This document shows, piece after piece, positions 1 through 64,000 of a DNA stretch of 64,000 nt (position 1 is its first letter; each line of letters starts with the position of its first letter). The notes under the pieces are model-generated. The model was not told the DNA's origin. It made no database searches and worked only from the letters and a program-made list of their open reading frames with translations. The DNA is from an uncultured Verrucomicrobiae bacterium. GTDB lineage: Bacteria; Verrucomicrobiota; Verrucomicrobiia; Chthoniobacterales; JAFAMB01. Where the stretch lies: assembly GCA_963762565.1 (NCBI GenBank), contig CAVXLD010000007.1, positions 480,001 to 544,000 of the forward strand. Reading direction: 5' to 3'. Position numbers and translations under genes: made by a program.

Positions 1-270
1 TGCATCGAAACGAAATCCCTTAAGTTCTATCTCGCCTCTTATCGCAACACCCGCAGCTTTAACGAAGAAATCGTTAATCGTATTTTGGACGATATAGTAG
101 CGGCTTCTGGTCCTCAGGAAGCATTGGTGTACGGAGAGTTCGCCGCCCGCGGCGGAATCAGCCTTTCTGTAGAGGCGCAGTATGCAGCGGCTGACAACGG
201 TCAGGAAATGACTGGAGTCGGGCGTGAAAAAAACCGACGAGGACGAGGACGAGAACGAAGCCCGCTATGA
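1..270 (+). CDS. queF: 7-cyano-7-deazaguanine (preQ0) reductase, 5'-truncated by window edge
   Basis: Frame 1 reads CIETKSLKFYLASYRNTRSFNEEIVNRILDDIVAA...GEFAARGGI, the QueF signature (ExKSLKxYL, F/HE, RGGI); directly upstream of queC. Confidence 0.9.
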   Translation, partial: CIETKSLKFYLASYRNTRSFNEEIVNRILDDIVAASGPQEALVYGEFAARGGISLSVEAQYAAADNGQEMTGVGREKNRRGRGRERSPL

Positions 271-1166
271 GCGTCGTGGTTCTTCTTAGTGGTGGGATGG
301 ATTCTGTGGCCGCATTTTACGATGCGATGTCGCGCCACGAGGTCGTCGCTGCGATTAGTTTTGATTACGGAGCGAAACATAACCACAAAGAGATCCCATT
401 TGCTGCCGATCATTGCCGTAAGTTCAAGGTTGGGCACCAGGTAATCTCGTTGGATTTCGTGAGCGATTTGTTCAAGTCAGACCTGTTGAAGTCTGGTGGC
501 TCCATACCGGATGGCCACTACGAAGAGCAGACCATGAAAAGCACCGTGGTCCCTTTCCGGAATGGTATCATGCTGTCGATCGCTGCCGGGTTTGCCGAAA
601 GCAAAGGGGCAGCCGGACTAGTGATCGCGGCACACGCCGGCGATCACGCGATTTATCCGGATTGCCGGGAGGAGTTCATGAAATCAATGGCAGATGCGAT
701 TCGCCTCGGCACTTACGCCGGCATCACCTTGTTGCGGCCGTTCATTTCCATGACAAAAGCAGACATCGCCAGGCGGGGCCATGCTCTTGGTGTTGATTTC
801 GCTCAGACGTGGTCCTGCTATAAAGGCGGTGCACTTCATTGCGGCGCCTGTGGCACCTGTGTAGAACGCCGAGAAGCCTTTATCATAGCGGGTATTCCCG
901 ATCCTACGAAGATATGCAGCGAAGGAACCCATTCCGCCAAGACCCAGCGTGGTCCGATAGACCTTCGTAATCGTTCTCGTGCTCGTCCTCGTCCTCGACG
1001 AATCAACCCAGCGTTCCTTCGCCGATTTGGTTTGGATCCTGACGGGGATCGAGCGAGAATAACTCTGGGCAGAAAATACCCAATCGAGGACGAGGACGAC
1101 GACGAGGACGAGTACGATGAGGCGGGACGGGAGCGGCACCTACCAGCGCTGGCAAAGCCGTGCTAG
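267..1166 (+). CDS. queC: 7-cyano-7-deazaguanine synthase; natural end probably at 960 (apparent 1-nt insertion near 909)
   Basis: LSGGMDS ATP-binding loop, VPFRN, YPDCR, WSCY..CGxCGTC Zn motifs; tail after DPT reads through a GACGAG repeat. Confidence 0.93.
   Translation: MSVVVLLSGGMDSVAAFYDAMSRHEVVAAISFDYGAKHNHKEIPFAADHCRKFKVGHQVISLDFVSDLFKSDLLKSGGSIPDGHYEEQTMKSTVVPFRNGIMLSIAAGFAESKGAAGLVIAAHAGDHAIYPDCREEFMKSMADAIRLGTYAGITLLRPFISMTKADIARRGHALGVDFAQTWSCYKGGALHCGACGTCVERREAFIIAGIPDPTKICSEGTHSAKTQRGPIDLRNRSRARPRPRRINPAFLRRFGLDPDGDRARITLGRKYPIEDEDDDEDEYDEAGRERHLPALAKPC
965..1117. repeat. Inverted element built of (GACGAG/GACGAC)n hexamer arms
   Basis: tcgttctcgtgctcgtcctcgtcctcga (965-998) vs tcgaggacgaggacgacgacgaggacgagtacga (1084-1117); sister copy at 3411-3568. 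Confidence 0.8.
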
Positions 1167-1180
1167 GTTCCTTGCTCGCG

Positions 1181-1873
1181 ATGTTCGTTTCCGAAATCTT
1201 CTACTCTATCCAGGGCGAAGGTGAACTAACGGGCGTTCCTTCCGTTTTCGTCCGCACGTCCGGCTGCAATCTGCGATGTAGCTGGTGCGACACCAAGTAT
1301 GCCTCCTGGACGCCGGAGGGTGAAGAAATGGATATCGAAGACATTGCGGCCAAGGTCGAGGAACTCGCCTGCCGGCACGTCGTGGTGACCGGAGGAGAAC
1401 CGATGATAGCAAAAGGAATTCATCAATTGGCGACGCGGCTAAAGGAACTGGGAAAACATATTACCATCGAAACGGCCGCTACGATTTTACCGGAGGGGAT
1501 CCCGTGCGATCTGGCTTCCTTAAGTCCCAAGCTCAGCAACTCAGCCCCGGATACGGCATTGGCAGGCGGTTGGCGAGACCGGCACGAAAAACGCCGGCTT
1601 CAGCCTGAGGTGATTCGGGACTGGATTAACAACTACAATTACCAACTCAAGTTTGTTGTCGCGTCGGGAAACGACCTGGAAGAGATTCAAGATCTCCTAG
1701 CCGGAGTTGGCGCCCCAATCACTCCCGCCAAAGTCTTGCTAATGCCCGAGGGCACCGATGCAGAGACCATCCGCAAACGCAGTTTAACCCTGATCGCTAT
1801 CTGCAAACAGTATGGTTACAGATACTGCGACCGGTTGCATATTCGCCTGTTTGGAAATACCAAAGGAACGTGA
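1181..1873 (+). CDS. queE: 7-carboxy-7-deazaguanine synthase (radical SAM)
   Basis: EIFYSIQGEG, CNLRCSWCDT (CxxxCxxC), TGGEP, SLSPK motifs; que operon context. Confidence 0.93.
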   Translation: MFVSEIFYSIQGEGELTGVPSVFVRTSGCNLRCSWCDTKYASWTPEGEEMDIEDIAAKVEELACRHVVVTGGEPMIAKGIHQLATRLKELGKHITIETAATILPEGIPCDLASLSPKLSNSAPDTALAGGWRDRHEKRRLQPEVIRDWINNYNYQLKFVVASGNDLEEIQDLLAGVGAPITPAKVLLMPEGTDAETIRKRSLTLIAICKQYGYRYCDRLHIRLFGNTKGT

Positions 1874-1880
1874 TTGGGGG

Positions 1881-2017
1881 GAGGAGTTCAGGAGTTCAGC
1901 CTGGGGTGAACCACAAATTTCAAGCAAAAATTCGCCTATGACTGTAGTATGGAATTGACCAGTTACTGTCGCTTGCGGCCTCCTGAACTCCTGCAACTCC
2001 TGAACTTCTGAACTCCT
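1881..2017. repeat. Inverted element with (CAGGAGTT)n octamer arms
   Basis: gaggagttcaggagttcag ... ctcctgaactcctgcaactcctgaacttctgaactcct; same unit at 2767-2803 and 58131-58260. Confidence 0.75.
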
Positions 2018-2029
2018 TTGTTTTCCGCC

Positions 2030-2494
2030 ATGCCCTTTCGAATTTGTAAGAGCTTCGAGATTGAGAGCGGTCACATGCTCAGTAAGCATCCGGACAAATG
2101 TGCTTTTCCGCATGGTCATACCCGGCGGGTTGAATTTGTACTGGAAGCCGATGAGCTAGATCAGAATGAGATGGTTTGCGACTTCAAGATCGTTAAAGAA
2201 CTGGTCTCTGATTTCCTGGACCGGCTTGATCATTCGATGTGCATGAACACTGACGATCGGAGATATGCGGAATTCAAAGCTTACTATGGAGAACGCCTGA
2301 TCGGTTTTAAGGGAGCTGACCCTACGACCGAGGTAATTGCTAAGCGGCTCTTTGACCACTGCCAAGAAAAATTAGCTGAGTACGCTGGCACTCCCAAAGA
2401 GACTTATCCGCTGCGCCGGAGCGTCCGGATCATCAAGGTCAGGGTATGGGAGACCAGCAGTTCGTGGTCGGAGTACGGAGAAGGTGAAAGGTGA
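2030..2494 (+). CDS. queD: 6-carboxytetrahydropterin synthase
   Basis: GH..., CAFPHGH, DF..VK, LDH, PTTE, VWET motifs of the PTPS/QueD family. Confidence 0.9.
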   Translation: MPFRICKSFEIESGHMLSKHPDKCAFPHGHTRRVEFVLEADELDQNEMVCDFKIVKELVSDFLDRLDHSMCMNTDDRRYAEFKAYYGERLIGFKGADPTTEVIAKRLFDHCQEKLAEYAGTPKETYPLRRSVRIIKVRVWETSSSWSEYGEGER

Positions 2495-2519
2495 AAGGTG
2501 AAAGGTGAAAGGTGAAAAG
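2479..2519 (+). repeat. (GAAAGGT)n heptamer tandem repeat overlapping queD stop
   Basis: gaaggtgaaaggtgaaaggtgaaaggtgaaaggtgaaaag; related run at ~17985-18015. Confidence 0.85.
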
Positions 2520-2811
2520 AGCCCAGGGACCGGTAGGGCGAAAACCCGACTTCGCAAGGCCTACGTCGCGGCCAAGCTCTCTGGTAGGCTGAGACCTAAA
2601 GAGAGGGCGCGCCAAAGCGTAGCGACGGCGGCCTCGGCGCGCCGCTGGCTAGCCATCTTCCTTGAAGCCGATCGCGCCGGATTTGAGCCGCTCCGTGGGG
2701 TTATTTCTTCCAGCGATATGCCCGACCCAGCGCTTCCTGGCTCTTGGATTCTGACTCCTGGCTCCTCTCCTGAACTCCTCGAACTCCTGAACTCCTGAAC
2801 TCCTTCCCCCC

Positions 2812-3396
2812 ATGCCCACCGATTCAAGAAAACGTTGTTCCTGGCCCACCACCCCTGATCCTCTTTACCTCGAGTATCACGATGTTGAATGGGGTACACC
2901 ATCGTTCGATGATCGACATCTTTACGAGATGCTAGTCCTCGAAAGCATGCAGAGCGGGCTGAGCTGGATCACGATCCTCAAAAAGCGAGAATCGTTCCGG
3001 GAAGCATTTAAGAATTTCGAGATCGAAGCCGTGGCGAAGTTCAATGAAAAGAAGGTTGAGCAACTCTTGGCTGACCCAGGCATTATCCGGAATCGGGCAA
3101 AGATCGTAGCGGCGATCGCAAACGCCAAAGCAGCAGCCAAAGTCATCAAGGAGAAAGGCTCATTGTCGGATTTCCTATGGGAAACCGTCGGGGGCAAAGC
3201 CAGGCAGAACCAATGGAAATCGGGTGGTGATATTCCCGCTCAGAGCGAACAATCGCAGGAACTGGCCAAGCGATTGAAAGCACATGGGTTCAAGTTTCTT
3301 GGCCCGACCACCTGCTACGCGTTTATGCAAGCCGTGGGGATGGTAAACGATCATCTGGTGACTTGTTTCCGGCATCGCGAGGTAGCGTCGAAATAG
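2812..3396 (+). CDS. tag: DNA-3-methyladenine glycosylase I
   Basis: RCxW, YHDxEWG, LESxQSGLSWITIL, IIRNRAKI, FKFLGPT, QAVGMVNDH..C motifs. Confidence 0.95.
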   Translation: MPTDSRKRCSWPTTPDPLYLEYHDVEWGTPSFDDRHLYEMLVLESMQSGLSWITILKKRESFREAFKNFEIEAVAKFNEKKVEQLLADPGIIRNRAKIVAAIANAKAAAKVIKEKGSLSDFLWETVGGKARQNQWKSGGDIPAQSEQSQELAKRLKAHGFKFLGPTTCYAFMQAVGMVNDHLVTCFRHREVASK

Positions 3397-3410
3397 GCCC
3401 GGACCGGGCA

Positions 3411-3568
3411 TCATCGTTCTCGTTCTCGTCGTCGTCCTCGAAGGGACGCTTTCGCAAGCCTCCAGGGCCTCAATCGCGAGCGGGCGCCTTGGTTAGGTCT
3501 CAACCTGTATCGGCAGCAGCACCAACAATCGAGGACGAGGACGACGACGAGAACGATTACGATTACGA
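3411..3568. repeat. Second (GACGAG)n inverted element
   Basis: tcgttctcgttctcgtcgtcgtcctcga ... tcgaggacgaggacgacgacgagaacgattacga. Confidence 0.8.
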
Positions 3569-3662
3569 GCGCCCGAAGAGAACGAATGTGAGGCTACGAA
3601 CAAAACTCGAGTATGCGTGGCTCCTATGCGCATCCCCATATCTGAAGTCCACCACCCAACAT

Positions 3663-3860
3663 ATGGGCAGAACTCAGCGTCGTTTACTTAGAAAGACCGA
3701 GAGCAGCGGAATCGATTCGAGTCTTGATGCCCGTTTACGGCTATTAGCCGTAGGACAACTCGATCGCAAGAGCCAGGACCAATTGTTTATTGAGCTAGCG
3801 AAGAACCCGGGATTAGTAAACCGCCTGGCCGAACATTTGCGAGCCTTGTCTCCCTTGTGA
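3663..3860 (+). CDS. Small hypothetical protein (65 aa)
   Basis: ATG at 3663, non-repetitive amphipathic sequence MGRTQRRLLRK...LRALSPL; upstream part of the 3363 ORF is repeat-derived. Confidence 0.45.
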   Translation: MGRTQRRLLRKTESSGIDSSLDARLRLLAVGQLDRKSQDQLFIELAKNPGLVNRLAEHLRALSPL

Positions 3861-4020
3861 TGTGTTCAGCCCCGTGGACGCGCCATTGAAGAAACGGCGA
3901 ATGGGCGAAACGGCGCCCGAAGTGGGGCAATGAGGGGCTAGGTGTCATGATTTTGAATGGTTGTACCAACATCGGGCAACACGGATCCCGCTATCGCGTA
4001 ACATCCTCACAACCGAACCG

Positions 4021-4113
4021 TCGGGCGCCACTTTCAGGGCGCCTTCCCGCCGCGATCGACCCAGGGCTAAAGCCCTGGGCTATGGTCTTAAGCCGCTTCG
4101 CGGCAAAATCCGA
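4021..4113. repeat. REP-like palindromic element (half copy), related to 46661-46950
   Basis: ctttcagggcg, cccagggctaaagccctggg hairpin and tail agccgcttcgcggcaaaatccga shared with the 46.9-kb copy. Confidence 0.65.
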
Positions 4114-4244
4114 CAGACTCCTACGGCGAGTCCCTGGCGAGCCAGATTGGAACCGAGCTACAGAAGCAGTGGAACATTAGCCCGCCGCAAAACTGCGCCG
4201 GTTGTCACCGATGAACAACGCCGAGAACGGAATCCTGGCAGAAA

Positions 4245-4302
4245 CGCGGAACGCCGAACGCCGAACGCCGAACGCCGAACGCCAAACGCCAAACGGCGAA
4301 CG
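4245..4302 (+). repeat. (GAACGCC)n heptamer tandem repeat
   Basis: gaacgccgaacgccgaacgccgaacgccgaacgccaaacgcc; same unit at 22710-22750 (inverted) and 22935-22960. Confidence 0.85.
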
Positions 4303-5598
4303 TTACATTCCCTCTAGTTCGCGCACGTAGTTCAACGCTGAAACGATTGTGGGAGATTTCGGATTCGAGTCCGCTAACTTAGTCAATTCAGTGTCGGCTT
4401 CGGCGAATAGCCCCGCTCGAGCTAGAAGGAACGATTTTAGGAGGTGCGAAGACTGTGCCGCTTCCGAAGCCAGCGATTGGAGGTCGCTCTCCGAAATGAT
4501 CTTGAATCGTCCGGTTACCGATTTCCCTGGTATGCTTCCTCCAGTAGGGGGCTCAGTGACGTCCCAAACATAAAATCTTCCTGGCCGAAGAGGACCAGGA
4601 ATTGCGAAACTATGTTTGTCTCCGGATAGCTGCGTTTCGAGGACCGTTTCGTTTGTTGCGCAGTCGCGCACTGTGAGAGTTTGATTCTTGGACGCGTCCG
4701 AGCCCGCTGACCAGCTCAATACGGGAATCGTGTCTCGTATAACAATCCCATTTGGCTGAACATCCGGGTCTGGCGTCGCTCGAGGTAGGGCGACGACGGC
4801 GCCGAAAATCTTTCGACTGAAGAAGTACTCACCGCTAGGGAGTTTGGTCTCGGATGGAGCGCGAGTCGTTACCGCCGGCGTCTCGGATAGACCCCGCATC
4901 AGATCCGGTGCCTGTAATTGAGCGTGAGCAAGTTCGAGGATTGAGGTGGCAAGCACAGTAACTGCCTCCCTGGAGAGTGTCGCTGACAGTGGCATCAGTT
5001 GGCCGTCGGCTGACACGTTGAAAGTTAGGGAACCATCTTGGATAGAGTCCATCGCGAGTTGGCTCGGGGCAGGCGATCGGTAAAATAAACCTGTCGAAAC
5101 TACGCCCGTGATGATGACCAAAGCGGCCGCTACCGCTCCCGCAAGAACCAAGGGATTGGCGAACCACTCAGTGACTCGATCGCGGATCGCCTGAAGGTTC
5201 GGTGACTGGTATCGATTGTGCCCCCGGCGTTGCAAAAGCTCAGGCGCATAATTTCGGGAAGGCAATTCTTGGAGCTCGCTCCTGAAGTCCGCCAGATCTG
5301 CGATAGTCTCCCGGCAAAGGGCGCATTTTATCAAATGATCCTCGACGGAACCTTTTTGCAGCGGCATGAGATCGTTGTCTGCGTAGGCGGCAAGTACATC
5401 GTCCGATGGATGCTGCTCGCTGGGCGCAACCGGCAATATCTGGTCTTCCACCGAACCCGCTTTTTCCGATCTAAGCGCAACAAGATCGTTCCGGCACGAG
5501 TCGCAACCTCGAACATGTTCGACCGCGGCAATAGTGTCGGCTGGCGATAGTGACCGCGCCAGCAACCCTCGCCGCAATTGTTCAGTGAGATGAGCCAT
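4303..5598 (-). CDS. Anti-sigma-like membrane protein: 2x zf-HC2, TM, DUF928-like C-terminal domain (paralogue 1)
   Basis: HVRGCDSC and HLIKCALC (HxxxCxxC) motifs, hydrophobic LVLAGAVAAALVIITGVV segment, PVLSW...LRPGRFYVW...ARAGLFAEA C-terminus. Confidence 0.75.
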   Translation of the reverse strand: MAHLTEQLRRGLLARSLSPADTIAAVEHVRGCDSCRNDLVALRSEKAGSVEDQILPVAPSEQHPSDDVLAAYADNDLMPLQKGSVEDHLIKCALCRETIADLADFRSELQELPSRNYAPELLQRRGHNRYQSPNLQAIRDRVTEWFANPLVLAGAVAAALVIITGVVSTGLFYRSPAPSQLAMDSIQDGSLTFNVSADGQLMPLSATLSREAVTVLATSILELAHAQLQAPDLMRGLSETPAVTTRAPSETKLPSGEYFFSRKIFGAVVALPRATPDPDVQPNGIVIRDTIPVLSWSAGSDASKNQTLTVRDCATNETVLETQLSGDKHSFAIPGPLRPGRFYVWDVTEPPTGGSIPGKSVTGRFKIISESDLQSLASEAAQSSHLLKSFLLARAGLFAEADTELTKLADSNPKSPTIVSALNYVRELEGM

Positions 5599-5628
5599 TA
5601 TTCACCAAATTCTGCATTGGTAACCGCA

Positions 5629-8600
5629 ATGCGTCCTTTTGTTACAGATGCAGATGCAGAAACGGTTGCCATATTGCCAATATCTTCAATATCTGGCACA
5701 AACTCATCTATAAAGATTTCGCTCCTAGTCCTTCTTATTTGTCTCGTCGGCCTTTCCTGCGACGCCGATTCACAAACTCAAAATAGTCCAGCGAGCAGAG
5801 ATGGAGCTGATCTTGAGGCCCAACTCGCCAAAGCGAAAGAGGCCGGGCAACGAGGGGATTATGTCGAAGCAGAGCGCCTGGCCCAGCAAGCTTTGGGGTT
5901 CGCCCGGACCAAAGCGGATCCGGATGCGTTAATTGCAGCTTTGCACGAGTCGGGGCAGGCCGCGCTAGGCCTGGGACAGTTCGAAAGCGCTCGGAAGGAC
6001 TTTGACGAGGAATTGGAGGTCAATCGCCGGAACCAGAGCGCCAACCCTATTGGGGAAGCGACGGCTCTCGACGACCTTGCCGAACTTTCGAACGCGACCT
6101 GGGACTACGAAGAGGCACTCAAAACCCTCGGAAAAAGCCAAGCTCTTTGCGATCAAAAGAGCGGTGACGGGCGCGTCTTAAATGCGCGGATCCTACAGGA
6201 CCGGGGTGAAGCCGAGATTGGAATTGGCGAATTCGAGAAGGCCGAAGAACCGATCCAAGCCGCTCTCAAGACGTTCACGAGTGAAGGAGCCCAGCGCGAG
6301 ACACTGACTACCCAGGACGAGCTGGCACGGTCGGAGCTGCTTGTGCGAAAGATGGTGGACGCAAAGGCTCTTTTCACCTCTGTTCTCGAGCAGAGGAAAG
6401 CTCTCCTGGGAGAAAAACACCCAGATACCGCAGAAAGCCAGGCATCGCTCGGTTATTATCATTATGTCGAAGGCGACTACGCGGCCGCTGAGCCGTTATT
6501 TCTGAGCGCGATGGAGACTCTGAGGACGGGTCTCGGCCCCGAGAGCCCGCTGTTCCTTTTGGTTGCTAACTACGAAGCGATGTTGAAAATCCGCACGGGG
6601 CAGTTTGCGGAGGCTCAGCAGATTCTCCAAAAAATATTGGACGCCCGGTTGAAGGTATATGGCGAAGACAGCGCCGCGACGGCCGAGACCCTCAACAATT
6701 TGGCTGCCACTTACTGGAAACAAAATAACCTGGAGAAAACTGCCGATTTACTCCGACAGAGCCTGGCTATCACCGAGAAGAAATCAGGAGAAAGCCTCGA
6801 TACTGCGGATACAGCCAACAACCTGGGCCGAGTGCTGGAAAAGCTGAAGAAATACGATGAGGCGGAGAAGTCATTTATTCGCAGTTTAAGTATCCGGCGG
6901 GCGATTCTGCCTGCCGGACATCCGGATACAGACACTTCGGAGTTCACTCTCGCCAGGCTTTACGACGAAGAAGGGAAGTTCGACCAAGCTGAGCCCTTAT
7001 GGACGCAGGGCATCAGCGCAATGAGCGAGCGTCTCGGAACGCTCCATCGAGACCTGATCTTTGGTTATCAAGAGGCCGCGCTGAATCGACTGGAGCTAGG
7101 TCACCGCGATCAGGCGATAGAGCTCATCCGAAAATATGAGCGGGCAAGCGAAGCCCTGCTGGCCAACATTCTGATATTCACCACAGAAGAAGAACGCCTC
7201 GAGTTTACCCGGACCCAGGATCCGTTCTCGCTGCTAGCCACCGCCGATCTGGGCGAGGACCTGGCGAACGCAGTGCTCCGTTGGAAAGGGATCGTCCTCG
7301 ATTCATTGTTGGAAGATAAATTGGTCGCTTCCCAAGAAGGAGATCCGGCCATTAAAGAATTGGCGGCGGAACTCAAAGCTCAATATAGCGCCTTGAATAA
7401 GGTCCCTCGAGGGATCATCGACAGTTCAGGTAACCCACAAACTGCTGCGGCGAACTCGATTGGCGCAAAAATCGACGAGCTACAAAAACAGCTGGCCCTC
7501 AAGGTGAACGGATATGGCTCTGTCCATCGGGCGCTCAAAGTCACCTACCAGGATGTGCAGGCCGCGCTTACTGACCACACGACGCTGGTGGAATTCCTTC
7601 GTTGCAAAACGTATCAGGGGAAAGGCTCTTGGCTGGACGAATATGGGGCTCTGATTATCGTTCAACATGGCGCTCCGAAATGGATTAATCTCGGGGATGC
7701 TGCCGCAATTGATGCCGCGATCCTTCAGTTTCGAAATGCTATTAGCGGAGATCCTAGCAAATTGTATCCGATTTGCCGCCAGCTGTATGACCGGTTAGTC
7801 GGACCTATCCTTGCTCAGCTTCCGTCTGACTACGACCGATTGATTGTTAGTCCGGACGGCCAATTAAATTTCCTGCCGCTTGCAGTTCTGCTGACGCCGA
7901 ACGGCAAGTTTCTAGGTCAGGGTTACACCATCGGTTATGTGGCCAGCGGTCGTGACCTCCTGCGATCAGCGACGCCCCAGTCAGGCGCTAAGGCAATCAA
8001 GATCTTTGCGAACCCGGACTTTGATCCTGCGGCTCCGACGAAGTTAGCGGAAAAGCGTGGTGACGGAACGCCAAATGAAATCTCCCGTGGGCTTGCGCAA
8101 TCTCTTTCCGCGAGTCTGACGCTTGGGACCTTGCCAGGCACAACCACCGAAGCAGACCTAATCCGGCGTGCCGCTGAGAAAAATGGAATCACCGATGTTC
8201 AGATTCTTCAAGGGGACGAAGCGACCAAAACCGCGTTGTTTGACATAAATTCGCCTTGGGTTCTTCATTTGGCAACGCATGCGCTGGTGTTATCGGAAGC
8301 GCAACTTGCGACCGAGAATCCGATGCATCGCTGCGCCCTGGCTTTTACCGGCGCGCAACGGACTCTGCGCGATTGGGCACACGGTGAGTTTCCTGCCCCG
8401 GAAAACGATGGAATCGTCTTGGCTGATGAAGTCGCGCGTATTCCGTTGACAGGCACCTGGCTAGTGACTTTATCCGCTTGCCAGACCGGTATGGGTGAAG
8501 CGGATGTCGGTGAAGGAGTCCTCGGACTCCGCCGTGGATTCACCATGGCAGGTGCTGAAAATCTTTTGCTGACTCTCTGGCAGATTCCGGATTCCGATAC

Positions 8601-8775
8601 GGCCGAATTTATGTCCTCATTTTATCGGGCTGCGTTTGCCAAACATGACGCCCTGGCCGCACTGACCGAAACCCAGCGCGAAGCTTTGGTCCGTATCAGG
8701 CAAGAGGAAAGTCTCGGCGCCGCCATTCAAAAAGCGGGGCCGTTTGTGCTGACGGTGCAAGCGGGATTGAAATGA
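5629..8775 (+). CDS. TPR-repeat CHAT-domain (caspase-like) protease, probably exported; start codon uncertain
   Basis: Many TPR repeats (HPDTAESQASLG, TAETLNNLA), IVSPDGQLNFLP, LHLATHA (His), VTLSACQTG (Cys), GVLGLRRGF; N-terminal hydrophobic stretch. Confidence 0.9.
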   Translation: MRPFVTDADAETVAILPISSISGTNSSIKISLLVLLICLVGLSCDADSQTQNSPASRDGADLEAQLAKAKEAGQRGDYVEAERLAQQALGFARTKADPDALIAALHESGQAALGLGQFESARKDFDEELEVNRRNQSANPIGEATALDDLAELSNATWDYEEALKTLGKSQALCDQKSGDGRVLNARILQDRGEAEIGIGEFEKAEEPIQAALKTFTSEGAQRETLTTQDELARSELLVRKMVDAKALFTSVLEQRKALLGEKHPDTAESQASLGYYHYVEGDYAAAEPLFLSAMETLRTGLGPESPLFLLVANYEAMLKIRTGQFAEAQQILQKILDARLKVYGEDSAATAETLNNLAATYWKQNNLEKTADLLRQSLAITEKKSGESLDTADTANNLGRVLEKLKKYDEAEKSFIRSLSIRRAILPAGHPDTDTSEFTLARLYDEEGKFDQAEPLWTQGISAMSERLGTLHRDLIFGYQEAALNRLELGHRDQAIELIRKYERASEALLANILIFTTEEERLEFTRTQDPFSLLATADLGEDLANAVLRWKGIVLDSLLEDKLVASQEGDPAIKELAAELKAQYSALNKVPRGIIDSSGNPQTAAANSIGAKIDELQKQLALKVNGYGSVHRALKVTYQDVQAALTDHTTLVEFLRCKTYQGKGSWLDEYGALIIVQHGAPKWINLGDAAAIDAAILQFRNAISGDPSKLYPICRQLYDRLVGPILAQLPSDYDRLIVSPDGQLNFLPLAVLLTPNGKFLGQGYTIGYVASGRDLLRSATPQSGAKAIKIFANPDFDPAAPTKLAEKRGDGTPNEISRGLAQSLSASLTLGTLPGTTTEADLIRRAAEKNGITDVQILQGDEATKTALFDINSPWVLHLATHALVLSEAQLATENPMHRCALAFTGAQRTLRDWAHGEFPAPENDGIVLADEVARIPLTGTWLVTLSACQTGMGEADVGEGVLGLRRGFTMAGAENLLLTLWQIPDSDTAEFMSSFYRAAFAKHDALAALTETQREALVRIRQEESLGAAIQKAGPFVLTVQAGLK

Positions 8776-8884
8776 AAACGAAAAATGTAACCGATGGTGA
8801 GTCCGCGAGTCAGAGGTCGCTTACATGGTCGGTCCGCCCCAAGCAATGTTGCCGACTTCGTGGGCCCACTCTCTTAACTGATCG

Positions 8885-11362
8885 ATGAAAGAGCGCCTCT
8901 CTCCGGTTGTTTTTTCGCTATTGCTTGCCTCTATCGCAGTCGCGCAGCAGAACTCTAGTCAATTGCTCGACGCTGGTTTTACCACGCCGATGTTTGAGTA
9001 CCGACTGGCTTTGCGTAGTGCCTGCCACAAACTAAACGTGGCTCTCAGGGAGGAAGCCGGTGGCTACCACGGAAACGGTCAGGACCTTCTGTTTGCTCAG
9101 GCCATGGTTTCAATCGGTCAACTACTCGATGATTCCTGGTTAACTCTAGTTGGATTCCACTACTGGGGTAATATCGAGCTGTACCAAGCAAAATATCCGG
9201 CCGCACTTGAGCATAGCAAAGCGGCTCTTCGATGTCTTGCTCCCCGGTTTGATATTGACCATCCGGCAACCATCGACTTTGCGAAACTGTCCCAGATCGA
9301 CTTCAAGAATGCCGCTGCCCTGCAGTTTGACGAAATCGCGGTTATTTTTACTAACTGGCAAAAGTTTGATTCTGCTGCGGAATACGCTCGGGCGGCGATC
9401 AAACTTTTGCGACTGGAGAAACCGGGTAACGACGCTCTGCTGGCTAATGCCACGGACCTTTGCGCGACTGCTCTTGAGCAACAGGGACGCTGGACCGAGG
9501 CCCTTCATGGTTACGAAGACGCTAGAGACGTATTAGTTGCTACGCTGGCCAAGCTATCTCCATCCGACCGAATAGCGGCTTCCGACACCAAGTTGGTGCT
9601 GGCTGATACGTGGCGTTCAATCGGATACCTCAAATTGGAACATCTTCAGCGCTCTGATAGACCCGAGGCTCTAACTGATTTTCGGGAGAGTCTGCGTCTA
9701 GCGGAGGAGCTGCGTACTCCCTACGAGGTTACTGAAGGAAAACTTGCGTTGGCGATCTATTTCTACGAGACCGGTGATCTCGATCAATCCCTTTCCTGGG
9801 CCAACGCCGCTGCGGCGTTAGCCGACCCAAGTGCGCAGGGCAGCAACGCTGACACGTTATGGAAAGCGCTTTCTATCCAGGGAAAATGTCTAATCGGATT
9901 GCAGCGATTTGAACAGGCTGAGACGGTGCTTCGCCAAGCAGTCGACGTTATCGAGGGGATGCGCAAGGAAGCGGGGATCGATCGCAGTTCCGCGTCGAGT
10001 TTTTACGACAGTATCGCCTGGTTCTTCGCGGAAAAGACCGGAGCATATGTGGCGCTTGCGCAACTTTTTGCCGACCAAAACCGGAATCTCGATGCGTTGA
10101 AATACACTGAGCTTTCGAGGCAACGAGCTCTGTTGGATGCGCTGGCTAAAACCGGATCCGTAGATGAAACAGCGCAGCCTTCCTTTGTGCGTAATGAGAT
10201 AGGAGCTGCCGGGTTAAGTGAATTAATTCCAGACGAGAATACCGCCATCGTCGAATACTTGTTAGGAGCCGACCGCGGTTACGCTTTTGTGCTGAAGAGG
10301 TCCAAGTCGCCTTTGCCGGTCACAATAACGGCAGTTCCGCTAACCTACCCAAAAGTAGTTCAATCGAGTTCTTTGAGCAGTTCGCTGCAATCACTTGACG
10401 CGCTGGTTGATCACTTCCGCAATCAGATAGAAAAGAGCTATGCTGCTTATCCCAAAGAGCAGGCCGAAGCCCTCTTCAATTGCTTGATCGCTCCGATTGT
10501 GCCCGACATAGCCAACGAACGCGCGGTCGTTTTTGTTCCCGCAGGCAAACTCTGGGAACTTCCGTTTCAGGCGTTGCCTGCAATCGATAAGGAAAAGCAT
10601 CGATATCTGATAGAAGACTTCGCAGTTTCGTACGCGCCCTCTCTAGCTGTGCTTTCTCATCTGCGAGCAGTGCCTCGTCCTGCTTTATCGCGAAGCTGGA
10701 TGTTGGCGATAGGGCAACCCACTATCAAACAGGACGAACCGGAGAATTTTAAGGAGATCACTGGCACCGGGGAAATCGTTCAAGATCTGGCGACCCTATT
10801 TGGCTCTGATGTCGTTAAAAGCTATACGGGTGCGGAAGCGACTAAAGCCAATTTTATGGCTGAGGCTCCGTCAAAGCCGGTCATATTTCTGGCTACCCAT
10901 GCGTTCCTCGATGGTGAAGATCCCCTTAGTTCCTACTTTTTACTTAGTCCGATGCCGAGTCAGTCTGGTAGTGAACGTTTAACTACCTCCGAGATCTTAT
11001 CAATGGGGCTGGCCAGCCGCATGGCGCTTCTGTTTGCCTGCGATACGGAGCGCGGACGGATTGTCCAAGGCGAAGGCGAGATCGGTCTAGCCTGGGCTTT
11101 TCTCCATGGGGGCTGCCTGGCGACGTTAGTGAGTCAATGGCCGGTGGAATTAAGGGCGACAGCAAAACTTTCTTACTTTTTCATGAGCGATCTGAAGAGG
11201 GAACTGAATACATCGAGCGAGACGGCTTTTTCAATTTCAGAGTTGCTGCGCGATGCGCAATTACGACTGTTAAATACCGACGAGTTCAACCATCCTTTCT
11301 ACTGGGCGGGAATGGTGTTAGTGGGCGATCCCAACTGGCGTTCGCAGTCGATTACTCCTTGA
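8885..11362 (+). CDS. Signal-peptide TPR-CHAT domain protease
   Basis: Signal peptide MKERLSPVVFSLLLASIAVA, helical TPR-like region, VPAGKLWELPF, FLATHA (His), LFACDT (Cys), SQWPV, HPFYWAG. Confidence 0.9.
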   Translation: MKERLSPVVFSLLLASIAVAQQNSSQLLDAGFTTPMFEYRLALRSACHKLNVALREEAGGYHGNGQDLLFAQAMVSIGQLLDDSWLTLVGFHYWGNIELYQAKYPAALEHSKAALRCLAPRFDIDHPATIDFAKLSQIDFKNAAALQFDEIAVIFTNWQKFDSAAEYARAAIKLLRLEKPGNDALLANATDLCATALEQQGRWTEALHGYEDARDVLVATLAKLSPSDRIAASDTKLVLADTWRSIGYLKLEHLQRSDRPEALTDFRESLRLAEELRTPYEVTEGKLALAIYFYETGDLDQSLSWANAAAALADPSAQGSNADTLWKALSIQGKCLIGLQRFEQAETVLRQAVDVIEGMRKEAGIDRSSASSFYDSIAWFFAEKTGAYVALAQLFADQNRNLDALKYTELSRQRALLDALAKTGSVDETAQPSFVRNEIGAAGLSELIPDENTAIVEYLLGADRGYAFVLKRSKSPLPVTITAVPLTYPKVVQSSSLSSSLQSLDALVDHFRNQIEKSYAAYPKEQAEALFNCLIAPIVPDIANERAVVFVPAGKLWELPFQALPAIDKEKHRYLIEDFAVSYAPSLAVLSHLRAVPRPALSRSWMLAIGQPTIKQDEPENFKEITGTGEIVQDLATLFGSDVVKSYTGAEATKANFMAEAPSKPVIFLATHAFLDGEDPLSSYFLLSPMPSQSGSERLTTSEILSMGLASRMALLFACDTERGRIVQGEGEIGLAWAFLHGGCLATLVSQWPVELRATAKLSYFFMSDLKRELNTSSETAFSISELLRDAQLRLLNTDEFNHPFYWAGMVLVGDPNWRSQSITP

Positions 11363-12659
11363 GCCGACGGATCTCTCCAATCATGCGATTCAGGAGGTCT
11401 TTGGCAGCAGAGGTCTGGCCGGGCTCGGCTAACAGGCTCTCGAAATCAGCTTGGGCATCATCGAGAAGACCAGCCTTTAGATTCAACAAGCCGTCCAGCA
11501 AGCGGTCGCTACCAATCTCTCTTTTCGACGTGTTCAATTGAGCCACCTCTCCTTGGCTTAACTCAGCAAATTTTGCTTGGGGTTCTTCCACGCCGGGAGC
11601 ATCGATTTCCTGATCGTTTCGAACGGCCGTCACGTACCAGCGGTAACGCACACCTGAAGTAAGGGATATCGACTCGGGTATCGACCATTCACAAGTATTT
11701 GAGTCCGCCGTTGGCGCAGGAATAGCGGGACTAGTTGCGACCTCTTCCTGAGTTCGGTCGTCGGCAATCACATGAACTATGTAAGCGGTCGCACCTGGCG
11801 CAGCAGCCCATTTGAACGCCGGCCGCTCAGAGCTTATCAGGGTGCGATTCGGGCTAATCACATGAAAAGGAGGCTTGGCTGGCGATTGGCCAAGCAAAAC
11901 TGAAGGGGGCCTCTTTAGATTATCTAACGCGTCTTTAACGCTCTGCGAAAACTCGGGGGTCTCGTCCCGCGAGACTGAGCTTACCAGGTTGTTCATCTCA
12001 GCCAGCTCTTTCTTTGGCAGAGCAGCGGGCGGATTTTTGATTTCGTTCGCTTCGAACGCGATGTGGTGATCCCCGTCGAGCACCGCGATTTGTAGCCTCG
12101 ATCCGATGTCCGCAACCCCGGGCGTCGATGGGGAGCGAACTACGATAATGCCTATCGCTACGATAAGCGCAGCGGCCGCGGCCGTGCCCGCGAGGATCAA
12201 CGGCTGCTTGAACCAGGCAAGAAATCCGAGTTTGTCGCGGAGAAAACCCAATGCGCCACCAGATTCAGGGGTGGCTGAGGCAGACGACCAGGAGCTGGTC
12301 CCCGGCGTGTACTCCCGGCGAGGTGTCTGCAGTAGCTCTTCGCGAAAAGGCTTAAGGTCCGCCAAGCTGCGTTGGCAGAGCTCGCAAGTCCCAAGATGTG
12401 CCTCCAGGTCAACCCTGTCCGAACGAGTTAGATCGTCGTCCAAATAGGCTCCCAGCGTATCGGCTGAAGGATGTTCCTCGTTCGGCGTTTCCGGCAAAAC
12501 AGCGTCAACAAGCGAACCGGGCTTAGTCGTTCTCAAAGCCGATAGTTGCTCCCGGCAAGCGTCGCATTCTCGAAGATGTTTGATGACATCGAGAGTCTCC
12601 TCCGGGGAAAGTAACCGCGCCAGGAAGCGATGCTGTAGTTGTTCGGAAATGTGATCCAT
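11352..12659 (-). CDS. Anti-sigma-like membrane protein: 2x zf-HC2, TM, DUF928-like domain (paralogue 2)
   Basis: HLRECDAC and HLGTCELC motifs, TM LILAGTAAAAALIVAIGIIVV, RPAFKW...LTSGVRYRW...KAGLLDDA; clear similarity to 4303-5598. Confidence 0.78.
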   Translation of the reverse strand: MDHISEQLQHRFLARLLSPEETLDVIKHLRECDACREQLSALRTTKPGSLVDAVLPETPNEEHPSADTLGAYLDDDLTRSDRVDLEAHLGTCELCQRSLADLKPFREELLQTPRREYTPGTSSWSSASATPESGGALGFLRDKLGFLAWFKQPLILAGTAAAAALIVAIGIIVVRSPSTPGVADIGSRLQIAVLDGDHHIAFEANEIKNPPAALPKKELAEMNNLVSSVSRDETPEFSQSVKDALDNLKRPPSVLLGQSPAKPPFHVISPNRTLISSERPAFKWAAAPGATAYIVHVIADDRTQEEVATSPAIPAPTADSNTCEWSIPESISLTSGVRYRWYVTAVRNDQEIDAPGVEEPQAKFAELSQGEVAQLNTSKREIGSDRLLDGLLNLKAGLLDDAQADFESLLAEPGQTSAAKDLLNRMIGEIRRLKE

Positions 12660-12765
12660 CTATCTAGCCAGAATCTCGCGTCCGAGCACGAGCCCGTGAC
12701 GCAAATCGTCCTTATTTACATTAGAGATGAAGAAATACGGATCATATTGGTAATAATTTTGAGGT

Positions 12766-13021
12766 TAACCGCGAATGGACGCGAATCGGAACCGCGAATG
12801 CACACGAATGAATAGCCGCAAAAGAACGCAAAGAACGCAAAAATGAGAAAGATTCCCTCGTGATGAGGGTCTTAGGGGACTCAACGACTGAGGCGTGAGA
12901 TGCCGAGTCCGTTCCTTTTGAGGCCGGTTCCTTTTTTCGCGTAAATCCGTATCCATTCGCGGTTGATTTTATCTGCCTCTATCTGCGTTCATCTGCGGTT
13001 GAACTTCGTTGCGTTCTTTGT
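12766..13021. repeat. Cluster of nested 9-10-mer periodic inverted repeats (aaccgcgaatggacgc; gaatagccgcaaaagaacgca; atctgcgttcatctgcggtt)
   Basis: aaccgcgaatgga (12767) vs tccattcgcggtt (~12952); arm gaatagccgcaaaagaacgcaaagaacgcaa 12810-12840. Confidence 0.7.
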
Positions 13022-14705
13022 ACTGCAATAACAACATTTCGTTCGTTTTCGCGAGGATTTTAGGCCGCCATTTTGGTAAGCTGGTCGACGTCGCAGTGGC
13101 GTGCGGCAAGCAAAGCGGTGACGATACGTTGTCCGGTTTTTGTGAGGTGGTAACGATGAGTGCCGGAGACTTTTTGCAGGATTCCATGAGCGCGCAACAG
13201 TGCCAGGCGGCGGGTGATGGCAGCGGCTTGGCGAAGTTGTAGCTTTTTATTAGGGGTCTTGGAGTGAAGCAGTTTTCGTAAATCGCGGTTGCGCAACCCA
13301 TTCAAGCGGAACTCACCCCGATTGATCGCTTCCAATAGCGCACCATCCTCATCGGTCCAGGGGTTGAGAGCACGGTAACGTTGGCCCTTAAGAACTACGG
13401 CTCGGCAAACGCCTAGTGCTTCTTGGTAAAGAGGGGTTTTGCCCGTTGTGCTAGCTAAGGCTTGGAGATAGCGCCGATTAGCAGCTTGGCTGACTTGAGC
13501 TCTTCGCCATAGATCGGCAACTCCAAAGCGCAACGGCAGCCACTTGAGCACTTGCTCGGGATCTCCCTCACTAGCCCGATAAACCTTAAACTGTTTGGGG
13601 TCATTAATGGTGGTCTCTACGCGCAAAATCAGGGCTTGCTTGTCGTAGAGCTTAAGTGAGTTGGCGTTGACACTATGGCGGAGGCGAACTCCTTCGGGTC
13701 GCTGCTTCAGGGTGCTGGTCACTTGACCCTGACATCGAGTTGGCCGGCGCTGGCCAAGGAAGCGCAGCACGTCGGGGCTAGCAAAACTACTAATGCCGTG
13801 ATGTAAAAACTGTGGGTAAAGTGCAGCTAGACTCCTGGCATCTTTAAAAAGCAGATCGGTGGCGTACTCGCTTTGGGCCGCGCTCCAGTAATAACCCTGA
13901 CCCAAAGGAGCGCAGAGCTCGGAGTGTAAGGGATGGCATTGATCAAGCAGAGCGTTTAAGACTTGGGGCCAGTCGGTGTGCAGTTGTTCATCAAGCAGGG
14001 CCTGTGCTGCCACCGCATCCTTTAGTTTGATAAAGCAGTTGTCCGCCTTTTGATACCTCAGCCCGGCTCGATCCATTTGCCGAGCTAACCACTCCCGACC
14101 ATTGAGGCAGACTTCCACTGTAAAAGGAAACCAACTCTGCACCCGTACATGCATCAGTCCAAAATCGGCATGCATGAAGTAGTGATAAAAGTGGGTACAC
14201 ATCCGAGGCTCGATCACTAGATGAATCTCTTTGCTGGTTCGATCACCTCGTACCGAATAGGAATAGCAAGGTTCCTTAGCGCTAAAGAGCACGATCAAGC
14301 CCTTCTTTATCCTGTCCTCTAAAGCAATCTGGCGTGCGTAGTCCTCTTTGGATAGTTTTGGACTGCTCAAATACTGCGCCGGTCGCTTGGCGGCTGCTGC
14401 GGCGCGGTAAGCTGCGGCCTTGACTTTGGCGGTCACACTCTCGGCAAAGTGTTTAAACTCCTTGATGAGCACTCCACAACTGCACAGATAACGTTCCATG
14501 GCCGCGGGCTGAAACAGCAGCCGTAGTGTTCCTCTAAACCGAATCCGGTCGAATCCAGAAAGAATCCCCGTGACGTTCTCTCCAAATTTGCTAAGAAAGC
14601 TCTCTGGAACCCCGTGGGTCGCTGGTATTGGTTGAGTCTTCACACACCAGCTTTTATCAAGCCCCCACGGTGTTCCACCATGATTTGGTTGCGGCTTTGC
14701 CGCGC
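13022..14705 (-). mobile_element. IS-like insertion without terminal inverted repeats, inserted in a repeat arm, flanked by TGT on both sides
   Basis: Removing it rejoins ttgcgttctt-tgt-gctcttttgcggctattc, the reverse complement (2 mismatches) of 12810-12840; terminal hairpin gcggc-ttt-gccgc at ~14691-14703. Confidence 0.75.
13060..14643 (-). CDS. Putative transposase/Rep-like protein with C-terminal winged helix
   Basis: 527 aa ORF filling the insertion; motifs GFDRIRFRGTL, LNGREWL, KLYDK...LRVETTIN, GLRNRDLR...LRAHGILQKVSGTHRYHLT. Confidence 0.65.
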   Translation of the reverse strand: MKTQPIPATHGVPESFLSKFGENVTGILSGFDRIRFRGTLRLLFQPAAMERYLCSCGVLIKEFKHFAESVTAKVKAAAYRAAAAAKRPAQYLSSPKLSKEDYARQIALEDRIKKGLIVLFSAKEPCYSYSVRGDRTSKEIHLVIEPRMCTHFYHYFMHADFGLMHVRVQSWFPFTVEVCLNGREWLARQMDRAGLRYQKADNCFIKLKDAVAAQALLDEQLHTDWPQVLNALLDQCHPLHSELCAPLGQGYYWSAAQSEYATDLLFKDARSLAALYPQFLHHGISSFASPDVLRFLGQRRPTRCQGQVTSTLKQRPEGVRLRHSVNANSLKLYDKQALILRVETTINDPKQFKVYRASEGDPEQVLKWLPLRFGVADLWRRAQVSQAANRRYLQALASTTGKTPLYQEALGVCRAVVLKGQRYRALNPWTDEDGALLEAINRGEFRLNGLRNRDLRKLLHSKTPNKKLQLRQAAAITRRLALLRAHGILQKVSGTHRYHLTKTGQRIVTALLAARHCDVDQLTKMAA

Positions 14706-14720
14706 TGTGCTCTTTTGCGG

Positions 14721-15788
14721 CTATTCATCTGGACTCCTGCTTTGCATTCGCCGGCGTAGGGTGAAGCGTGCCTGACTGCGCAGGTTCACAACGGTTTGCC
14801 TCCGGATCCCTAGGAGACGCGCAATTTGCTGATCGTCCAGGGGTAATCTCGGTAGCACGGAAAGAATCTGGGTTAGCGAGATACCGAGCGACGCGGCGAG
14901 ATCTTGGAGCGTTGCTACTTGGCTCAGTTCGAAATCGAGCAAATCTTCTGCCTTTAATAGGAGCACCGCCCGTTCTTTTCGGTCCAATCGCTGGAGTTGT
15001 TCCCAGAAATTTCTAAGCCGTTCGCGGTTCAGAGATTCGCCGCGAGTTGGTGCTTCGGGTTGTTGGGTTCTCAGCAGCGACTCCAGGTTTCTGTGGTCTA
15101 AGGAAACGCGTTGATCCTTGACCTGTAAGATAAAAGCGACGGCAGTCACGAAATCGTTCCAGGGTAACGGACCGCCTGCCTGTTGGAGCGCCCAGGCGGC
15201 AATCTCCGGGAGAGGTGATGCTGGCGAAGGAAGGTCTTCGATCGAGTTCTGCTCCAAGAGATCAAAGTGCGGAACCGGACCGACGTGTTTCTGGCGCCAG
15301 AGCGTAAAGCCCGCGAGGGAGCCATGCTTAGCGTCCTGCCATTTGGTGAGGCCGGTTTGGCCCGCGCTTTCCCGGCAGAGATAGGCAAGTCTGAAAGAGA
15401 GCCGTGTCCAAAGTGGGGTCTCGTCACGCACCGCTGCTCGCCACGTGTTGAAGCTGGCCCCGGCAACATAAGCGCGGAAGGCGCCAATCCGGTTTTTTTC
15501 GGGTGTGGCATAGACCTGCCAGAGATGGCCCGTGAGCGCCATCAAGGTTTGTTGGCGAAGGTCCTGGGCGTCGAGGTCGCGCTGGTCAATGAACCCAGGG
15601 TTCCGGGATATCGAGGCCGCACCCAGACGCTGGTTGATGACCTTTTGAATGATGCTCAACGCCTCCGTCCGCAGGAGTGCGTCTAGCTCGTCTTTGGCCG
15701 ACGCTTCATCCGGCGCCAACAGGAACGAATGCAACAACACATCTTGCCCGGCCACTCGGCGATCTGCATCTATCTTACGTCGTTCCAT
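14721..15788 (-). CDS. Enlarged ECF-like sigma-70 family factor
   Basis: sigma2-like DAQDLRQQTLMAL...FRAYVAGASFN; sigma4-like LDRKERAVLLL...DQQIARLLGIRRQTVVNLRSQAR; co-oriented with the zf-HC2 gene. Confidence 0.7.
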   Translation of the reverse strand: MERRKIDADRRVAGQDVLLHSFLLAPDEASAKDELDALLRTEALSIIQKVINQRLGAASISRNPGFIDQRDLDAQDLRQQTLMALTGHLWQVYATPEKNRIGAFRAYVAGASFNTWRAAVRDETPLWTRLSFRLAYLCRESAGQTGLTKWQDAKHGSLAGFTLWRQKHVGPVPHFDLLEQNSIEDLPSPASPLPEIAAWALQQAGGPLPWNDFVTAVAFILQVKDQRVSLDHRNLESLLRTQQPEAPTRGESLNRERLRNFWEQLQRLDRKERAVLLLKAEDLLDFELSQVATLQDLAASLGISLTQILSVLPRLPLDDQQIARLLGIRRQTVVNLRSQARFTLRRRMQSRSPDE

Positions 15789-16077
15789 CTCGGTGCCGAT
15801 CTCCGGCGAAGCCGTTCCATTTTGTAGTTACTTCTCTTATAAACAAATGATGAGCAGATTGTGCCCCGGTTGGGCCGGAAAACTTCAAGATCCTGAACTC
15901 GAATTGCCCACAGGAGAAGCATTTTTTCGGTAGCTCGCACCTCCTTCTTCCGTCTCTAAGATTTGAGTAGCGTAGCATAGTGAGGGTTAGGGCACGTCTT
16001 GACCGGAATTCAGAGGGGCCGGCCAGACGTGCCCGGTTTGGTTTTCCACCTGGCTTGCTAGGCGATAGAGTGTCGCC

Positions 16078-16359
16078 ATGCATCCGAAGGAGCAAGAGAT
16101 ACGGGAATTCGCAGCCGCTGCACCTTTTGTGCCCTTTACTCTGGTTGCCGCCAGCGGCGAACGGTACAAAGTCCCGACACACGATCATATCTTCTTCGCT
16201 CCAAATGTCGATGACGATGGGGCGCCATTGCCGGACGGAGAGCGTTCACAGATGTTTACTGTATTCGCCAGAGGATCGCGTGTGCGTCATCTTTTCTTTG
16301 ACCTTATTACCGCGATCGAAACCGAAGGGACACCTGGTACGAAGGAACCGGTGAAATAG
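16078..16359 (+). CDS. Small hypothetical protein
   Basis: 93 aa ORF with PFVPFTL..SGERYKVP..DH motif resembling a small conserved PVC-type protein. Confidence 0.6.
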   Translation: MHPKEQEIREFAAAAPFVPFTLVAASGERYKVPTHDHIFFAPNVDDDGAPLPDGERSQMFTVFARGSRVRHLFFDLITAIETEGTPGTKEPVK

Positions 16360-16376
16360 TCTCTGTGGCGCCAGGG

Positions 16377-17354
16377 TTAAACGATCCGATCAATCAGCGG
16401 TTCACCGTTTTCGAATCTTCGAAGGTTCGCCAGAAAATGTTTGGTCAGGCGCAAGGATTCGTTGTGATGGCCACCACTGCTGTGGGGTGTGATGTAGCAA
16501 TTGGGAGCGGACCACAGGGGATGGTCCGGCGGTAACGGTTCCGGATCGGTCACATCCAGGTAAGCGGCCCTGATTTGCCCTGCTGTGAGAGCATCGAGTA
16601 ACGCGTTTTGATCGGTCGTGGTACCGCGCCCGAGCGAATAATAGCAGGCTCCGGGTTTAAAGCGTGAGAATTTGTCTTTATCGAAGAACCGAATGGTCTC
16701 CGAATTTTCCGGTAAGAAGTTCAACACCTGATCAGCGATCGGAAGGGTTGCGCCTAGTTCATCCAGGGCGAGAACAGTTATTCCCGGGACCGGCTCGGGA
16801 TGGCGCCGGAACCCTAATATCGTGCAGCCGAACGGCTTCAAGAACTCCGCCAGCCGGTGCCCAATCGATCCGAAGCCGGCAATAAGAATCGTCTGTTCCG
16901 AGAGCAGGCTCTCGGCGGCCCTTCTCTCGTTCTGTTGCCATTCCCGGTTCTTCAGCTGATCGAGGTACGACGGGTAAAGCTGCCGGCCGTGCGCCAGCAG
17001 AACAGACAAGGCGTGCTCCGCACAAGGCTCGGAGAACACGCTCGAGCTGTTGGTGAACGCGATCTGGTCCGCCAAAAAGTGATCAAAGACGTCCTTGCGA
17101 TCGTACCGCGTGTAACCTGCGCTGGACACGTGTAGCCAACGAAGGTTTTTCGAAGCGACGATGTCTTCAGCGCTGGGTTGGCCGAAAACGATTGTGGCGC
17201 TCCCGATTTGCGGGTCGCCGCCATTCTCCGCCAAGACATGGGGACCGGCCGCGGCGAGGATGAGCTGGTGGCCCTTGGTTTCCTCCCGAAACAGGTCGAG
17301 TTCCGGTTCCTCTAAGCGAACGTTAGTCCAGATAACAGAAGAATGCTGATTCAT
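16377..17354 (-). CDS. D-2-hydroxyacid dehydrogenase
   Basis: GFGSIG NAD loop, LGRG, LDVTDPEPLP..HPLW, ITPH motifs. Confidence 0.92.
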   Translation of the reverse strand: MNQHSSVIWTNVRLEEPELDLFREETKGHQLILAAAGPHVLAENGGDPQIGSATIVFGQPSAEDIVASKNLRWLHVSSAGYTRYDRKDVFDHFLADQIAFTNSSSVFSEPCAEHALSVLLAHGRQLYPSYLDQLKNREWQQNERRAAESLLSEQTILIAGFGSIGHRLAEFLKPFGCTILGFRRHPEPVPGITVLALDELGATLPIADQVLNFLPENSETIRFFDKDKFSRFKPGACYYSLGRGTTTDQNALLDALTAGQIRAAYLDVTDPEPLPPDHPLWSAPNCYITPHSSGGHHNESLRLTKHFLANLRRFENGEPLIDRIV

Positions 17355-17432
17355 AAGTAAAAATGCCTTGATGTCCTTGACAGTTTTTTCGTTCTCTCCA
17401 TTTACAGAGCAAGATCGCAAAGGAAGGTATAA

Positions 17433-17948
17433 ATGGGCAAAGGGTTATTTTTGGCATTCTTTTTGTTCGCCAGCGTGACGTCGGTCTTCGGCCAGAAACC
17501 GGATCCGGCGCAGCCGGTTCCAGATGACGAGCAAAAGATCGACCGGATGTTTGACTTAACAAACCATCTCCGAGCAGAGCGGAGGATCCCGATCTTAGGA
17601 CTCGATGCTCGTCTTTGCCGGGCAGCGGCCGTGCATGCCGAGGAGATGGCGCGGTATAACTACGTTAGCGATCGAGGTCCCGGAATTTTCCCGATGCGAT
17701 CCAATCCCGGGTCGCGAGCTTGGGCCAGCGGGTATGCCTGGTCGAGCATTGCTGAGACTGTGTGTGCGGGATCTTCCGATGTTGTCTCCGTGTTAAAGAG
17801 TTGGCTACAGAGCCGGGCCCACGCACGAATTTTGCTGGATCCGGAGTATCAGGACGCCGGCATCGGTATCGCCCGGGGAGCCACCCGAACTTATTGGGTC
17901 TTTATGGTGGCCACCAGGCCCCCTAACAGTGCACCCGGGGGGCGGTAG
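17433..17948 (+). CDS. Secreted CAP (SCP) domain protein
   Basis: Signal peptide, N..R, AA.HA.EMA, AE, W..S..H...LL...Y...GIG..YWV. Confidence 0.85.
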   Translation: MGKGLFLAFFLFASVTSVFGQKPDPAQPVPDDEQKIDRMFDLTNHLRAERRIPILGLDARLCRAAAVHAEEMARYNYVSDRGPGIFPMRSNPGSRAWASGYAWSSIAETVCAGSSDVVSVLKSWLQSRAHARILLDPEYQDAGIGIARGATRTYWVFMVATRPPNSAPGGR

Positions 17949-18154
17949 GCGTGCAACGCCGGGAACGAGCACGAACAATGTGAGTGGTGAAAAGTGAAAG
18001 GTGAAAAGTGAAAGGATTGGGGCGCGTCGCTCTCGTCCTATAAGCCCCATTAGTCCTATAGAGCCTGTCGCGCCGTAGGCTTGGCGAAGGCGGATCCTAT
18101 CCGTGTGGCGCCCAGCGTTGTCCTCCCGCTCATCGTTTACGCCCGTTCCCGACG

Positions 18155-19975
18155 CTATTTCCGCTGATCCAGTCGCCGATTCAGCTCGAATGCCGCGCTA
18201 ATCAGCGCCATATGAGTGAAGGCTTGCGGAAAATTTCCGAGTTGTTCGGCCGATGGACCTAGCTCTTCTGAGTAGAGGCCGACATGGTTGGCGTATCCGA
18301 GCATCTTTTCGAAAACGAAGCGCGCCTTGTTCACATCGCCGCTGCGAGCCAGGCACTCAATATACCAGAACGAACACATGCAGAATGTGCCTTCTCCACC
18401 TTCCATACCATCGGGGCTCCGGTAACGGTAAACCAGCGAGTCATCGACTAACCGGTTATCCAGCGCCATCAAGGTGGACAACCAGCGAGGATCGGTTGGG
18501 CTGATAAACCTGACCAACGGCGACAACAGGCAAGACGCATCCAGCCAGTCGCTCTTCTTGGTTTGTACGTAACTATTAATGCTTGGATTCCAAAATTCGG
18601 TTTGGATTTGATGATAGATCTGGTCGCGTACCCTTTGCCAATGCACCTGCGGCCCCGGAAGACTGCGCTTATGGATGAGCCGGAGCGCTCGATCCACCGC
18701 CACCCAGCACATCAGACGGCTATAATAAAAGTGCTGCTGGCCGCCGCGCACCTCCCAAATCCCTTCGTCCTGGCGGTCCCAGTTTTCGCAAACCCAATTA
18801 ACGATCTTCACTAGATCAAGCCAAAGCTCGTAACTGATCTGTTGGCCGAATTTGTCGTAGATATAGATCGAATCCAAAAGCTCCCCGTAAATATCCAACT
18901 GCAACTGGCCGGCAGCACCGTTACCGATGCGAACGGGTCGACTATCCCGGTAGCCGGCAAAATGATCCAAGGCTTCTTCCGGGAGCTCATGCCGCCCATC
19001 GATACCGTACATGATTTGTAGGGGACCAACCGCCGCGCTCTCGGCGCATCTGGCTTCCAACCAGCGGATGAAAGCGCCGGCTTCCGCGGTAAAGCCCAAT
19101 CGGCTGAGGGCATATAACGTGAAGCTGGCATCCCGAATCCAGGTGTACCGATAATCCCAGTTGCGCCCGCCACCGACGAACTCCGGTAAGCCGAACGTTG
19201 GAGCTGCCACGATCGAACCGTATCGCCGGCTTGTGAGCAGCTTAAGGACGAGAGCCGATCGATCAACGATCTCTCGCCACCGGCCACTGTACTGGGAACG
19301 CGCAATCCATTTCTGCCAAAAGTTAAGGGTTTGTAGAAATGAGTCTGTCTCTAAGTGGTCCGGCTGCTTCTCTGTTTCGCCAAGCTCAAACTCGAGGACG
19401 AAAAAGGTCTTCTCGCCCGCATTCAATACAAAATCGGCGGTGACATCCCCATCGGTCATCTGAAGGGGCGTTTGCGAGCGCAACCGCAGCGTTGGCAGAT
19501 TGGATGCCTCGGGGATAAAAAGAACTTCCCGCTCTGATAGCCTTTTGACTTCGTGCTTCGCCCTGGCGTAATCGAACCGGGGCTGGCAGATCATTTCAAA
19601 TCTGACTTCGCCACGAATACATTTTGCGCGTCGAATAATTTTTGCCCCTTTGCGAAGCCCCTTCTCAGTCCCGAGTTCGGTGTCGAACACCGGCATGAAA
19701 TCGCTGATTTCGCCCACGCCATCGGGCGAGAGAAAGCGAGTCATGAGAATGTTGGTATTGGGCAGATAGTTCTGTCTAGGCTGGCTATGTTGGAGGCTGG
19801 CAGCGAGTGAAAACCGGCCGCCTTTATCAGGATGGAGTAAGTCAGCGAAAATCGTGGGTGAATCGAAATCGGGAAAACAGCAAAAATCGATGGTCCCATC
19901 GATAGCAACTAAGGCAACCGTCTCCAGGTTTCCGATAATGCCATGGTTCTCGATGGGTAGATAACCGTCGGGCAT
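18155..19975 (-). CDS. Glycoside hydrolase family 15 (trehalase/glucoamylase-like)
   Basis: AAPTFGLPE..GG.RNWDYRYTWIRDA, QLDIYGE, GIWEVR, GLYSEE, GNFPQAFTH. Confidence 0.93.
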   Translation of the reverse strand: MPDGYLPIENHGIIGNLETVALVAIDGTIDFCCFPDFDSPTIFADLLHPDKGGRFSLAASLQHSQPRQNYLPNTNILMTRFLSPDGVGEISDFMPVFDTELGTEKGLRKGAKIIRRAKCIRGEVRFEMICQPRFDYARAKHEVKRLSEREVLFIPEASNLPTLRLRSQTPLQMTDGDVTADFVLNAGEKTFFVLEFELGETEKQPDHLETDSFLQTLNFWQKWIARSQYSGRWREIVDRSALVLKLLTSRRYGSIVAAPTFGLPEFVGGGRNWDYRYTWIRDASFTLYALSRLGFTAEAGAFIRWLEARCAESAAVGPLQIMYGIDGRHELPEEALDHFAGYRDSRPVRIGNGAAGQLQLDIYGELLDSIYIYDKFGQQISYELWLDLVKIVNWVCENWDRQDEGIWEVRGGQQHFYYSRLMCWVAVDRALRLIHKRSLPGPQVHWQRVRDQIYHQIQTEFWNPSINSYVQTKKSDWLDASCLLSPLVRFISPTDPRWLSTLMALDNRLVDDSLVYRYRSPDGMEGGEGTFCMCSFWYIECLARSGDVNKARFVFEKMLGYANHVGLYSEELGPSAEQLGNFPQAFTHMALISAAFELNRRLDQRK

Positions 19976-20020
19976 GGTGGCTAATATAGCCGAGAGTCAG
20001 GGGCGTTAAAGGGGGCGTGC

Positions 20021-20323
20021 GGCGAAACGGCGAAAGGGCGAAAGGGCGATCTGAGGCGCGAAGCGCTGGTCAGATCTTAGCCTAGGCTGAGCCTGCGAGG
20101 CCTAGGTAGAACGGAACAAAACGGGTTAGCGCTGAAAGCGCGAAAGAACCGAGTCGAGTTCCACGCGCGGTCAGCAGCATCGCGATCTTTCGCGCTTTCA
20201 GCGCTAGTCGCATTTCTTGCGCACAGTTCCTAGGCCTCGCAGACTCAGCCTAGAGGCTAAAGTCTGACCAGCGCTTCGCGCCTCAGATCGCCCTTTCGCC
20301 CATTCGCCGATACGCCCACACGC
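20021..20323. repeat. Long inverted REP-like element nested within (GGCGAAA)n arms
   Basis: gggcgatctgaggcgcgaagcgctggtcaga ... tctgaccagcgcttcgcgcctcagatcgccc, inner agcgctgaaagcgcgaaaga/tctttcgcgctttcagcgct. Confidence 0.85.
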
Positions 20324-22192
20324 CTATTTCCCCTCCTCGCTTTTCGCCGCCACGGCTCCATCGCCGGTCGCCGGCGGCTCCTCAACATCCGGTTCCACTG
20401 CTCGGGCGACCGCCGGCCTGCTCTGTTCGCCGGCTAAATGCAGGATTAAGTCGGTCTTAGAGATACTACCGATCAGGTGCTGCGAGTTAAAGTTGTCGAT
20501 TACTGGGAGTCGTTCGGCATTGGTCTCTGAAAACCTACGTAAGGCTTCCGCTGTCCCCTGAAGCGGCGAAATGCGCGGAAAATTTTCATCCATGATATCC
20601 GAAGCAATAACCACGGTCTCTAGCTCGGGGCGATCCAAAAAGGCCTTCACGTCGTGGAGCGAGATCGCACCGAGAAATCTCCGCGTGCTGTCCACCACAT
20701 AGAGGTGCTGGAACTGGAATTGAAGAAAAGTCCGGGCTACTTCAGCGAAGCTGGCTTGTTCCGGCAAGGTGATCGGGTCGGTCCGAATTAGGTCTGTCAC
20801 GCTGACTTCCGCCAACTGCGAATTGAAGAACGCAGCTCCCTTTCGTTCCAGCGATTCGCCGTACATGAAGCGGCGTTCGAAAATGCTGCTGCAGTAGTAA
20901 CCCAGCACACACGCCACCATCAAAAAAGGCACAATGGGATAGCTGAGGGTCAGCTCAAACACCATCAGGATAGCCATGATAGGCGCTCCGCTTGCAGCCG
21001 AGAGAAACGCGCCCATACCCACCAAGCCGTAGATATCAGGATCTGGCCGAAGCGCCGGAAACAGCAGCAGCACCGTCTGACCGTAGAGAAACCCGAGTGC
21101 GGATCCAACGAAAAGGGTAGGAGTAAAAACGCCTCCCACTGCGCCGGAACCGAACGTAGCCGAGGTGGCCACCAGTTTGGCAATCACGAGCAATAGAATC
21201 GTATCAAAATCCCAATTCTGGTGGAAAAGAGAGCTCAGCACATCTTGGCCATTCCCGCAGACTTGAGGCAAAAAGATTGCTATGGCCCCGACAATCGCGC
21301 CGCCAATGGCCATTTTGATCGGAGCCGGAAGCCGAAGTTTAGAGAAGAGTTTTTCAGAGCGGCGTAACAGCTGCAAGTAGACAGGAGCTAGGAATCCGAG
21401 CAATAGGCCCATGAGACAAATTGGAATGGCCTCCCAACGAGAGTGGAACTCGAGATCCGGTGATTGATAAAGAGCACTCGCTCCATGAATGGCCCGGGTT
21501 GTAAAAGTTGCGACGACCGAGGCCAGGACCAGCGGTCCAAGAGATTCCACCACAACCGTCCCCAGAATGATCTCAGCGACGAAGAAGGCGCCGGCAATGG
21601 GTGCATTGTAGGCACTGGCGATCCCGGCGGCGGCGCCACAAGCAACCATTTGCCGTTTTTGCGGGACTGGACAATTTCGGAGCCGGCCAGCCAGGGAAGC
21701 CAACAACGAAGAAAGTTGAACTAACGGGCCTTCCCGGCCAATTGACGCCCCGCTGCTGATCGAAAATAGGGCGGAAATGGTTTTTACCAGACTGGCTCGG
21801 AACGAGATTTTTCCGTTTCCGACTACCACCGCCTCCATGTAATCGGTAGTCGATTTTTGACGGATGCTGCCGATCATTCGATTACCAATCCAGAGCGTAA
21901 AACCGCCGAGCAGCCCTCCGGCGATCGGAACCACAAAACGTTGCCAGAGCGGCAGGTCTTCGAAACTGGTGACGATGCTGGTCATGTGACCTGTTCCTAG
22001 GAACTGCAGAAATTCGGTTGCCTTCCTGAATGATTCCGCTGCCAGAGCTCCAAAAAATCCGATGAGTGCGGCCCAGACCAGTGTTACCTGGCGTTCGCTT
22101 AGGCGAAGATGTTCGACGATCCAGACCTTTAAGAGCAGGAGGCGCCGCAGGGCCGGGGTGAGGCGGGCGCGCGATCCGGACTTGTTGTCCAT
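20324..22192 (-). CDS. ClC-family chloride channel/H+ antiporter with CBS pair
   Basis: GREGP, GxFxP (GGVFTP), YNAPIAG motifs, multiple TMs, C-terminal CBS domains. Confidence 0.92.
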   Translation of the reverse strand: MDNKSGSRARLTPALRRLLLLKVWIVEHLRLSERQVTLVWAALIGFFGALAAESFRKATEFLQFLGTGHMTSIVTSFEDLPLWQRFVVPIAGGLLGGFTLWIGNRMIGSIRQKSTTDYMEAVVVGNGKISFRASLVKTISALFSISSGASIGREGPLVQLSSLLASLAGRLRNCPVPQKRQMVACGAAAGIASAYNAPIAGAFFVAEIILGTVVVESLGPLVLASVVATFTTRAIHGASALYQSPDLEFHSRWEAIPICLMGLLLGFLAPVYLQLLRRSEKLFSKLRLPAPIKMAIGGAIVGAIAIFLPQVCGNGQDVLSSLFHQNWDFDTILLLVIAKLVATSATFGSGAVGGVFTPTLFVGSALGFLYGQTVLLLFPALRPDPDIYGLVGMGAFLSAASGAPIMAILMVFELTLSYPIVPFLMVACVLGYYCSSIFERRFMYGESLERKGAAFFNSQLAEVSVTDLIRTDPITLPEQASFAEVARTFLQFQFQHLYVVDSTRRFLGAISLHDVKAFLDRPELETVVIASDIMDENFPRISPLQGTAEALRRFSETNAERLPVIDNFNSQHLIGSISKTDLILHLAGEQSRPAVARAVEPDVEEPPATGDGAVAAKSEEGK

Positions 22193-22198
22193 AGCAGC

Positions 22199-22648
22199 CT
22201 ATGCCGCGGCGAACGCTTTCAGGAATTCTTCGATATTCGTCGTCCCCATCAGCCGGTCCAGCACGTTCTCTCCTCGAAGGTGACGGGCAAGAAAGGAGGT
22301 CAGTTCCAGATACTCGGCTACCGCCTTTTTGGGCGCACCGATTAGAAGCACGAGTCTGGCCGACCCGGCCGAGAACGGGATTGGTTGCGGCGAAATTCCA
22401 ATTACGATCACAATGCCGCGTACGCTGTCGGTTCTGGCATGTGGGAAGGCGACACCCATTGGTAGGAAGGGTGGATCCACTTTTTGCCGTTCAATGATGG
22501 CCCGGTCGAGTTCAGCTAGATCGGCGACTAACGGGTTGGTCTTTAGTTCTTCCAACAAGCGTCTAATCGCTTCGGTCTCCGAACTTGCAGTCAGCGGGTT
22601 CACTAAGGCGGCTGAACGCAGCGACTCAATCGTTTTCGTATTGATCAA
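22199..22648 (-). CDS. PTS EIIA type-2 (Ntr/Fru-like) domain protein
   Basis: GVAFPHAR phospho-His motif; TTG start with purine-rich RBS assumed. Confidence 0.8.
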   Translation of the reverse strand: MINTKTIESLRSAALVNPLTASSETEAIRRLLEELKTNPLVADLAELDRAIIERQKVDPPFLPMGVAFPHARTDSVRGIVIVIGISPQPIPFSAGSARLVLLIGAPKKAVAEYLELTSFLARHLRGENVLDRLMGTTNIEEFLKAFAAA

Positions 22649-22959
22649 CTCTCTTTCTCCCAGGATTCTTCCTAACAGGATAGCACGCCACACGCGAGTG
22701 GGTAAGCGGTTTGCGTTCGGCGTGTAACGTTTGGCGTTCGGCGTTCGGCGAGGCGTGTGGGCGAACGGGCGCTGTGGGCACTCGCCCATCTCGGGAGAAA
22801 TCAACAGACGGGACCCATAGGACCTGTTGAACTAACGAGAGAATCAGTCGCACAAGTCCCATTTGTCCATAAGTCCCATCCGTTAACAGCGTCGCACGCA
22901 CCTGATACCAACACGCGCCCTTTTGCCCACACGCAACGCCAACGCCGAACGCCAAACGC

Positions 22960-23763
22960 CTACCCAAATAGCCGGTCACTGTTCTCTGCGCAGATTTTTA
23001 CTAGATCGGGCAAGTCGACTTTCCGCAGCGAAGCCAACGCAGTGTAGACCGCTTTGATATTTCCAGGGTGGTTAATAGTCTCGCCGTTTGATGCCGGAGG
23101 TAGCCGGAATTCGCCGTGACTGTCGGGCAAGGGCATCGACGGTGCATCAGTTTCGACCAGTAACCGATCCGGACGAATCTGGCGGAACGGCGACAAACGC
23201 TGTTCTTTGCCTGGGTTCAAAAAATATCCCGAGAAAGAAAAATAAGCGCCAATCTCGGTGAACGGTCCGACTAACTCGGAGGGACCGCTATAGGCGTGTA
23301 ACAGAAACCCTCGCGCCGGGAGCCGCTCCGAAGAAAGAAGGTCGAACAGCTCTTCCCAAGCATGCAAACAATGAATCGTGATGGCGCGCTGGTTACGTTC
23401 AGCAATCTCGAGGCTATGCCGGAGGATCTCGGTTTGAGCCGGGAGATCTGGATCCGGCATCCAGAGATCAAGCCCAACCTCGCCCACATGCGCCTTTGGG
23501 TCCGCAATCAGGCGTTGTTCCAGGCGGTCTTCCCAACCTGTTTGTTTCTTAATCAGATACCAAGGATGTAGCCCATAACTGGGTGTTACAAACCGGTATC
23601 GCCCCGACAAATCCCTGATTAAATCCCAATCTTCTTCGGTGATCCCATTGACAATCATCCGTTTGACTCCAAGGCGTCCGCAGGCTGGAATTACTTGACC
23701 CAAAAACGGCTCCAAATTTTTTGCCTGGAGATGATTGTGGGCGTCGATGTAGCCGGCACTCAT
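22960..23763 (-). CDS. tatD: TatD family nuclease
   Basis: DAHNH, GLHPW, VGEVGLD, IHC, LHAYSG, LVETDAP. Confidence 0.9.
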   Translation of the reverse strand: MSAGYIDAHNHLQAKNLEPFLGQVIPACGRLGVKRMIVNGITEEDWDLIRDLSGRYRFVTPSYGLHPWYLIKKQTGWEDRLEQRLIADPKAHVGEVGLDLWMPDPDLPAQTEILRHSLEIAERNQRAITIHCLHAWEELFDLLSSERLPARGFLLHAYSGPSELVGPFTEIGAYFSFSGYFLNPGKEQRLSPFRQIRPDRLLVETDAPSMPLPDSHGEFRLPPASNGETINHPGNIKAVYTALASLRKVDLPDLVKICAENSDRLFG

Positions 23764-23991
23764 ATGGGCGGGTTCGCTTCCTCGGAGAAATGGCGGATTA
23801 AGCAGTAAGCAGTAAGCGGTAAGCAGCAGAGGAGCCACGCGCCAGAATCCAGGCGCCAGGAGGTCATGAGGTCCTCGGCGAAACACGCGATGCATACGCG
23901 TCCACCCAGCGCATCTCCCGGCTCCCTCTACTGCTTACTGCTCACTGTGCTCACTTGTATTGGTCCTAGCGGTGTGCAGCTCCAATGTGCG

Positions 23992-24408
23992 TCACTCCCC
24001 AATAACCTTGACCAGCACGCGCTTCCTCCTTCTACCGTCGAATTCGCCGTAGAAGATTTCCTCCCAAGGACCGAAATCGAGTTTACCTTCTGTAACCGCA
24101 ACCACCACTTCGCGTCCCATGATGGTGCGTTTGAGATGAGCGTCGGCGTTGTCCTCCGCGCCGTTGTGCTCGTACTGGTCGTACGGCTTTTCGGGGGCTA
24201 ATTTTTCCAGCCAAACATCAAAGTCTCGGTGCAGGCCCGATTCGTTGTCGTTGATAAAGACGCTTGCCGTAATATGCATGGCGTTTACCAGGACCAATCC
24301 TTCCTGGATGCCGCTTTCACGCAGACATTGATTGATCTGCGGCGTAATCCGCAAAAACTCACGCCGCTTTTTGGTCTCGAACCAAAGTTCTTTCCGATAG
24401 CTTTTCAT
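23992..24408 (-). CDS. yjbQ: YjbQ/UPF0047 family protein
   Basis: [21 protein letters not shown]...EFDG.R. Confidence 0.9.
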
Positions 24409-24413
24409 GGGTG

Positions 24414-24675
24414 GTAGGGCGAAAATCTCGGCGCGCCCACGATTCCCCTTCTCGATGCGGCATCCCGCGCCGGATTTGAGCCGCTCCGTGCGCATGCTTT
24501 CGCCTAAGAACAATGTCGTGTCCACCCCGTCCCATTCAACGCGACACACGGATTCATGGCGCCACTCAAACAGTAACGCCATGGGCAGAGGCCAACCGCA
24601 CGGCGCGGCTCAAATCCGGCGCGGACAACCGATGTTAGCTGGCACACCGTCGACGCGCCGAGATTTTCGCCCTAC
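24414..24675. mobile_element. Non-autonomous REP-pair (REPIN-like) element of the GTAG family
   Basis: gtagggcgaaaatctcggcgcgcc...gcgccggatttgagccgc ... gcggctcaaatccggcgc...gcgccgagattttcgccctac, same as the RAYT flanks at 62106-62883. Confidence 0.85.
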
Positions 24676-24788
24676 CGGCCGCCATTCGCCCATTCGCCGT
24701 TTCGCCAACTACACCACATCCCCATTCGCCGTTGTCTTATCGGCCACTTTCGGCTTCGATCACACTGATCCGGAGATTTCGGACACCT

Positions 24789-25514
24789 ATGGAGCTTTTG
24801 AGTTGGATCACAGAACCGAACCTTTGGGCGAGCCTGGCCACGCTCACTTGTCTAGAAGTTGTCCTCGGCATCGACAATGTCGTCTTCATTTCCATCGTAA
24901 CCGGCAACCTGCCGGAACGAGATCAGCCCAAAGCCCGTGTGGCCGGCATAACGTTGGCATTGCTGACCCGAGTACTGCTGTTGTTCTGTATTTCTTGGTT
25001 AACGACCCTGACCGCGCCCTGGTTTCACCTTTTTGAAAGAACTTGGTCTGCCAAGGATATCGTGCTGCTGGCCGCGGGGCTCTTTCTGATTGGGAAGGGT
25101 ACTCGCGACATCCACGAACGGCTCGAAAACGTAGAACGACGTGTGACCAAGCCAACCCATGGTCGAGTATGGGCAGTTGCATTCCAGATCATGTTTCTCG
25201 ACATTTTATTCTCGTTCGATTCCGTGATTACCGCCGTCGGTATGGCTCAACAATTGGCTGTGATGGTGACGGCAATTGTATTGGCGATGTTGTTGATGTT
25301 GGCCGCATCCGGCGCGATCAGCCGGTTTGTCAACCAGCATCCCACCATCAAGATGCTGGCGCTCGCCTTTCTGATCCTAATCGGCGTGCTGCTCGTGGCT
25401 GAAGGCCTTGGCCAGCATGTCGATAAAGGATACATCTATTTTGCCATGGCCTTCTCAACACTGGTCGAGATGCTGAATCTGCGTGCCGGACGGCGAACCG
25501 AAGGTGAGAAGTGA
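24789..25514 (+). CDS. terC: TerC family membrane protein
   Basis: LEVVLGIDN, DILFSFDSVITAVGM, HPTIKMLAL, KGYIYFAMAFS. Confidence 0.9.
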   Translation: MELLSWITEPNLWASLATLTCLEVVLGIDNVVFISIVTGNLPERDQPKARVAGITLALLTRVLLLFCISWLTTLTAPWFHLFERTWSAKDIVLLAAGLFLIGKGTRDIHERLENVERRVTKPTHGRVWAVAFQIMFLDILFSFDSVITAVGMAQQLAVMVTAIVLAMLLMLAASGAISRFVNQHPTIKMLALAFLILIGVLLVAEGLGQHVDKGYIYFAMAFSTLVEMLNLRAGRRTEGEK

Positions 25515-25662
25515 GAGGTGAGAGGTGTAGCGTGTCGGGTAAAGATGCGCCGCCAGGTGTGTTGGGGTGATCGTACTGAATTGCCGGTGTGAGTGGTGCT
25601 GTCCGTTTCGTGAAATACCTCTCACTTCTCACCAATCACTTCTCACCTCTCACATGCGAGGC

Positions 25663-26160
25663 TCAGCCGAGCGTCAGCCGCCCATCGCTCTCCAGCATCT
25701 CGGCCAGCCGCTTCCAACCGGCATCATCCATCATAAGGAACAGATGGAGATAGATAGTCACCACTTCTGGAGAATGATGTTGGAGAATTAGATCGACGGC
25801 GCTTTGCAGCTTCTCCGGCTCTGGCTCCGGCGGCAATTGATCGACCACGCCCTTGCCGTCATGCTTGATTTGGAGGGCATCGAGAAATTCGCAGATTAAG
25901 GGTTGTTGAGCTCCTAAAAGCCAGATCTGCAGAACCTGTGTCGCTAGATCGTCTGCCGGCTTACGAGCTAGCGCCTGCTGTAGCCAGGTATGCCGCTCCG
26001 GCTTCGGTTTTCGCTCGATGAAGACTGGCCGCAGCTTTCTTTGGCCGGCTAGATTCTGGATTACAGCGCGGTAGACCGGTTTTTCCTTTTCTAGAAGATA
26101 CCCAAAAATGTCATTGGCGAGTTGGAAGGAACAGTGACCAAAAATCTCGTAGCTCGTCAT
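25663..26160 (-). CDS. Hypothetical protein
   Basis: 165 aa globular-looking ORF, ATG start, between terC and rlmN. Confidence 0.65.
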   Translation of the reverse strand: MTSYEIFGHCSFQLANDIFGYLLEKEKPVYRAVIQNLAGQRKLRPVFIERKPKPERHTWLQQALARKPADDLATQVLQIWLLGAQQPLICEFLDALQIKHDGKGVVDQLPPEPEPEKLQSAVDLILQHHSPEVVTIYLHLFLMMDDAGWKRLAEMLESDGRLTLG

Positions 26161-26354
26161 ACGTCAAGGCATCGCTTAATGCTCATCCTTATGACAAATT
26201 GCAAATGACAAAGCGCGCTCGGATCAAGAATCTTCGAAAGATTCTTGATCCGAGCGCGCTACTAGCCTGCAACTCCCGCAAGTCCGCAGGTCGGGCGGAG
26301 CTGCCCCCAGACATACGGATTTGCGGGAGTTGCAGGCTCGAGCGACTTTGTCTG

Positions 26355-27446
26355 ATGAACGAAACTCGGCCAGCCATCCTCGATTTATCTCCGGCTGAGC
26401 TCGTTTCTTGGTTGGGGGAGCGAGGCCAACCCAGTTATCGCGCAGATCAGATCTTCGAATGGATCTATCGAAAACGGGTTACCGAGTTCGCTCGGATGTC
26501 GAATCTATCGGAGCCATTGCGTGCCGAACTCCAAAATCATTTCCAGCTGTTTGGTTTACAGAAAGTCCGGCAGACCGGCTCCGAAGATTCGACCCGCAAA
26601 TTCCTTTTCGCGCTGGTGGATGGGAATCTGATCGAGACAGTTCTTATTCCGGCTAGCCCAGATTTATATGGTACGGCAGCGGATCGGAAAACGCTTTGCG
26701 TATCGACCCAGGTGGGTTGCGCTTACGGATGCAAGTTCTGCGCTAGTGGGTTAGACGGCTGGACTCGTAACCTTCGGTCGGGTGAAATCGTCGAACAAAT
26801 TATACAGGTCGAAACCGAAACCGGTGAAAAGGTTAACAACATCGTATTCATGGGTATGGGAGAGCCGCTAGCGAATTTTGAACAGCTCCTGCGAGCGGTT
26901 AAAACGATCAATGCGGACTGGGGTATCGGTATCGGCGCCCGGCACATGACGGTCTCGACCAGCGGGTTGGCGCCCCGCATTCGTGAGCTGGCCGATCAAC
27001 CGCTGCAGATTCGGCTAGCGATCTCGTTGCACGGTGCAACCGACGAGGTTCGGGGCCAGATCATGCCGGTGAATCGCAAATATCCGCTGGCGGAATTGAT
27101 GGACGCTTGCGCCTACTATTCAAGTCGGAAAAAGCAACGGATAACGTTCGAGTTTATTTTAATTAAGGGAGTAAACGACAGTTTGGACCAAGCTGAGAAG
27201 CTTGCCCGGCTGGCCAGGCGGATTGAGGCTAAGGTCAATCTGATTCCCTACAACCAGGTGCACGGTCTTAATTGGACCCGTCCTTCAAACAACCGCCAGA
27301 CCGCTTTTTTGCAAGCTCTGCGCAGCCGCGGCATCGATGCTACCATTCGCCGCGAAAAGGGGCACGATATTGACGCGGCTTGCGGCCAACTCCGGTTGCA
27401 AACGGTGCGTGATAAAACCTTTGCAGCGGTTTCCGAGGTGAGATAA
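26355..27446 (+). CDS. rlmN: 23S rRNA/tRNA m2A methyltransferase RlmN
   Basis: CVSTQVGCAYGCKFC, MGMGEP, SLHG, VNLIPYN, DIDAACGQL. Confidence 0.96.
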   Translation: MNETRPAILDLSPAELVSWLGERGQPSYRADQIFEWIYRKRVTEFARMSNLSEPLRAELQNHFQLFGLQKVRQTGSEDSTRKFLFALVDGNLIETVLIPASPDLYGTAADRKTLCVSTQVGCAYGCKFCASGLDGWTRNLRSGEIVEQIIQVETETGEKVNNIVFMGMGEPLANFEQLLRAVKTINADWGIGIGARHMTVSTSGLAPRIRELADQPLQIRLAISLHGATDEVRGQIMPVNRKYPLAELMDACAYYSSRKKQRITFEFILIKGVNDSLDQAEKLARLARRIEAKVNLIPYNQVHGLNWTRPSNNRQTAFLQALRSRGIDATIRREKGHDIDAACGQLRLQTVRDKTFAAVSEVR

Positions 27447-27455
27447 TGGTCGCGT

Positions 27456-28085
27456 ATGGCTGATTTCTTCGATGAGCCAGAGCGGGCCTGGGACGAGTAC
27501 GACTGGGAACGCTTTTTACAACAGCAGGACAGCAAGACCGAGCGCTACATGGAGCTGTTCGAGAAATACATCGACGATCCGAACCGCGACCAAATCATTG
27601 CGCGCGAGATGGGTTGGCCTCACTTGTTGGAGCCGGCAATTGAAGATTTGGAAGAGTTGGAAATCGGCGAGGAAGACGAGTCGGAAGACGACGACAGCCT
27701 CAGAGAGTCTTTCGAGTCGCATCCTTTGTATCAAAGCGCGTTCTCGCTAACCGTCTGGATCGATCAACTGTTTGATGAGGTTCACGGGGTCGCTTCAAAC
27801 CCGGTTGGAGTAAAACTGGCGTCTCATGTGGCGGTGGCCAGCGCTAAGTTGGCGGCAGCTCTGAGCGACCAAGAGAGCGAAGAGATCGGGATGACGATCG
27901 CTTATCTGAAACGAGCCCTACGAGCGATTTCTACGGCGATTGAAGCTGCCACCCAGTTGGACCGGGACGGTCTGGTTAAACGCCCGCAGTTCGATGATTT
28001 GTTGCACCGCTTGTTTCACGTGAGAGACAGCATCATCGTCATGATGGGTGAGCTCCGGGCAGAATGGCGTCGGCGCTACGGCTAG
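27456..28085 (+). CDS. Acidic hypothetical protein
   Basis: 209 aa ORF 9 bp after rlmN, WDEYDWE motif, helical. Confidence 0.7.
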   Translation: MADFFDEPERAWDEYDWERFLQQQDSKTERYMELFEKYIDDPNRDQIIAREMGWPHLLEPAIEDLEELEIGEEDESEDDDSLRESFESHPLYQSAFSLTVWIDQLFDEVHGVASNPVGVKLASHVAVASAKLAAALSDQESEEIGMTIAYLKRALRAISTAIEAATQLDRDGLVKRPQFDDLLHRLFHVRDSIIVMMGELRAEWRRRYG

Positions 28086-28311
28086 ACAGGCTCGGAATAG
28101 CAAATTGCAAATAGCAGATAGCAAATTCTTCCCTAGGGAAGATCTGGAAAAAGCGGCCGCTTAATGCGCGTGGTACGAAGATGAATTTGTCTGATTAAAA
28201 CTGTTTTTAAAGAAGCGGAAGAATTTCCCGGCGTAGCCGGAAGATTCTTCCGCCGTAGCCTGCAGCTTTCGCAAATGCCTGCGCATTTGCGAAAGCTGCA
28301 GGCTTATTTGA

Positions 28312-28953
28312 ATGAATTTTGAAGGACGCACGTCTGTATTGTCTGTAAGTGGTGGCGGCTTCGGTGAGTCTGTCGAGCAGGATGACATTGCTCTAGTCCG
28401 GCGGTGTCAAAAAGGGGATGCCCTCGCCTTCGAACAGCTGGTCATCAAATACCGGAGCAAGGTCTTTTCGATGATTTACGGAATGGTCCAGAACGAACAG
28501 GATGCCTGGGACCTGGCGCAGGAAGGCTTCATCAAGGCTTGGCGCTCGATCCACCGGTTCAAAGGACAGGCCTCTTTTTATACCTGGCTCTACCGCATAG
28601 TGACCAACGTGGCGATCGATTCGCTCCGGCGAAAGGGTTTTAAGAAAACCGCTGAATTCGACGACGAGATAGCAGCTACTCAAGTTGAGCCGAGTTCGAA
28701 GACCATGCCGCGTCCGGACCCGATGCCGCATCAAGGGTTAGAACGCGAAGAAATCCGGCAACGCATCGAGCACGCCATTAATAAACTTTCACCTGAACAT
28801 CGGGCCGTCATTGTGATGAAGGAAATTGAGGAACTTCAATACAATGAGATTGCCGAGGCCCTGGGATGCTCGATCGGGACGGTGATGTCTCGCCTCTTCT
28901 ATGCGCGGAAGAAACTGCAGACTCTGCTGAGGGACGTCTATGAAAACCTTTGA
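28312..28953 (+). CDS. ECF RNA polymerase sigma factor (RpoE/SigW-like)
   Basis: DAWDLAQEGFIKAW, FYTWLYRI..N, Y.EIA..L.CSIGTVMSRLFYAR. Confidence 0.93.
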   Translation: MNFEGRTSVLSVSGGGFGESVEQDDIALVRRCQKGDALAFEQLVIKYRSKVFSMIYGMVQNEQDAWDLAQEGFIKAWRSIHRFKGQASFYTWLYRIVTNVAIDSLRRKGFKKTAEFDDEIAATQVEPSSKTMPRPDPMPHQGLEREEIRQRIEHAINKLSPEHRAVIVMKEIEELQYNEIAEALGCSIGTVMSRLFYARKKLQTLLRDVYENL

Positions 28954-29416
28954 GCAACTTTACACTGCCTGGGTCGACGGGGCTCTGAGTAAAGACGAGG
29001 CAGCCGCTTTTGAAAAGCAGCATCCGGAGTTGCTGAAGGAACGTGATGACATGTCTAAACTCAAAAAGCTGCTGCAGGGTAACCTCGTCCCCGCTGAGTT
29101 CGCGCATGCCGAGTTTTTCACCACTAAGCTCATGGAACAGATCGTGCCGGCGGAACGCACCTTGCCGTCCTGGTTCCATGTTCCTCGGTTGGCATGGGGC
29201 GGCATCGGCTCGTTGGCCGCGGCGCTTGCGCTTTCCCTTCTATTAATTCCTCACGGAAACCATTCAGCGGCGTATCCCGAGTACGTGGCTGAGGTGATAA
29301 AGACAACCACCACCGATCCGAAGATCAGTGCGACCGTCGACTCGGAAAAAGGAATTACACTGATCAAGCTTGACGGAGTGGACAAAGTGCCGGATGACGA
29401 AGATCTGACCCGTTAG
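28940..29416 (+). CDS. Anti-sigma factor (membrane-anchored)
   Basis: Overlaps sigma stop; AWVDG.L N-terminus, single TM. Confidence 0.75.
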   Translation: MKTFEQLYTAWVDGALSKDEAAAFEKQHPELLKERDDMSKLKKLLQGNLVPAEFAHAEFFTTKLMEQIVPAERTLPSWFHVPRLAWGGIGSLAAALALSLLLIPHGNHSAAYPEYVAEVIKTTTTDPKISATVDSEKGITLIKLDGVDKVPDDEDLTR

Positions 29417-29465
29417 CGCGGTTAACCGGCGAATGCATAAACGCATTCGCCGGTTAACCGCGCTA
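29414..29465. terminator. Perfect 23-bp hairpin after anti-sigma gene (terminator or REP)
   Basis: tagcgcggttaaccggcgaatgc-ataaac-gcattcgccggttaaccgcgcta; no clear U-tract. Confidence 0.5.
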
Positions 29466-29605
29466 TTGCTGACTCGTCCGGCAAGGCCGGGCAATTCAGC
29501 AGGGATTTCTGGGGAGAGAGTTGCAAAAATCTGGTTTTGATCCGGCACGTGAACCCTGCGCGCTACTAACTGCTACAGAGCGCTGCACGCTTTCTACCAT
29601 CCGAC

Positions 29606-30220
29606 TTGAATAGAACGCCTTCGCAATACTTGGCTTACTTGAAATCGCAGCAGATAATTCTGGCTCGGCCGGAATTGTCTGCTGCGATATTAGCCGGCAT
29701 CGCCCGTAAATGCGTGTGCATTTACGGGCGATGCCGGCTGCTGCGATGGTTGGTGGTTAGCCTGGCCGGGTTCGCGTTTGGCATCTCGATGGTGGCGCCT
29801 GCTCACGCCAGCGACAAATTGTGGGCCTGCCTTTTGTTTGCATCCAACGAGAAGATGAGCCGGGATGTTCCGTCATGGCTCAAGAATTACAACGAACGCC
29901 TCACGAAGCTGGTTGGTTATACCAGCCTGCGTTCGCTTGGTCAGGGTGAAGTCCCCTTGCAACCCGGAAAGCCAGCGGTAGTTAACTTGCGGGGCGCCAT
30001 GCGGATTCAAGTGAACAATTGGATCCGCGAAGGGAACGGGAGATTCCTGGTAAATATCAAATTTTTTCGGCGGGATCGTCCCCTAATAGAAACACAAGCG
30101 CGAATCTCTCGCGGCAGTCCTTTGTTTTTCCGCGCTCAGACGTGGCGCAATGGACGGCTCATTGTGGCTGTCGTGATCGGTTATAGGAATGGATGGGATA
30201 TATGGGATCCATTCGACTAG
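29606..30220 (+). CDS. Hypothetical exported protein (true start probably downstream)
   Basis: Signal-like segment ending APAHA followed by beta-rich domain. Confidence 0.5.
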   Translation: MNRTPSQYLAYLKSQQIILARPELSAAILAGIARKCVCIYGRCRLLRWLVVSLAGFAFGISMVAPAHASDKLWACLLFASNEKMSRDVPSWLKNYNERLTKLVGYTSLRSLGQGEVPLQPGKPAVVNLRGAMRIQVNNWIREGNGRFLVNIKFFRRDRPLIETQARISRGSPLFFRAQTWRNGRLIVAVVIGYRNGWDIWDPFD

Positions 30221-30467
30221 CCAGCCTGCATCGCAGACAAATGCGTCAGGCATTTGTCTGCGATGCAGGCTAAGGCAGCAGAATATCGGCTACGCCTGGA
30301 TATTCTGCTGCTCTTTGAAGCAAACTCATAAGTCCCATTTGTCCCACAAGTCTCATCCGTTGCCCGCGCTCCAGGCATCGATTTATCTCATCTCGTTCGA
30401 CGCTGATACGCCCATTCGCCGGTGCGCCCTTTCGCCCATTGCCGTTTCGCCCATTTGCCGTTTCGCG

Positions 30468-31340
30468 TTACGCCACACGCCCAGCGCCCGAGTACAGATT
30501 AAATCGGTTGTTGCGCAAAAAGCCGACCAGCGTCATTCCGTATCGTTGAGCGAGGTCGACCGCGAGCGAGGACGGCGCGCCAACAGCAGCCATGATCGGG
30601 ATCCCCGCCATGAGACTCTTCTGAACCAGCTCGAAGCTGGCGCGTCCACTGACCAGTAGTATTAAGTCCGAGAAATCGGTTCGACCGGCCAACAGCTCGT
30701 TCCCGATCAATCGATCCAGCGCGTTGTGTCGCCCCACGTCTTCGCTGATCGCGCAAAGATGACCTCGCCCATCAAAAATAGCGGATGCATGGATACCGCC
30801 GGTCCGCGAGAACTCGGATTGATAGCGAGTTAAAATTTCGGGCAATGTTACCAGCAGCTGAGGCGGAACCTTCGGCCAGGAAGAATTCAGATAAATCTCG
30901 CGGGTAATGCGGAGCGCTTCCAAAGACGTTTTGCCGCAAACCCCGCAACTCGACGTGGTATAGAAATGTCGTTCGAGTCGCTGCAAATTAACTTCTTCGT
31001 TGAGAGTAACCACCACGGAATTTTCGCCTTCTTGATCGACTGCGCTTAACATCGAGATCTCGCGAAGAATGCCTTCAGTAAAAAGGAATCCTACCGCTAA
31101 AGCTCGGTCGGATCCCGGGGTGCGCATGGTGATGGAAAGGGGCTTCCGCACCAGGTTACTACCACGGCGAAATTTCACACTGATCTCGAGCGGTTCTTCT
31201 ACGGTCAGATCGTCCCTCGACATCTGACCTGAAGTCACATTGGCGGTGTATTTCAGTATCGAGACCTGGGCGACTCCTTCTGATGAAGCGGGCGTTTCCA
31301 CGGCTGGTTCCACGATAAACCTCATGAGGGGTGGCTGCAA
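30468..31340 (-). CDS. fdhD: Formate dehydrogenase accessory sulfurtransferase
   Basis: EEPL, MRTPG.D..L..GFL.TEG, SSCGVCG, TGGIHA, EDVGRHNALD, SGRAS.ELVQK. Confidence 0.95.
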   Translation of the reverse strand: MQPPLMRFIVEPAVETPASSEGVAQVSILKYTANVTSGQMSRDDLTVEEPLEISVKFRRGSNLVRKPLSITMRTPGSDRALAVGFLFTEGILREISMLSAVDQEGENSVVVTLNEEVNLQRLERHFYTTSSCGVCGKTSLEALRITREIYLNSSWPKVPPQLLVTLPEILTRYQSEFSRTGGIHASAIFDGRGHLCAISEDVGRHNALDRLIGNELLAGRTDFSDLILLVSGRASFELVQKSLMAGIPIMAAVGAPSSLAVDLAQRYGMTLVGFLRNNRFNLYSGAGRVA

Positions 31341-31403
31341 TGGCGTGTCGGCGAATGGGCGTGTGGGCGAGACGGCGAAAGGGCGAAAGGGCGAAACGGG
31401 TCG

Positions 31404-31617
31404 GTAGGGCGAAAATCTCGGCGCGCCCGTGACAGACCATTTCTAACGATGTCTACGCGCCGGATTTGCGCCATGCGTGCGCGCTGTAATGTTGAGCACG
31501 TCATCGTTCTGAGGACCATCCAAGCCAGTGAGGTAGCAACCCCACGGCGCGGCTCAAATCCGGCGCGCCTACACGTGATCTGATGGTCTATCTTCGGCGC
31601 GCCGAGATTTTCGCCCT
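31404..31617. mobile_element. Second non-autonomous GTAG REP-pair element, nested in (GGCGAAA)n/(TTCGCCC)n arms
   Basis: gtagggcgaaaatctcggcgcgcc ... ggcgcgccgagattttcgccct. Confidence 0.85.
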
Positions 31618-31703
31618 TTCGCCCTTTCGCCCTTTCGCCCCTTCGCCCCTTCGCCGAGTCACCACGCCGTTGCCAGCTGTCACCGAGCGGCCTATGATAT
31701 CTG

Positions 31704-32210
31704 GTGCCGGATTTCGAAATTACGCACCTCTATATTTCGCCGGGCCATAACTTCTTCGGTCATGAGCCTGGTAAACCGTCCGGCAATCCAGTTCGTGAGG
31801 TGCCCTCGATTTGGTGCGTCGCGAGGAAGGGAATCGAAGGAGATCGTTTCTTCGGTTATAAGGAGTCCTATAAAGGACAGATAACGTTTTTTGAGGAGGA
31901 GACATATAACGATCTCTGTGCTCAACTCGAGATCTGGGACCGGCCGCCATCGGTCTTTCGGCGCAATGTCATCACTCGCGGTGTCAGGCTAAATGAACTA
32001 ATCGGGCACGAGTTCACGGTTGGTGACGTCCGTCTTTTGGGAACGGAAGAGAGCCGGCCTTGTTTCTGGATGGACCACGCCTTTGGCCCCGGTGCTAAAG
32101 CAGCGTTGAAAGGGCGAGGGGGGTTACGGGCACAGGTTCTTAGCACGGGGCGGCTGACGGTCAGTCCGAGCTTGTCAGAAGCTCGGAAGGAGCTAGGAGC
32201 TAGAATCTAG
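31704..32210 (+). CDS. MOSC domain protein
   Basis: GIEGDRF, FRRNV, RPC..M, GRGGLRA.V. Confidence 0.85.
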   Translation: MPDFEITHLYISPGHNFFGHEPGKPSGNPVREVPSIWCVARKGIEGDRFFGYKESYKGQITFFEEETYNDLCAQLEIWDRPPSVFRRNVITRGVRLNELIGHEFTVGDVRLLGTEESRPCFWMDHAFGPGAKAALKGRGGLRAQVLSTGRLTVSPSLSEARKELGARI

Positions 32211-32224
32211 GAGCTAGGAGGTGC

Positions 32225-32448
32225 GGCTTTGGTGGGGCGAGGCTCCTGAACGATCCAACCGTTCGAGCGAAGCGATTGGTACTGCATGCCATGGCGTATG
32301 GCTAGATCTTAAATCGCGCCGAGCCGTGTTCTATCGTGGGCCATGGCTCGGCGCGTCTATCGGCCTTGCTTACTCATCTCTTGGCGTTCGTACGATGTAC
32401 CATTGGTCAATCGCTGGGCTCTGCGGGAGCCTCGCCCCACCAAAAGCC
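32225..32448. repeat. REP-like inverted element (ggtggggcgaggctcc family)
   Basis: Outer ggtggggcgaggctcc/ggagcctcgccccacc, inner cgcgccgagcc/ggctcggcgcg; sister copy 52318-52542; flanked by (GAGCTAG)n. Confidence 0.8.
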
Positions 32449-32511
32449 CTCCCACCTCTCCTAGCTCCTTCCCGTTGACTCCCCCTTGCTCTCGCCGGAC
32501 GTTCTGGTGCT

Positions 32512-34233
32512 ATGGCTAACATCCGAGTCGTCTTGCTAATTGGATTGACTGCGATCGCGGCCAATCCAGCTTTCTCACAAATGGACCGAATCACTGGTAA
32601 GCCGTTTGTCACCCGCTCCGAAGTCATTGCTAAGAATGGGATGGCAGCAACGGCGCAACCTTTAGCTACCCAAGTTGCCATCGATGTTCTCAAGAAAGGT
32701 GGATCGGCCGTTGACGCTGCCATCGCGGCGAATGCGACCCTTGGCTTAATGGAGCCGGTCAGTTGTGGAGTCGGCGGTGACTTATTTGCCATCGTTTGGG
32801 ACGCGAAGACTCAGAAATTATACGGCATCAACGGCAGTGGCCGGTCGCCAAAGGGGCTTTCCTATGACCAGATGAAAGCAGAGCTGGCCAAGCAGGGGCT
32901 AAAAGGCATCCCTAAGTTCGGCATGCTCAGCATTAGCGTTCCTGGAGCAGTCGACGCCTGGTTCGAGCTTCATAATCGGTTCGGGAAGCTGCCCATGCAA
33001 GAGGACCTGGCTCCCGCTATTCAATATGCTACCGAAGGATTTCCGGTGACGGAGTACATCGCTTATCTTTGGCAGCGTAATCTTCCGGTTATCGCCCATC
33101 AGCCTGGCGCTGTGGTGCAGACGTATACGATTAACGGGTCGGCGCCCAAAAAAGGGGACGTCTTCAAAAATCCGGATCTGGCTGATACCTATCGGATCAT
33201 TGCCGAGAAAGGAAGGGATGCATTCTACAATGGTCCGATAACCGACAAGATCGACGCATTTTTTAGGGCCAACGGAGGTTTCCTACGAAAGGAAGACTTT
33301 AGTTCCCATCATTCCGAATGGGTGGATCTGGTTTCAACCGACTACCGCGGATACGACATTTACGAGCTGCCACCTAACACTCAGGGAGGGACGGTGCTCG
33401 AGATGTTAAATATTTTGGAAGGTTTCGACCTCAAGGCGATGGGTTTTGGTAAACCCGACACGCTCCATGTGATGATCGAAGCGAAGAAACTCGCGTTTGA
33501 AGATCGAGCCCGAATGTACGCCGACCCTGCCTTTTATCCACCTCCGATGGCGCGGCTATTGTCGAAAGAATATGCGGCGGAGCGCCGCAAGTTAATCGAC
33601 ATGAAAAGAGCGGCTCTCCATTACGATGCGGGAGATGCCAAGTTAGCTCAAGGCGATACGACCTATCTCTGCGTGGCGGACAAAGAGGGAAATATGGTTT
33701 CGTTAATCCAAAGTAACTTCCGCGGGATGGGATCGGGAGTCGTTGTTCCGGGACTAGGCTTTGGATTCCAGGACCGAGGAGAGTTGTTTTCTATGGATCC
33801 CGCCCATCCGAACGTTTATGCGCCTGGGAAACGCCCGTTTCATACCATTATCCCCGGGTTCGTCATGAAAGATGGCAAACCTTGGTTGGCTTTTGGAGTC
33901 ATGGGCGGCGATATGCAACCGATGGGACATGTGCAGGTCCTCACGAATCTGATCGATTTCGGTATGAACCTGCAGGAAGCAGGGGATGCGGCTCGTTGGC
34001 AACATGAAGGTTCTTCCGAGCCCACCGGCGGTACTATGACGGACGGCGGTTGGGTTAACTTCGAGTCCGGTTACCCGTATGAAAGCATCCGCGAGTTAAT
34101 GAACCGGGGCCATCACATTCGTTTTGATCTTGGCGGTTATGGCGGCTATCAAGCGATTATGCGCGACGATCAACAGGGCGTTTATTACGGCGCATCTGAA
34201 AGCCGAAAAGATGGATGTGCGATAGGGTATTGA
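32512..34233 (+). CDS. ggt: Gamma-glutamyltransferase (exported)
   Basis: GG.AVDAAIA, GVGGD.F, SVPG, DTTY (autocleavage Thr), PGKRPFHT, GVMGG, R.DG C-terminus; signal peptide. Confidence 0.95.
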   Translation: MANIRVVLLIGLTAIAANPAFSQMDRITGKPFVTRSEVIAKNGMAATAQPLATQVAIDVLKKGGSAVDAAIAANATLGLMEPVSCGVGGDLFAIVWDAKTQKLYGINGSGRSPKGLSYDQMKAELAKQGLKGIPKFGMLSISVPGAVDAWFELHNRFGKLPMQEDLAPAIQYATEGFPVTEYIAYLWQRNLPVIAHQPGAVVQTYTINGSAPKKGDVFKNPDLADTYRIIAEKGRDAFYNGPITDKIDAFFRANGGFLRKEDFSSHHSEWVDLVSTDYRGYDIYELPPNTQGGTVLEMLNILEGFDLKAMGFGKPDTLHVMIEAKKLAFEDRARMYADPAFYPPPMARLLSKEYAAERRKLIDMKRAALHYDAGDAKLAQGDTTYLCVADKEGNMVSLIQSNFRGMGSGVVVPGLGFGFQDRGELFSMDPAHPNVYAPGKRPFHTIIPGFVMKDGKPWLAFGVMGGDMQPMGHVQVLTNLIDFGMNLQEAGDAARWQHEGSSEPTGGTMTDGGWVNFESGYPYESIRELMNRGHHIRFDLGGYGGYQAIMRDDQQGVYYGASESRKDGCAIGY

Positions 34234-34607
34234 GCAGGGAGGGGCTTCTGCTCGTTCTCGTCGTCCTTTCGCCTTCGCCGACTCCTTGGTTGTGGAGCGC
34301 GCCTCGCTTGCGACGCCGACTTCGAGCGGTTGGCAACATAGACCGTGGGCTACGGCGGACAGGCTGTCCGCGAATCCGCGGCTCGCGGAGTGATCGTGAG
34401 TCGATTTCGTGGATAGGTGTCAGGTAACTGTCCCGAAGGGACTAAATGAAGGTAGCCAGGCATGAAATGCCTGGGTAATCGGCAAACATGGTCCGTCCCG
34501 GAGGGAACGGTATGATCCGAGGCGCGAGGTTTTGTTCACGCCTAAAGACAATCGTAGACCCTCGTCGAGCGATCATACCGCAGCCTCCGGCGGGTATCTT
34601 GATGAAG

Positions 34608-34869
34608 GTAGGTGTACGCAGTACCGATATCTTTCGGTTGCAACGTCGTCATGCCTAAGTAGCCCAGCATACCGGCGGCCGTATACGGGGTAGGGAGTTC
34701 CGGGGGAAAATCCAAGCCCTCAACACTGGGGGGTAAACCCGATGTGTAGTTCAAGAGCGAGGGCAGCGCGATAGGATTAAACTGCGAGCCTATCTGTAAT
34801 CCTCCTGGTTCGTTATAGTTTTGGATGGATTGGCTTTCCCAGGCTGGTTGATACTGCCTTCCCAACTTA
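34608..34869 (-). pseudogene. Internal fragment of a third serine-hydrolase paralogue
   Basis: GGLQIGSQFNPIALPSLLNYTSGLP...PYTAAGMLGYL...IGTAYTY matches both adjacent hydrolases; no start, flanked by REP-like DNA. Confidence 0.8.
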
Positions 34870-35078
34870 TGACGCGGTTGTTCGCGGCCCGGTTTCACTC
34901 GCAGACTTAGCTCAGGGAGCATAGTCTTCGGCACCGTCCTCGGGCGGATGCGAGGTCGCCGCTTGGCGACCATCGCCCAGTCCGGAGGGGCGTTGCATTC
35001 CGGGTAGCAGTTCTCTCGGATGTCGACGTCTGCAATCGTTGCAGCTTCAGCGGTTGGATAGACGCGACGCCTCGAGGA

Positions 35079-36257
35079 CTATCGACCAAACACCCGAGGA
35101 TAATTCGACTTGTCGGGCGATGGCGTGCCGCCTTTCATCGTTATCAAGATATCGTTCGCGATCGCTGATGTAACTTCTATGCCGGACGACGTCAGGGCAT
35201 TGCAATTGGTGAGAACGAAAACACCTGCTTCCGAAGGCGCGTCAGTGCCGACCCATGGCAAGAAAGTAATGTAAGTGTTAGTACCCATAATTTCACCGTC
35301 TTTCCAGACGGCGCCGCTCGGTATGAAATGATTGCCCATCCCCGGGGTTAAGAACCATCCTAATCCGAGCTTATAGCCCGCCGGTGTCTTGACAGGAGTT
35401 GCCGGTTTCTGGAGCTTGGGCAAGAGCGCATGCAAAGCCTTCGTCTTCTTAGTGTCGAACCGGCCCATGTTGAACCGTAACCAGGTCATCATATCTTTCG
35501 GCGTGGATACCACGCCGCCTGCTCCGTCATAAGCAGTTAGTCCAGGCCAGCCTGGAGCGACTTTCGACTCTGGTGAGGTAGAGTAAGTGTAACCCTGAGC
35601 AAATTCATCGATGGAAAGATCCTCAAAGAAAAAGGTGTCTTGCATCCCGAGAGGATCGAACACCATTTCCGACATCAGGCTAGCGAAGTCCGGAAGTCCG
35701 GAACTGAAGAGGGGCGCGATTTGAGCCATGATCGCGAAACCTAGATTTGAGTAGGCATATGAGGAACCGGTGCCGGATGGCGTCAGGTTCGTCATATTTA
35801 AATAACCCAACATCTGAGCGGGCGAATAAGGAACCGGTAAGTGAGGCGGCAAGTCGGTAACTGTATGGTTATCTGCGGGTAAACCGGACGTATAACTGAG
35901 CAAAGTCGACAACGGGATATTATCAAACTGTGACCCAATCTGTAAGCCGCCGGATAACATCGCTGCCGTATAGTTCTCGATTAATTGAGTCTCCCAACCT
36001 GACTGATATTGCGCACCCAACGCCGCAGCCAGGGTGGCGGTAAAAGTTTTGCTGATCGAAGCCAGCTCAAAATAAGTGTCTTCGTTCAGCGCGATTGGGG
36101 CTTTGAATTGATTGGCCAGGTTCCCTTTGAAGAAAATGTCTTCGAAGTCAAGACCAACATAACCGATCACAAATGCTAGTCCGCTGGGCTGGTTTTTGAG
36201 AAAGGGATCGACCAGACTCTCCAAATATTCCTTGGTGGGCGGCAAGATTAAGCTCAT
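35079..36257 (-). CDS. Serine hydrolase, beta-lactamase-related (class C-like fold)
   Basis: SISK (SxxK), TSGL, YSN, WKDG; no signal peptide. Confidence 0.88.
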   Translation of the reverse strand: MSLILPPTKEYLESLVDPFLKNQPSGLAFVIGYVGLDFEDIFFKGNLANQFKAPIALNEDTYFELASISKTFTATLAAALGAQYQSGWETQLIENYTAAMLSGGLQIGSQFDNIPLSTLLSYTSGLPADNHTVTDLPPHLPVPYSPAQMLGYLNMTNLTPSGTGSSYAYSNLGFAIMAQIAPLFSSGLPDFASLMSEMVFDPLGMQDTFFFEDLSIDEFAQGYTYSTSPESKVAPGWPGLTAYDGAGGVVSTPKDMMTWLRFNMGRFDTKKTKALHALLPKLQKPATPVKTPAGYKLGLGWFLTPGMGNHFIPSGAVWKDGEIMGTNTYITFLPWVGTDAPSEAGVFVLTNCNALTSSGIEVTSAIANDILITMKGGTPSPDKSNYPRVFGR

Positions 36258-36293
36258 AGCAAGACAGTGTTTTAGAAGGACAGGGTTAGCGTC

Positions 36294-37424
36294 CTAGATG
36301 CCTAACATGATGTTTAGCACGGCTTCCGCGATATATTGGCTCGCGGCAACTGCTGGAGAGCCACCAGTAAGACCGTTGGAATTCGTCAAAACGAAGACGC
36401 CGGCGGATGATGGACTACCGCTTTCAATCCAGTCGACAAAAACCATATAGCTTTCACAGCCGGGCAAGCTGCCATCCTTAACAACCTGGGTCACACCTGG
36501 CCCAATCGGTGCGGATATAAACCATCCTAAACCAGGCCGGGCCCCGTCAGATGGGCGGGTTACTGTCGTCGACGGAGCTTGGGTCTTTTGTAAGATCGGG
36601 TATAACGGGCTGGTTGTGTTCATCCCCATGTTAAACTGCAGCCAAGTCAGCACATCGCTTGGCGTCGAAACGACGCCGCCACCGCCATAGTACGCAGGGA
36701 ACACAACGTGCCCGGGATTCGCCGGCTCTGGCCCTGGATAGTTGTAACCGACCGGCAATTGATCTAAGTAGATGTCCCCGAAATAGGCGCTGTTGGACAT
36801 CATCAAAGGCCCAAGAACGAGTTCGGCCATGAGCTGGGTCAAGTCTTCGGATGCCGCGCTGCCATCAAACAGAGGAATGATTTGGGCAAGGGTGGAGAAG
36901 GCTAAGTTAGAGTAGGTGTATGCCTTACCGATATGGATGGGTTTGAGTGGGGTGCCCTTAAGATATCCCAACATTGCCGCGGGTGAATAAGGAACCGGGA
37001 GGTATTTTGGTTGCGAAGGTATTAGGGGCGGACTCACATCATCGGCTGGCAGGCCGGACGTATAATTGGCAAGTGCGAGCAGAGGGATTGGCTGGAACTG
37101 CGCGCCAACGTTAATCTTATGCGCGAATTCGCCGATGGTCTGCGTCTTCCAGTTCGGACGATACTTCTTTCCCAGAAAGGCGGCGAGAGTGGCGGTAAAG
37201 GTCTTGCTAAGTGATCCGAGCTCGAAAGGCGTGTTGTCACTTAAGTTCAGGTCGGCGTTGTACTGATTTTGGACGCTGCCCGCGAGATAGATACTCGGCT
37301 CAAATTGGAAGGTGCCAGTCGCATACCCGATGGCAAACGCCAAGCCACTGGGTTGTGCACTAAGATAGGGTTCGACCAAATTGTTGAGCTGTATCAGGTT
37401 CGGCGGGTTGACTGGGGTGCTCAT
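36294..37424 (-). CDS. Serine hydrolase, beta-lactamase-related (class C-like fold)
   Basis: SLSK, TSGL, YSN, VKDG; paralogue of 35079-36257. Confidence 0.88.
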   Translation of the reverse strand: MSTPVNPPNLIQLNNLVEPYLSAQPSGLAFAIGYATGTFQFEPSIYLAGSVQNQYNADLNLSDNTPFELGSLSKTFTATLAAFLGKKYRPNWKTQTIGEFAHKINVGAQFQPIPLLALANYTSGLPADDVSPPLIPSQPKYLPVPYSPAAMLGYLKGTPLKPIHIGKAYTYSNLAFSTLAQIIPLFDGSAASEDLTQLMAELVLGPLMMSNSAYFGDIYLDQLPVGYNYPGPEPANPGHVVFPAYYGGGGVVSTPSDVLTWLQFNMGMNTTSPLYPILQKTQAPSTTVTRPSDGARPGLGWFISAPIGPGVTQVVKDGSLPGCESYMVFVDWIESGSPSSAGVFVLTNSNGLTGGSPAVAASQYIAEAVLNIMLGI

Positions 37425-37508
37425 AAGAATTACTGCTAAACGTTTCCTGAGGGCCGGTGGAAATCGACCGCATGCAAATCGGAGAAAGGCGCCGGTTTCA
37501 AAACGCTG

Positions 37509-38084
37509 CTACGCCAAAGGATCAATCCAGACTGCCCAGCCTGAAAATACCCGCTGATTGTGGGATCCGGATCCTCTCTGTGTAGAGGGCGGAAGACCGT
37601 TCATTTTGCAAAACCGGTTCTGGATCATTTCCGGTAAAGCGATCAATTCCGGGACCAGACGTTTCTCAGCGCCGGGTCGAATGAAACGCCCTTTCTGAAG
37701 GCGAGTGGGCGTTAGGTCACGCAAACCTTCAACCACCTGGCGAACCGGGCTGACAATGAGCACGCTGGAATTACTATTTAAGGCAACATCAAGCAGCCTG
37801 GTGTCCGATAAATCGGATGCCGCAATCACAATCAGATCCGATTGTTCGTGATTCTCAGATAAACTCACGATTTCAGCGCTCGGTGATCGCAGAAGAGAGT
37901 CCACCACCTTACGGCTGTACAAATCTTTGCCCAATACAGCAACGCGGTACCTCTGAGGTTCGGCTCCAATCAAAGGCGCCGCAACGATGGCGCCGGTTGC
38001 CGCTAATGAGAGTTTAACAAAATCGCGTCTCGACCAAGTTTGCCGGTCGACGCTCCTCGAAGAATTAAATCCACGACCGCTCAC
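37509..38084 (-). CDS. Hypothetical Tat-exported protein
   Basis: SRRDFVK twin-arginine motif + hydrophobic stretch; Rossmann-like start RVAVLG. Confidence 0.6.
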   Translation of the reverse strand: MSGRGFNSSRSVDRQTWSRRDFVKLSLAATGAIVAAPLIGAEPQRYRVAVLGKDLYSRKVVDSLLRSPSAEIVSLSENHEQSDLIVIAASDLSDTRLLDVALNSNSSVLIVSPVRQVVEGLRDLTPTRLQKGRFIRPGAEKRLVPELIALPEMIQNRFCKMNGLPPSTQRGSGSHNQRVFSGWAVWIDPLA

Positions 38085-38262
38085 GGGAAGCGGTTATGTC
38101 ACAAAATCTTTGCCTTTTGGAAGCTTTTACTGAGAGACGCGTAAAAAAACAACCGCAACGCGAATTGGTTGTAAGAACACGCTGGGATCGCCCCGGGTGC
38201 GCACCAACATCCGCTCCTGTAAATAGCCGCTTTGAGCATGGGCGAGTTTGAACTCTTGTAGG

Positions 38263-38277
38263 GCAAAAGTTATGCCA
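38263..38277 (-). promoter_or_regulatory. Possible sigma-54 (-24/-12) promoter
   Basis: Minus strand TGGCATAACTTTTGC (GG-N10-GC) upstream of the Tat protein/serine hydrolase genes. Confidence 0.4.
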
Positions 38278-38347
38278 GGGCTTTGGCTCTTTCCGTGCCA
38301 CGAATTTTAGCAAAATTCGTGAGGCCTAGCACGGTTTACGTCCCAAG

Positions 38348-38980
38348 ATGAGACGGGCCAAAGCCCGTTTGCTACCCGACGTCGAAGCCGCTTCTATAAA
38401 CGACGAATTGCCGTTGAAGAATGGATGGGAGATAATCGTGCCTTTCAAAATTGATGGCCAGGCCGATCCGGGTCCAGGGCGCCGGCCTTTGCTGGATTGG
38501 CAAATGATTTCACCTGATTATTTTCGGTTGCTTCAGATCCCGTTGCTGGACAGGCGCCCTTTTGACGACACCGACACAACGAACACCGAGAACGTTATCA
38601 TCGTCGACACGTTGCTTGCCCAAAAATACTTTCCCGGCCAGGACGCGCTGGGTAAGAGAATCAAGCTCGAGGATAAAACGTGCCGAATCATCGGGGTAGC
38701 CCCGCATGTTGAGTACATGATGCCCGGTGAGGAAGAGAGCGCACCTCAAGCCTATCTTTCTTACCAACAGAGCTGCCACCTTACAAAGCGGCTCCCCTCC
38801 AGCGCGGGGCTTCGCTGGCGCAATCTGGTGGCAGAGTTCACTGGCGGTGATCCAGCGATTCAGCGCGGCCTAAACGCTATGTATGCCGATCAGGATAACT
38901 GGCCCCAACCGCAGAAACAGAGCTTTGGGATTCGCCCTGAAATTCACGACTTCATCCGGCGAGCCGCAGAGGCAAGCTAA
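38348..38980 (+). pseudogene. Chimeric remnant: MacB-like ABC permease periplasmic fragment fused to TipAS-like C-terminus
   Basis: ISPDYF..L.IPLL..R.F...D...IIV...LA.KYFPGQDALGKRI...IIGVA then RWRNLVAEFTGGDPAI...L..MY. Confidence 0.65.
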
Positions 38981-39000
38981 CCGAAACGAAGAGAAAATTA

Positions 39001-39151
39001 AATATCCGCAGATTTCGCAGATTACGCTTTAAGATAGGGTTTCATCGGGGAGTTAGAAGAACCGATTGCTAGATTTGCGGTTTATTTACCTCCCTGATAT
39101 TGCACAGCCTTAAACCGTAATCTGCGTAAATCTGTGTAATCTGCGGATATT
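39001..39151. repeat. Inverted element with (CGCAGATTA/T)n arms
   Basis: aatatccgcagatttcgcagattacgc ... aatctgcgtaaatctgtgtaatctgcggatatt. Confidence 0.8.
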
Positions 39152-39421
39152 AACCGATTCTTTGGGCTCTGCGGATACCATGGCGCCACCCGCAGAAACA
39201 GAGTTTTGCAATTCGCCCTGAAATTCACGCCTTCATCCGGCGAGCGATCGAGGCAGCGTAGCCAAAACAGAAAATAATATCCGCAAAACGGATCACGCTT
39301 ATTTCGTTGTCCGTAGGGGGCTAAGAGCGATTTCTCCTTGTGCGGTTTATTTACCTCCCTGACCCTGGACGGCCTGTGAAATGACGGTTTCTTAGGCTTG
39401 TTCGACCCCGACCGGCGATAG

Positions 39422-39526
39422 ACGATTCCCAATCCGCACGGAAGCGGCGAGATTGGCGTGAACTTGCTAAAGCTGATTCTGAAAGAAGCCGGAATTACGC
39501 GAAAGGAATGGTTCAGCGCTCGATAA
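39422..39526 (+). pseudogene. C-terminal fragment of HicA-family toxin
   Basis: TIPNPHGSGEIGVNLLKLILKEAGITRKEW*, preceded by in-frame stop. Confidence 0.6.
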
Positions 39527-39761
39527 GCGATTTTTCCCGATCCTTGGCGACGCGAGGCAGGCCATACCCTCTAGCTAGGGCCAACGAGATCCATTCGCGG
39601 AGTGCAGACGCAAGCTCACGCTTTACCAGCGACCGAGTCTTACCGACAGCAATCAGACCGCGAAATCCCGGAATTCTGGCGGCAACGCCTTCGGTTGGCC
39701 CCAGATCGGTGAATTCGGCGAGTTCGAGTGCTAATCGTTCATAGCGGTCCACATCTGACAC
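39513..39761 (-). CDS. HicB-like antitoxin (short)
   Basis: ARIPGFRGLIAVGKT..L...LREWISLALARG..LP pattern; GTG start assumed. Confidence 0.55.
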   Translation of the reverse strand: MSDVDRYERLALELAEFTDLGPTEGVAARIPGFRGLIAVGKTRSLVKRELASALREWISLALARGYGLPRVAKDREKSLIER

Positions 39762-39929
39762 ACCGTGAATGTGCAGGATTTGCTGGCTTGGATCAAGGCT
39801 AGATCCAACGCGGAGACCTATAAGTCCCATTGGTCCTATAAGTCCCATCTGTGGAAGGTCTCGAAGGTAAGGATCTTTCTATGGTTCTGACCTTCGCTAC
39901 CGGTCGGTTTCGTTCCACGACGACCGCAA

Positions 39930-40751
39930 TCAACCACGCAGTCGCGTGAGATCCATCAGGCGGGCGGTCTCCCGATAGGCTTCCTCAACCCATTCGACGA
40001 TGTGGGCTGGGTCCGGCGAATATTCGAGTTCGATGGAGACAACGCCGTTGATCTCCAATTCTTTGATCGCCTGCAGATAGGGCTCGAACTTGATTACACC
40101 GCGCCCCGGGGGAAGGTCACCGTGGACTTTGCCGTCGCAATCGCTGATGTGAACATGGATGGCCTTGCCTCTGAGCTTAAGGAGCTCAAGCGGGCTAGTA
40201 TCTGCTAACACGAGATGACTCACGTCGATATTTGCACGCACACGCGGGTGATCGCACTCGTCGACGAAACGTGCCATCGCAGTCACACTGTTGAGCAGGC
40301 TTAGCCGGAAAGGCTCCAACTCGAGCGCGATATCGATTTTCTTCTGGTCGGCGTAATCGCCTAGGATGCGACAGGTCTCGATCGCCCAACGCCATTGTTC
40401 AGCCGGTGGGATAACTTCTCGTTGCCAGATATATTCGCCGAGAACGAGGAGAATATTTTTCGCATCCCACTCAGCAGCGAGATCGATGAAGGCTTTGCAA
40501 CGCTGCACATGGAACCCGCGCACGGGATCATTGAAATCGATAAGACCAGCCGCCACGACTGGAAGCGAAACAATGGGCAAATTATTTTTCCGGCAAGTGT
40601 CCAGCACCAAGTGTCTCTCCTCGGGGGTAATGGTCATGGCTTCCGTGAAAATATCCACGCAATCGAAGCCGATACGGGCGATGTGCTCAAGACCGGTTGC
40701 GGTGTCAACGCCGGCCTGTCCGAACGCGCTGTTGATGATGCCAAGCTTCAT
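39930..40751 (-). CDS. Sugar phosphate isomerase/epimerase (xylose-isomerase-like TIM barrel)
   Basis: LELEP, DVSH, HVHISD, PG.G.I.F, SIELE. Confidence 0.85.
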   Translation of the reverse strand: MKLGIINSAFGQAGVDTATGLEHIARIGFDCVDIFTEAMTITPEERHLVLDTCRKNNLPIVSLPVVAAGLIDFNDPVRGFHVQRCKAFIDLAAEWDAKNILLVLGEYIWQREVIPPAEQWRWAIETCRILGDYADQKKIDIALELEPFRLSLLNSVTAMARFVDECDHPRVRANIDVSHLVLADTSPLELLKLRGKAIHVHISDCDGKVHGDLPPGRGVIKFEPYLQAIKELEINGVVSIELEYSPDPAHIVEWVEEAYRETARLMDLTRLRG

Positions 40752-40787
40752 GGGGTTGGGGGAATGGACGGTTGCCAATCAAAACTT

Positions 40788-41389
40788 CACAATACGTAAA
40801 GATCACAAAGGACACAAAGACTGAGAACAGAAATGCGGTGATTAGAGGGTTAAGCGCGTAATGCCGTTTTTGAGGACAAGCTCATGAAAGTTAATCAGGA
40901 GACCGAGCGGTTTCTTGAGTAATTTCATGTAACTGAGCAGCTGTGCTTTATCTATCGGCAGCACTTCCTCAACGACCTTGAACTCGAGGATCAGCACATC
41001 ATCCACCAGGAAGTCGAGCCGAAGCGGTTCTTCAAAAACGTATCCCTTGTACTCGATGGGCACGAGTAGCTCTCTCTGTACTGGGATCGCGCGCAGTTCA
41101 CACTCGCGTTGGAAGCATTTGCTATAGATGCTCTCGATCAAACCAGGCCCTTCGATTCGATGAACCTCGATAGCCGCTCCAATCGCGACGTGACTCCAGC
41201 CATTCGCACGTTCTCTTTCGTTCTTCATGTTTACGAGTCATAAGAACATAAAAATAAAATGGTGTAACTGTAAAACTCGTCCTGGAAACCAAACTAGAGA
41301 TCACAATACGGAAAGATCACAAAGACTGAACATACGAATCCGAATTGCAGTTTCAGTCTTTGTGACCTTTGTGATCTTTCCGTATTGTG
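40788..41389. mobile_element. GxxExxY cassette bounded by CACAATACG(G/T)AAAG-ATCACAAAG inverted repeats
   Basis: Left arm 40788-40823; right side is a complete hairpin copy 41302-41389 ending ctttgtgatctttccgtattgtg. Confidence 0.7.
40842..41228 (-). CDS. GxxExxY protein (PD-(D/E)XK nuclease fold)
   Basis: GPGLIESIY, RLDFLV, ILEFK, AQLLSY, GLLINF. Confidence 0.93.
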   Translation of the reverse strand: MKNERERANGWSHVAIGAAIEVHRIEGPGLIESIYSKCFQRECELRAIPVQRELLVPIEYKGYVFEEPLRLDFLVDDVLILEFKVVEEVLPIDKAQLLSYMKLLKKPLGLLINFHELVLKNGITRLTL

Positions 41390-41413
41390 GATTTTCAGTT
41401 CTCTGGGGCCCGA

Positions 41414-42511
41414 TTAGAACCCAAACTCTGCGAGCTCCACTGCCCGGCTTTCCTGCATCGAGCGATACCCGGCTTCGACCAGTGCCATGGTCTTTAGATT
41501 ATCGGATGCGGATAACATTGGCGGCGTTCCGGTCCTTAGAGCGTATTGCAATTGTTCCATCACACCGGCAAAGGCATGCGGGAACCATCTGGTGTCCCAG
41601 GATGGTTGGAACCAATGACCGTCGGTTGTTTTCCTGGAACAGTAGCGAAGAGTTGAAGGCGATCCCGTTGGGTAATCCGGCCATCCGATCGTGCCCTGTG
41701 CAATACCATCCAGGCCTTCCACTCTCCACTTGATGTAGATGTCTGAGTCGAAGCCTTCTTGGCGCGGTCCTGACCAAACATCTTCCATGCTGACCGCCAG
41801 AACTTCTGAAGGAAACTTGAGGGTAGAAACAGTGATGCCGTCGGTATGCTCAAATTCGGTGCGAGGATCTCGCCTGACGGCAGTGTAAATTTCCAAAGGA
41901 TCGCCAAAGAGAAATCGTAATACATCGAGATGATGAATGCTCATATTAAGCAACGTCAGCCGGTGGTACCCGGCAAGAAACGTTTGCCAATGCGGTATCG
42001 CCCGCATCTCGATCGTTCCCAGAACCGGCGTTCCAAGTTCGTCGTGTTCGAGCAACTGCTTGAGAACGCGCATCGATTGATCGAACCGCATGTTCTGGTT
42101 AACCGATAGCACCTTATCGGTTATAGCCGCTTCTTCGACGATCGCTTTCGCCTGATTTAAATCCATTGCCAGCGGTTTTTGGGCGAGGATGCCGCGTACG
42201 TGTTTTTGCTTCAGAGCATACCGAATTAAATCCGGTTGTTGGTCAGGCGGGAAAGCGATATCGACGATCTCAACGTCAGGGTCTTCTATCAGTTCTCGCG
42301 GTGTCTGATGGACGGTGGGGATCTTCCAACGCCTAGCCACCTCGGCCGCTTTTTCCGCTTGCCGCGAAGCGATCGCAACAACCGGGAAATGAGCCATTGC
42401 ATAAGCCGACAGCTGTACATCGGCCACGATAAAACCCGCACCAATACAGCCGATCTTAAAGTCTCTGCATCGGATCTCCGGGTCCGGTTCGAAATTTAGC
42501 TGCTTTGCCAT
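41414..42511 (-). CDS. Gfo/Idh/MocA family oxidoreductase
   Basis: IGAGFI, AQKPLA, NQNMR, MSIHHLD. Confidence 0.88.
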   Translation of the reverse strand: MAKQLNFEPDPEIRCRDFKIGCIGAGFIVADVQLSAYAMAHFPVVAIASRQAEKAAEVARRWKIPTVHQTPRELIEDPDVEIVDIAFPPDQQPDLIRYALKQKHVRGILAQKPLAMDLNQAKAIVEEAAITDKVLSVNQNMRFDQSMRVLKQLLEHDELGTPVLGTIEMRAIPHWQTFLAGYHRLTLLNMSIHHLDVLRFLFGDPLEIYTAVRRDPRTEFEHTDGITVSTLKFPSEVLAVSMEDVWSGPRQEGFDSDIYIKWRVEGLDGIAQGTIGWPDYPTGSPSTLRYCSRKTTDGHWFQPSWDTRWFPHAFAGVMEQLQYALRTGTPPMLSASDNLKTMALVEAGYRSMQESRAVELAEFGF

Positions 42512-42526
42512 AGTGGGGGAATCAGT

Positions 42527-43012
42527 CACAATACGGAAAGGCCACAAAGATCACAAAGACAGACAATTTAAACAGGAGACAAGGGAGGCAACAGAGTTAT
42601 AGGTTTCAGTCCTTCGCAACCCAGCGTTTCAGAGGTCCTCCGTTTCCTCTTTACGTCCTGTTAAAGAATCCGTCTTCGTGACCTTTGTGATCTTTGTGTA
42701 TTGTGGCCTCTGTCCGTTTGCGGCTGCTTAGTCCGTTAGGCGTGTATAGGCCGCTGCGAGGAGTAGTATCACAATACGGAAAGGCCACAAAGATCACAAA
42801 GACAGACAATTTAAACAGGAGACAAGGGAGGCAACAGAGTTATAGGTTTCAGTCCTTCGCAACCCAGCGTTTCAGAGGTCCTCCGTTTCCTCTTTACGTC
42901 CTGTTAAAGAATCCGTCTTCGTGACCTTTGTGATCTTTGTGTATTGTGGCCTCTGTCCGTTTGCGGCTGCTTAGTCCGTTAGGCGTGTATAGGCCGCTGC
43001 GAGGAGTAGTAT
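42527..43012. repeat. Exact 243-bp tandem duplication (repeat element + 64 bp flank incl. permease 3' end)
   Basis: 42527-42769 = 42770-43012 by direct reading. Confidence 0.9.
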
Positions 43013-43963
43013 GATGGCGCCGTAAAGAATCTGGCGAACCGACTCGGGTACGTCGAGGAGGGTCAGAATGCTATTCAACACGGTCAGGATCAACGCCCCG
43101 ACAATAGTGCCGGAATAACCGCCTCGCCCGCCGAAGATCGAGGTGCCGCCGATGATCACGGCGGCGACTGACGGCAAGAGATAAACTTCTGCTAGCCTGA
43201 GCTCCGCGGAGTCGGTGCCCCCAACAATGATCAGTCCGGCGATGGCCGCGAGCAGTCCACAGGTGACATAGTTGACCAGGAGTATTCTCCACACGCGAAT
43301 ACCCGCCAGCGTGCATGCCTTGCTGTTGTCTCCGATTGCGTACAGCAGCCGCCCGTACCCGGTGCGTCGCAATACGAAGATCAGGATGATGGCGATCGGC
43401 ACCCAAATGATGAGATCATTCGGGATACCACCCAAGAACTTTCCGGCGCCCAGGTCCTCTATGAATTGCGGCACACGCGGTGCCTCGGCCATCTTTTTCT
43501 GGCTATAAACGACGAGCATTCCCTCCGTCATCAGTCCTGTTCCCAACGTCATCACCAAAGGTTGTACGCGCAGAAGTGCCACGCCGATTCCGTTGAGCAA
43601 GCCGACGACAAAGCCAACGCCGAGTCCATAAATTATTGCTAGCGCGACTCCCAGGCCGGAATGAGTCGCCATCAGGTAAGCAGAGGCAGTCGCCACGCTC
43701 GCGACGGAAAGATCAATTCCTCCGGTCAGCATGACCAGTGTCTGCCCGGCAGCGACGATTCCGAGCGGCGCCGCGAACAGGAGCATGTTGGATATCCAGA
43801 TCGGGTTGACTGTTCCAGGCCGAGCCATCTGAATACCGGCCACTAACACCAACAGCAGCAGAATCAGGGCAATAATTGTACGGGTACGCAGCAGCGATAC
43901 GAAGCCGCCACTGGTGATACCGACGATAACACGCGAGAAGACGGTTTTAGATCGCTCGCTCAT
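42971..43963 (-). CDS. Sugar ABC transporter permease (RbsC-like)
   Basis: GGIDLSV, GR.LYAIG.N..A...AG, AAVIIGGTS..GG.G. Confidence 0.92.
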   Translation of the reverse strand: MSERSKTVFSRVIVGITSGGFVSLLRTRTIIALILLLLVLVAGIQMARPGTVNPIWISNMLLFAAPLGIVAAGQTLVMLTGGIDLSVASVATASAYLMATHSGLGVALAIIYGLGVGFVVGLLNGIGVALLRVQPLVMTLGTGLMTEGMLVVYSQKKMAEAPRVPQFIEDLGAGKFLGGIPNDLIIWVPIAIILIFVLRRTGYGRLLYAIGDNSKACTLAGIRVWRILLVNYVTCGLLAAIAGLIIVGGTDSAELRLAEVYLLPSVAAVIIGGTSIFGGRGGYSGTIVGALILTVLNSILTLLDVPESVRQILYGAIILLLAAAYTRLTD

Positions 43964-44955
43964 TTACGGTTTCGTTCCATCTCCACGAATCCGCCAATCA
44001 TCACGATCACGACGATCAGGGTGCCTTGGATCACTTGGCCGAAATTGGGATCGATATTCAGGAAAATCAGATCGGTCGGAATTAGGGTGAGCACGAATGC
44101 AGCCATTACCGGCCCGAGCATTCCGCCGCGTCCGCCGGCCAGGCTGACTCCTCCAACCACGACGGCCGCCAATCCGCTCAACGTGTAGTAGACCCCGGCG
44201 AGCGGCGCTCCGATTCCGGTCGTCATGGTCAGGCCAAGACCGCCGACGGCACTGAACAAGCCGGAAAATATGTAAGCGGCAAAGCGGGTACGATTGATGT
44301 TAACTCCGCTCCGGAAGGCCGCGGTGCGGTCGCTGCCGACCGCATAGAGCTGAAGCCCAAGCTTAGACCGGCGCAAAGGAATCCAGATCGCGCAGACAGC
44401 GACCACGAGCAGCACCAGAGCGTTCGGTAACCAGGCTGTGAGCAGTGTCCCCGTCCCGAGATTGAGGAATTCCTGTGGTGCCCCACCGCCCGGCTTCTCC
44501 ATGATGACAAGCGCGACGCCTCCCCAGATGAATCCCGTCGTCAGGGTCGCCACGACGTCTGGGATCCGAGACAGTATCACGATCAGACCATTCAAGGCGC
44601 CGATAGCTGCTCCGGCGATCAGAACCACCACAGCCAGGAGCAAGGATTCCGCGAAGCCCGCCTTCTCCATAGCGCTGGCCGCCAAAACATTGGCAACCGC
44701 CATCGCTGAGCCGATTGAAAGATCGATTCCGCCAGCGATCACCACGACGCTCTGTGCTGCGGCGGCGAACGCCAGCGGCAGGGCTCCCATGGCCAGCGAT
44801 TGCAGATCGAAGTCGGAGAACTGTGGATGAATGGCCACAGTGATCGCTAGAGACACAACGAGCAAGGCGGGCATGGAAAACAGGCCCGGGTCACGCCGCA
44901 GCGAACGCCGGAGACGTTGGGCGAGACCCATATTCGGTGCCGCGGGAACAGACAT
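43960..44955 (-). CDS. Sugar ABC transporter permease (RbsC-like)
   Basis: GGIDLSIG, YAVGSD..AA..SGV, AAVVVGG.SL.GG.G. Confidence 0.92.
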   Translation of the reverse strand: MSVPAAPNMGLAQRLRRSLRRDPGLFSMPALLVVSLAITVAIHPQFSDFDLQSLAMGALPLAFAAAAQSVVVIAGGIDLSIGSAMAVANVLAASAMEKAGFAESLLLAVVVLIAGAAIGALNGLIVILSRIPDVVATLTTGFIWGGVALVIMEKPGGGAPQEFLNLGTGTLLTAWLPNALVLLVVAVCAIWIPLRRSKLGLQLYAVGSDRTAAFRSGVNINRTRFAAYIFSGLFSAVGGLGLTMTTGIGAPLAGVYYTLSGLAAVVVGGVSLAGGRGGMLGPVMAAFVLTLIPTDLIFLNIDPNFGQVIQGTLIVVIVMIGGFVEMERNRK

Positions 44956-44980
44956 TACCGACGATCCACCTCCAAAACGT

Positions 44981-45068
44981 CACAATACGGAAAGGCCACA
45001 AAGACAGAAACTAAAAACCGGATTCCTAGCCTCAGTCTTTGTGTCCTTTGTGACCTTTCCGTATTGTG
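44981..45068. repeat. Empty CACAATACGG inverted-repeat element
   Basis: cacaatacggaaaggccacaaagac ... gtctttgtgtcctttgtgacctttccgtattgtg. Confidence 0.85.
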
Positions 45069-45097
45069 GATTTTCTGCATTTCTTCGGAGGACCTCA

Positions 45098-46600
45098 TCA
45101 TGACGAAGATTCGACCGAGGGAGCGAGGCCATGGGCGGAGCGCAACAGCGTGGCTTCATCAGCCTCAGACACCGGCATCTCGGCGACCACGCGCCCGCCG
45201 AACAGCACGATTGCCCGGTCGCACGCGAGCGGAATCTCTGGAAGCTCAGAAGTGAACAACAGCACTGCAGACCCCGCAGCTGCTATTTCTCGGACCAACG
45301 CGTAGATCTGGCGTTTCGTGCGAATGTCGATGCCGCGAGTGGGATCAAAACAAAGCAAGATATCAAAACCGCTGGCGAGCCAGCGCGCGACCACTACTTT
45401 CTGCTGGTTGCCGCCGCTCAGGCGGCGCAATTCCGATCCGGCCCGGGTGTCGATCTGGAGACGTTCGATTGCGGATGCTACTCGCTTTCGCTCCTCGCGA
45501 AACCTGATCGGACCCCAGTTCCGAATGCGGCGGAAAGCAGGCAAGGCAATATTTTCTGGGATCGGTCGTTGCTGCAGGAGAGCTAACAACCGGTTCGCCG
45601 GCACGAGCACGACACCGGCTGCTATCGCGTCTGCGGGGTGGCGAAGTCTCAATTCCTTTCCACGCGCAAAGATGGCGCCTTGGTCGTAGCGACGACTTCC
45701 GGCGATGCAATCGAATAATTCCTCCTGGCCCTGGCCCTCCAATGCGGCAACTCCAAGGACCTCACCTGGGTAGACCTTGAAGGAGACATCGTTGACCTGG
45801 GGAATGCAGCGCAGCCTGCGTACTTCCAAGGCCGGTTGCGCGTCGTCTGCCTTCAGATGCGGCGGGCGGGTTGAAGGCGCGGAGGCGACCGCTCGGGCTG
45901 TCTCAGCCCCCAACATGAGCGCCACGATACGCTCCTCGCTGCCGTGCGCGCGCTCGGTCACACCGGCCGTAACGCCATCGCGCAAAACCGTCGCCCGGTC
46001 GCACAGGGCCGATACCTCGGCCATACGGTGGGAAATGAAGATCACGGCGTTGCCTTTCTCTCGCCAACGCTTCACCATCGCGTAAATCTGTTCGGAGAGA
46101 TCTGCAGGCAGGGAAGCCGTGATTTCGTCGAGCAGTAGGACGGCGGGTTCCCACGACAGGGCCCGAGCAAGATCAATGAGGCGCAGCGTGGGGTCGGGCA
46201 AATCACGGACCAAGAGGCCGAAATCGAGCTTAGCGACGCCGAGTTCTGCCAGCCATTTGCGTACGGCATCGATGGGGACGCCTGCGAGGCGCATATTCTG
46301 AGTGACCGTCAGGTCCGGCACGAGCGCCGGATCTTGATAGACTGAAACAATCCCTGCGCGGCGCGCTTCAACCGGGGATCGGAACGAACGAACTGCGCCC
46401 TTTATCAGGACCTGACCGCCATCGGCCGGAAAGACGCCGGTGATGATTTTCACTAATGTACTCTTACCGGCGCCGTTCGCTCCCATTAGACCGTGAACCT
46501 CGCCTGGGCGCACCTGAAGCGAGGCGGCTTTGAGCGCAACGACCGAATCGAACCTTTTTGCCACATCGCGGGCCTCAAGAAGAAGGGTCGCTTCGCTCAT
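45098..46600 (-). CDS. Sugar ABC transporter ATP-binding protein (RbsA-like)
   Basis: GANGAGKST, LLDE, ISH, LSGGNQQKV. Confidence 0.94.
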   Translation of the reverse strand: MSEATLLLEARDVAKRFDSVVALKAASLQVRPGEVHGLMGANGAGKSTLVKIITGVFPADGGQVLIKGAVRSFRSPVEARRAGIVSVYQDPALVPDLTVTQNMRLAGVPIDAVRKWLAELGVAKLDFGLLVRDLPDPTLRLIDLARALSWEPAVLLLDEITASLPADLSEQIYAMVKRWREKGNAVIFISHRMAEVSALCDRATVLRDGVTAGVTERAHGSEERIVALMLGAETARAVASAPSTRPPHLKADDAQPALEVRRLRCIPQVNDVSFKVYPGEVLGVAALEGQGQEELFDCIAGSRRYDQGAIFARGKELRLRHPADAIAAGVVLVPANRLLALLQQRPIPENIALPAFRRIRNWGPIRFREERKRVASAIERLQIDTRAGSELRRLSGGNQQKVVVARWLASGFDILLCFDPTRGIDIRTKRQIYALVREIAAAGSAVLLFTSELPEIPLACDRAIVLFGGRVVAEMPVSEADEATLLRSAHGLAPSVESSS

Positions 46601-46660
46601 TGAATTACGGGACTGCCCAACGCGGGTTCAGATGCTGTCTGCCGTGACCATCGAAATGGT

Positions 46661-46950
46661 CCTAAGAGAATAGCCAGGTCTTTAGGCCTGGGAATAGGGC
46701 GTAATCATTGCCGCCCTGAAAGGGCGGCCGACGGGAACTGGTCATAGTAGCCAATCCGAGGCCGTTGTGGGACTGAGCCTGCAAACGGACGATCCATTTG
46801 ATCTGCAAATTATGGTCTTAGCCAATTTTGCTTCTCGGCATAAACCAGCACGCTCGGTCAGTCGCCCTTACAGGGCGGGCTTTGTTATGACTGAATCCCA
46901 GGCCAAAAGGCCTGGGCTATTATGAATAGCCGCTTCGCGGCAAAATCCGA
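46661..46950. repeat. REP-like palindromic element (gccctgaaagggc family)
   Basis: ccaggtctttaggcctggg, gccctgaaagggcg ... cgcccttacagggcg, cccaggccaaaaggcctggg. Confidence 0.7.
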
Positions 46951-47021
46951 TCCCTTGTCACCAACTGTCGGTGATCGCAGGATAAAGTACCGCGAGGCTT
47001 CGCGTGAAGGAGTCCGAGCCT

Positions 47022-48056
47022 TTATTCACCCGGCCCTTTGCAGGCCTTCTCTTGATCGAGAGTATAATGCGTATATGGGTCGACCGGGCTGTACACAGGA
47101 TAATTCGGATCCACCTTCGGGTCGTAAAGCGACTTCAGCCAATCCTGGCCTTCAGCCGTTGTACTGTCGTACACCTTCGGCGTGAGATGAGTAACCCGCG
47201 GCACCTTTTTCCCCGCCAGAACATCGAGGGCTATACTGAGGCCGGCTCCGCCCACGGCCGGCGGATTGGTTACGTTGATCCCTACGAGGCCAGCATCCTT
47301 CATGTCGATCTCCTGACCCATGAATCCATTGTTGTCGGCGCCAACGATCGGCACGTATTTCAGGTTTGCGGTCTTATAGGCATCGACGACCGCCTTATCA
47401 ATGCCCGAAGTCCAGATGCCATCGATCTGTTTGCCGGAACTGATCAGGTCTTTCGTTTCCTGCGCTGCCTTATCCGGTGACCAACCGGTGAAGACCGACG
47501 CCACAACCTTGATATCGGGATAGCTTTTGAGTGCTGCAGTGAAGCCCTCGTGGCGATCGGCATCGGCTGGCACGCCATCGATTCCGCGCATCTCGACGAC
47601 ATTGCCCTTACCGCCGAGCTTCTTGAACAACGCCTCCGCCCCGAGACGGCCGTAGGCGGTCTGATCGTTGGTCACAACGTAAGCCGAGGGTGCGTCAACG
47701 GCCTGGTCGACGGCCACCACCACGATCTTCCTGTCGGTTGCCTGCTTAATCACAGGATCTAGTGCTTTGCGATCGGACGGATTGACAATGATGATGTTGA
47801 CCCCGGCCGAGATCAGATTGCGCAGATCAGCGATCTGCTCAGATGGTCCACCGTTACGGTTGGCCAGGATAATCTTGGAAACCTTACCCGATGCCAAGGC
47901 TTCTGCCTTGATCGAGCAAACCATTTCCTCGCGCCAACCGTTCCCTACTAATGTATTAGAAACGCCAACTACGTACTGCTCGGCCGCGGGGGCATGACTA
48001 GCCACCGTCATAACAGCGCCAAGAAACAGGGGCAAATAACTGCTGACTTTCCTCAT
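47022..48056 (-). CDS. Sugar ABC transporter substrate-binding protein
   Basis: Signal peptide, type I periplasmic binding fold (VSN...N.WR, Q..D..NLI..GV..II.NP). Confidence 0.92.
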
Positions 48057-48200
48057 GGATTGAGACTTAGCTTGATTGTTCGAACGTTAATGGGGGGAGC
48101 GATCTTTGTCGAAAACGGACCACGATCGCGAATTAATGATGATCGCAAAAAAATTCGTTCCCTGTCAAACCGCCTCTTTAGAACAGGGGCAATATAACGG

Positions 48201-48334
48201 TACGGAAAGATCACAAAGGCCACAAAGACTAAGTCAAGGTTGGCGGTAAGGCTGCCAGCAGGGCTAAACTTTGGAACATCTTCAGCAGGTTCCATTTTCG
48301 GTCTTTGTGACCTTTGTGATCTTTCCGTATTGTG
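48201..48334. repeat. CACAATACGG-family element in divergent promoter region
   Basis: tacggaaagatcacaaaggccacaaagac ... gtctttgtgacctttgtgatctttccgtattgtg. Confidence 0.85.
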
Positions 48335-48360
48335 ACATCCTGCCGGTTGTTTCCCCCCCA

Positions 48361-49548
48361 ATGATATCTAACAAGACTGCAGCTGTAGTCGGCACCGGAT
48401 TCATCGGCCCGGTCCATGTCGAGGCGCTTCGGCGGCTCGGGATTCGCGTAAAAGGCATACTTGGTAGTTCGCCCGCGAAAAGTGAAATGGCGGCCAAGCA
48501 GCTGGGACTAGCGAAAGGATATGCCAGCTATAAAGAGATTCTTTCGGACCCAGAGATAGAAGTCGTCCACATCACGACACCCAATCGCCAGCACCGACAT
48601 ATGGTCATTGGCGCGATTGATGCCGGGAAACACGTGGTCTGCGAGAAGCCGCTCGCCACCAACTCGGTGGAGACGTCGGAATTAGTCGAGCGAGCACGGA
48701 AGAACCCGGCCTTGGTCACAGCCGTCAACTACAACGTCCGATTTTATCCTCTGGCTCTCCATGCCCGCCATTTGCTGCAAAGCGGCGCGATCGGTCGCGT
48801 GTTACACGTAAGGGGCGCGTACATGCAGGATTGGCTGCTGAAGGATACAGATTGGAACTGGCGATTGCTCGTGGAGGAGGGGGGCAAACTGCGAGCCGTG
48901 GGCGACATCGGGACCCATTGGATGGATCTAATCCTCTTCATAACCGGTTTGCGAATCGATTCGGTTTTTGCCGATCTGGCGACCCTCATTCCGATCCGGC
49001 AGCGAGCGAAAGTAGCAGGCGCAACTTTCCAAGGGACAGGAGGACAACCGGACGAGCAGGAGCTGGTTCCTACCGCCGAACCAATCCGGATCGAGACCGA
49101 GGACTGGGGATCGGTACTCTTCCGATTTGCTAACGGTGCCCGTGGTTCAATGTGTGTTTCACAGGTTACCGCCGGCCGGAAAAATCAAATCACTTTTGAA
49201 ATAGCCGGTTCAGAAGGATCGCTGGCTTGGGACTCAGAGCATCCGAATGATCTCTGGCTCGGCCACCGAGATAAACCGAACGAGCTCTTAATTCGGGATC
49301 CCTCCTTGCTCGCACAAGATATCCGCTCTTTTGCCAGCTATCCCGGCGGCCATAACGAAGGGTTTCCGGACACCTTCAAGCAACTTTATCGAGCGATTTA
49401 TGAGTATCTTGGCGAGGGTGATTTTTCGCGTCCAAAAATCTTCGCGGGATTTGAAGATGGTCACGAAGAACTGCTGCTCTGTGAAGCGATCCTCGAAAGT
49501 CACCGGACCCAAGCTTGGGTCCCGGTAAAAAGAAATTCGTCCCAGTAA
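48361..49548 (+). CDS. Gfo/Idh/MocA family oxidoreductase
   Basis: GTGFIG, TPN..H, CEKPLA, DIGTH..D, YPGGH.EG. Confidence 0.92.
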
Positions 49549-49578
49549 GAAGAACCCAAACAGAATCTTCATCCCACT

Positions 49579-50487
49579 ATGCAACTTGGATTCGTAACCG
49601 CGATTGTGCCGGAGTTGTCCCTGGAAGATGTCCTCTCGTTCGCTGCTACCGAGGGATTTCGATGTGTTGAGGTAATGTGCTGGCCGACGGGCAAGGCGGA
49701 AAGGCGTTACGCCGGCGTAACGCATCTGGATGTTACTTCATTTGATGAACGTGCGGTGACGCGGACGCAAGAATTAACCGTCAAATACGGAGTTCAGATC
49801 TCGAGCCTTGGCTATTACCCAAATCCGCTCTGCGCCGATCCCACCGAGCGGGCGACCTATGCGGACCACCTGCGGCTGGTTATCCAAGCATCAGCTCGTC
49901 TAGGAGTCGGCGTAGTGACGACATTCATCGGGCGGGATCATGTCAAATCCTTTGAAGAGAATTGGAAGCTATTCGATTCGGTCTGGAAACCGCTGATCGC
50001 CTTTGCTGGTGATCACAATGTCAAGGTGGGAATAGAGAATTGCCCGATGCTGTTTAGCGAGGACGAGTGGCCCGGCGGAAAAAACCTGGCTATCTCGCCC
50101 GAAATCTGGCGGCGCATGTTTGACGCTATCCCCAGCAAAAACTTCGGCCTCAACTTCGATCCCTCTCATTTGGTTTGGCAGAAGATCGATTACGTTCGAG
50201 CGATCCATGAATTTGAGGATCGAATCGTTCATGTACATGCCAAGGATGACAAAGCGCTTGGAGACCGGTTGTACGATCGTGGGATTTTGGGCCTCGGTTG
50301 GCATATCCCTAAACTCCCGGGATTCGGTGACGTCCAATGGAATCAATTTTTTTCCGCATTGACTGACATCGGGTATCGGGGTCCGGTCTGCGTGGAGGTC
50401 GAAGATCGCGCCTACGAATATTCGCTTGAAGGCAGGAAAAAAGCTCTCCGCCAATCCCATCAGTTTCTGAAACAGTTCGTCGTTTGA
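49579..50487 (+). CDS. Sugar phosphate isomerase/epimerase
   Basis: IENCPM, FDPSH, HVHAKD, PG.G.V.W, VEVED. Confidence 0.9.
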
Positions 50488-50617
50488 ACCGGCAGGATGT
50501 CACAGTACAGAAAGATCACAAAGGCCACTAAGACTGAAGCCGGGGTCGGCGGAGGCAAGAATGCAAGCAGGGCTAAACTTTGGGACCTTTCAGCAGGTTC
50601 CGTTTTCCGTCTTGTGA
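50488..50617. repeat. Degenerate CACAATACGG-family element
   Basis: cacagtacagaaagatcacaaaggccac; internal gcagggctaaactttgg...cagcaggttcc shared with the 48201 copy. Confidence 0.75.
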
Positions 50618-50689
50618 GATTTGTTTGGGCACCACAAATCGCCGCCATCATCGGTTCCACTTTCTAGCGAATCACGGTAGAATCCGACC

Positions 50690-52264
50690 GTGATTGATGA
50701 TGTAGCAGTGATCGTTGATGTAACCTTGGTCGGGACCAGACCAACAGTTCACCGGTTGATTTCAATCCCATATGCCCTCCCGCTGAATCGCTTTCATTCC
50801 GTCCTCCAGGTCGTGATGGGGTGGGATGGACAGGCGGCACACATTTTTGCGGGCGGGGATCTGATCGCCGCTGACCCGAACGAGGTCTCCCTGCCGGATG
50901 GCGACCCCGAAGATGAGTCTCAGCTGATCGTGAAAGACCTTCTTCCTTTTGTTACCGCCGAGGCATGCTATTACTACGACCTCTCGACGGAATGGGCCCA
51001 TCGTCTCCGGTTTCTGGGATTCGACCATCAGCCTAGAACGAATGAAATCACACTGCTAAAGGCGCGTGGTAAATGTCCGGTCGAAAGCGCTGCGCTCCGG
51101 ACCTCGGCCCACGTCGCTAAACGGGGCGATAGGGCGAAGTCTGCGAAAAAGGGGAGCAGCAACCATTCGTCGAGCGTCCGAAAGAGCAAGTCAAACACGG
51201 AAAACAGTTCTGTCGATCTGGCGTCGATCAATGACGAGCTTACTCGCCTGAGTCGCCGTTGGCGGCGAAGGCGCCGCCCCCCGGCCAAGAACGGGAGTTC
51301 TGAAATGATATTGCTGGACACCGCAAAAATTCGCGCGGGCTACCTTTCGGATCTTCAGAACGTCAGAAATAGGGTCCTGGCAATCGAAGACGATCTGGCC
51401 CGGCACGAGTCTCAGGACGTTCCAGAACTCCGGCGTTACGTGAACATCGAATTTGGCCCGCGTTTCTCGATCATGCGCGAATTGCAACAAGAGATTGATT
51501 GGCTGGCTGCTCGCCTGGCCCTGGTGCAAAAATTGATGCAACACGGTGTCCGCCCCGTCGGCAAAGCGTACCTCCAGGCTATTCAGATAGAAACCGGTGA
51601 AGCGCCTTACCCGGATTTTCCTCCACAGCGTGACGAACCCCCGCTAGAGGTCTCTGAACCGGAAAACAGATTCGACCGCGAGACGATCAAGAATTTTATC
51701 TCGGAAACGGGCAACGAATTTATGACGGACGAAGAAGTCGAAGCGCTTACGGAAGATGTCCTGGAGGCAGCCGGCAAACGAGACCTCGTCGCGGAGTGCA
51801 AAAGTCTTTACCGAAAGATCGTTTCGTTACTGCATCCGGATCGAGCAGGAGAGATGACCTCGGAGAGAAAGGATCTGTGGTTGCGGGCCCAGGCTGCGTA
51901 TGCCGATGGCGACGTGCTCAGTTTGCGATCGATCTTGGATCGATGCGGAGCCGGTACGCGTGACCAATACTTGATCTGCTCGGAGATTATCGAAGCGATC
52001 GCGGAGGCCGCGGTCCAATTGCAAGCGATCGAGATGTTCCGCGAACGCGAGGCAAAGGAGGCGAGTTGGGATTTTTGTCGTTTAAGCGAGAAGAGGAGAA
52101 GGAGTCGTTTACGCCGCGTCACAAAGGATCTTGATGAGGAGGAGAATGACCTGAGAATCCAGGTGGCAGAGCTGCAAAGAGAATGTAAGAGCCTGGAAGA
52201 AAAGGCGAAGGATTGGGAGAGCCGCCAGGGAGATGGGACGGCGCAGATGGATCTGTTCCGGTGA
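50690..52264 (+). CDS. pRiA4b ORF3-like domain fused to coiled-coil/J-domain-like region
   Basis: H..LQ..MGW....H.F, YYYD....W.H, CP.E; later LYRKIVSLLHPDR. Confidence 0.65.
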   Translation: MIDDVAVIVDVTLVGTRPTVHRLISIPYALPLNRFHSVLQVVMGWDGQAAHIFAGGDLIAADPNEVSLPDGDPEDESQLIVKDLLPFVTAEACYYYDLSTEWAHRLRFLGFDHQPRTNEITLLKARGKCPVESAALRTSAHVAKRGDRAKSAKKGSSNHSSSVRKSKSNTENSSVDLASINDELTRLSRRWRRRRRPPAKNGSSEMILLDTAKIRAGYLSDLQNVRNRVLAIEDDLARHESQDVPELRRYVNIEFGPRFSIMRELQQEIDWLAARLALVQKLMQHGVRPVGKAYLQAIQIETGEAPYPDFPPQRDEPPLEVSEPENRFDRETIKNFISETGNEFMTDEEVEALTEDVLEAAGKRDLVAECKSLYRKIVSLLHPDRAGEMTSERKDLWLRAQAAYADGDVLSLRSILDRCGAGTRDQYLICSEIIEAIAEAAVQLQAIEMFREREAKEASWDFCRLSEKRRRSRLRRVTKDLDEEENDLRIQVAELQRECKSLEEKAKDWESRQGDGTAQMDLFR

Positions 52265-52317
52265 GGGCTGGGGGATGATTGTGATTGGTGATTAGTGACC
52301 GGTGATTTGTGGGGCAG

Positions 52318-52542
52318 GCCTAATTTGGTAGAGGCTCCCGAAAGACCGTGTGTTTCGCCAGGGGAAATCGACGGACACCAAATGAGTAGTGGGTTACTCC
52401 CTCGAAACGCGCCGAGCCGTGATCCAGCGCTCGACCACGGCTCGGCGCGCTTTTTGGTGTATCCGCATAGTTCGGCCAGGACAATCGGCTGCTTCGATTC
52501 AATTGCGCGGTCTTTCGGGAGCCTCGCCTCACCAAATTAGGC
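52318..52542. repeat. REP-like inverted element (sister of 32225-32448) within (TGATTGG)n arms
   Basis: gcctaatttggt..gaggctcccgaaagaccg / cggtctttcgggagcctcg..accaaattaggc. Confidence 0.8.
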
Positions 52543-52578
52543 CACCGCCACCCACCAATCACCAATCACGCTTCCGAC

Positions 52579-53421
52579 CTATCCTTGCACCGTAAGCTGG
52601 CGTTGTTCGCCCAAACGCTCGACCCCTAGTCTAACCACCTGACCTGGTTTCAAAAAGACGGGGGGTTTCATGGCCATACCCACACCCGGAGGAGTTCCAG
52701 TGGCGATGACATCGCCCGGGTTCAGAGTCATGATCCGGCTCAAATAACTCACCAGTATCGCAACGCTGAACACCATGGTTTTGGTGGTACCGGATTGCCG
52801 GCGGACACCATCAATTTCAAGCCAGAGCTGCAGATTCTGCGGATCTGGTACTTCGTCCTTAGTCACCAACCAGGGACCAATCGGTCCGAACGTATCGAAT
52901 CCCTTGCCTTTATCCCAGGTTGGTCCGCGCTCGATTTGGTACTCGCGTTCGGAGACATCATTCACGACGCAATAGCCCGCCACGTAATTCAACGCGTCCG
53001 TCTCGGATACCCGCTGCGCGGTTTGTCCAATGATCACACCTAGTTCGACTTCCCAATCCGTCTTGGTCGACCCTGGCGGAATTTGAATGTCATCGTTGCA
53101 ACCGTTGACGCAGGTAACCCATTTGTTGAACACGACCGGCTCTTTTGGAATAGCTGCACCGGTCTCTGCGGCGTGATCCGCGTAGTTGAGCCCAATCCCG
53201 ACAAATTTGCCGATAGCACCTACACAGGCACCAATTCTCGGTTCGCCGGGAACCGGCGGCAGCCCGGCAGGATCGATCGCCCGTAGCCGGGCCAGCGATT
53301 CGTCAGATAGAACCGGCCCCGCAACATCCGTTATCACAGCTGACAGATCTCGTATTTTACCGTCGTTATCGAGAAGTCCCGGCTTTTCCTGGCCCTTTGG
53401 CCCGTAGCGCAACAATTTCAT
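52579..53421 (-). CDS. Fumarylacetoacetate hydrolase family protein
   Basis: IGLNY.DHA.E, DWEVEL, NDVSER, KG.DTFGP.GP, PGDVI.TGTP.GVG. Confidence 0.93.
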   Translation of the reverse strand: MKLLRYGPKGQEKPGLLDNDGKIRDLSAVITDVAGPVLSDESLARLRAIDPAGLPPVPGEPRIGACVGAIGKFVGIGLNYADHAAETGAAIPKEPVVFNKWVTCVNGCNDDIQIPPGSTKTDWEVELGVIIGQTAQRVSETDALNYVAGYCVVNDVSEREYQIERGPTWDKGKGFDTFGPIGPWLVTKDEVPDPQNLQLWLEIDGVRRQSGTTKTMVFSVAILVSYLSRIMTLNPGDVIATGTPPGVGMAMKPPVFLKPGQVVRLGVERLGEQRQLTVQG

Positions 53422-53772
53422 GATAAGATTAAGAAAATTCGAGCGGCCTTCACGACCGCAGCATCGATTAGCGCGACGAGGGGAGAATAGCAAGCGCTGC
53501 GCGCATGACCAATAGCCGATAGCCAATAGCCAAAGGGGATAGCAGCGGCGTGTGGGCGTATCGGCGTATCGGCGTTAGCGCGTAGCGACGTCGTATATGC
53601 CGCGTTAATGAAATCGTGTCGGGGTGGCACGGATGGGACCTATAGGACACATGGGACTTATAGGAGCCGTCTCATTAGTCCCATTTGTCCCATAAGTCCT
53701 ATCCGTGCCATCCCAAGGCGGTCTCATTCAGCCAGCGTACTCCACGTCGTTGCGCCCACACGCCTACACGCC

Positions 53773-54519
53773 TCATCCCGTCCATCCGCCGTCAATCACA
53801 TGAGTCTGTCCCGTGGTGAACCCGGACTCATCCGATGCCAGGTACACCGCCAGCGCCGCGATTTCTTCGGGGCGACCCAACCGGCTCATCGGTTGCCGGG
53901 CGACGAACACCTCGCGAACCTCGGTTTCCGTCTTACCTTCGGATTGAGCTTGGACCGCTATCCGTTGGGCAAGCGATGGGGAATCTACGGTGCCAGGACA
54001 AATCGCGTTGCAGCGAATCTTTTGCTTTAAAAAATCAGCAGCTATGGACTTGGTGAGTCCGACCACCGCCGCCTTGGTGACGCTATATACAAATCGGTTC
54101 GGAACACCTTTTATCGATCCAGCTACGGAAGACACATTAATAATCGAAGCGCCGCCGCGAGCGACCATGTCGGGAAGAAACGCTTTAGTCAGCCGAAACA
54201 TCGAACGGACGTTCAACGTCATAGCAAAATCCCAATCTTCTTCTGTGCATTCCAGGATAGACCCAGGATGAACGAATCCGGCGCAATTGACTAAGACATC
54301 CAGCGCGCCGATCTGGGCCGCACATTCCGCGATCTTGTCTGGTTTGGTAACGTCCAGGTAAAGAGGCTTTACGCCGGTTAGCTTGGCCAAGGCTTCCGCG
54401 TTGATATCGGCGGCGAATACTTGCGCTCCTTCTCTTACAAAGGCGTCTGCAGTTGCGCGTCCAATGCCTTGTGCCGCCGCTGTAACCAAAGCGATCTTAT
54501 TAGAAAGTCGTCCACTCAT
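53773..54519 (-). CDS. SDR oxidoreductase (BDH2/2-keto-3-deoxy-sugar-acid dehydrogenase-like)
   Basis: TAAAQGIG, NCAG, YSVTK (YxxxK), CPGTVDSPS. Confidence 0.9.
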   Translation of the reverse strand: MSGRLSNKIALVTAAAQGIGRATADAFVREGAQVFAADINAEALAKLTGVKPLYLDVTKPDKIAECAAQIGALDVLVNCAGFVHPGSILECTEEDWDFAMTLNVRSMFRLTKAFLPDMVARGGASIINVSSVAGSIKGVPNRFVYSVTKAAVVGLTKSIAADFLKQKIRCNAICPGTVDSPSLAQRIAVQAQSEGKTETEVREVFVARQPMSRLGRPEEIAALAVYLASDESGFTTGQTHVIDGGWTG

Positions 54520-54525
54520 TACGGT

Positions 54526-54645
54526 TTGTAGGTTCTAAGTTGTAGGTTCTAAGTTGCGGGTTCTAAGTTGCGGGTTCTAGGTCGGGTAGCGACCAACTTA
54601 AAACCTGCAACCTACAACCTAAAACTTAAAACCTATAACCTATAA
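54526..54645. repeat. Heptamer-periodic inverted repeat (ggttctaagttgta / cctataa)
   Basis: tgtaggttctaagttgtaggttctaagttg ... aacctacaacctaaaacttaaaacctataacctataac. Confidence 0.75.
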
Positions 54646-54666
54646 CGCGGCGCGCTAGATAGCGGA

Positions 54667-55551
54667 TCACTGCAAGCAAGTCCCGACGGTTCGAGCAACA
54701 CTGGCGATCAAGCTTGCTTGATCTCGGTTGCTCGCGTGGGAATTAGAGATGAATACCGCGGCGACGACGAAACTCTTTGGGTCCGGCGCGATTAGAACTC
54801 CCACGTCATTAGTAGCGCTAGCAACGCCCTTCGAGGTGGTACCTGTGCCGGTCTTATGGGCTAGCAGCCAGCCGTTCGGTAGGCCCGCCTTTAGCCCGTC
54901 AGGAAAAGCGCGGGTCCTGCTCATCGTCTCGAGTAAGAATGACGAGGAAGACGGAGACAGGAGCCATCCGTTAACCAGCCGCTGTAAAAGGTTAGCGACC
55001 GCGATTGGCGTCCCGGTATCATGATGTCTAGCGGCAAAGGTTCGGGGGTCCGGTTCATTCCGATCGATTTTAAATCCCCGAATCCCTTTCTTAATTAGGA
55101 CGCTCTGGACGACGTCTGGGCCCCCCAAGCGTGTTATCAGAGAATCTGTCGCTGTGCTGTCGTTATCGGCAATCATGCGAGTCAGCAGATCCCGTATCGT
55201 CGTTTTAGAACTGGTGTGATCAGCCAACTGTGGCGGATTCTGACCAGCCGTGCCAGAAGTGTGCGGTTCGGTAGTGACGTGGTCGTCTAAATGGATTTTG
55301 CTATTGTCGACGACATCCAGTACCGCCACCGCGACGGGGAGTTCAACTACGTTGTAAAGAGGGAACTGATCGCCTCCGTGCAAAGACGCGCCCTTTTGGC
55401 CATCGGAAACACAAATGCCAATTCGGCCGCTAACCCCGGCAGTGAGGATCTGGATTTCGGTATTCAGACAGATCGTGTTCAAGGATGCGGCTAGAGCGAA
55501 ACCGGGCGTGAGATTTAAACAGACTAACAGCAAAACGGAGGACAACCTCAT
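54667..55551 (-). CDS. Exported class A beta-lactamase-like protein, catalytic S70/K73 replaced
   Basis: FPLYNVVELP in place of FPxxSxxK, NDS for SDN, DRNE and HKTGT retained, NDVG. Confidence 0.8.
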   Translation of the reverse strand: MRLSSVLLLVCLNLTPGFALAASLNTICLNTEIQILTAGVSGRIGICVSDGQKGASLHGGDQFPLYNVVELPVAVAVLDVVDNSKIHLDDHVTTEPHTSGTAGQNPPQLADHTSSKTTIRDLLTRMIADNDSTATDSLITRLGGPDVVQSVLIKKGIRGFKIDRNEPDPRTFAARHHDTGTPIAVANLLQRLVNGWLLSPSSSSFLLETMSRTRAFPDGLKAGLPNGWLLAHKTGTGTTSKGVASATNDVGVLIAPDPKSFVVAAVFISNSHASNRDQASLIASVARTVGTCLQ

Positions 55552-55657
55552 AAGCAGACTGCGTGTAAGCTGTTTATGCCAACTCGTCTAGGCTTATGTC
55601 GAGACCGTGTCGAGGACAGCGGCTTCCGGTTGGGAGGCCAAAAATCAGACCAGACAT

Positions 55658-55753
55658 CACAATACGGAAAGGTCACGAAGGACACAAAGACTGAACCTAC
55701 GATGTCATCTTCAGTTTCAGTCTTCGTGTCCTTTGTGGTCTTTACCTATTGTG
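55658..55753. repeat. CACAATACGG-family element flanked by ~40-bp degenerate direct repeats
   Basis: cacaatacggaaaggtcacgaaggacacaaagactgaa ... ttcagtcttcgtgtcctttgtggtctttacctattgtg. Confidence 0.8.
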
Positions 55754-55932
55754 GATCTTCCGTTCTCAGCAGCGGCCCCCGGTTGGGAGCTAAAATCAAA
55801 CCAGAGATGGGAGCCTCACCCCACCAAAAACCATTCAGCGTTTCCGCAACGCGGTTTAACGACCGGTGGAACCGCTTGGCAGACTCGGCTTGCCTGTGGC
55901 AACCAGCACCCTATCGTGTACATTCAATTTTT

Positions 55933-57081
55933 GTGAGCGAAAGGGCAGCGAAACGTTCGTTCGGGTTGCCGGATTGGTTACAATCCAGTCTGGAGAACCC
56001 GCTGCTGGGGATTGATCACCAGCGGCCAGTATTGGGCCATCCTATCTATTGGGTTTGCCAGCTCGGCGGCTGGGGCAGCCTTTTCGTTTTGATGGGGATC
56101 GGGTTTCTTAACGATCCATTTCAAAGGGCGCACGCGGTCGCTGTAGCCGACCAATTTATCTTTTCCATTTTTGGCCTCCTCTTCACCCACACGTTTCGAG
56201 CGCTCTACCACTTGAGGAATTGGAAAAATCTTCGTGGAACGACCTTCGCCCCAAAAGTGGCGCTGAGTTGTCTGATATTTGCGATTCTAGAAACGTTGGT
56301 CACTCATTTCGCCGTGTTCTGTTTCGTGGGCGTGCCCTCTGATACCAATCATGTATTTTCCGGACGTCTCATTTTCGGGTCTATTCAGAACACGCTTACC
56401 TTAGTCGCCTGGACTGCTCTTTATCTGGGATATCAATATCAGCGCGAGCTTCAAGAAGAGCGAATTAACCGGATCCTATTAGATGCGGAGCTTAAGGAAG
56501 CGCAGCTCCAGAGGCTCAGGAGTCAGATTAACCCGCACTTTCTATTTAACAGTTTGAATACCATTAGAGCAATTGCCGGCGTAGACGCCGAGCTCACGCG
56601 CGAAGCGGTTACCCGACTTGCGGAATTAATGCGGGCTGCTCTTGAGAGTTCAGAGGAAAAGGTGGTGACCTTTAGCGAGGAACTCCGCATTGTGGAAGCC
56701 TATCTGGGTCTTGAACAGCTGCGACACCGCGACCGGCTGATAATTGAAGCCTCGATCAACGAGGAATTGTTAAACGTGGCGGTGCCACCTTTGATCTGCC
56801 AAACGCTGGTAGAAAATGCATTGAAACACGGTGCGCATGCCAGTAATCAGCCCGGCACGGTGAAGTACACATTGACCGGCGACCAGAAGAATATCCGGTT
56901 TGAGGTGCGCAATCCCGGGTCGCTCAAGGCTCTGCCCCGCACGAATGGTACCGGCTTAGTAAACGCTAAAAGGCGGCTCCAACTGATCTACGGGCGAAAA
57001 GCTGCGCTGAATTTGCGAATGACAGACGCGGGCGAAGTCGCCGCTGAACTGGTGTTACCGAGGGTTGTTAGCGCATCATGA
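55933..57081 (+). CDS. LytS/YehU-type membrane sensor histidine kinase
   Basis: 4 TM segments, SQINPHFLFNSLN, QTLVENALKHG, GTGL.N. Confidence 0.9.
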   Translation: MSERAAKRSFGLPDWLQSSLENPLLGIDHQRPVLGHPIYWVCQLGGWGSLFVLMGIGFLNDPFQRAHAVAVADQFIFSIFGLLFTHTFRALYHLRNWKNLRGTTFAPKVALSCLIFAILETLVTHFAVFCFVGVPSDTNHVFSGRLIFGSIQNTLTLVAWTALYLGYQYQRELQEERINRILLDAELKEAQLQRLRSQINPHFLFNSLNTIRAIAGVDAELTREAVTRLAELMRAALESSEEKVVTFSEELRIVEAYLGLEQLRHRDRLIIEASINEELLNVAVPPLICQTLVENALKHGAHASNQPGTVKYTLTGDQKNIRFEVRNPGSLKALPRTNGTGLVNAKRRLQLIYGRKAALNLRMTDAGEVAAELVLPRVVSAS

Positions 57082-57788
57082 AAGCGTTGATTGTTGATGA
57101 CGAACCTTGGGCCCGCTTCGAGATGGAGCGCTTGCTGGCTCCGTATAACTGGTTAACCATCGTCGGGCAAGCGGCTAGTGCGTCCGAAGCGATTGATTAT
57201 CTGCAGCGGGAGGAGTTGGATGCCGTGTTTCTTGACATACAAATGCGAGAAGGTGACGGGTTCTCCGTTTTGCCCAGCCTGCCTACACCGGCCCCGAAGA
57301 TCATTTTTACAACTGCTTACAGCAACTTTGCCGTCCGTGCATTCGAGGTTAATGCGCTGGATTATTTGTTAAAGCCGATCGCGCCGGATCGGTTAGCTAA
57401 AGCGATGAACCGGCTAAAAGAGCCCGAGCAAGAACCTAGAGTCGAACGAAATCTCGAGCCGGACGACCACATATTTGTTCAAGATGCGGGAGCTTGTTGG
57501 TTTGTTCCCGTGCGTAACATTCGGCTGCTCGAAGTCGATGGCGATTATACCAGGGTTTATTTTGGGCAACACGCGCCTTTGATTCATCGCACGGCTAGCG
57601 CTCTGGAGAATCGACTACCCAGTAGCCTGTTCTTTCGAGCTAACCGTAAGAACATTGTTAACCTAGCCTTTGTCGAATCGGTAACGCCCTGGTTTAGCCA
57701 AACGCTGAAGCTTACCCTAAAGGGCGGCGGAGAAGTAGAAATCTCTCGCCGAGCGACCCAAGCGCTGCGGAGAAAGTTAAGTTTGTAG
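57078..57788 (+). CDS. LytTR family response regulator
   Basis: VDDEP, FLDIQM, FTTAY, DYLLKP, FFRANR..IVN, SRR. Confidence 0.95.
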   Translation: MKALIVDDEPWARFEMERLLAPYNWLTIVGQAASASEAIDYLQREELDAVFLDIQMREGDGFSVLPSLPTPAPKIIFTTAYSNFAVRAFEVNALDYLLKPIAPDRLAKAMNRLKEPEQEPRVERNLEPDDHIFVQDAGACWFVPVRNIRLLEVDGDYTRVYFGQHAPLIHRTASALENRLPSSLFFRANRKNIVNLAFVESVTPWFSQTLKLTLKGGGEVEISRRATQALRRKLSL

Positions 57789-57943
57789 CGAGTGGCCCAT
57801 CGCCCAGGAGGGATCGCGTCCTCGCGAACAGTTGCTACAGAAGCCGAGAACCTGCTGTAATCGCAGACGAAAATAGACCGTTGGGTTGTGGGCCATCCTC
57901 GCGGCGCGCGGGGACGCGCGCCCTCCCCGAACTACAGCTCGGC

Positions 57944-58087
57944 TGACAATCCTGCCTCCGTTCGCTGGTCCCTCTAAGCCGTTCGTCGAAAGCAGTTAGC
58001 TTTCAATTCGATATTGAGTCATTAACTGCCCGTCAGTTACGAGGAAAGAAGTCGAGTACAACTGGACGCGATTGGACAAGGATGTCA
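57944..58087 (+). ncRNA. ssrS: Probable 6S RNA
   Basis: Long rod: tgacaatcct...tcgc..gtcc pairs with ggac.gcga...aggatgtca; central bubble gtccctctaagccg resembling enterobacterial 6S GTCCCCTGAGCCG; apical gcagtta/taactgc stem. Confidence 0.6.
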
Positions 58088-58093
58088 TCTAAC

Positions 58094-58127
58094 CGCACCG
58101 GATGGGTGTTCCCGTCCGGTGCGTCTT
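58094..58127 (+). terminator. Strong hairpin after the putative 6S RNA
   Basis: cgcaccggatggg-tgtt-cccgtccggtgcg followed by tctt. Confidence 0.55.
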
Positions 58128-58265
58128 AAGAGGAGTTCAGGAGTTGCAGGAGTTCAGGAGTTCAGGAGCCACCGTATAGAGCACGGGCTAATTAAGTATC
58201 CAACCCGGTTGAAGACGGTTTTGCCTTGCAATTTTCTGATCCGGCCCACCCTGAACTCCTACCAA

Positions 58266-58769
58266 TCACACCGCCCCTTCCTGTGTTGCGATGTTGCGGG
58301 TGGCTTGTTCCAATCGGAGTCGGTCCAGCTTATCAAAAGACAAATTGCAAAGAAGATCGACGCGCCGGTAGATCAGCTGCGACACTTTCCAGAAATGGTT
58401 GAAGGTGTCTCTTTCTGAACCGGAAAAATGTTCGGGATCCGGAGTGGACCAATGAGCGATGATTGGAGTACCGGTCCAAGTCCACGGTGGGACCTGGCCT
58501 TTCGCGTGTTCCGAGCTGGTAATGATTAAATCGAAAGATGCGTCTTTAAATTCGTCCCATGACTTGGGTCGAGCATCGGACGCATCGACCTTGTAAAGCT
58601 CGTTAAGTACACGGATCACAAAGGGATTGATCGTGGTCTCTGGATTTATCCCCGCACTGAAAGGCGTAAATTTTCCTTTGCTGAGTTTACGAATGAGATA
58701 TTCCGCGAAAATGCTGCGGGCGGTATTCCCCGCGCCGAGGAAGAGGATCTTTAGAGAAGGAGGTGTCAC
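58266..58769 (-). CDS. ArsC/LMW-PTP-fold protein lacking catalytic cysteines
   Basis: ILFLGAGNTARS (vs CxxNxxRS), FSAG..P, PKSWDEF, HWSTPDP. Confidence 0.8.
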   Translation of the reverse strand: MTPPSLKILFLGAGNTARSIFAEYLIRKLSKGKFTPFSAGINPETTINPFVIRVLNELYKVDASDARPKSWDEFKDASFDLIITSSEHAKGQVPPWTWTGTPIIAHWSTPDPEHFSGSERDTFNHFWKVSQLIYRRVDLLCNLSFDKLDRLRLEQATRNIATQEGAV

Positions 58770-58860
58770 GGTGAACTCCGGTTGGTGCTCTGGAGGCAGC
58801 TGTTTAGCGAAAAACAGCTTAATGGCCGGAACCAGCTTATAACAGAACAAACGGCCGGAG

Positions 58861-58965
58861 AAATGACAAATGACAAATGACAAATTGTTGCGGTACCCGT
58901 TGCGCGTACCGCCTAGATCCCCGCGCTTCTCGGCGGATCTGTCATTTGTAATCTGTTATTTGTCA
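58861..58965. repeat. (ATGACAA)n inverted pair; second pair at 60326-60424
   Basis: aaatgacaaatgacaaatgacaaa ... tgtcatttgtaatctgttatttgtcat. Confidence 0.8.
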
Positions 58966-58989
58966 TACACCGGTTGGGGTCAACCGGTG

Positions 58990-60267
58990 TCATAGCGCCA
59001 ACTGACTCCAATACGTCACCTGGTCGCGATGATTGGCGATGAATCTCACCGCGCCGTCTTGAGAAACCACTACGGCAAGATATTCGGGGAAATCACGGCA
59101 GAGCCGATAGGCCGTGCGATGTCGGGTGCCGGCGTGTTCCGCCGATTCTGGAATTGTGACGCTGGCTTCAAGATCCATGGCCCGATAGACGATTTCGTTC
59201 TCAATTCCCGGAACTCGGATTTCTACTCCGTAAGCGAGAACCATAAATTGCGGATCTAATAGCAAACAGCCGTCGACAGCGGCCATGTCTGCTAACCAGC
59301 CGGCGATGTCCAGATAGCTAGACGAGAAGCTATAGGGAATCTCGTCGTTCCATTTTAGAAACTCGAGCCAGCCCACCGAGTCTACCTTTTTTTTCCGGGC
59401 GATCGCAGTGACGCGAGAGAACAAGCCATCCACTAGACTCAGGTAACCGGTGGACGATTCATCCACCTCTACCCGATATTTTGCGGTCAGCGCGCCGCCT
59501 GGCTCTAGTAACTGCTCTGAAAGTGGCCTCGGTCCGATCACCAACGTGCCTCCTAGCCGCCGATCCCGAATTATCCGAATCACCCGGCGAAAGAAGCTGA
59601 CATCGAGAATTTCTCGCAAATCCGAACGGAAAGTGACGCCGTCGGGTGGCTGGGCTGCAGGGCTCTTAACGCTATCGGGCGCAGAGGCCCTGAGATGGCG
59701 TTGCATCCAGTTTGTCGAAAAAACATTAAAAACGTGTTCTTCGATCCGACCATTCATCAGAGTCGCGAACCGCTCCGCTCCGAGGTGAACAACCAGATTT
59801 CCCGGAGCACGAACGTGAATGATCATCCATTCCGGGATTGGATGAATCATCCCGGGCAAATCGGCGTGCAGGTCCCGGGACCACTCACCGGTGTTGATCA
59901 TTGCCGAAATTTGAAAGCCGCGCCCTTCAGACCAAGTAACAGCGAGAACCGACCGATAGAAGGTCACCGACGGGCTTAGCCGGCGAATCTCCTGTTCGTC
60001 ATAGGGGCGAGCCCGGCTAAGGTTCAACACCCGGAATGAATACGGAGCGAGTACGCCTGGGTCGAGGTCCGTCTCCGGGCAAAGAGCGATCCGGCAGGTT
60101 ACCTGACGTCCTTCCTCGTGGAGCAAGCTCGCCTGGTAGGCGACACTGAGAACCCGGGCTAAAGCGTCCCGGGAATCGATGCCGAATCGATAATTCCCCT
60201 TTGCGACCCAAGTCGGCCAGAGTTGTCTGGCTAAGAGGTCCGGGTAGCTGTGGCTCCTAAGCTCCAT
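58990..60267 (-). CDS. DACNV-like sensor domain + DisA_N-type diadenylate cyclase domain protein
   Basis: AYQASL..EEGR, GG.LVI, AAVDGC, GTRHR, VVSQDG.V motifs. Confidence 0.75.
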   Translation of the reverse strand: MELRSHSYPDLLARQLWPTWVAKGNYRFGIDSRDALARVLSVAYQASLLHEEGRQVTCRIALCPETDLDPGVLAPYSFRVLNLSRARPYDEQEIRRLSPSVTFYRSVLAVTWSEGRGFQISAMINTGEWSRDLHADLPGMIHPIPEWMIIHVRAPGNLVVHLGAERFATLMNGRIEEHVFNVFSTNWMQRHLRASAPDSVKSPAAQPPDGVTFRSDLREILDVSFFRRVIRIIRDRRLGGTLVIGPRPLSEQLLEPGGALTAKYRVEVDESSTGYLSLVDGLFSRVTAIARKKKVDSVGWLEFLKWNDEIPYSFSSSYLDIAGWLADMAAVDGCLLLDPQFMVLAYGVEIRVPGIENEIVYRAMDLEASVTIPESAEHAGTRHRTAYRLCRDFPEYLAVVVSQDGAVRFIANHRDQVTYWSQLAL

Positions 60268-60453
60268 GGTAAAAACATGTGCCTCAAGTATTCGCTGCTG
60301 GCAAACTCGCCTGCGGCTCGTTTGCATGACAAATGACAAATGACAGATGACAGACTTCGGAACCTACGCACGGCGATTTTCGTCTGTTCTTCAATTTGTC
60401 ATCTGTCATGTGTCATTTGTCATTCGGAACGAGCCTCAGGCGAGTTCCGTCAC

Positions 60454-60480
60454 CTTTCACGCTTGTAATGTTCGGGCAAG
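60454..60480 (+). promoter_or_regulatory. Conserved motif upstream of htrA paralogue 1
   Basis: ctttcacgcttgtaatgttcgggcaag, near-identical to 62934-62960. Confidence 0.55.
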
Positions 60481-60525
60481 GGTCATGAAAACTGAGATCG
60501 TCCAGTCTGGTGCCAGATTCACACC

Positions 60526-62028
60526 ATGAACTCAAAAAAGAGAACTTCAGTATGGGTAACGGCGATTGCGGGAGCTGCTCTTCTCGCGGGCGGTACCGCG
60601 GCCTCCAGCGCTAGCCCGGGGAATGACAACGCCCAAAAACCACCTCTTTCTATTAAGACCGACAATGCGCCGATTGATCGAGATCCGAAACTCGGTAATT
60701 CGTTTGCGCCAATCGTCCAAAAGGTGATTACGAGCGTGGTGCAGGTCGATGTCACCGGCAAATCAAACAACGCGAGGATGTTAGGCAACTCCGATTTGCA
60801 GGACCAGTTGCGGCGGTTCTTCGGCCGCGGATTCCAAATCCCGGACCAGCCCGAGACGCCGAATCAGAAGGCTCTGGGCTCAGGTGTCATCATCTCTGCA
60901 GACGGTTATATCCTGACCAATAATCATGTGGTCGAAGACAGCAAAACCATTCAAGTCACGCTAAATGACGGGCGAAAATTTTCCGCCAAGGTGATCGGTA
61001 CTGATCCCGAGACGGATGTCGCTCTGGTAAAGATCGATGCGACTAATCTGGAACCGATAACCCTGGCCGACAGCGATTCCGCTCAGGTGGGTGACGTCGT
61101 TCTGGCTGTCGGGGACCCATTCGGAATCGGCACCACCGTCACGGAAGGAATTATCAGTGCGAAGAATCGTACGCGGGTTACCAATGCTGAGGCGGACGAA
61201 GACTTCATTCAGACCGATGCGGCGATCAATCCTGGTAATTCAGGGGGAGCCCTGGTTGATATCGAAGGCCGGCTGATCGGAATCAACACTTCCATCTTGT
61301 CGCGCTCCGGCGGCAACCAAGGTATCGGTTTTGCCGTTCCTTCTAATCTTTGCCGTTGGGTAGCGGACAGCTTGATCACAAAGGGCAAGGTCGAGCGCGG
61401 CTTTCTTGGCGTACATATTCAGACCCTGACGCCGGAACTAGCAAAAGCATTTAAGTCCAACCGAGTCAGTGGCGCCGTAGTTACTGACGTGACTCCGAAC
61501 GGTGCCGCCGAACAGGCTGGGGTAAAAAGCGGCGATGTGGTTTTTGAGTTCAATAATAAGCCGATCGAGTCTGCTGAACAGTTAAAGCTGCAAGTGGCTG
61601 AAACGGCGCCGGGTAGTTCCATCCCGGTCCAAGTCGATCGCAACGGCCAGGTGATGAACCTGAATATAACACTGAAAGAACTGACCGCGGATGCCTTGGC
61701 TAAGAATGAACCGAATGCGAGCCGGGGCGATCATGATGCATTGAGCGGTGTCGAGGTGGCTAACCTCGATCGAGATGTTCGCGACGAACTCAAAGTTCCG
61801 AACGCGGTGAGAGGTGCTGTCATCACACAGATTGAGCCGTCTTCTGCCGCGTATGAAGCAGGCCTGCGAGAAAACGACGTGATTCTTGAGATCAATCGGC
61901 AGCCGATTCAATCAACTGAGGACTTTACCAAGGCGACTGGAGGTAAGGGTGGTAATGGCGAGACCCTGGTAAAGGTCTGGAGCCAGAACGGAGTTCACTA
62001 CGTAGCCGTTCAGGAAGGCAACGGCTAA
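60526..62028 (+). CDS. htrA: HtrA/DegQ serine protease with two PDZ domains
   Basis: Signal peptide, TNNHV, TDVAL, NPGNSGG triad, two PDZ domains. Confidence 0.95.
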   Translation: MNSKKRTSVWVTAIAGAALLAGGTAASSASPGNDNAQKPPLSIKTDNAPIDRDPKLGNSFAPIVQKVITSVVQVDVTGKSNNARMLGNSDLQDQLRRFFGRGFQIPDQPETPNQKALGSGVIISADGYILTNNHVVEDSKTIQVTLNDGRKFSAKVIGTDPETDVALVKIDATNLEPITLADSDSAQVGDVVLAVGDPFGIGTTVTEGIISAKNRTRVTNAEADEDFIQTDAAINPGNSGGALVDIEGRLIGINTSILSRSGGNQGIGFAVPSNLCRWVADSLITKGKVERGFLGVHIQTLTPELAKAFKSNRVSGAVVTDVTPNGAAEQAGVKSGDVVFEFNNKPIESAEQLKLQVAETAPGSSIPVQVDRNGQVMNLNITLKELTADALAKNEPNASRGDHDALSGVEVANLDRDVRDELKVPNAVRGAVITQIEPSSAAYEAGLRENDVILEINRQPIQSTEDFTKATGGKGGNGETLVKVWSQNGVHYVAVQEGNG

Positions 62029-62056
62029 CCGAGAGTCAGAGTAGACCAAACTGAGG

Positions 62057-62087
62057 CCCGCACGGCGAAAGCCGTGCGGGTTTTTTT
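62057..62087 (+). terminator. Rho-independent terminator
   Basis: cccgcacggc-gaaa-gccgtgcggg-ttttttt. Confidence 0.9.
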
Positions 62088-62105
62088 GTGGGTGGGGTAG
62101 GAACG

Positions 62106-62883
62106 GTAGGGCGAAAATCTCGGCGCGCCCTGGATTGGCCATTCAAGTTAGGCGTATCCGCGCCGGATTTGAGCCGCGGCGTGCGGATGGCGTCTCCCAT
62201 GAATTCTGACGTTCCTAATCTGCCCGTTCTGAGATGACACGTGAATTCAAGGCCAGCAATGATAACGCTGAAACACTTCGCCTCGGTAGGGCCAATCCTC
62301 GATTCTGTCTACGAGTCCTGCTTTGACCGGGTTCTCATCCATGTAGGTTCGCTTCTCATTGTAATCCTCATAACAACGAATGCGGTGATGAAACGATCCT
62401 GCTTGCCAGCGCAATTCCGGGTCCTTCAAGATGCGTGCAACTCCGCGTTTCCAAACTGTTACCCAGTCGTCTAAGGGCAATGGCTGTTCTCCGGGCTCGG
62501 CGAAGAAGTGTACATGATTGGGCATAATCACGTACGGACTGACGATCCAGTGTGCGTGTCGGAGCCACGCCGCACGAAGAGCTGCATGGACTTGGGCATT
62601 TGCTAGCAATCGTTTTCGTCCCTTGGTGCAGACCGTGGTAAACACCAAAGTTGGGACCGAGTCTAATTCTAAGACCCCTCGAGCTGGGTGTTTTCGACGA
62701 TGATATAACACAAAGATATTATATGTTGTAACTGTTAGCAGCGTCAAAAGCAAATGAAGCCGCGGGCTTTTCCAAAAGGACCACGCCCTGGGCGAAACCA
62801 CCCGCACGGCGCGGCTCAAATCCGGCGCGGAACCAACGAAAAGGGCGTAGCACGTCCAGGGCGCGCCGAGATTTTCGCCCTAC
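62106..62883. mobile_element. RAYT cassette flanked by inverted GTAG REPs
   Basis: gtagggcgaaaatctcggcgcgcc ... ggcgcgccgagattttcgccctac around a tyrosine transposase. Confidence 0.85.
62247..62711 (-). CDS. REP-associated tyrosine transposase (RAYT, HUH Y1)
   Basis: FTTVCT..R, YVIMPNHVH (HUH), WQ..FHH.IR, YM.ENPVKAGL....DWPY. Confidence 0.9.
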   Translation of the reverse strand: MLYHRRKHPARGVLELDSVPTLVFTTVCTKGRKRLLANAQVHAALRAAWLRHAHWIVSPYVIMPNHVHFFAEPGEQPLPLDDWVTVWKRGVARILKDPELRWQAGSFHHRIRCYEDYNEKRTYMDENPVKAGLVDRIEDWPYRGEVFQRYHCWP

Positions 62884-62933
62884 CGGCCCCCTGCGCTCCA
62901 CCCGCTCCGGCGGCCGTTCTTAAAAATCCATCC

Positions 62934-62960
62934 CTTTCACGCTTGTAATGTTCAGGCAAG
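62934..62960 (+). promoter_or_regulatory. Conserved motif upstream of htrA paralogue 2
   Basis: ctttcacgcttgtaatgttcaggcaag. Confidence 0.55.
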
Positions 62961-63005
62961 CAGCTTGAAACCTGGGATGAGCAGAGTGAGAGACAGACAC
63001 AAACC

Positions 63006-64000
63006 ATGAAATCGAAAGATCGAAGTTTAGGGTGGATGATGGCGGTGGCGGGAGTTGGCATTCTCGCGAGCGGCACCGCTGTTTTCAGCGCTGTAACCGG
63101 CAACGACCAAAAGCCGCCGCTCAACCTGAAATACGACAATACAGCGATCAACCGGGACACGACGCCGGGACATTCCTTTGCCCCGATCGTCCAAAAGGTA
63201 ACGCCAAGTGTGGTGCAGGTGTATGTCACTACCAAGACGGGTACCGGAAATTTTGGGATGGGGAATCAGGATCTGCAGGATCAACTGCGCCGCTTCTTCG
63301 GACGGCAATTCCCGCAAATGCCGGAGCAACAAAGCCCCGGTGAGAAGGCGCTCGGGTCCGGTATCGTTATTTCGTCGGACGGATATATCTTGACCAACAA
63401 TCACGTCGTCCAGAATGCCCGCACGATTCAGGTCAAGTTGACCGATGGGCGGACATTCAGCGGTAAGGTAATCGGAACCGATCCGGAGACCGATGTGGCT
63501 TTGGTAAAGATTGACGCGGACAACCTCCAGCCGATCACGTTCGCGGATAGCGATCAGGCTCAGGTCGGCGACGTGGTGCTAGCTGTTGGTGATCCGTTCG
63601 GGATCGGTCAAACTGTTACCGAAGGCATTATCAGTGCGAAAAATCGGCAAGGTGTATCGGATGACAGCTCTTCCGATGAGTCCTTCATTCAGACCGATGC
63701 AGCCATCAATCCCGGTAATTCCGGTGGACCGTTGATCGACACGGATGGCCGGCTGGTAGGAATGAATACCGCAATCCTGTCGCGGTCAGGCGGTAACCAG
63801 GGAATCGGATTTGCCGTTCCTTCGGACCTCTGCCGTTGGGTAGCGGATAGCCTAATTAAGAACGGTAAAGTCGAGCGCGGTATGCTCGGAGTAGTGATTC
63901 AGAACCTGTCGCCTGAGCTTGCTAAAGCCATGAATAGTCACCGCACCAGTGGCGCTCTGGTCTCTGAGGTGACGCCTGGCACCCCCGCTGACAAAGCGGG
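63006..64000 (+). CDS. htrA: Second HtrA/DegQ protease, 3'-truncated by window edge
   Basis: ATG at 63006 (MKSKDRSLGWMMAVAG...), TNNHV, TDVAL, NPGNSGG; paralogous to 60526-62028. Confidence 0.92.
   Translation, partial: MKSKDRSLGWMMAVAGVGILASGTAVFSAVTGNDQKPPLNLKYDNTAINRDTTPGHSFAPIVQKVTPSVVQVYVTTKTGTGNFGMGNQDLQDQLRRFFGRQFPQMPEQQSPGEKALGSGIVISSDGYILTNNHVVQNARTIQVKLTDGRTFSGKVIGTDPETDVALVKIDADNLQPITFADSDQAQVGDVVLAVGDPFGIGQTVTEGIISAKNRQGVSDDSSSDESFIQTDAAINPGNSGGPLIDTDGRLVGMNTAILSRSGGNQGIGFAVPSDLCRWVADSLIKNGKVERGMLGVVIQNLSPELAKAMNSHRTSGALVSEVTPGTPADKA

Follow-up and report, generated by a model that had tools for sequence, protein, structure and literature searches.

The locus described here appears to encode, split over two proteins, a protease-controlled gene switch hitherto known only as one fused protein. 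It comprises two minus-strand genes for single-pass anti-sigma proteins with zf-HC2 domains (AS1 and AS2), two plus-strand genes for TPR-CHAT proteases (CHAT1 and CHAT2) and one gene for a divergent ECF-like sigma factor. We favour a model, to which we give a probability of roughly 0.55, in which an exported CHAT protein acts as the site-1 protease, or as a loop-binding gate, of the anti-sigma.

The window is the whole stretch of 64,000 nt that was analysed, and its host is a soil verrucomicrobium. All five genes described in the initial annotation were recovered where it had placed them, and the features of the locus are as follows.

4303..5598, minus strand: AS1, 431 aa, Pfam zf-HC2; orphan anti-sigma paralogue
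5578..8775, plus strand: CHAT1, 1065 aa as an ORF, Pfam CHAT and TPR_12; probable start at 5629 or 5674
8885..11362, plus strand: CHAT2, 825 aa, Pfam CHAT and weak TPR; putatively exported TPR-like-CHAT protease
11352..12659, minus strand: AS2, 435 aa, Pfam zf-HC2 and weak DUF928
12766..14737, minus strand: mobile insertion (about 1.97 kb) between the sigma gene and AS2, with a 527-aa ORF
14721..15788, minus strand: sigma gene, 355 aa, divergent ECF-like member of the sigma-70 family; TIGR02937 below cut-off
15843..15886, minus strand: conserved block and candidate promoter, from an alignment of 20 sigma-upstream regions

The genome contains exactly two CHAT genes, both at the locus, and one sigma of the family to which the locus sigma belongs; an M50/RseP-like gene lies elsewhere (C1:263820-265328). 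Between 3400 and 4300, the ORFs considered as a possible small secreted peptide gene look like low-complexity artefacts, and none is proposed.

Both anti-sigma proteins matched Pfam zf-HC2 above its cut-off of 22.2 bits (AS1 at 28.2 bits, AS2 at 43.5 bits); the NCBIfam anti-sigma matches of AS1 lay below cut-off. Each protein carries two HxxxCxxC motifs (H28/C32/C35 and H88/C92/C95), the first invariant in the anti-sigma alignment and the second nearly so, and after this zinc-finger part a single hydrophobic span around residues 150-175 (transmembrane span 150-168 in AS1, 156-175 in AS2). The two are paralogues: residues 1-173 are 43% identical, and the outer parts share 24% identity (E 1e-4). 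The outer domain of AS1 (outer-domain type 1) combines an Ig-like and a helical part. In AS2, whose AF2 model has a pLDDT of 73.5, the zinc-finger part forms two three-helix bundles (6-43 and 66-111), and the transmembrane span is followed by a small alpha/beta domain (191-246), a disordered loop (L248-Q258), an Ig/FN3-like sandwich (267-366) and a TPR-like helical part (369-434). The loop motif, LKRxPSxLLG, is invariant among orthologues, with KRPP in the window's own copy and KRAP or KRSP in the others. The best Foldseek match of AS2 was the MtxA C-terminal domain (4z29, E 3e-5), with Ig/FN3 folds next.

A weak Pfam match of AS2 to DUF928 (PF06051, E 0.0022) recurs in the anti-sigmas of loci L013 and L017 and in several relatives (18.2-24.7 bits, all below the cut-off of 26), and the PF06051 label is precomputed on four anti-sigma relatives. 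A link between DUF928 and CHAT in cyanobacteria was considered and dropped; the one paper found to mention DUF928 is unrelated. Neither AS1 nor AS2 contains a CHAT domain, which is encoded here by separate genes, and no CHAT fusion occurred among 78 scanned relatives of the anti-sigma outer domain. The anti-sigma family comprises 1951 cluster representatives at E <= 1e-3 and reaches Acidobacteriota; a tblastn search of plasmids with the outer domain gave no match.

CHAT1 and CHAT2 scored 195.7 and 183.2 bits against Pfam CHAT (PF12770, cut-off 24), with E 1.5e-57 for CHAT1 and 9.7e-54 for CHAT2. CHAT1 has many TPR matches (TPR_12, E 4.9e-48); those of CHAT2 are weak. The Pfam scan that the initial annotation had suggested thus bears out its picture of two TPR-CHAT genes bracketed by paralogous anti-sigma-like genes, with zf-HC2 and CHAT above their cut-offs in the respective pairs. 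Its statement that both CHATs keep a His (LATHA) and a Cys (SAC/FAC) motif also agrees with the alignment, where both are invariant in seven of seven CHAT domains. The dyad columns hold VLHLATHA and TLSACQTG in CHAT1; in CHAT2, T671 H672 A673 and A718 C719 are invariant, and His672 and Cys719 are taken as the putative catalytic residues. CHAT2 also carries a conserved strand, EKSYAAYP (516-523), which is the docking strand of the predicted complex below. A profile of the seven CHAT domains had one real sequence match in the PDB, chain 8rot_B (E 3.7e-8), whose LATHG and LAACEGG segments align with the dyad segments; at 991 aa this chain has the length given for DdvA in PMC11506125, where H862 and C907 are named as catalytic.

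A hydrophobic N-terminal segment is present in eight of eight CHAT proteins (Kyte-Doolittle 12-mer maximum 1.6-3.1), ISLLVLLICLVG in CHAT1 and MKERLSPVVFSLLLASIAVA in CHAT2. From these N-termini we infer, as did the initial annotation, that the CHAT proteins are exported. Judged by sequence, a start of CHAT1 at ATG 5629 or TTG 5674 is more likely than the listed TTG 5578, which overlaps AS1.

The 355-aa sigma protein is, on sequence criteria, atypical and no standard ECF. It reached 24.3 bits against TIGR02937 (cut-off 42.9, E 1.9e-5, spanning residues 71-348) and 18.9 bits against Sigma70_r4_2 (cut-off 25.7, E 0.0012), and Pfam Sigma70_r2 gave no match. Its layout consists of a sigma2-like part (approximately 69-125), some 125 inserted residues and a sigma4 part (approximately 255-350), in which an extra insert of about 23 aa splits the helix-turn-helix. 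In an hhalign comparison with nine ECFs of the same genome it was collinear (probability 58%, E 9.7e-5), and its best 50 Foldseek matches in the PDB (ranks 1-50, two omitted as repeats of listed entries) were all sigma-70-family chains or sigma-factor models, all at E >= 0.015. In a PDB profile search with the sigma alignment, the sole match was a weak one (E 0.08) between the middle part and the delta subunit of RNA polymerase, in its N-terminal domain. The gene's initial description as ECF-like accords with the collinearity and is qualified by scores below every family threshold and by the unusual length and insertions. Relatives of the protein are named 'sigma24 family' in one source.

The block upstream of the sigma gene, with the consensus GAAGTTTCTAGCGCAAGCGGCCACAATCTGGTCATCATTTG in orthologues, is a candidate promoter. 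A 44-nt position matrix located a single site, at 15843, and no second copy in positions 1-22000 of the window; for a shorter pattern of 13 nt taken from it, 40 matches were counted where 32.4 would be expected. Since the matrix finds the sigma gene's own site alone, nothing suggests that the CHAT genes share the motif. An Rfam search of 12600-16450 returned nothing at E <= 0.1, and a look-up of RNA evidence over 8885-15900 likewise gave no entry.

Conserved linkage and predicted complex

Locus searches in genomes and metagenomes, anchored on the sigma alignment, yielded only close kin and two distant loci. Of 27 related metagenome loci, 23 have an anti-sigma gene directly after the sigma gene, and the remaining four carry only 125-415 bp of flank; a convergent CHAT gene follows the anti-sigma in all 17 loci with sufficient flank, the other six anti-sigmas being cut by the contig end. 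Six loci of reference genomes (L013, L014, L015, L016, L017 and L024) all contain sigma, anti-sigma and CHAT genes in varying order, and the sigmas of L017 and L024 are 22-25% identical to that of the window. Three deeply diverged paralogous modules show the same sigma/anti-sigma/CHAT adjacency. The neighbourhood survey suggested at the outset thus found a conserved linkage, within one verrucomicrobial lineage: all linked loci come from it, and at E <= 1e-10 the anti-sigma family was absent from 400 genomes sampled elsewhere in the phylum, which points to few independent evolutionary events.

The outer-domain types of the anti-sigmas are associated with particular CHAT types. In L013 and L037, AS type 1 and CHAT type 1 occur at one locus, in other arrangements; in the window they are direct neighbours, AS1 lying head to head with CHAT1 and having no sigma gene of its own. 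L018 has the same head-to-head arrangement, with a contig-cut CHAT fragment of 583 aa, carrying no type assignment, as the neighbour. AS type 2 is found with CHAT types 4, 5 or 3, and AS types 3 and 4 with CHAT types 2 and 6. An AS2-type anti-sigma adjoins either of two CHAT types whose mutual identity is only 31-35%. The outer part of the window's AS2 shares 68-70% identity with its counterparts in L029, L046 and L047, whose CHAT proteins are only 31-33% identical to CHAT2. The phylogeny of the AS2 outer domain tracks the sigma, not the neighbouring CHAT, so no pairwise co-evolution is seen within type 2. The proposal of two protease/anti-sigma pairs feeding one sigma accordingly survives in its counts, one sigma and two pairs in the genome, and not as a strict one-to-one pairing.

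A complex model of a CHAT protein with the anti-sigma outer domain, another check named in the initial annotation, was obtained for CHAT2 (residues 26-825) and AS2 (236-435) in three runs with three controls. The ipSAE was 0.72 (runs 0.70, 0.73 and 0.72) against 0.00 for the best of the three controls; the runs share at least 87% of contacts, and the partner pLDDT is at least 82. Of 157 solved complexes in a benchmark, 116 attain the score mark, as do 2 of 215 mismatched pairs; because our own alignments were used, these counts hold at most roughly. The predicted interface includes residues 670-675 and 717-719 of CHAT2, at the dyad, and residues 250-251, 253-258 and 260 of AS2, in the loop. 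The model supports a contact between CHAT2 and the AS2 outer domain at the catalytic dyad; its score is a model confidence and no measurement, and conserved surfaces attract such models. We know of no similar complex, so recall of a solved structure is unlikely.

Interface residues are more conserved than those elsewhere in both proteins (0.76 versus 0.61 in CHAT2, reached by 9 of 10000 random sets; 0.91 versus 0.77 in AS2, reached by 8 of 10000). Active-site residues are conserved anyway, whatever the CHAT2-AS2 interface. Docking strand and loop are preserved with CHAT types 4 and 5 alike, which accounts for the occurrence of either type beside AS2-type anti-sigmas.

Proposed mechanism and alternative readings

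In the reading we favour, the locus would work as a sigma/anti-sigma switch across the envelope, with an exported TPR-CHAT protease, encoded by a gene of its own, as the outside sensor. AS2, and probably its orphan paralogue AS1, would hold the ECF-like sigma at the inner membrane. In the periplasm, the Ig-like domain of the anti-sigma would dock on the CHAT strand EKSYAAYP, laying the AS2 loop L248-Q258 across His672/Cys719. A signal, presumably read by the TPR part, would then lead CHAT to cut the anti-sigma in or near the loop (the site-1 cut), and an RseP-type M50 protease would remove the stub and free the sigma, so that the single sigma of its family would be fed by several protease/anti-sigma pairs. 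The topology, with putatively exported CHATs and the anti-sigma C-terminal domain predicted outside the membrane, is compatible with such a switch. Cellular binding, the cleavage, the sequence of steps, the triggering signal, the contact with the sigma and the regulon are inferred. One point against the cleavage step is the length of the periplasmic stub that cutting at 250-258 would leave, about 75-80 residues including a small folded domain; classical RseP substrates such as RseA tolerate only shorter stubs. A broader version, which we put forward tentatively and hold to be doubtful, treats TPR-CHATs as exchangeable periplasmic sensors, each taking its own cue through its TPR part, docking through EKSYAAYP and cutting the loop of an Ig-domain anti-sigma, with one to three proteases and one or two anti-sigmas feeding one atypical sigma.

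The predicted interface at the dyad would suit an inhibitor as well as a substrate. The anti-sigma loop could thus be a pseudosubstrate that inhibits CHAT or anchors it at the inner membrane, as securin does with separase, the true substrates being elsewhere (envelope or foreign proteins, for example) and the sigma being set free by departure of the protease rather than by a cut in the anti-sigma. In the window's AS2 the basic pair of the loop is followed by Pro-Pro, and a proline beside the scissile bond makes a poor protease substrate; CHAT paralogues also turn over quickly beside a stable anti-sigma. PMC11506125 describes inhibition of separase by securin at a site of the CHAT type. We nevertheless regard this tethering as unlikely: the invariance of both loop and dyad fits an enzyme-substrate pair at least equally well, DdvA, the closest characterised system, is modelled as proteolytic by the authors of that same paper, and a domain scan with an ORF check found no candidate for an alternative protease substrate encoded in the locus.

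The linkage itself could arise in another way, since ECF sigmas often control adjacent genes: the switch would be a conventional envelope-stress system triggered otherwise, with the CHATs as conserved target effector proteases that make no direct contact with the anti-sigma. This general habit of ECF sigmas, the divergence of a CHAT gene from the sigma operon around a common control region in L013 and L024, and the lack of co-variation between anti-sigma and adjacent CHAT within type 2 all favour such an arrangement, as do the CHAT-TPR neighbours of undefined role described for ECF54 (PMC7826278 supplement). It is quite improbable in our view given the complex prediction of 0.72 against 0.00 with its interface at the active site, the fusion of both functions in DdvA, which points to direct coupling, the position of orphan AS1 head to head with CHAT1 and with no dedicated sigma gene, and the sigma-upstream block, of which no copy precedes the CHAT genes. 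Very improbable, finally, is that the locus is not a sigma switch: the 355-aa protein would then serve as a DNA-binding regulator, or be a helix-turn-helix protein of another kind, instead of an RNA polymerase sigma subunit, with the zf-HC2 proteins regulating it or something else. That no curated sigma model was passed and Sigma70_r2 had no match would fit, together with the roughly 125 residues added between the two sigma-like parts, the insert in the sigma4 helix-turn-helix and the faint likeness of the middle part to the delta N-terminal domain (E 0.08). The TIGR02937 match, however, runs across 71-348 (E 1.9e-5), the best 50 structural matches from Foldseek are all sigma factors, the protein is collinear with nine ECFs of its own genome (E 9.7e-5), a ZAS anti-sigma lies next to the sigma gene in 23 of 27 loci, the rest being without flank, and relatives bear the 'sigma24 family' label in one source.

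Relation to known systems

The concept of our favoured model has precedent in the fused DdvA/DdvS system (PMC11506125) and in the ECF54 group with its CHAT-TPR neighbours (PMC7826278). DdvA of Myxococcus xanthus joins a ZAS anti-sigma and a periplasmic TPR-CHAT in one chain, a fusion from which it can be argued that the two parts work together, and its authors model CHAT autoproteolysis followed by RseP (PMC11506125). Like our locus, DdvA/DdvS has a cytoplasmic anti-sigma domain of the HxxxCxxC type, a single transmembrane helix, a periplasmic TPR-CHAT with a His/Cys dyad and an adjacent ECF-type sigma, and it shares the proposed sequence of a CHAT cut and then RseP. In contrast to DdvA, protease and anti-sigma are here made as two polypeptides, the anti-sigma possesses an Ig-like and TPR-like outer domain of its own and two zinc-finger bundles rather than one, the sigma is 355 aa long with insertions, and there are two protease/anti-sigma pairs per sigma. 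The lineage also differs: fused DdvA-type forms are reported by the DdvA authors only for Myxococcota and one Comamonas (PMC11506125), whereas the host here belongs to Verrucomicrobiota. Nor, unlike for DdvA, is a defence island evident: PADLOC, run on the locus proteins, returned no defence family beyond a weak TPR match (CHAT1) and a weak CARF match (insertion ORF).

The same PADLOC result, with a score of 14.2 bits, for CHAT2 only, against the cut-off of 300 of the Csx29 model NF041237, fits the initial view that the system is CRISPR-independent. Craspase is cytoplasmic, RNA-guided and bound to Cas7-11. In this type III-E system (Csx29, Csx30, CASP-sigma), as proposed for our locus, the substrate of a TPR-CHAT protease controls an ECF-type sigma (PMC10028731); here, however, the CHATs have export-type N-termini and the partner is a membrane ZAS anti-sigma, not Csx30. 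The ECF54 group of Actinobacteria likewise has an ECF sigma beside CHAT and TPR proteins in a conserved context, but the relevant supplement entry describes it without an anti-sigma, with subtilase and carboxypeptidase-regulatory-like neighbours, and in a different phylum (PMC7826278 supplement). Neither of these two domains was found in the 14 ORFs scanned around our locus, where anti-sigmas are present.

In RseA/DegS/RseP and RsiW/PrsW, an extracytoplasmic site-1 cut of a single-pass anti-sigma is followed by an M50 site-2 protease. The logic proposed here is the same, and the genome has an M50 gene. The site-1 enzyme would differ: instead of a serine protease or metalloprotease, a caspase-like cysteine protease of clan CD, equipped with a TPR sensor and encoded next to its substrate, would make the cut.

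A fused dimeric membrane protein such as DdvA is hard to dissect. With the protease split from its presumed substrate, and with a ten-residue loop and a docking strand named by the model, binding and cleavage become testable with two soluble proteins and a few point mutants. Confirmation would make caspase-like proteases site-1 proteases of anti-sigmas outside CRISPR and defence contexts, and would offer a way into a large family of anti-sigmas that combine zinc fingers with an Ig-like outer domain. If most of the 1951 relatives work with a neighbouring CHAT, they would represent a widespread, undescribed class of caspase-driven trans-envelope signalling, of which DdvA would be a rare fused form.

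Mobile insertion between the sigma gene and AS2

The initial annotation had placed an inserted element between the sigma gene and AS2, and comparison with relatives confirms it. Homology to uninterrupted orthologous spacers ends near 14716 and resumes near 12835-12843, and an empty site is preserved on a contig of another soil run (X5), which joins 12765 directly to 14738. None of the 23 metagenome loci showing the anti-sigma has an insertion at this spacer. The element, of about 1.97 kb, may uncouple AS2 from the sigma promoter in the window's genome. Its 527-aa ORF (13060-14643) has no Pfam or NCBIfam match above cut-off, the sole match listed being a weak one to HVO_A0261_N (18.6 bits, cut-off 35). 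The insertion is bordered by REP-like repeats (12767-13020, with an arm at 14706-14728) and has an inverted repeat of 23 nt that is 91% complementary; a degraded second copy lies at C3:410431-411070.

Organisation of the locus and its insertion

The locus consists of two TPR-CHAT protease genes (CHAT1 and CHAT2) bracketed by genes for two paralogous single-pass anti-sigmas of the zf-HC2 type (AS1 and AS2), and a divergent sigma-like gene lies upstream of AS2 beyond an inserted element. Coordinates and Pfam assignments agree with the initial annotation on this layout.

Features of the locus (coordinates in the window, strand, description)
4303-5598, minus: AS1; Pfam zf-HC2 above cut-off
5578-8775, plus: CHAT1; CHAT far above cut-off, plus a long TPR array
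8885-11362, plus: CHAT2; CHAT far above cut-off
11352-12659, minus: AS2; Pfam zf-HC2 above cut-off
12766-14737: single-ORF mobile insertion, ~1.97 kb, ORF of 527 aa
12767-13020 and 14706-14728: REP-like short repeats around the insertion, units of ~35-60 nt, often in inverted pairs
13060-14643, minus: 527-aa ORF of no known family
14721-15788, minus: 355-aa sigma-like gene

The genome searched (6.1 Mb, 15 contigs), whose close protein relatives are labelled as Verrucomicrobia MAG proteins in their source records, contains only two CHAT genes, CHAT1 and CHAT2, and a single gene of this sigma family. These counts favour the annotation's proposal that two protease/anti-sigma pairs may feed one sigma. 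At 5578-5598 AS1 runs head-to-head into the CHAT1 ORF as listed; as later start codons would leave a gap of only 30-75 bp, each promoter must lie within the opposite gene. Just downstream of AS1 (~4200-4300) is a short tandem repeat, visible as NAERRTP, a peptide repeated in two spurious ORFs that overlap.

The annotated separation of the sigma gene from AS2 by an inserted element was confirmed in two ways. Spacers between orthologous sigma and anti-sigma genes measure 110-360 bp, without interruption in any of the 23 metagenome loci where an anti-sigma is visible; homology of the window spacer to them ends near 14716 and restarts near 12835-12843. In addition, in an 8381-nt contig from another soil study (run X5), which differs from the window at 55 of 1766 aligned positions, the sequences of 12765 and 14738 are adjacent apart from 19 other nt, so a close relative has the empty site. 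Despite the insertion, both sigma and AS2 keep intact reading frames. The 527-aa ORF has no Pfam, NCBIfam or PADLOC match that passes a cut-off or has a convincing E-value; in a protein atlas its neighbours are clusters named 'hypothetical protein', ~520 aa in length and drawn from several phyla. A second, degraded copy is present on contig 3 of the same genome (C3:410431-411070). The insertion may represent a type of transposable element that has yet to be described. The REP-like repeats have at least 51 matches genome-wide, and in four soil runs their contig depth is very high.

The sigma-like protein and conservation of its gene neighbourhood

The 355-aa protein falls below every curated threshold, including that of TIGR02937 (24.3 bits vs a cut-off of 42.9, over residues 71-348), a family with 52 matches in the genome. 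Foldseek searches with its structural model (pLDDT 70) returned only sigma factors among the 50 matches listed, none better than E 0.015, and hhalign aligned it collinearly across sigma2 and sigma4 with nine ECFs of the same genome (probability 58%, E 9.7e-5). It carries ~125 extra residues between the sigma2-like and sigma4-like parts, and a ~23-residue insert within the sigma4 helix-turn-helix. Sequence and model together indicate that this is very probably a divergent ECF-like sigma. Residues ~190-228, in the middle insertion, weakly resemble the N-terminal domain of RNA polymerase delta (PDB 2krc and others; E 0.08, not significant). The genome's best TIGR02937 match (122 bits) is an ordinary ECF sigma gene 13 kb away from the locus, at 28426-28926 on the plus strand.

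Two 10-bp arms, GGGCACGTCT and its complement, ~25 nt apart, form an inverted repeat at 15990-16034, upstream of the candidate sigma promoter block at 15843-15886. Most of 20 orthologous loci conserve the arms, with a variable loop. The repeat has neither a T-run nor an Rfam match, and may serve as an operator or form a hairpin in RNA.

Sigma, anti-sigma and CHAT genes occur together, in varying order, in relatives of the same genus and in one other genus. A sigma-anchored scan of one genome per species found six loci, all in Verrucomicrobiota, whilst the corresponding metagenome scan found 27 with sigmas 74-84% identical. In 23 of these 27 the anti-sigma directly follows the sigma gene (HMM tally), and the other four end 125-415 bp past it. 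A convergent CHAT gene comes next in all 17 loci with sufficient flank, the anti-sigma being cut by the contig end in the other six; locus L037 has the same full gene order as the window. The co-occurrence of CHAT, zf-HC2 and sigma, for which the initial annotation had proposed a neighbourhood survey, is thus conserved within one verrucomicrobial lineage, and as the linked loci are kin they represent few independent events.

Two of the six genomic loci, L023 and L024, are distant, with sigmas 22-25% identical to that of the window. In L024 a TPR-CHAT gene is divergent from a row of genes for the sigma, the anti-sigma, a protein of 236 aa and a cyclase with CHASE2; the arrangement in L023 is the same, on a contig that begins 195 bp before the sigma gene. 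In both (L024:6151-9163 and L023:2541-5641) the sigma and anti-sigma genes precede the gene for the 236-aa protein, which belongs to no family, and that for the CHASE2 cyclase, which is of the adenylate/guanylate kind; one of these relatives is titled Chthoniobacterales. This gene order hints that the module in these two relatives is wired to nucleotide second-messenger signalling.

Clustering gave four types of anti-sigma outer domain and six types of CHAT, every anti-sigma type being confined to its own CHAT type or types. The CHAT neighbours of AS2-type anti-sigmas belong to type 4 (seven pairs), type 5 (nine pairs) and type 3 (one pair), and the AS2-type outer domain follows the sigma tree rather than the CHAT type, which counts against strict pairing. 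CHAT types swap at the same position beside AS2-type genes between L015, L029, L036, L046, L047 and L050 on one side and the window, L014, L016, L025, L037 and L045 on the other. The sigmas of these loci are 72-91% identical and the two CHAT types only 31-35%; the swap is paralogue replacement or differential loss in a variable CHAT array.

Protease and anti-sigma: predicted contact and proposed mechanism

The annotated retention of His and Cys motifs extends across the family, the catalytic-type His and Cys being invariant in 7/7 aligned CHAT domains. A profile of these seven domains had one real match among PDB sequences, 8rot_B (E 3.7e-8), aligning its His and Cys motifs to LATHG and LAACEGG. 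That chain is 991 aa long, equal to the length given for DdvA in its description, which names H862 and C907 as the catalytic residues (PMC11506125). As for the annotated export signals, a hydrophobic segment begins 8/8 CHAT proteins examined, from which we infer that they are exported.

The anti-sigmas have one hydrophobic span each and two tandem HxxxCxxC motifs, the first invariant in 16/16 aligned relatives; several family members score slightly below cut-off for DUF928. An AF2 model of AS2 (pLDDT 73.5) comprises, in order, two three-helix bundles, a transmembrane helix, a small alpha/beta domain, a low-confidence loop (252-262), an Ig/FN3-like sandwich and a TPR-like helical end. In Foldseek it came closest to the C-terminal domain of MtxA (4z29, E 3e-5), with generic Ig/FN3 folds ranking next.

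Complex prediction for CHAT2 26-825 with AS2 236-435 (a 12-row alignment for each) scored 0.72 (runs 0.70, 0.73 and 0.72) vs 0.00 for the best of three controls, with contact agreement between runs of at least 87% and partner pLDDT of at least 82. The score mark was reached by 116/157 solved complexes and 2/215 mismatched pairs, a calibration that is approximate here, our own alignments having been used. The predicted interface unites CHAT2 670-675 and 717-719, including His672 and Cys719, with AS2 250-251, 253-258 and 260, a loop that the AF2 model leaves disordered and that is nonetheless invariant among orthologues (LKRxPSxLLG). A second predicted patch sets CHAT2 strand 517-522 (EKSYAAYP) against the AS2 Ig domain. 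Interface positions are better conserved than the rest, with 9 and 8 random sets per 10000 reaching the observed values. Types 4 and 5 of the CHAT both retain loop and strand; this would account for their mutual replacement.

The prediction supports, in silico, binding of CHAT2 to the AS2 outer domain; of the earlier claim that CHATs cleave or bind this domain, it bears on the binding half, and it fits substrate and inhibitor alike. We favour, at a probability of roughly 0.55, a model in which the exported CHAT would make the site-1 cut in the anti-sigma, an M50 protease, for which the genome has a gene, would complete the breakdown and the sigma would be released, several protease/anti-sigma pairs (at least two) feeding one sigma. 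For the initial annotation, the gene observation is confirmed and the interpretation supported in part, its proteolytic step being a proposal. Two caveats attach to a site-1 cut: at the loop it would leave a long periplasmic stub, and the loop in the window's own AS2 reads KRPP. A securin-like pseudosubstrate tether, equally compatible with the predicted contact, is a less probable account. Somewhat less probable again is that the CHAT genes are regulon members only: a promoter motif shared between the sigma-upstream block and the CHAT genes was looked for and not found, and a regulon role by itself involves no contact of the kind predicted. That the 355-aa protein is not a sigma accords with its sub-threshold family scores, and is improbable beside its collinear alignment with ECFs.

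Known systems and the wider anti-sigma family

The closest known system is DdvA/DdvS of Myxococcus xanthus (PMC11506125), in which a ZAS anti-sigma and a periplasmic TPR-CHAT are fused in one chain; its authors looked for such fusions and report them from Myxococcota and a single Comamonas. That paper was the only one found in a literature search combining TPR-CHAT, periplasmic and sigma, and the listed entries of papers on CHAT domain, anti-sigma and ECF contain no description of the split form. The main text of the ECF reclassification paper (PMC7826278) does not mention CHAT; in its supplement, as far as the earlier groups are concerned (later ones may hold more), ECF54 has CHAT-TPR neighbours without an anti-sigma. 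The locus looks like a split protease/anti-sigma variant of a DdvA-type system, with a concrete, testable predicted interface. No link to defence was found for the locus proteins among PADLOC families.

In 400 other genomes sampled from the phylum, no member of the anti-sigma family was found at E <= 1e-10. A library of 1.84 billion proteins contained 1951 cluster representatives that match the outer domain at E <= 1e-3. Among 78 scanned from the best 150 relatives, none contained CHAT and 59 had zf-HC2, a domain lacking in four long proteins, of which three have Ig repeats and the fourth (811 aa) has no Pfam match. When ten representatives were looked up, one had an organism name, a Blastocatellia protein, and the other named ones were simply 'anti-sigma'.
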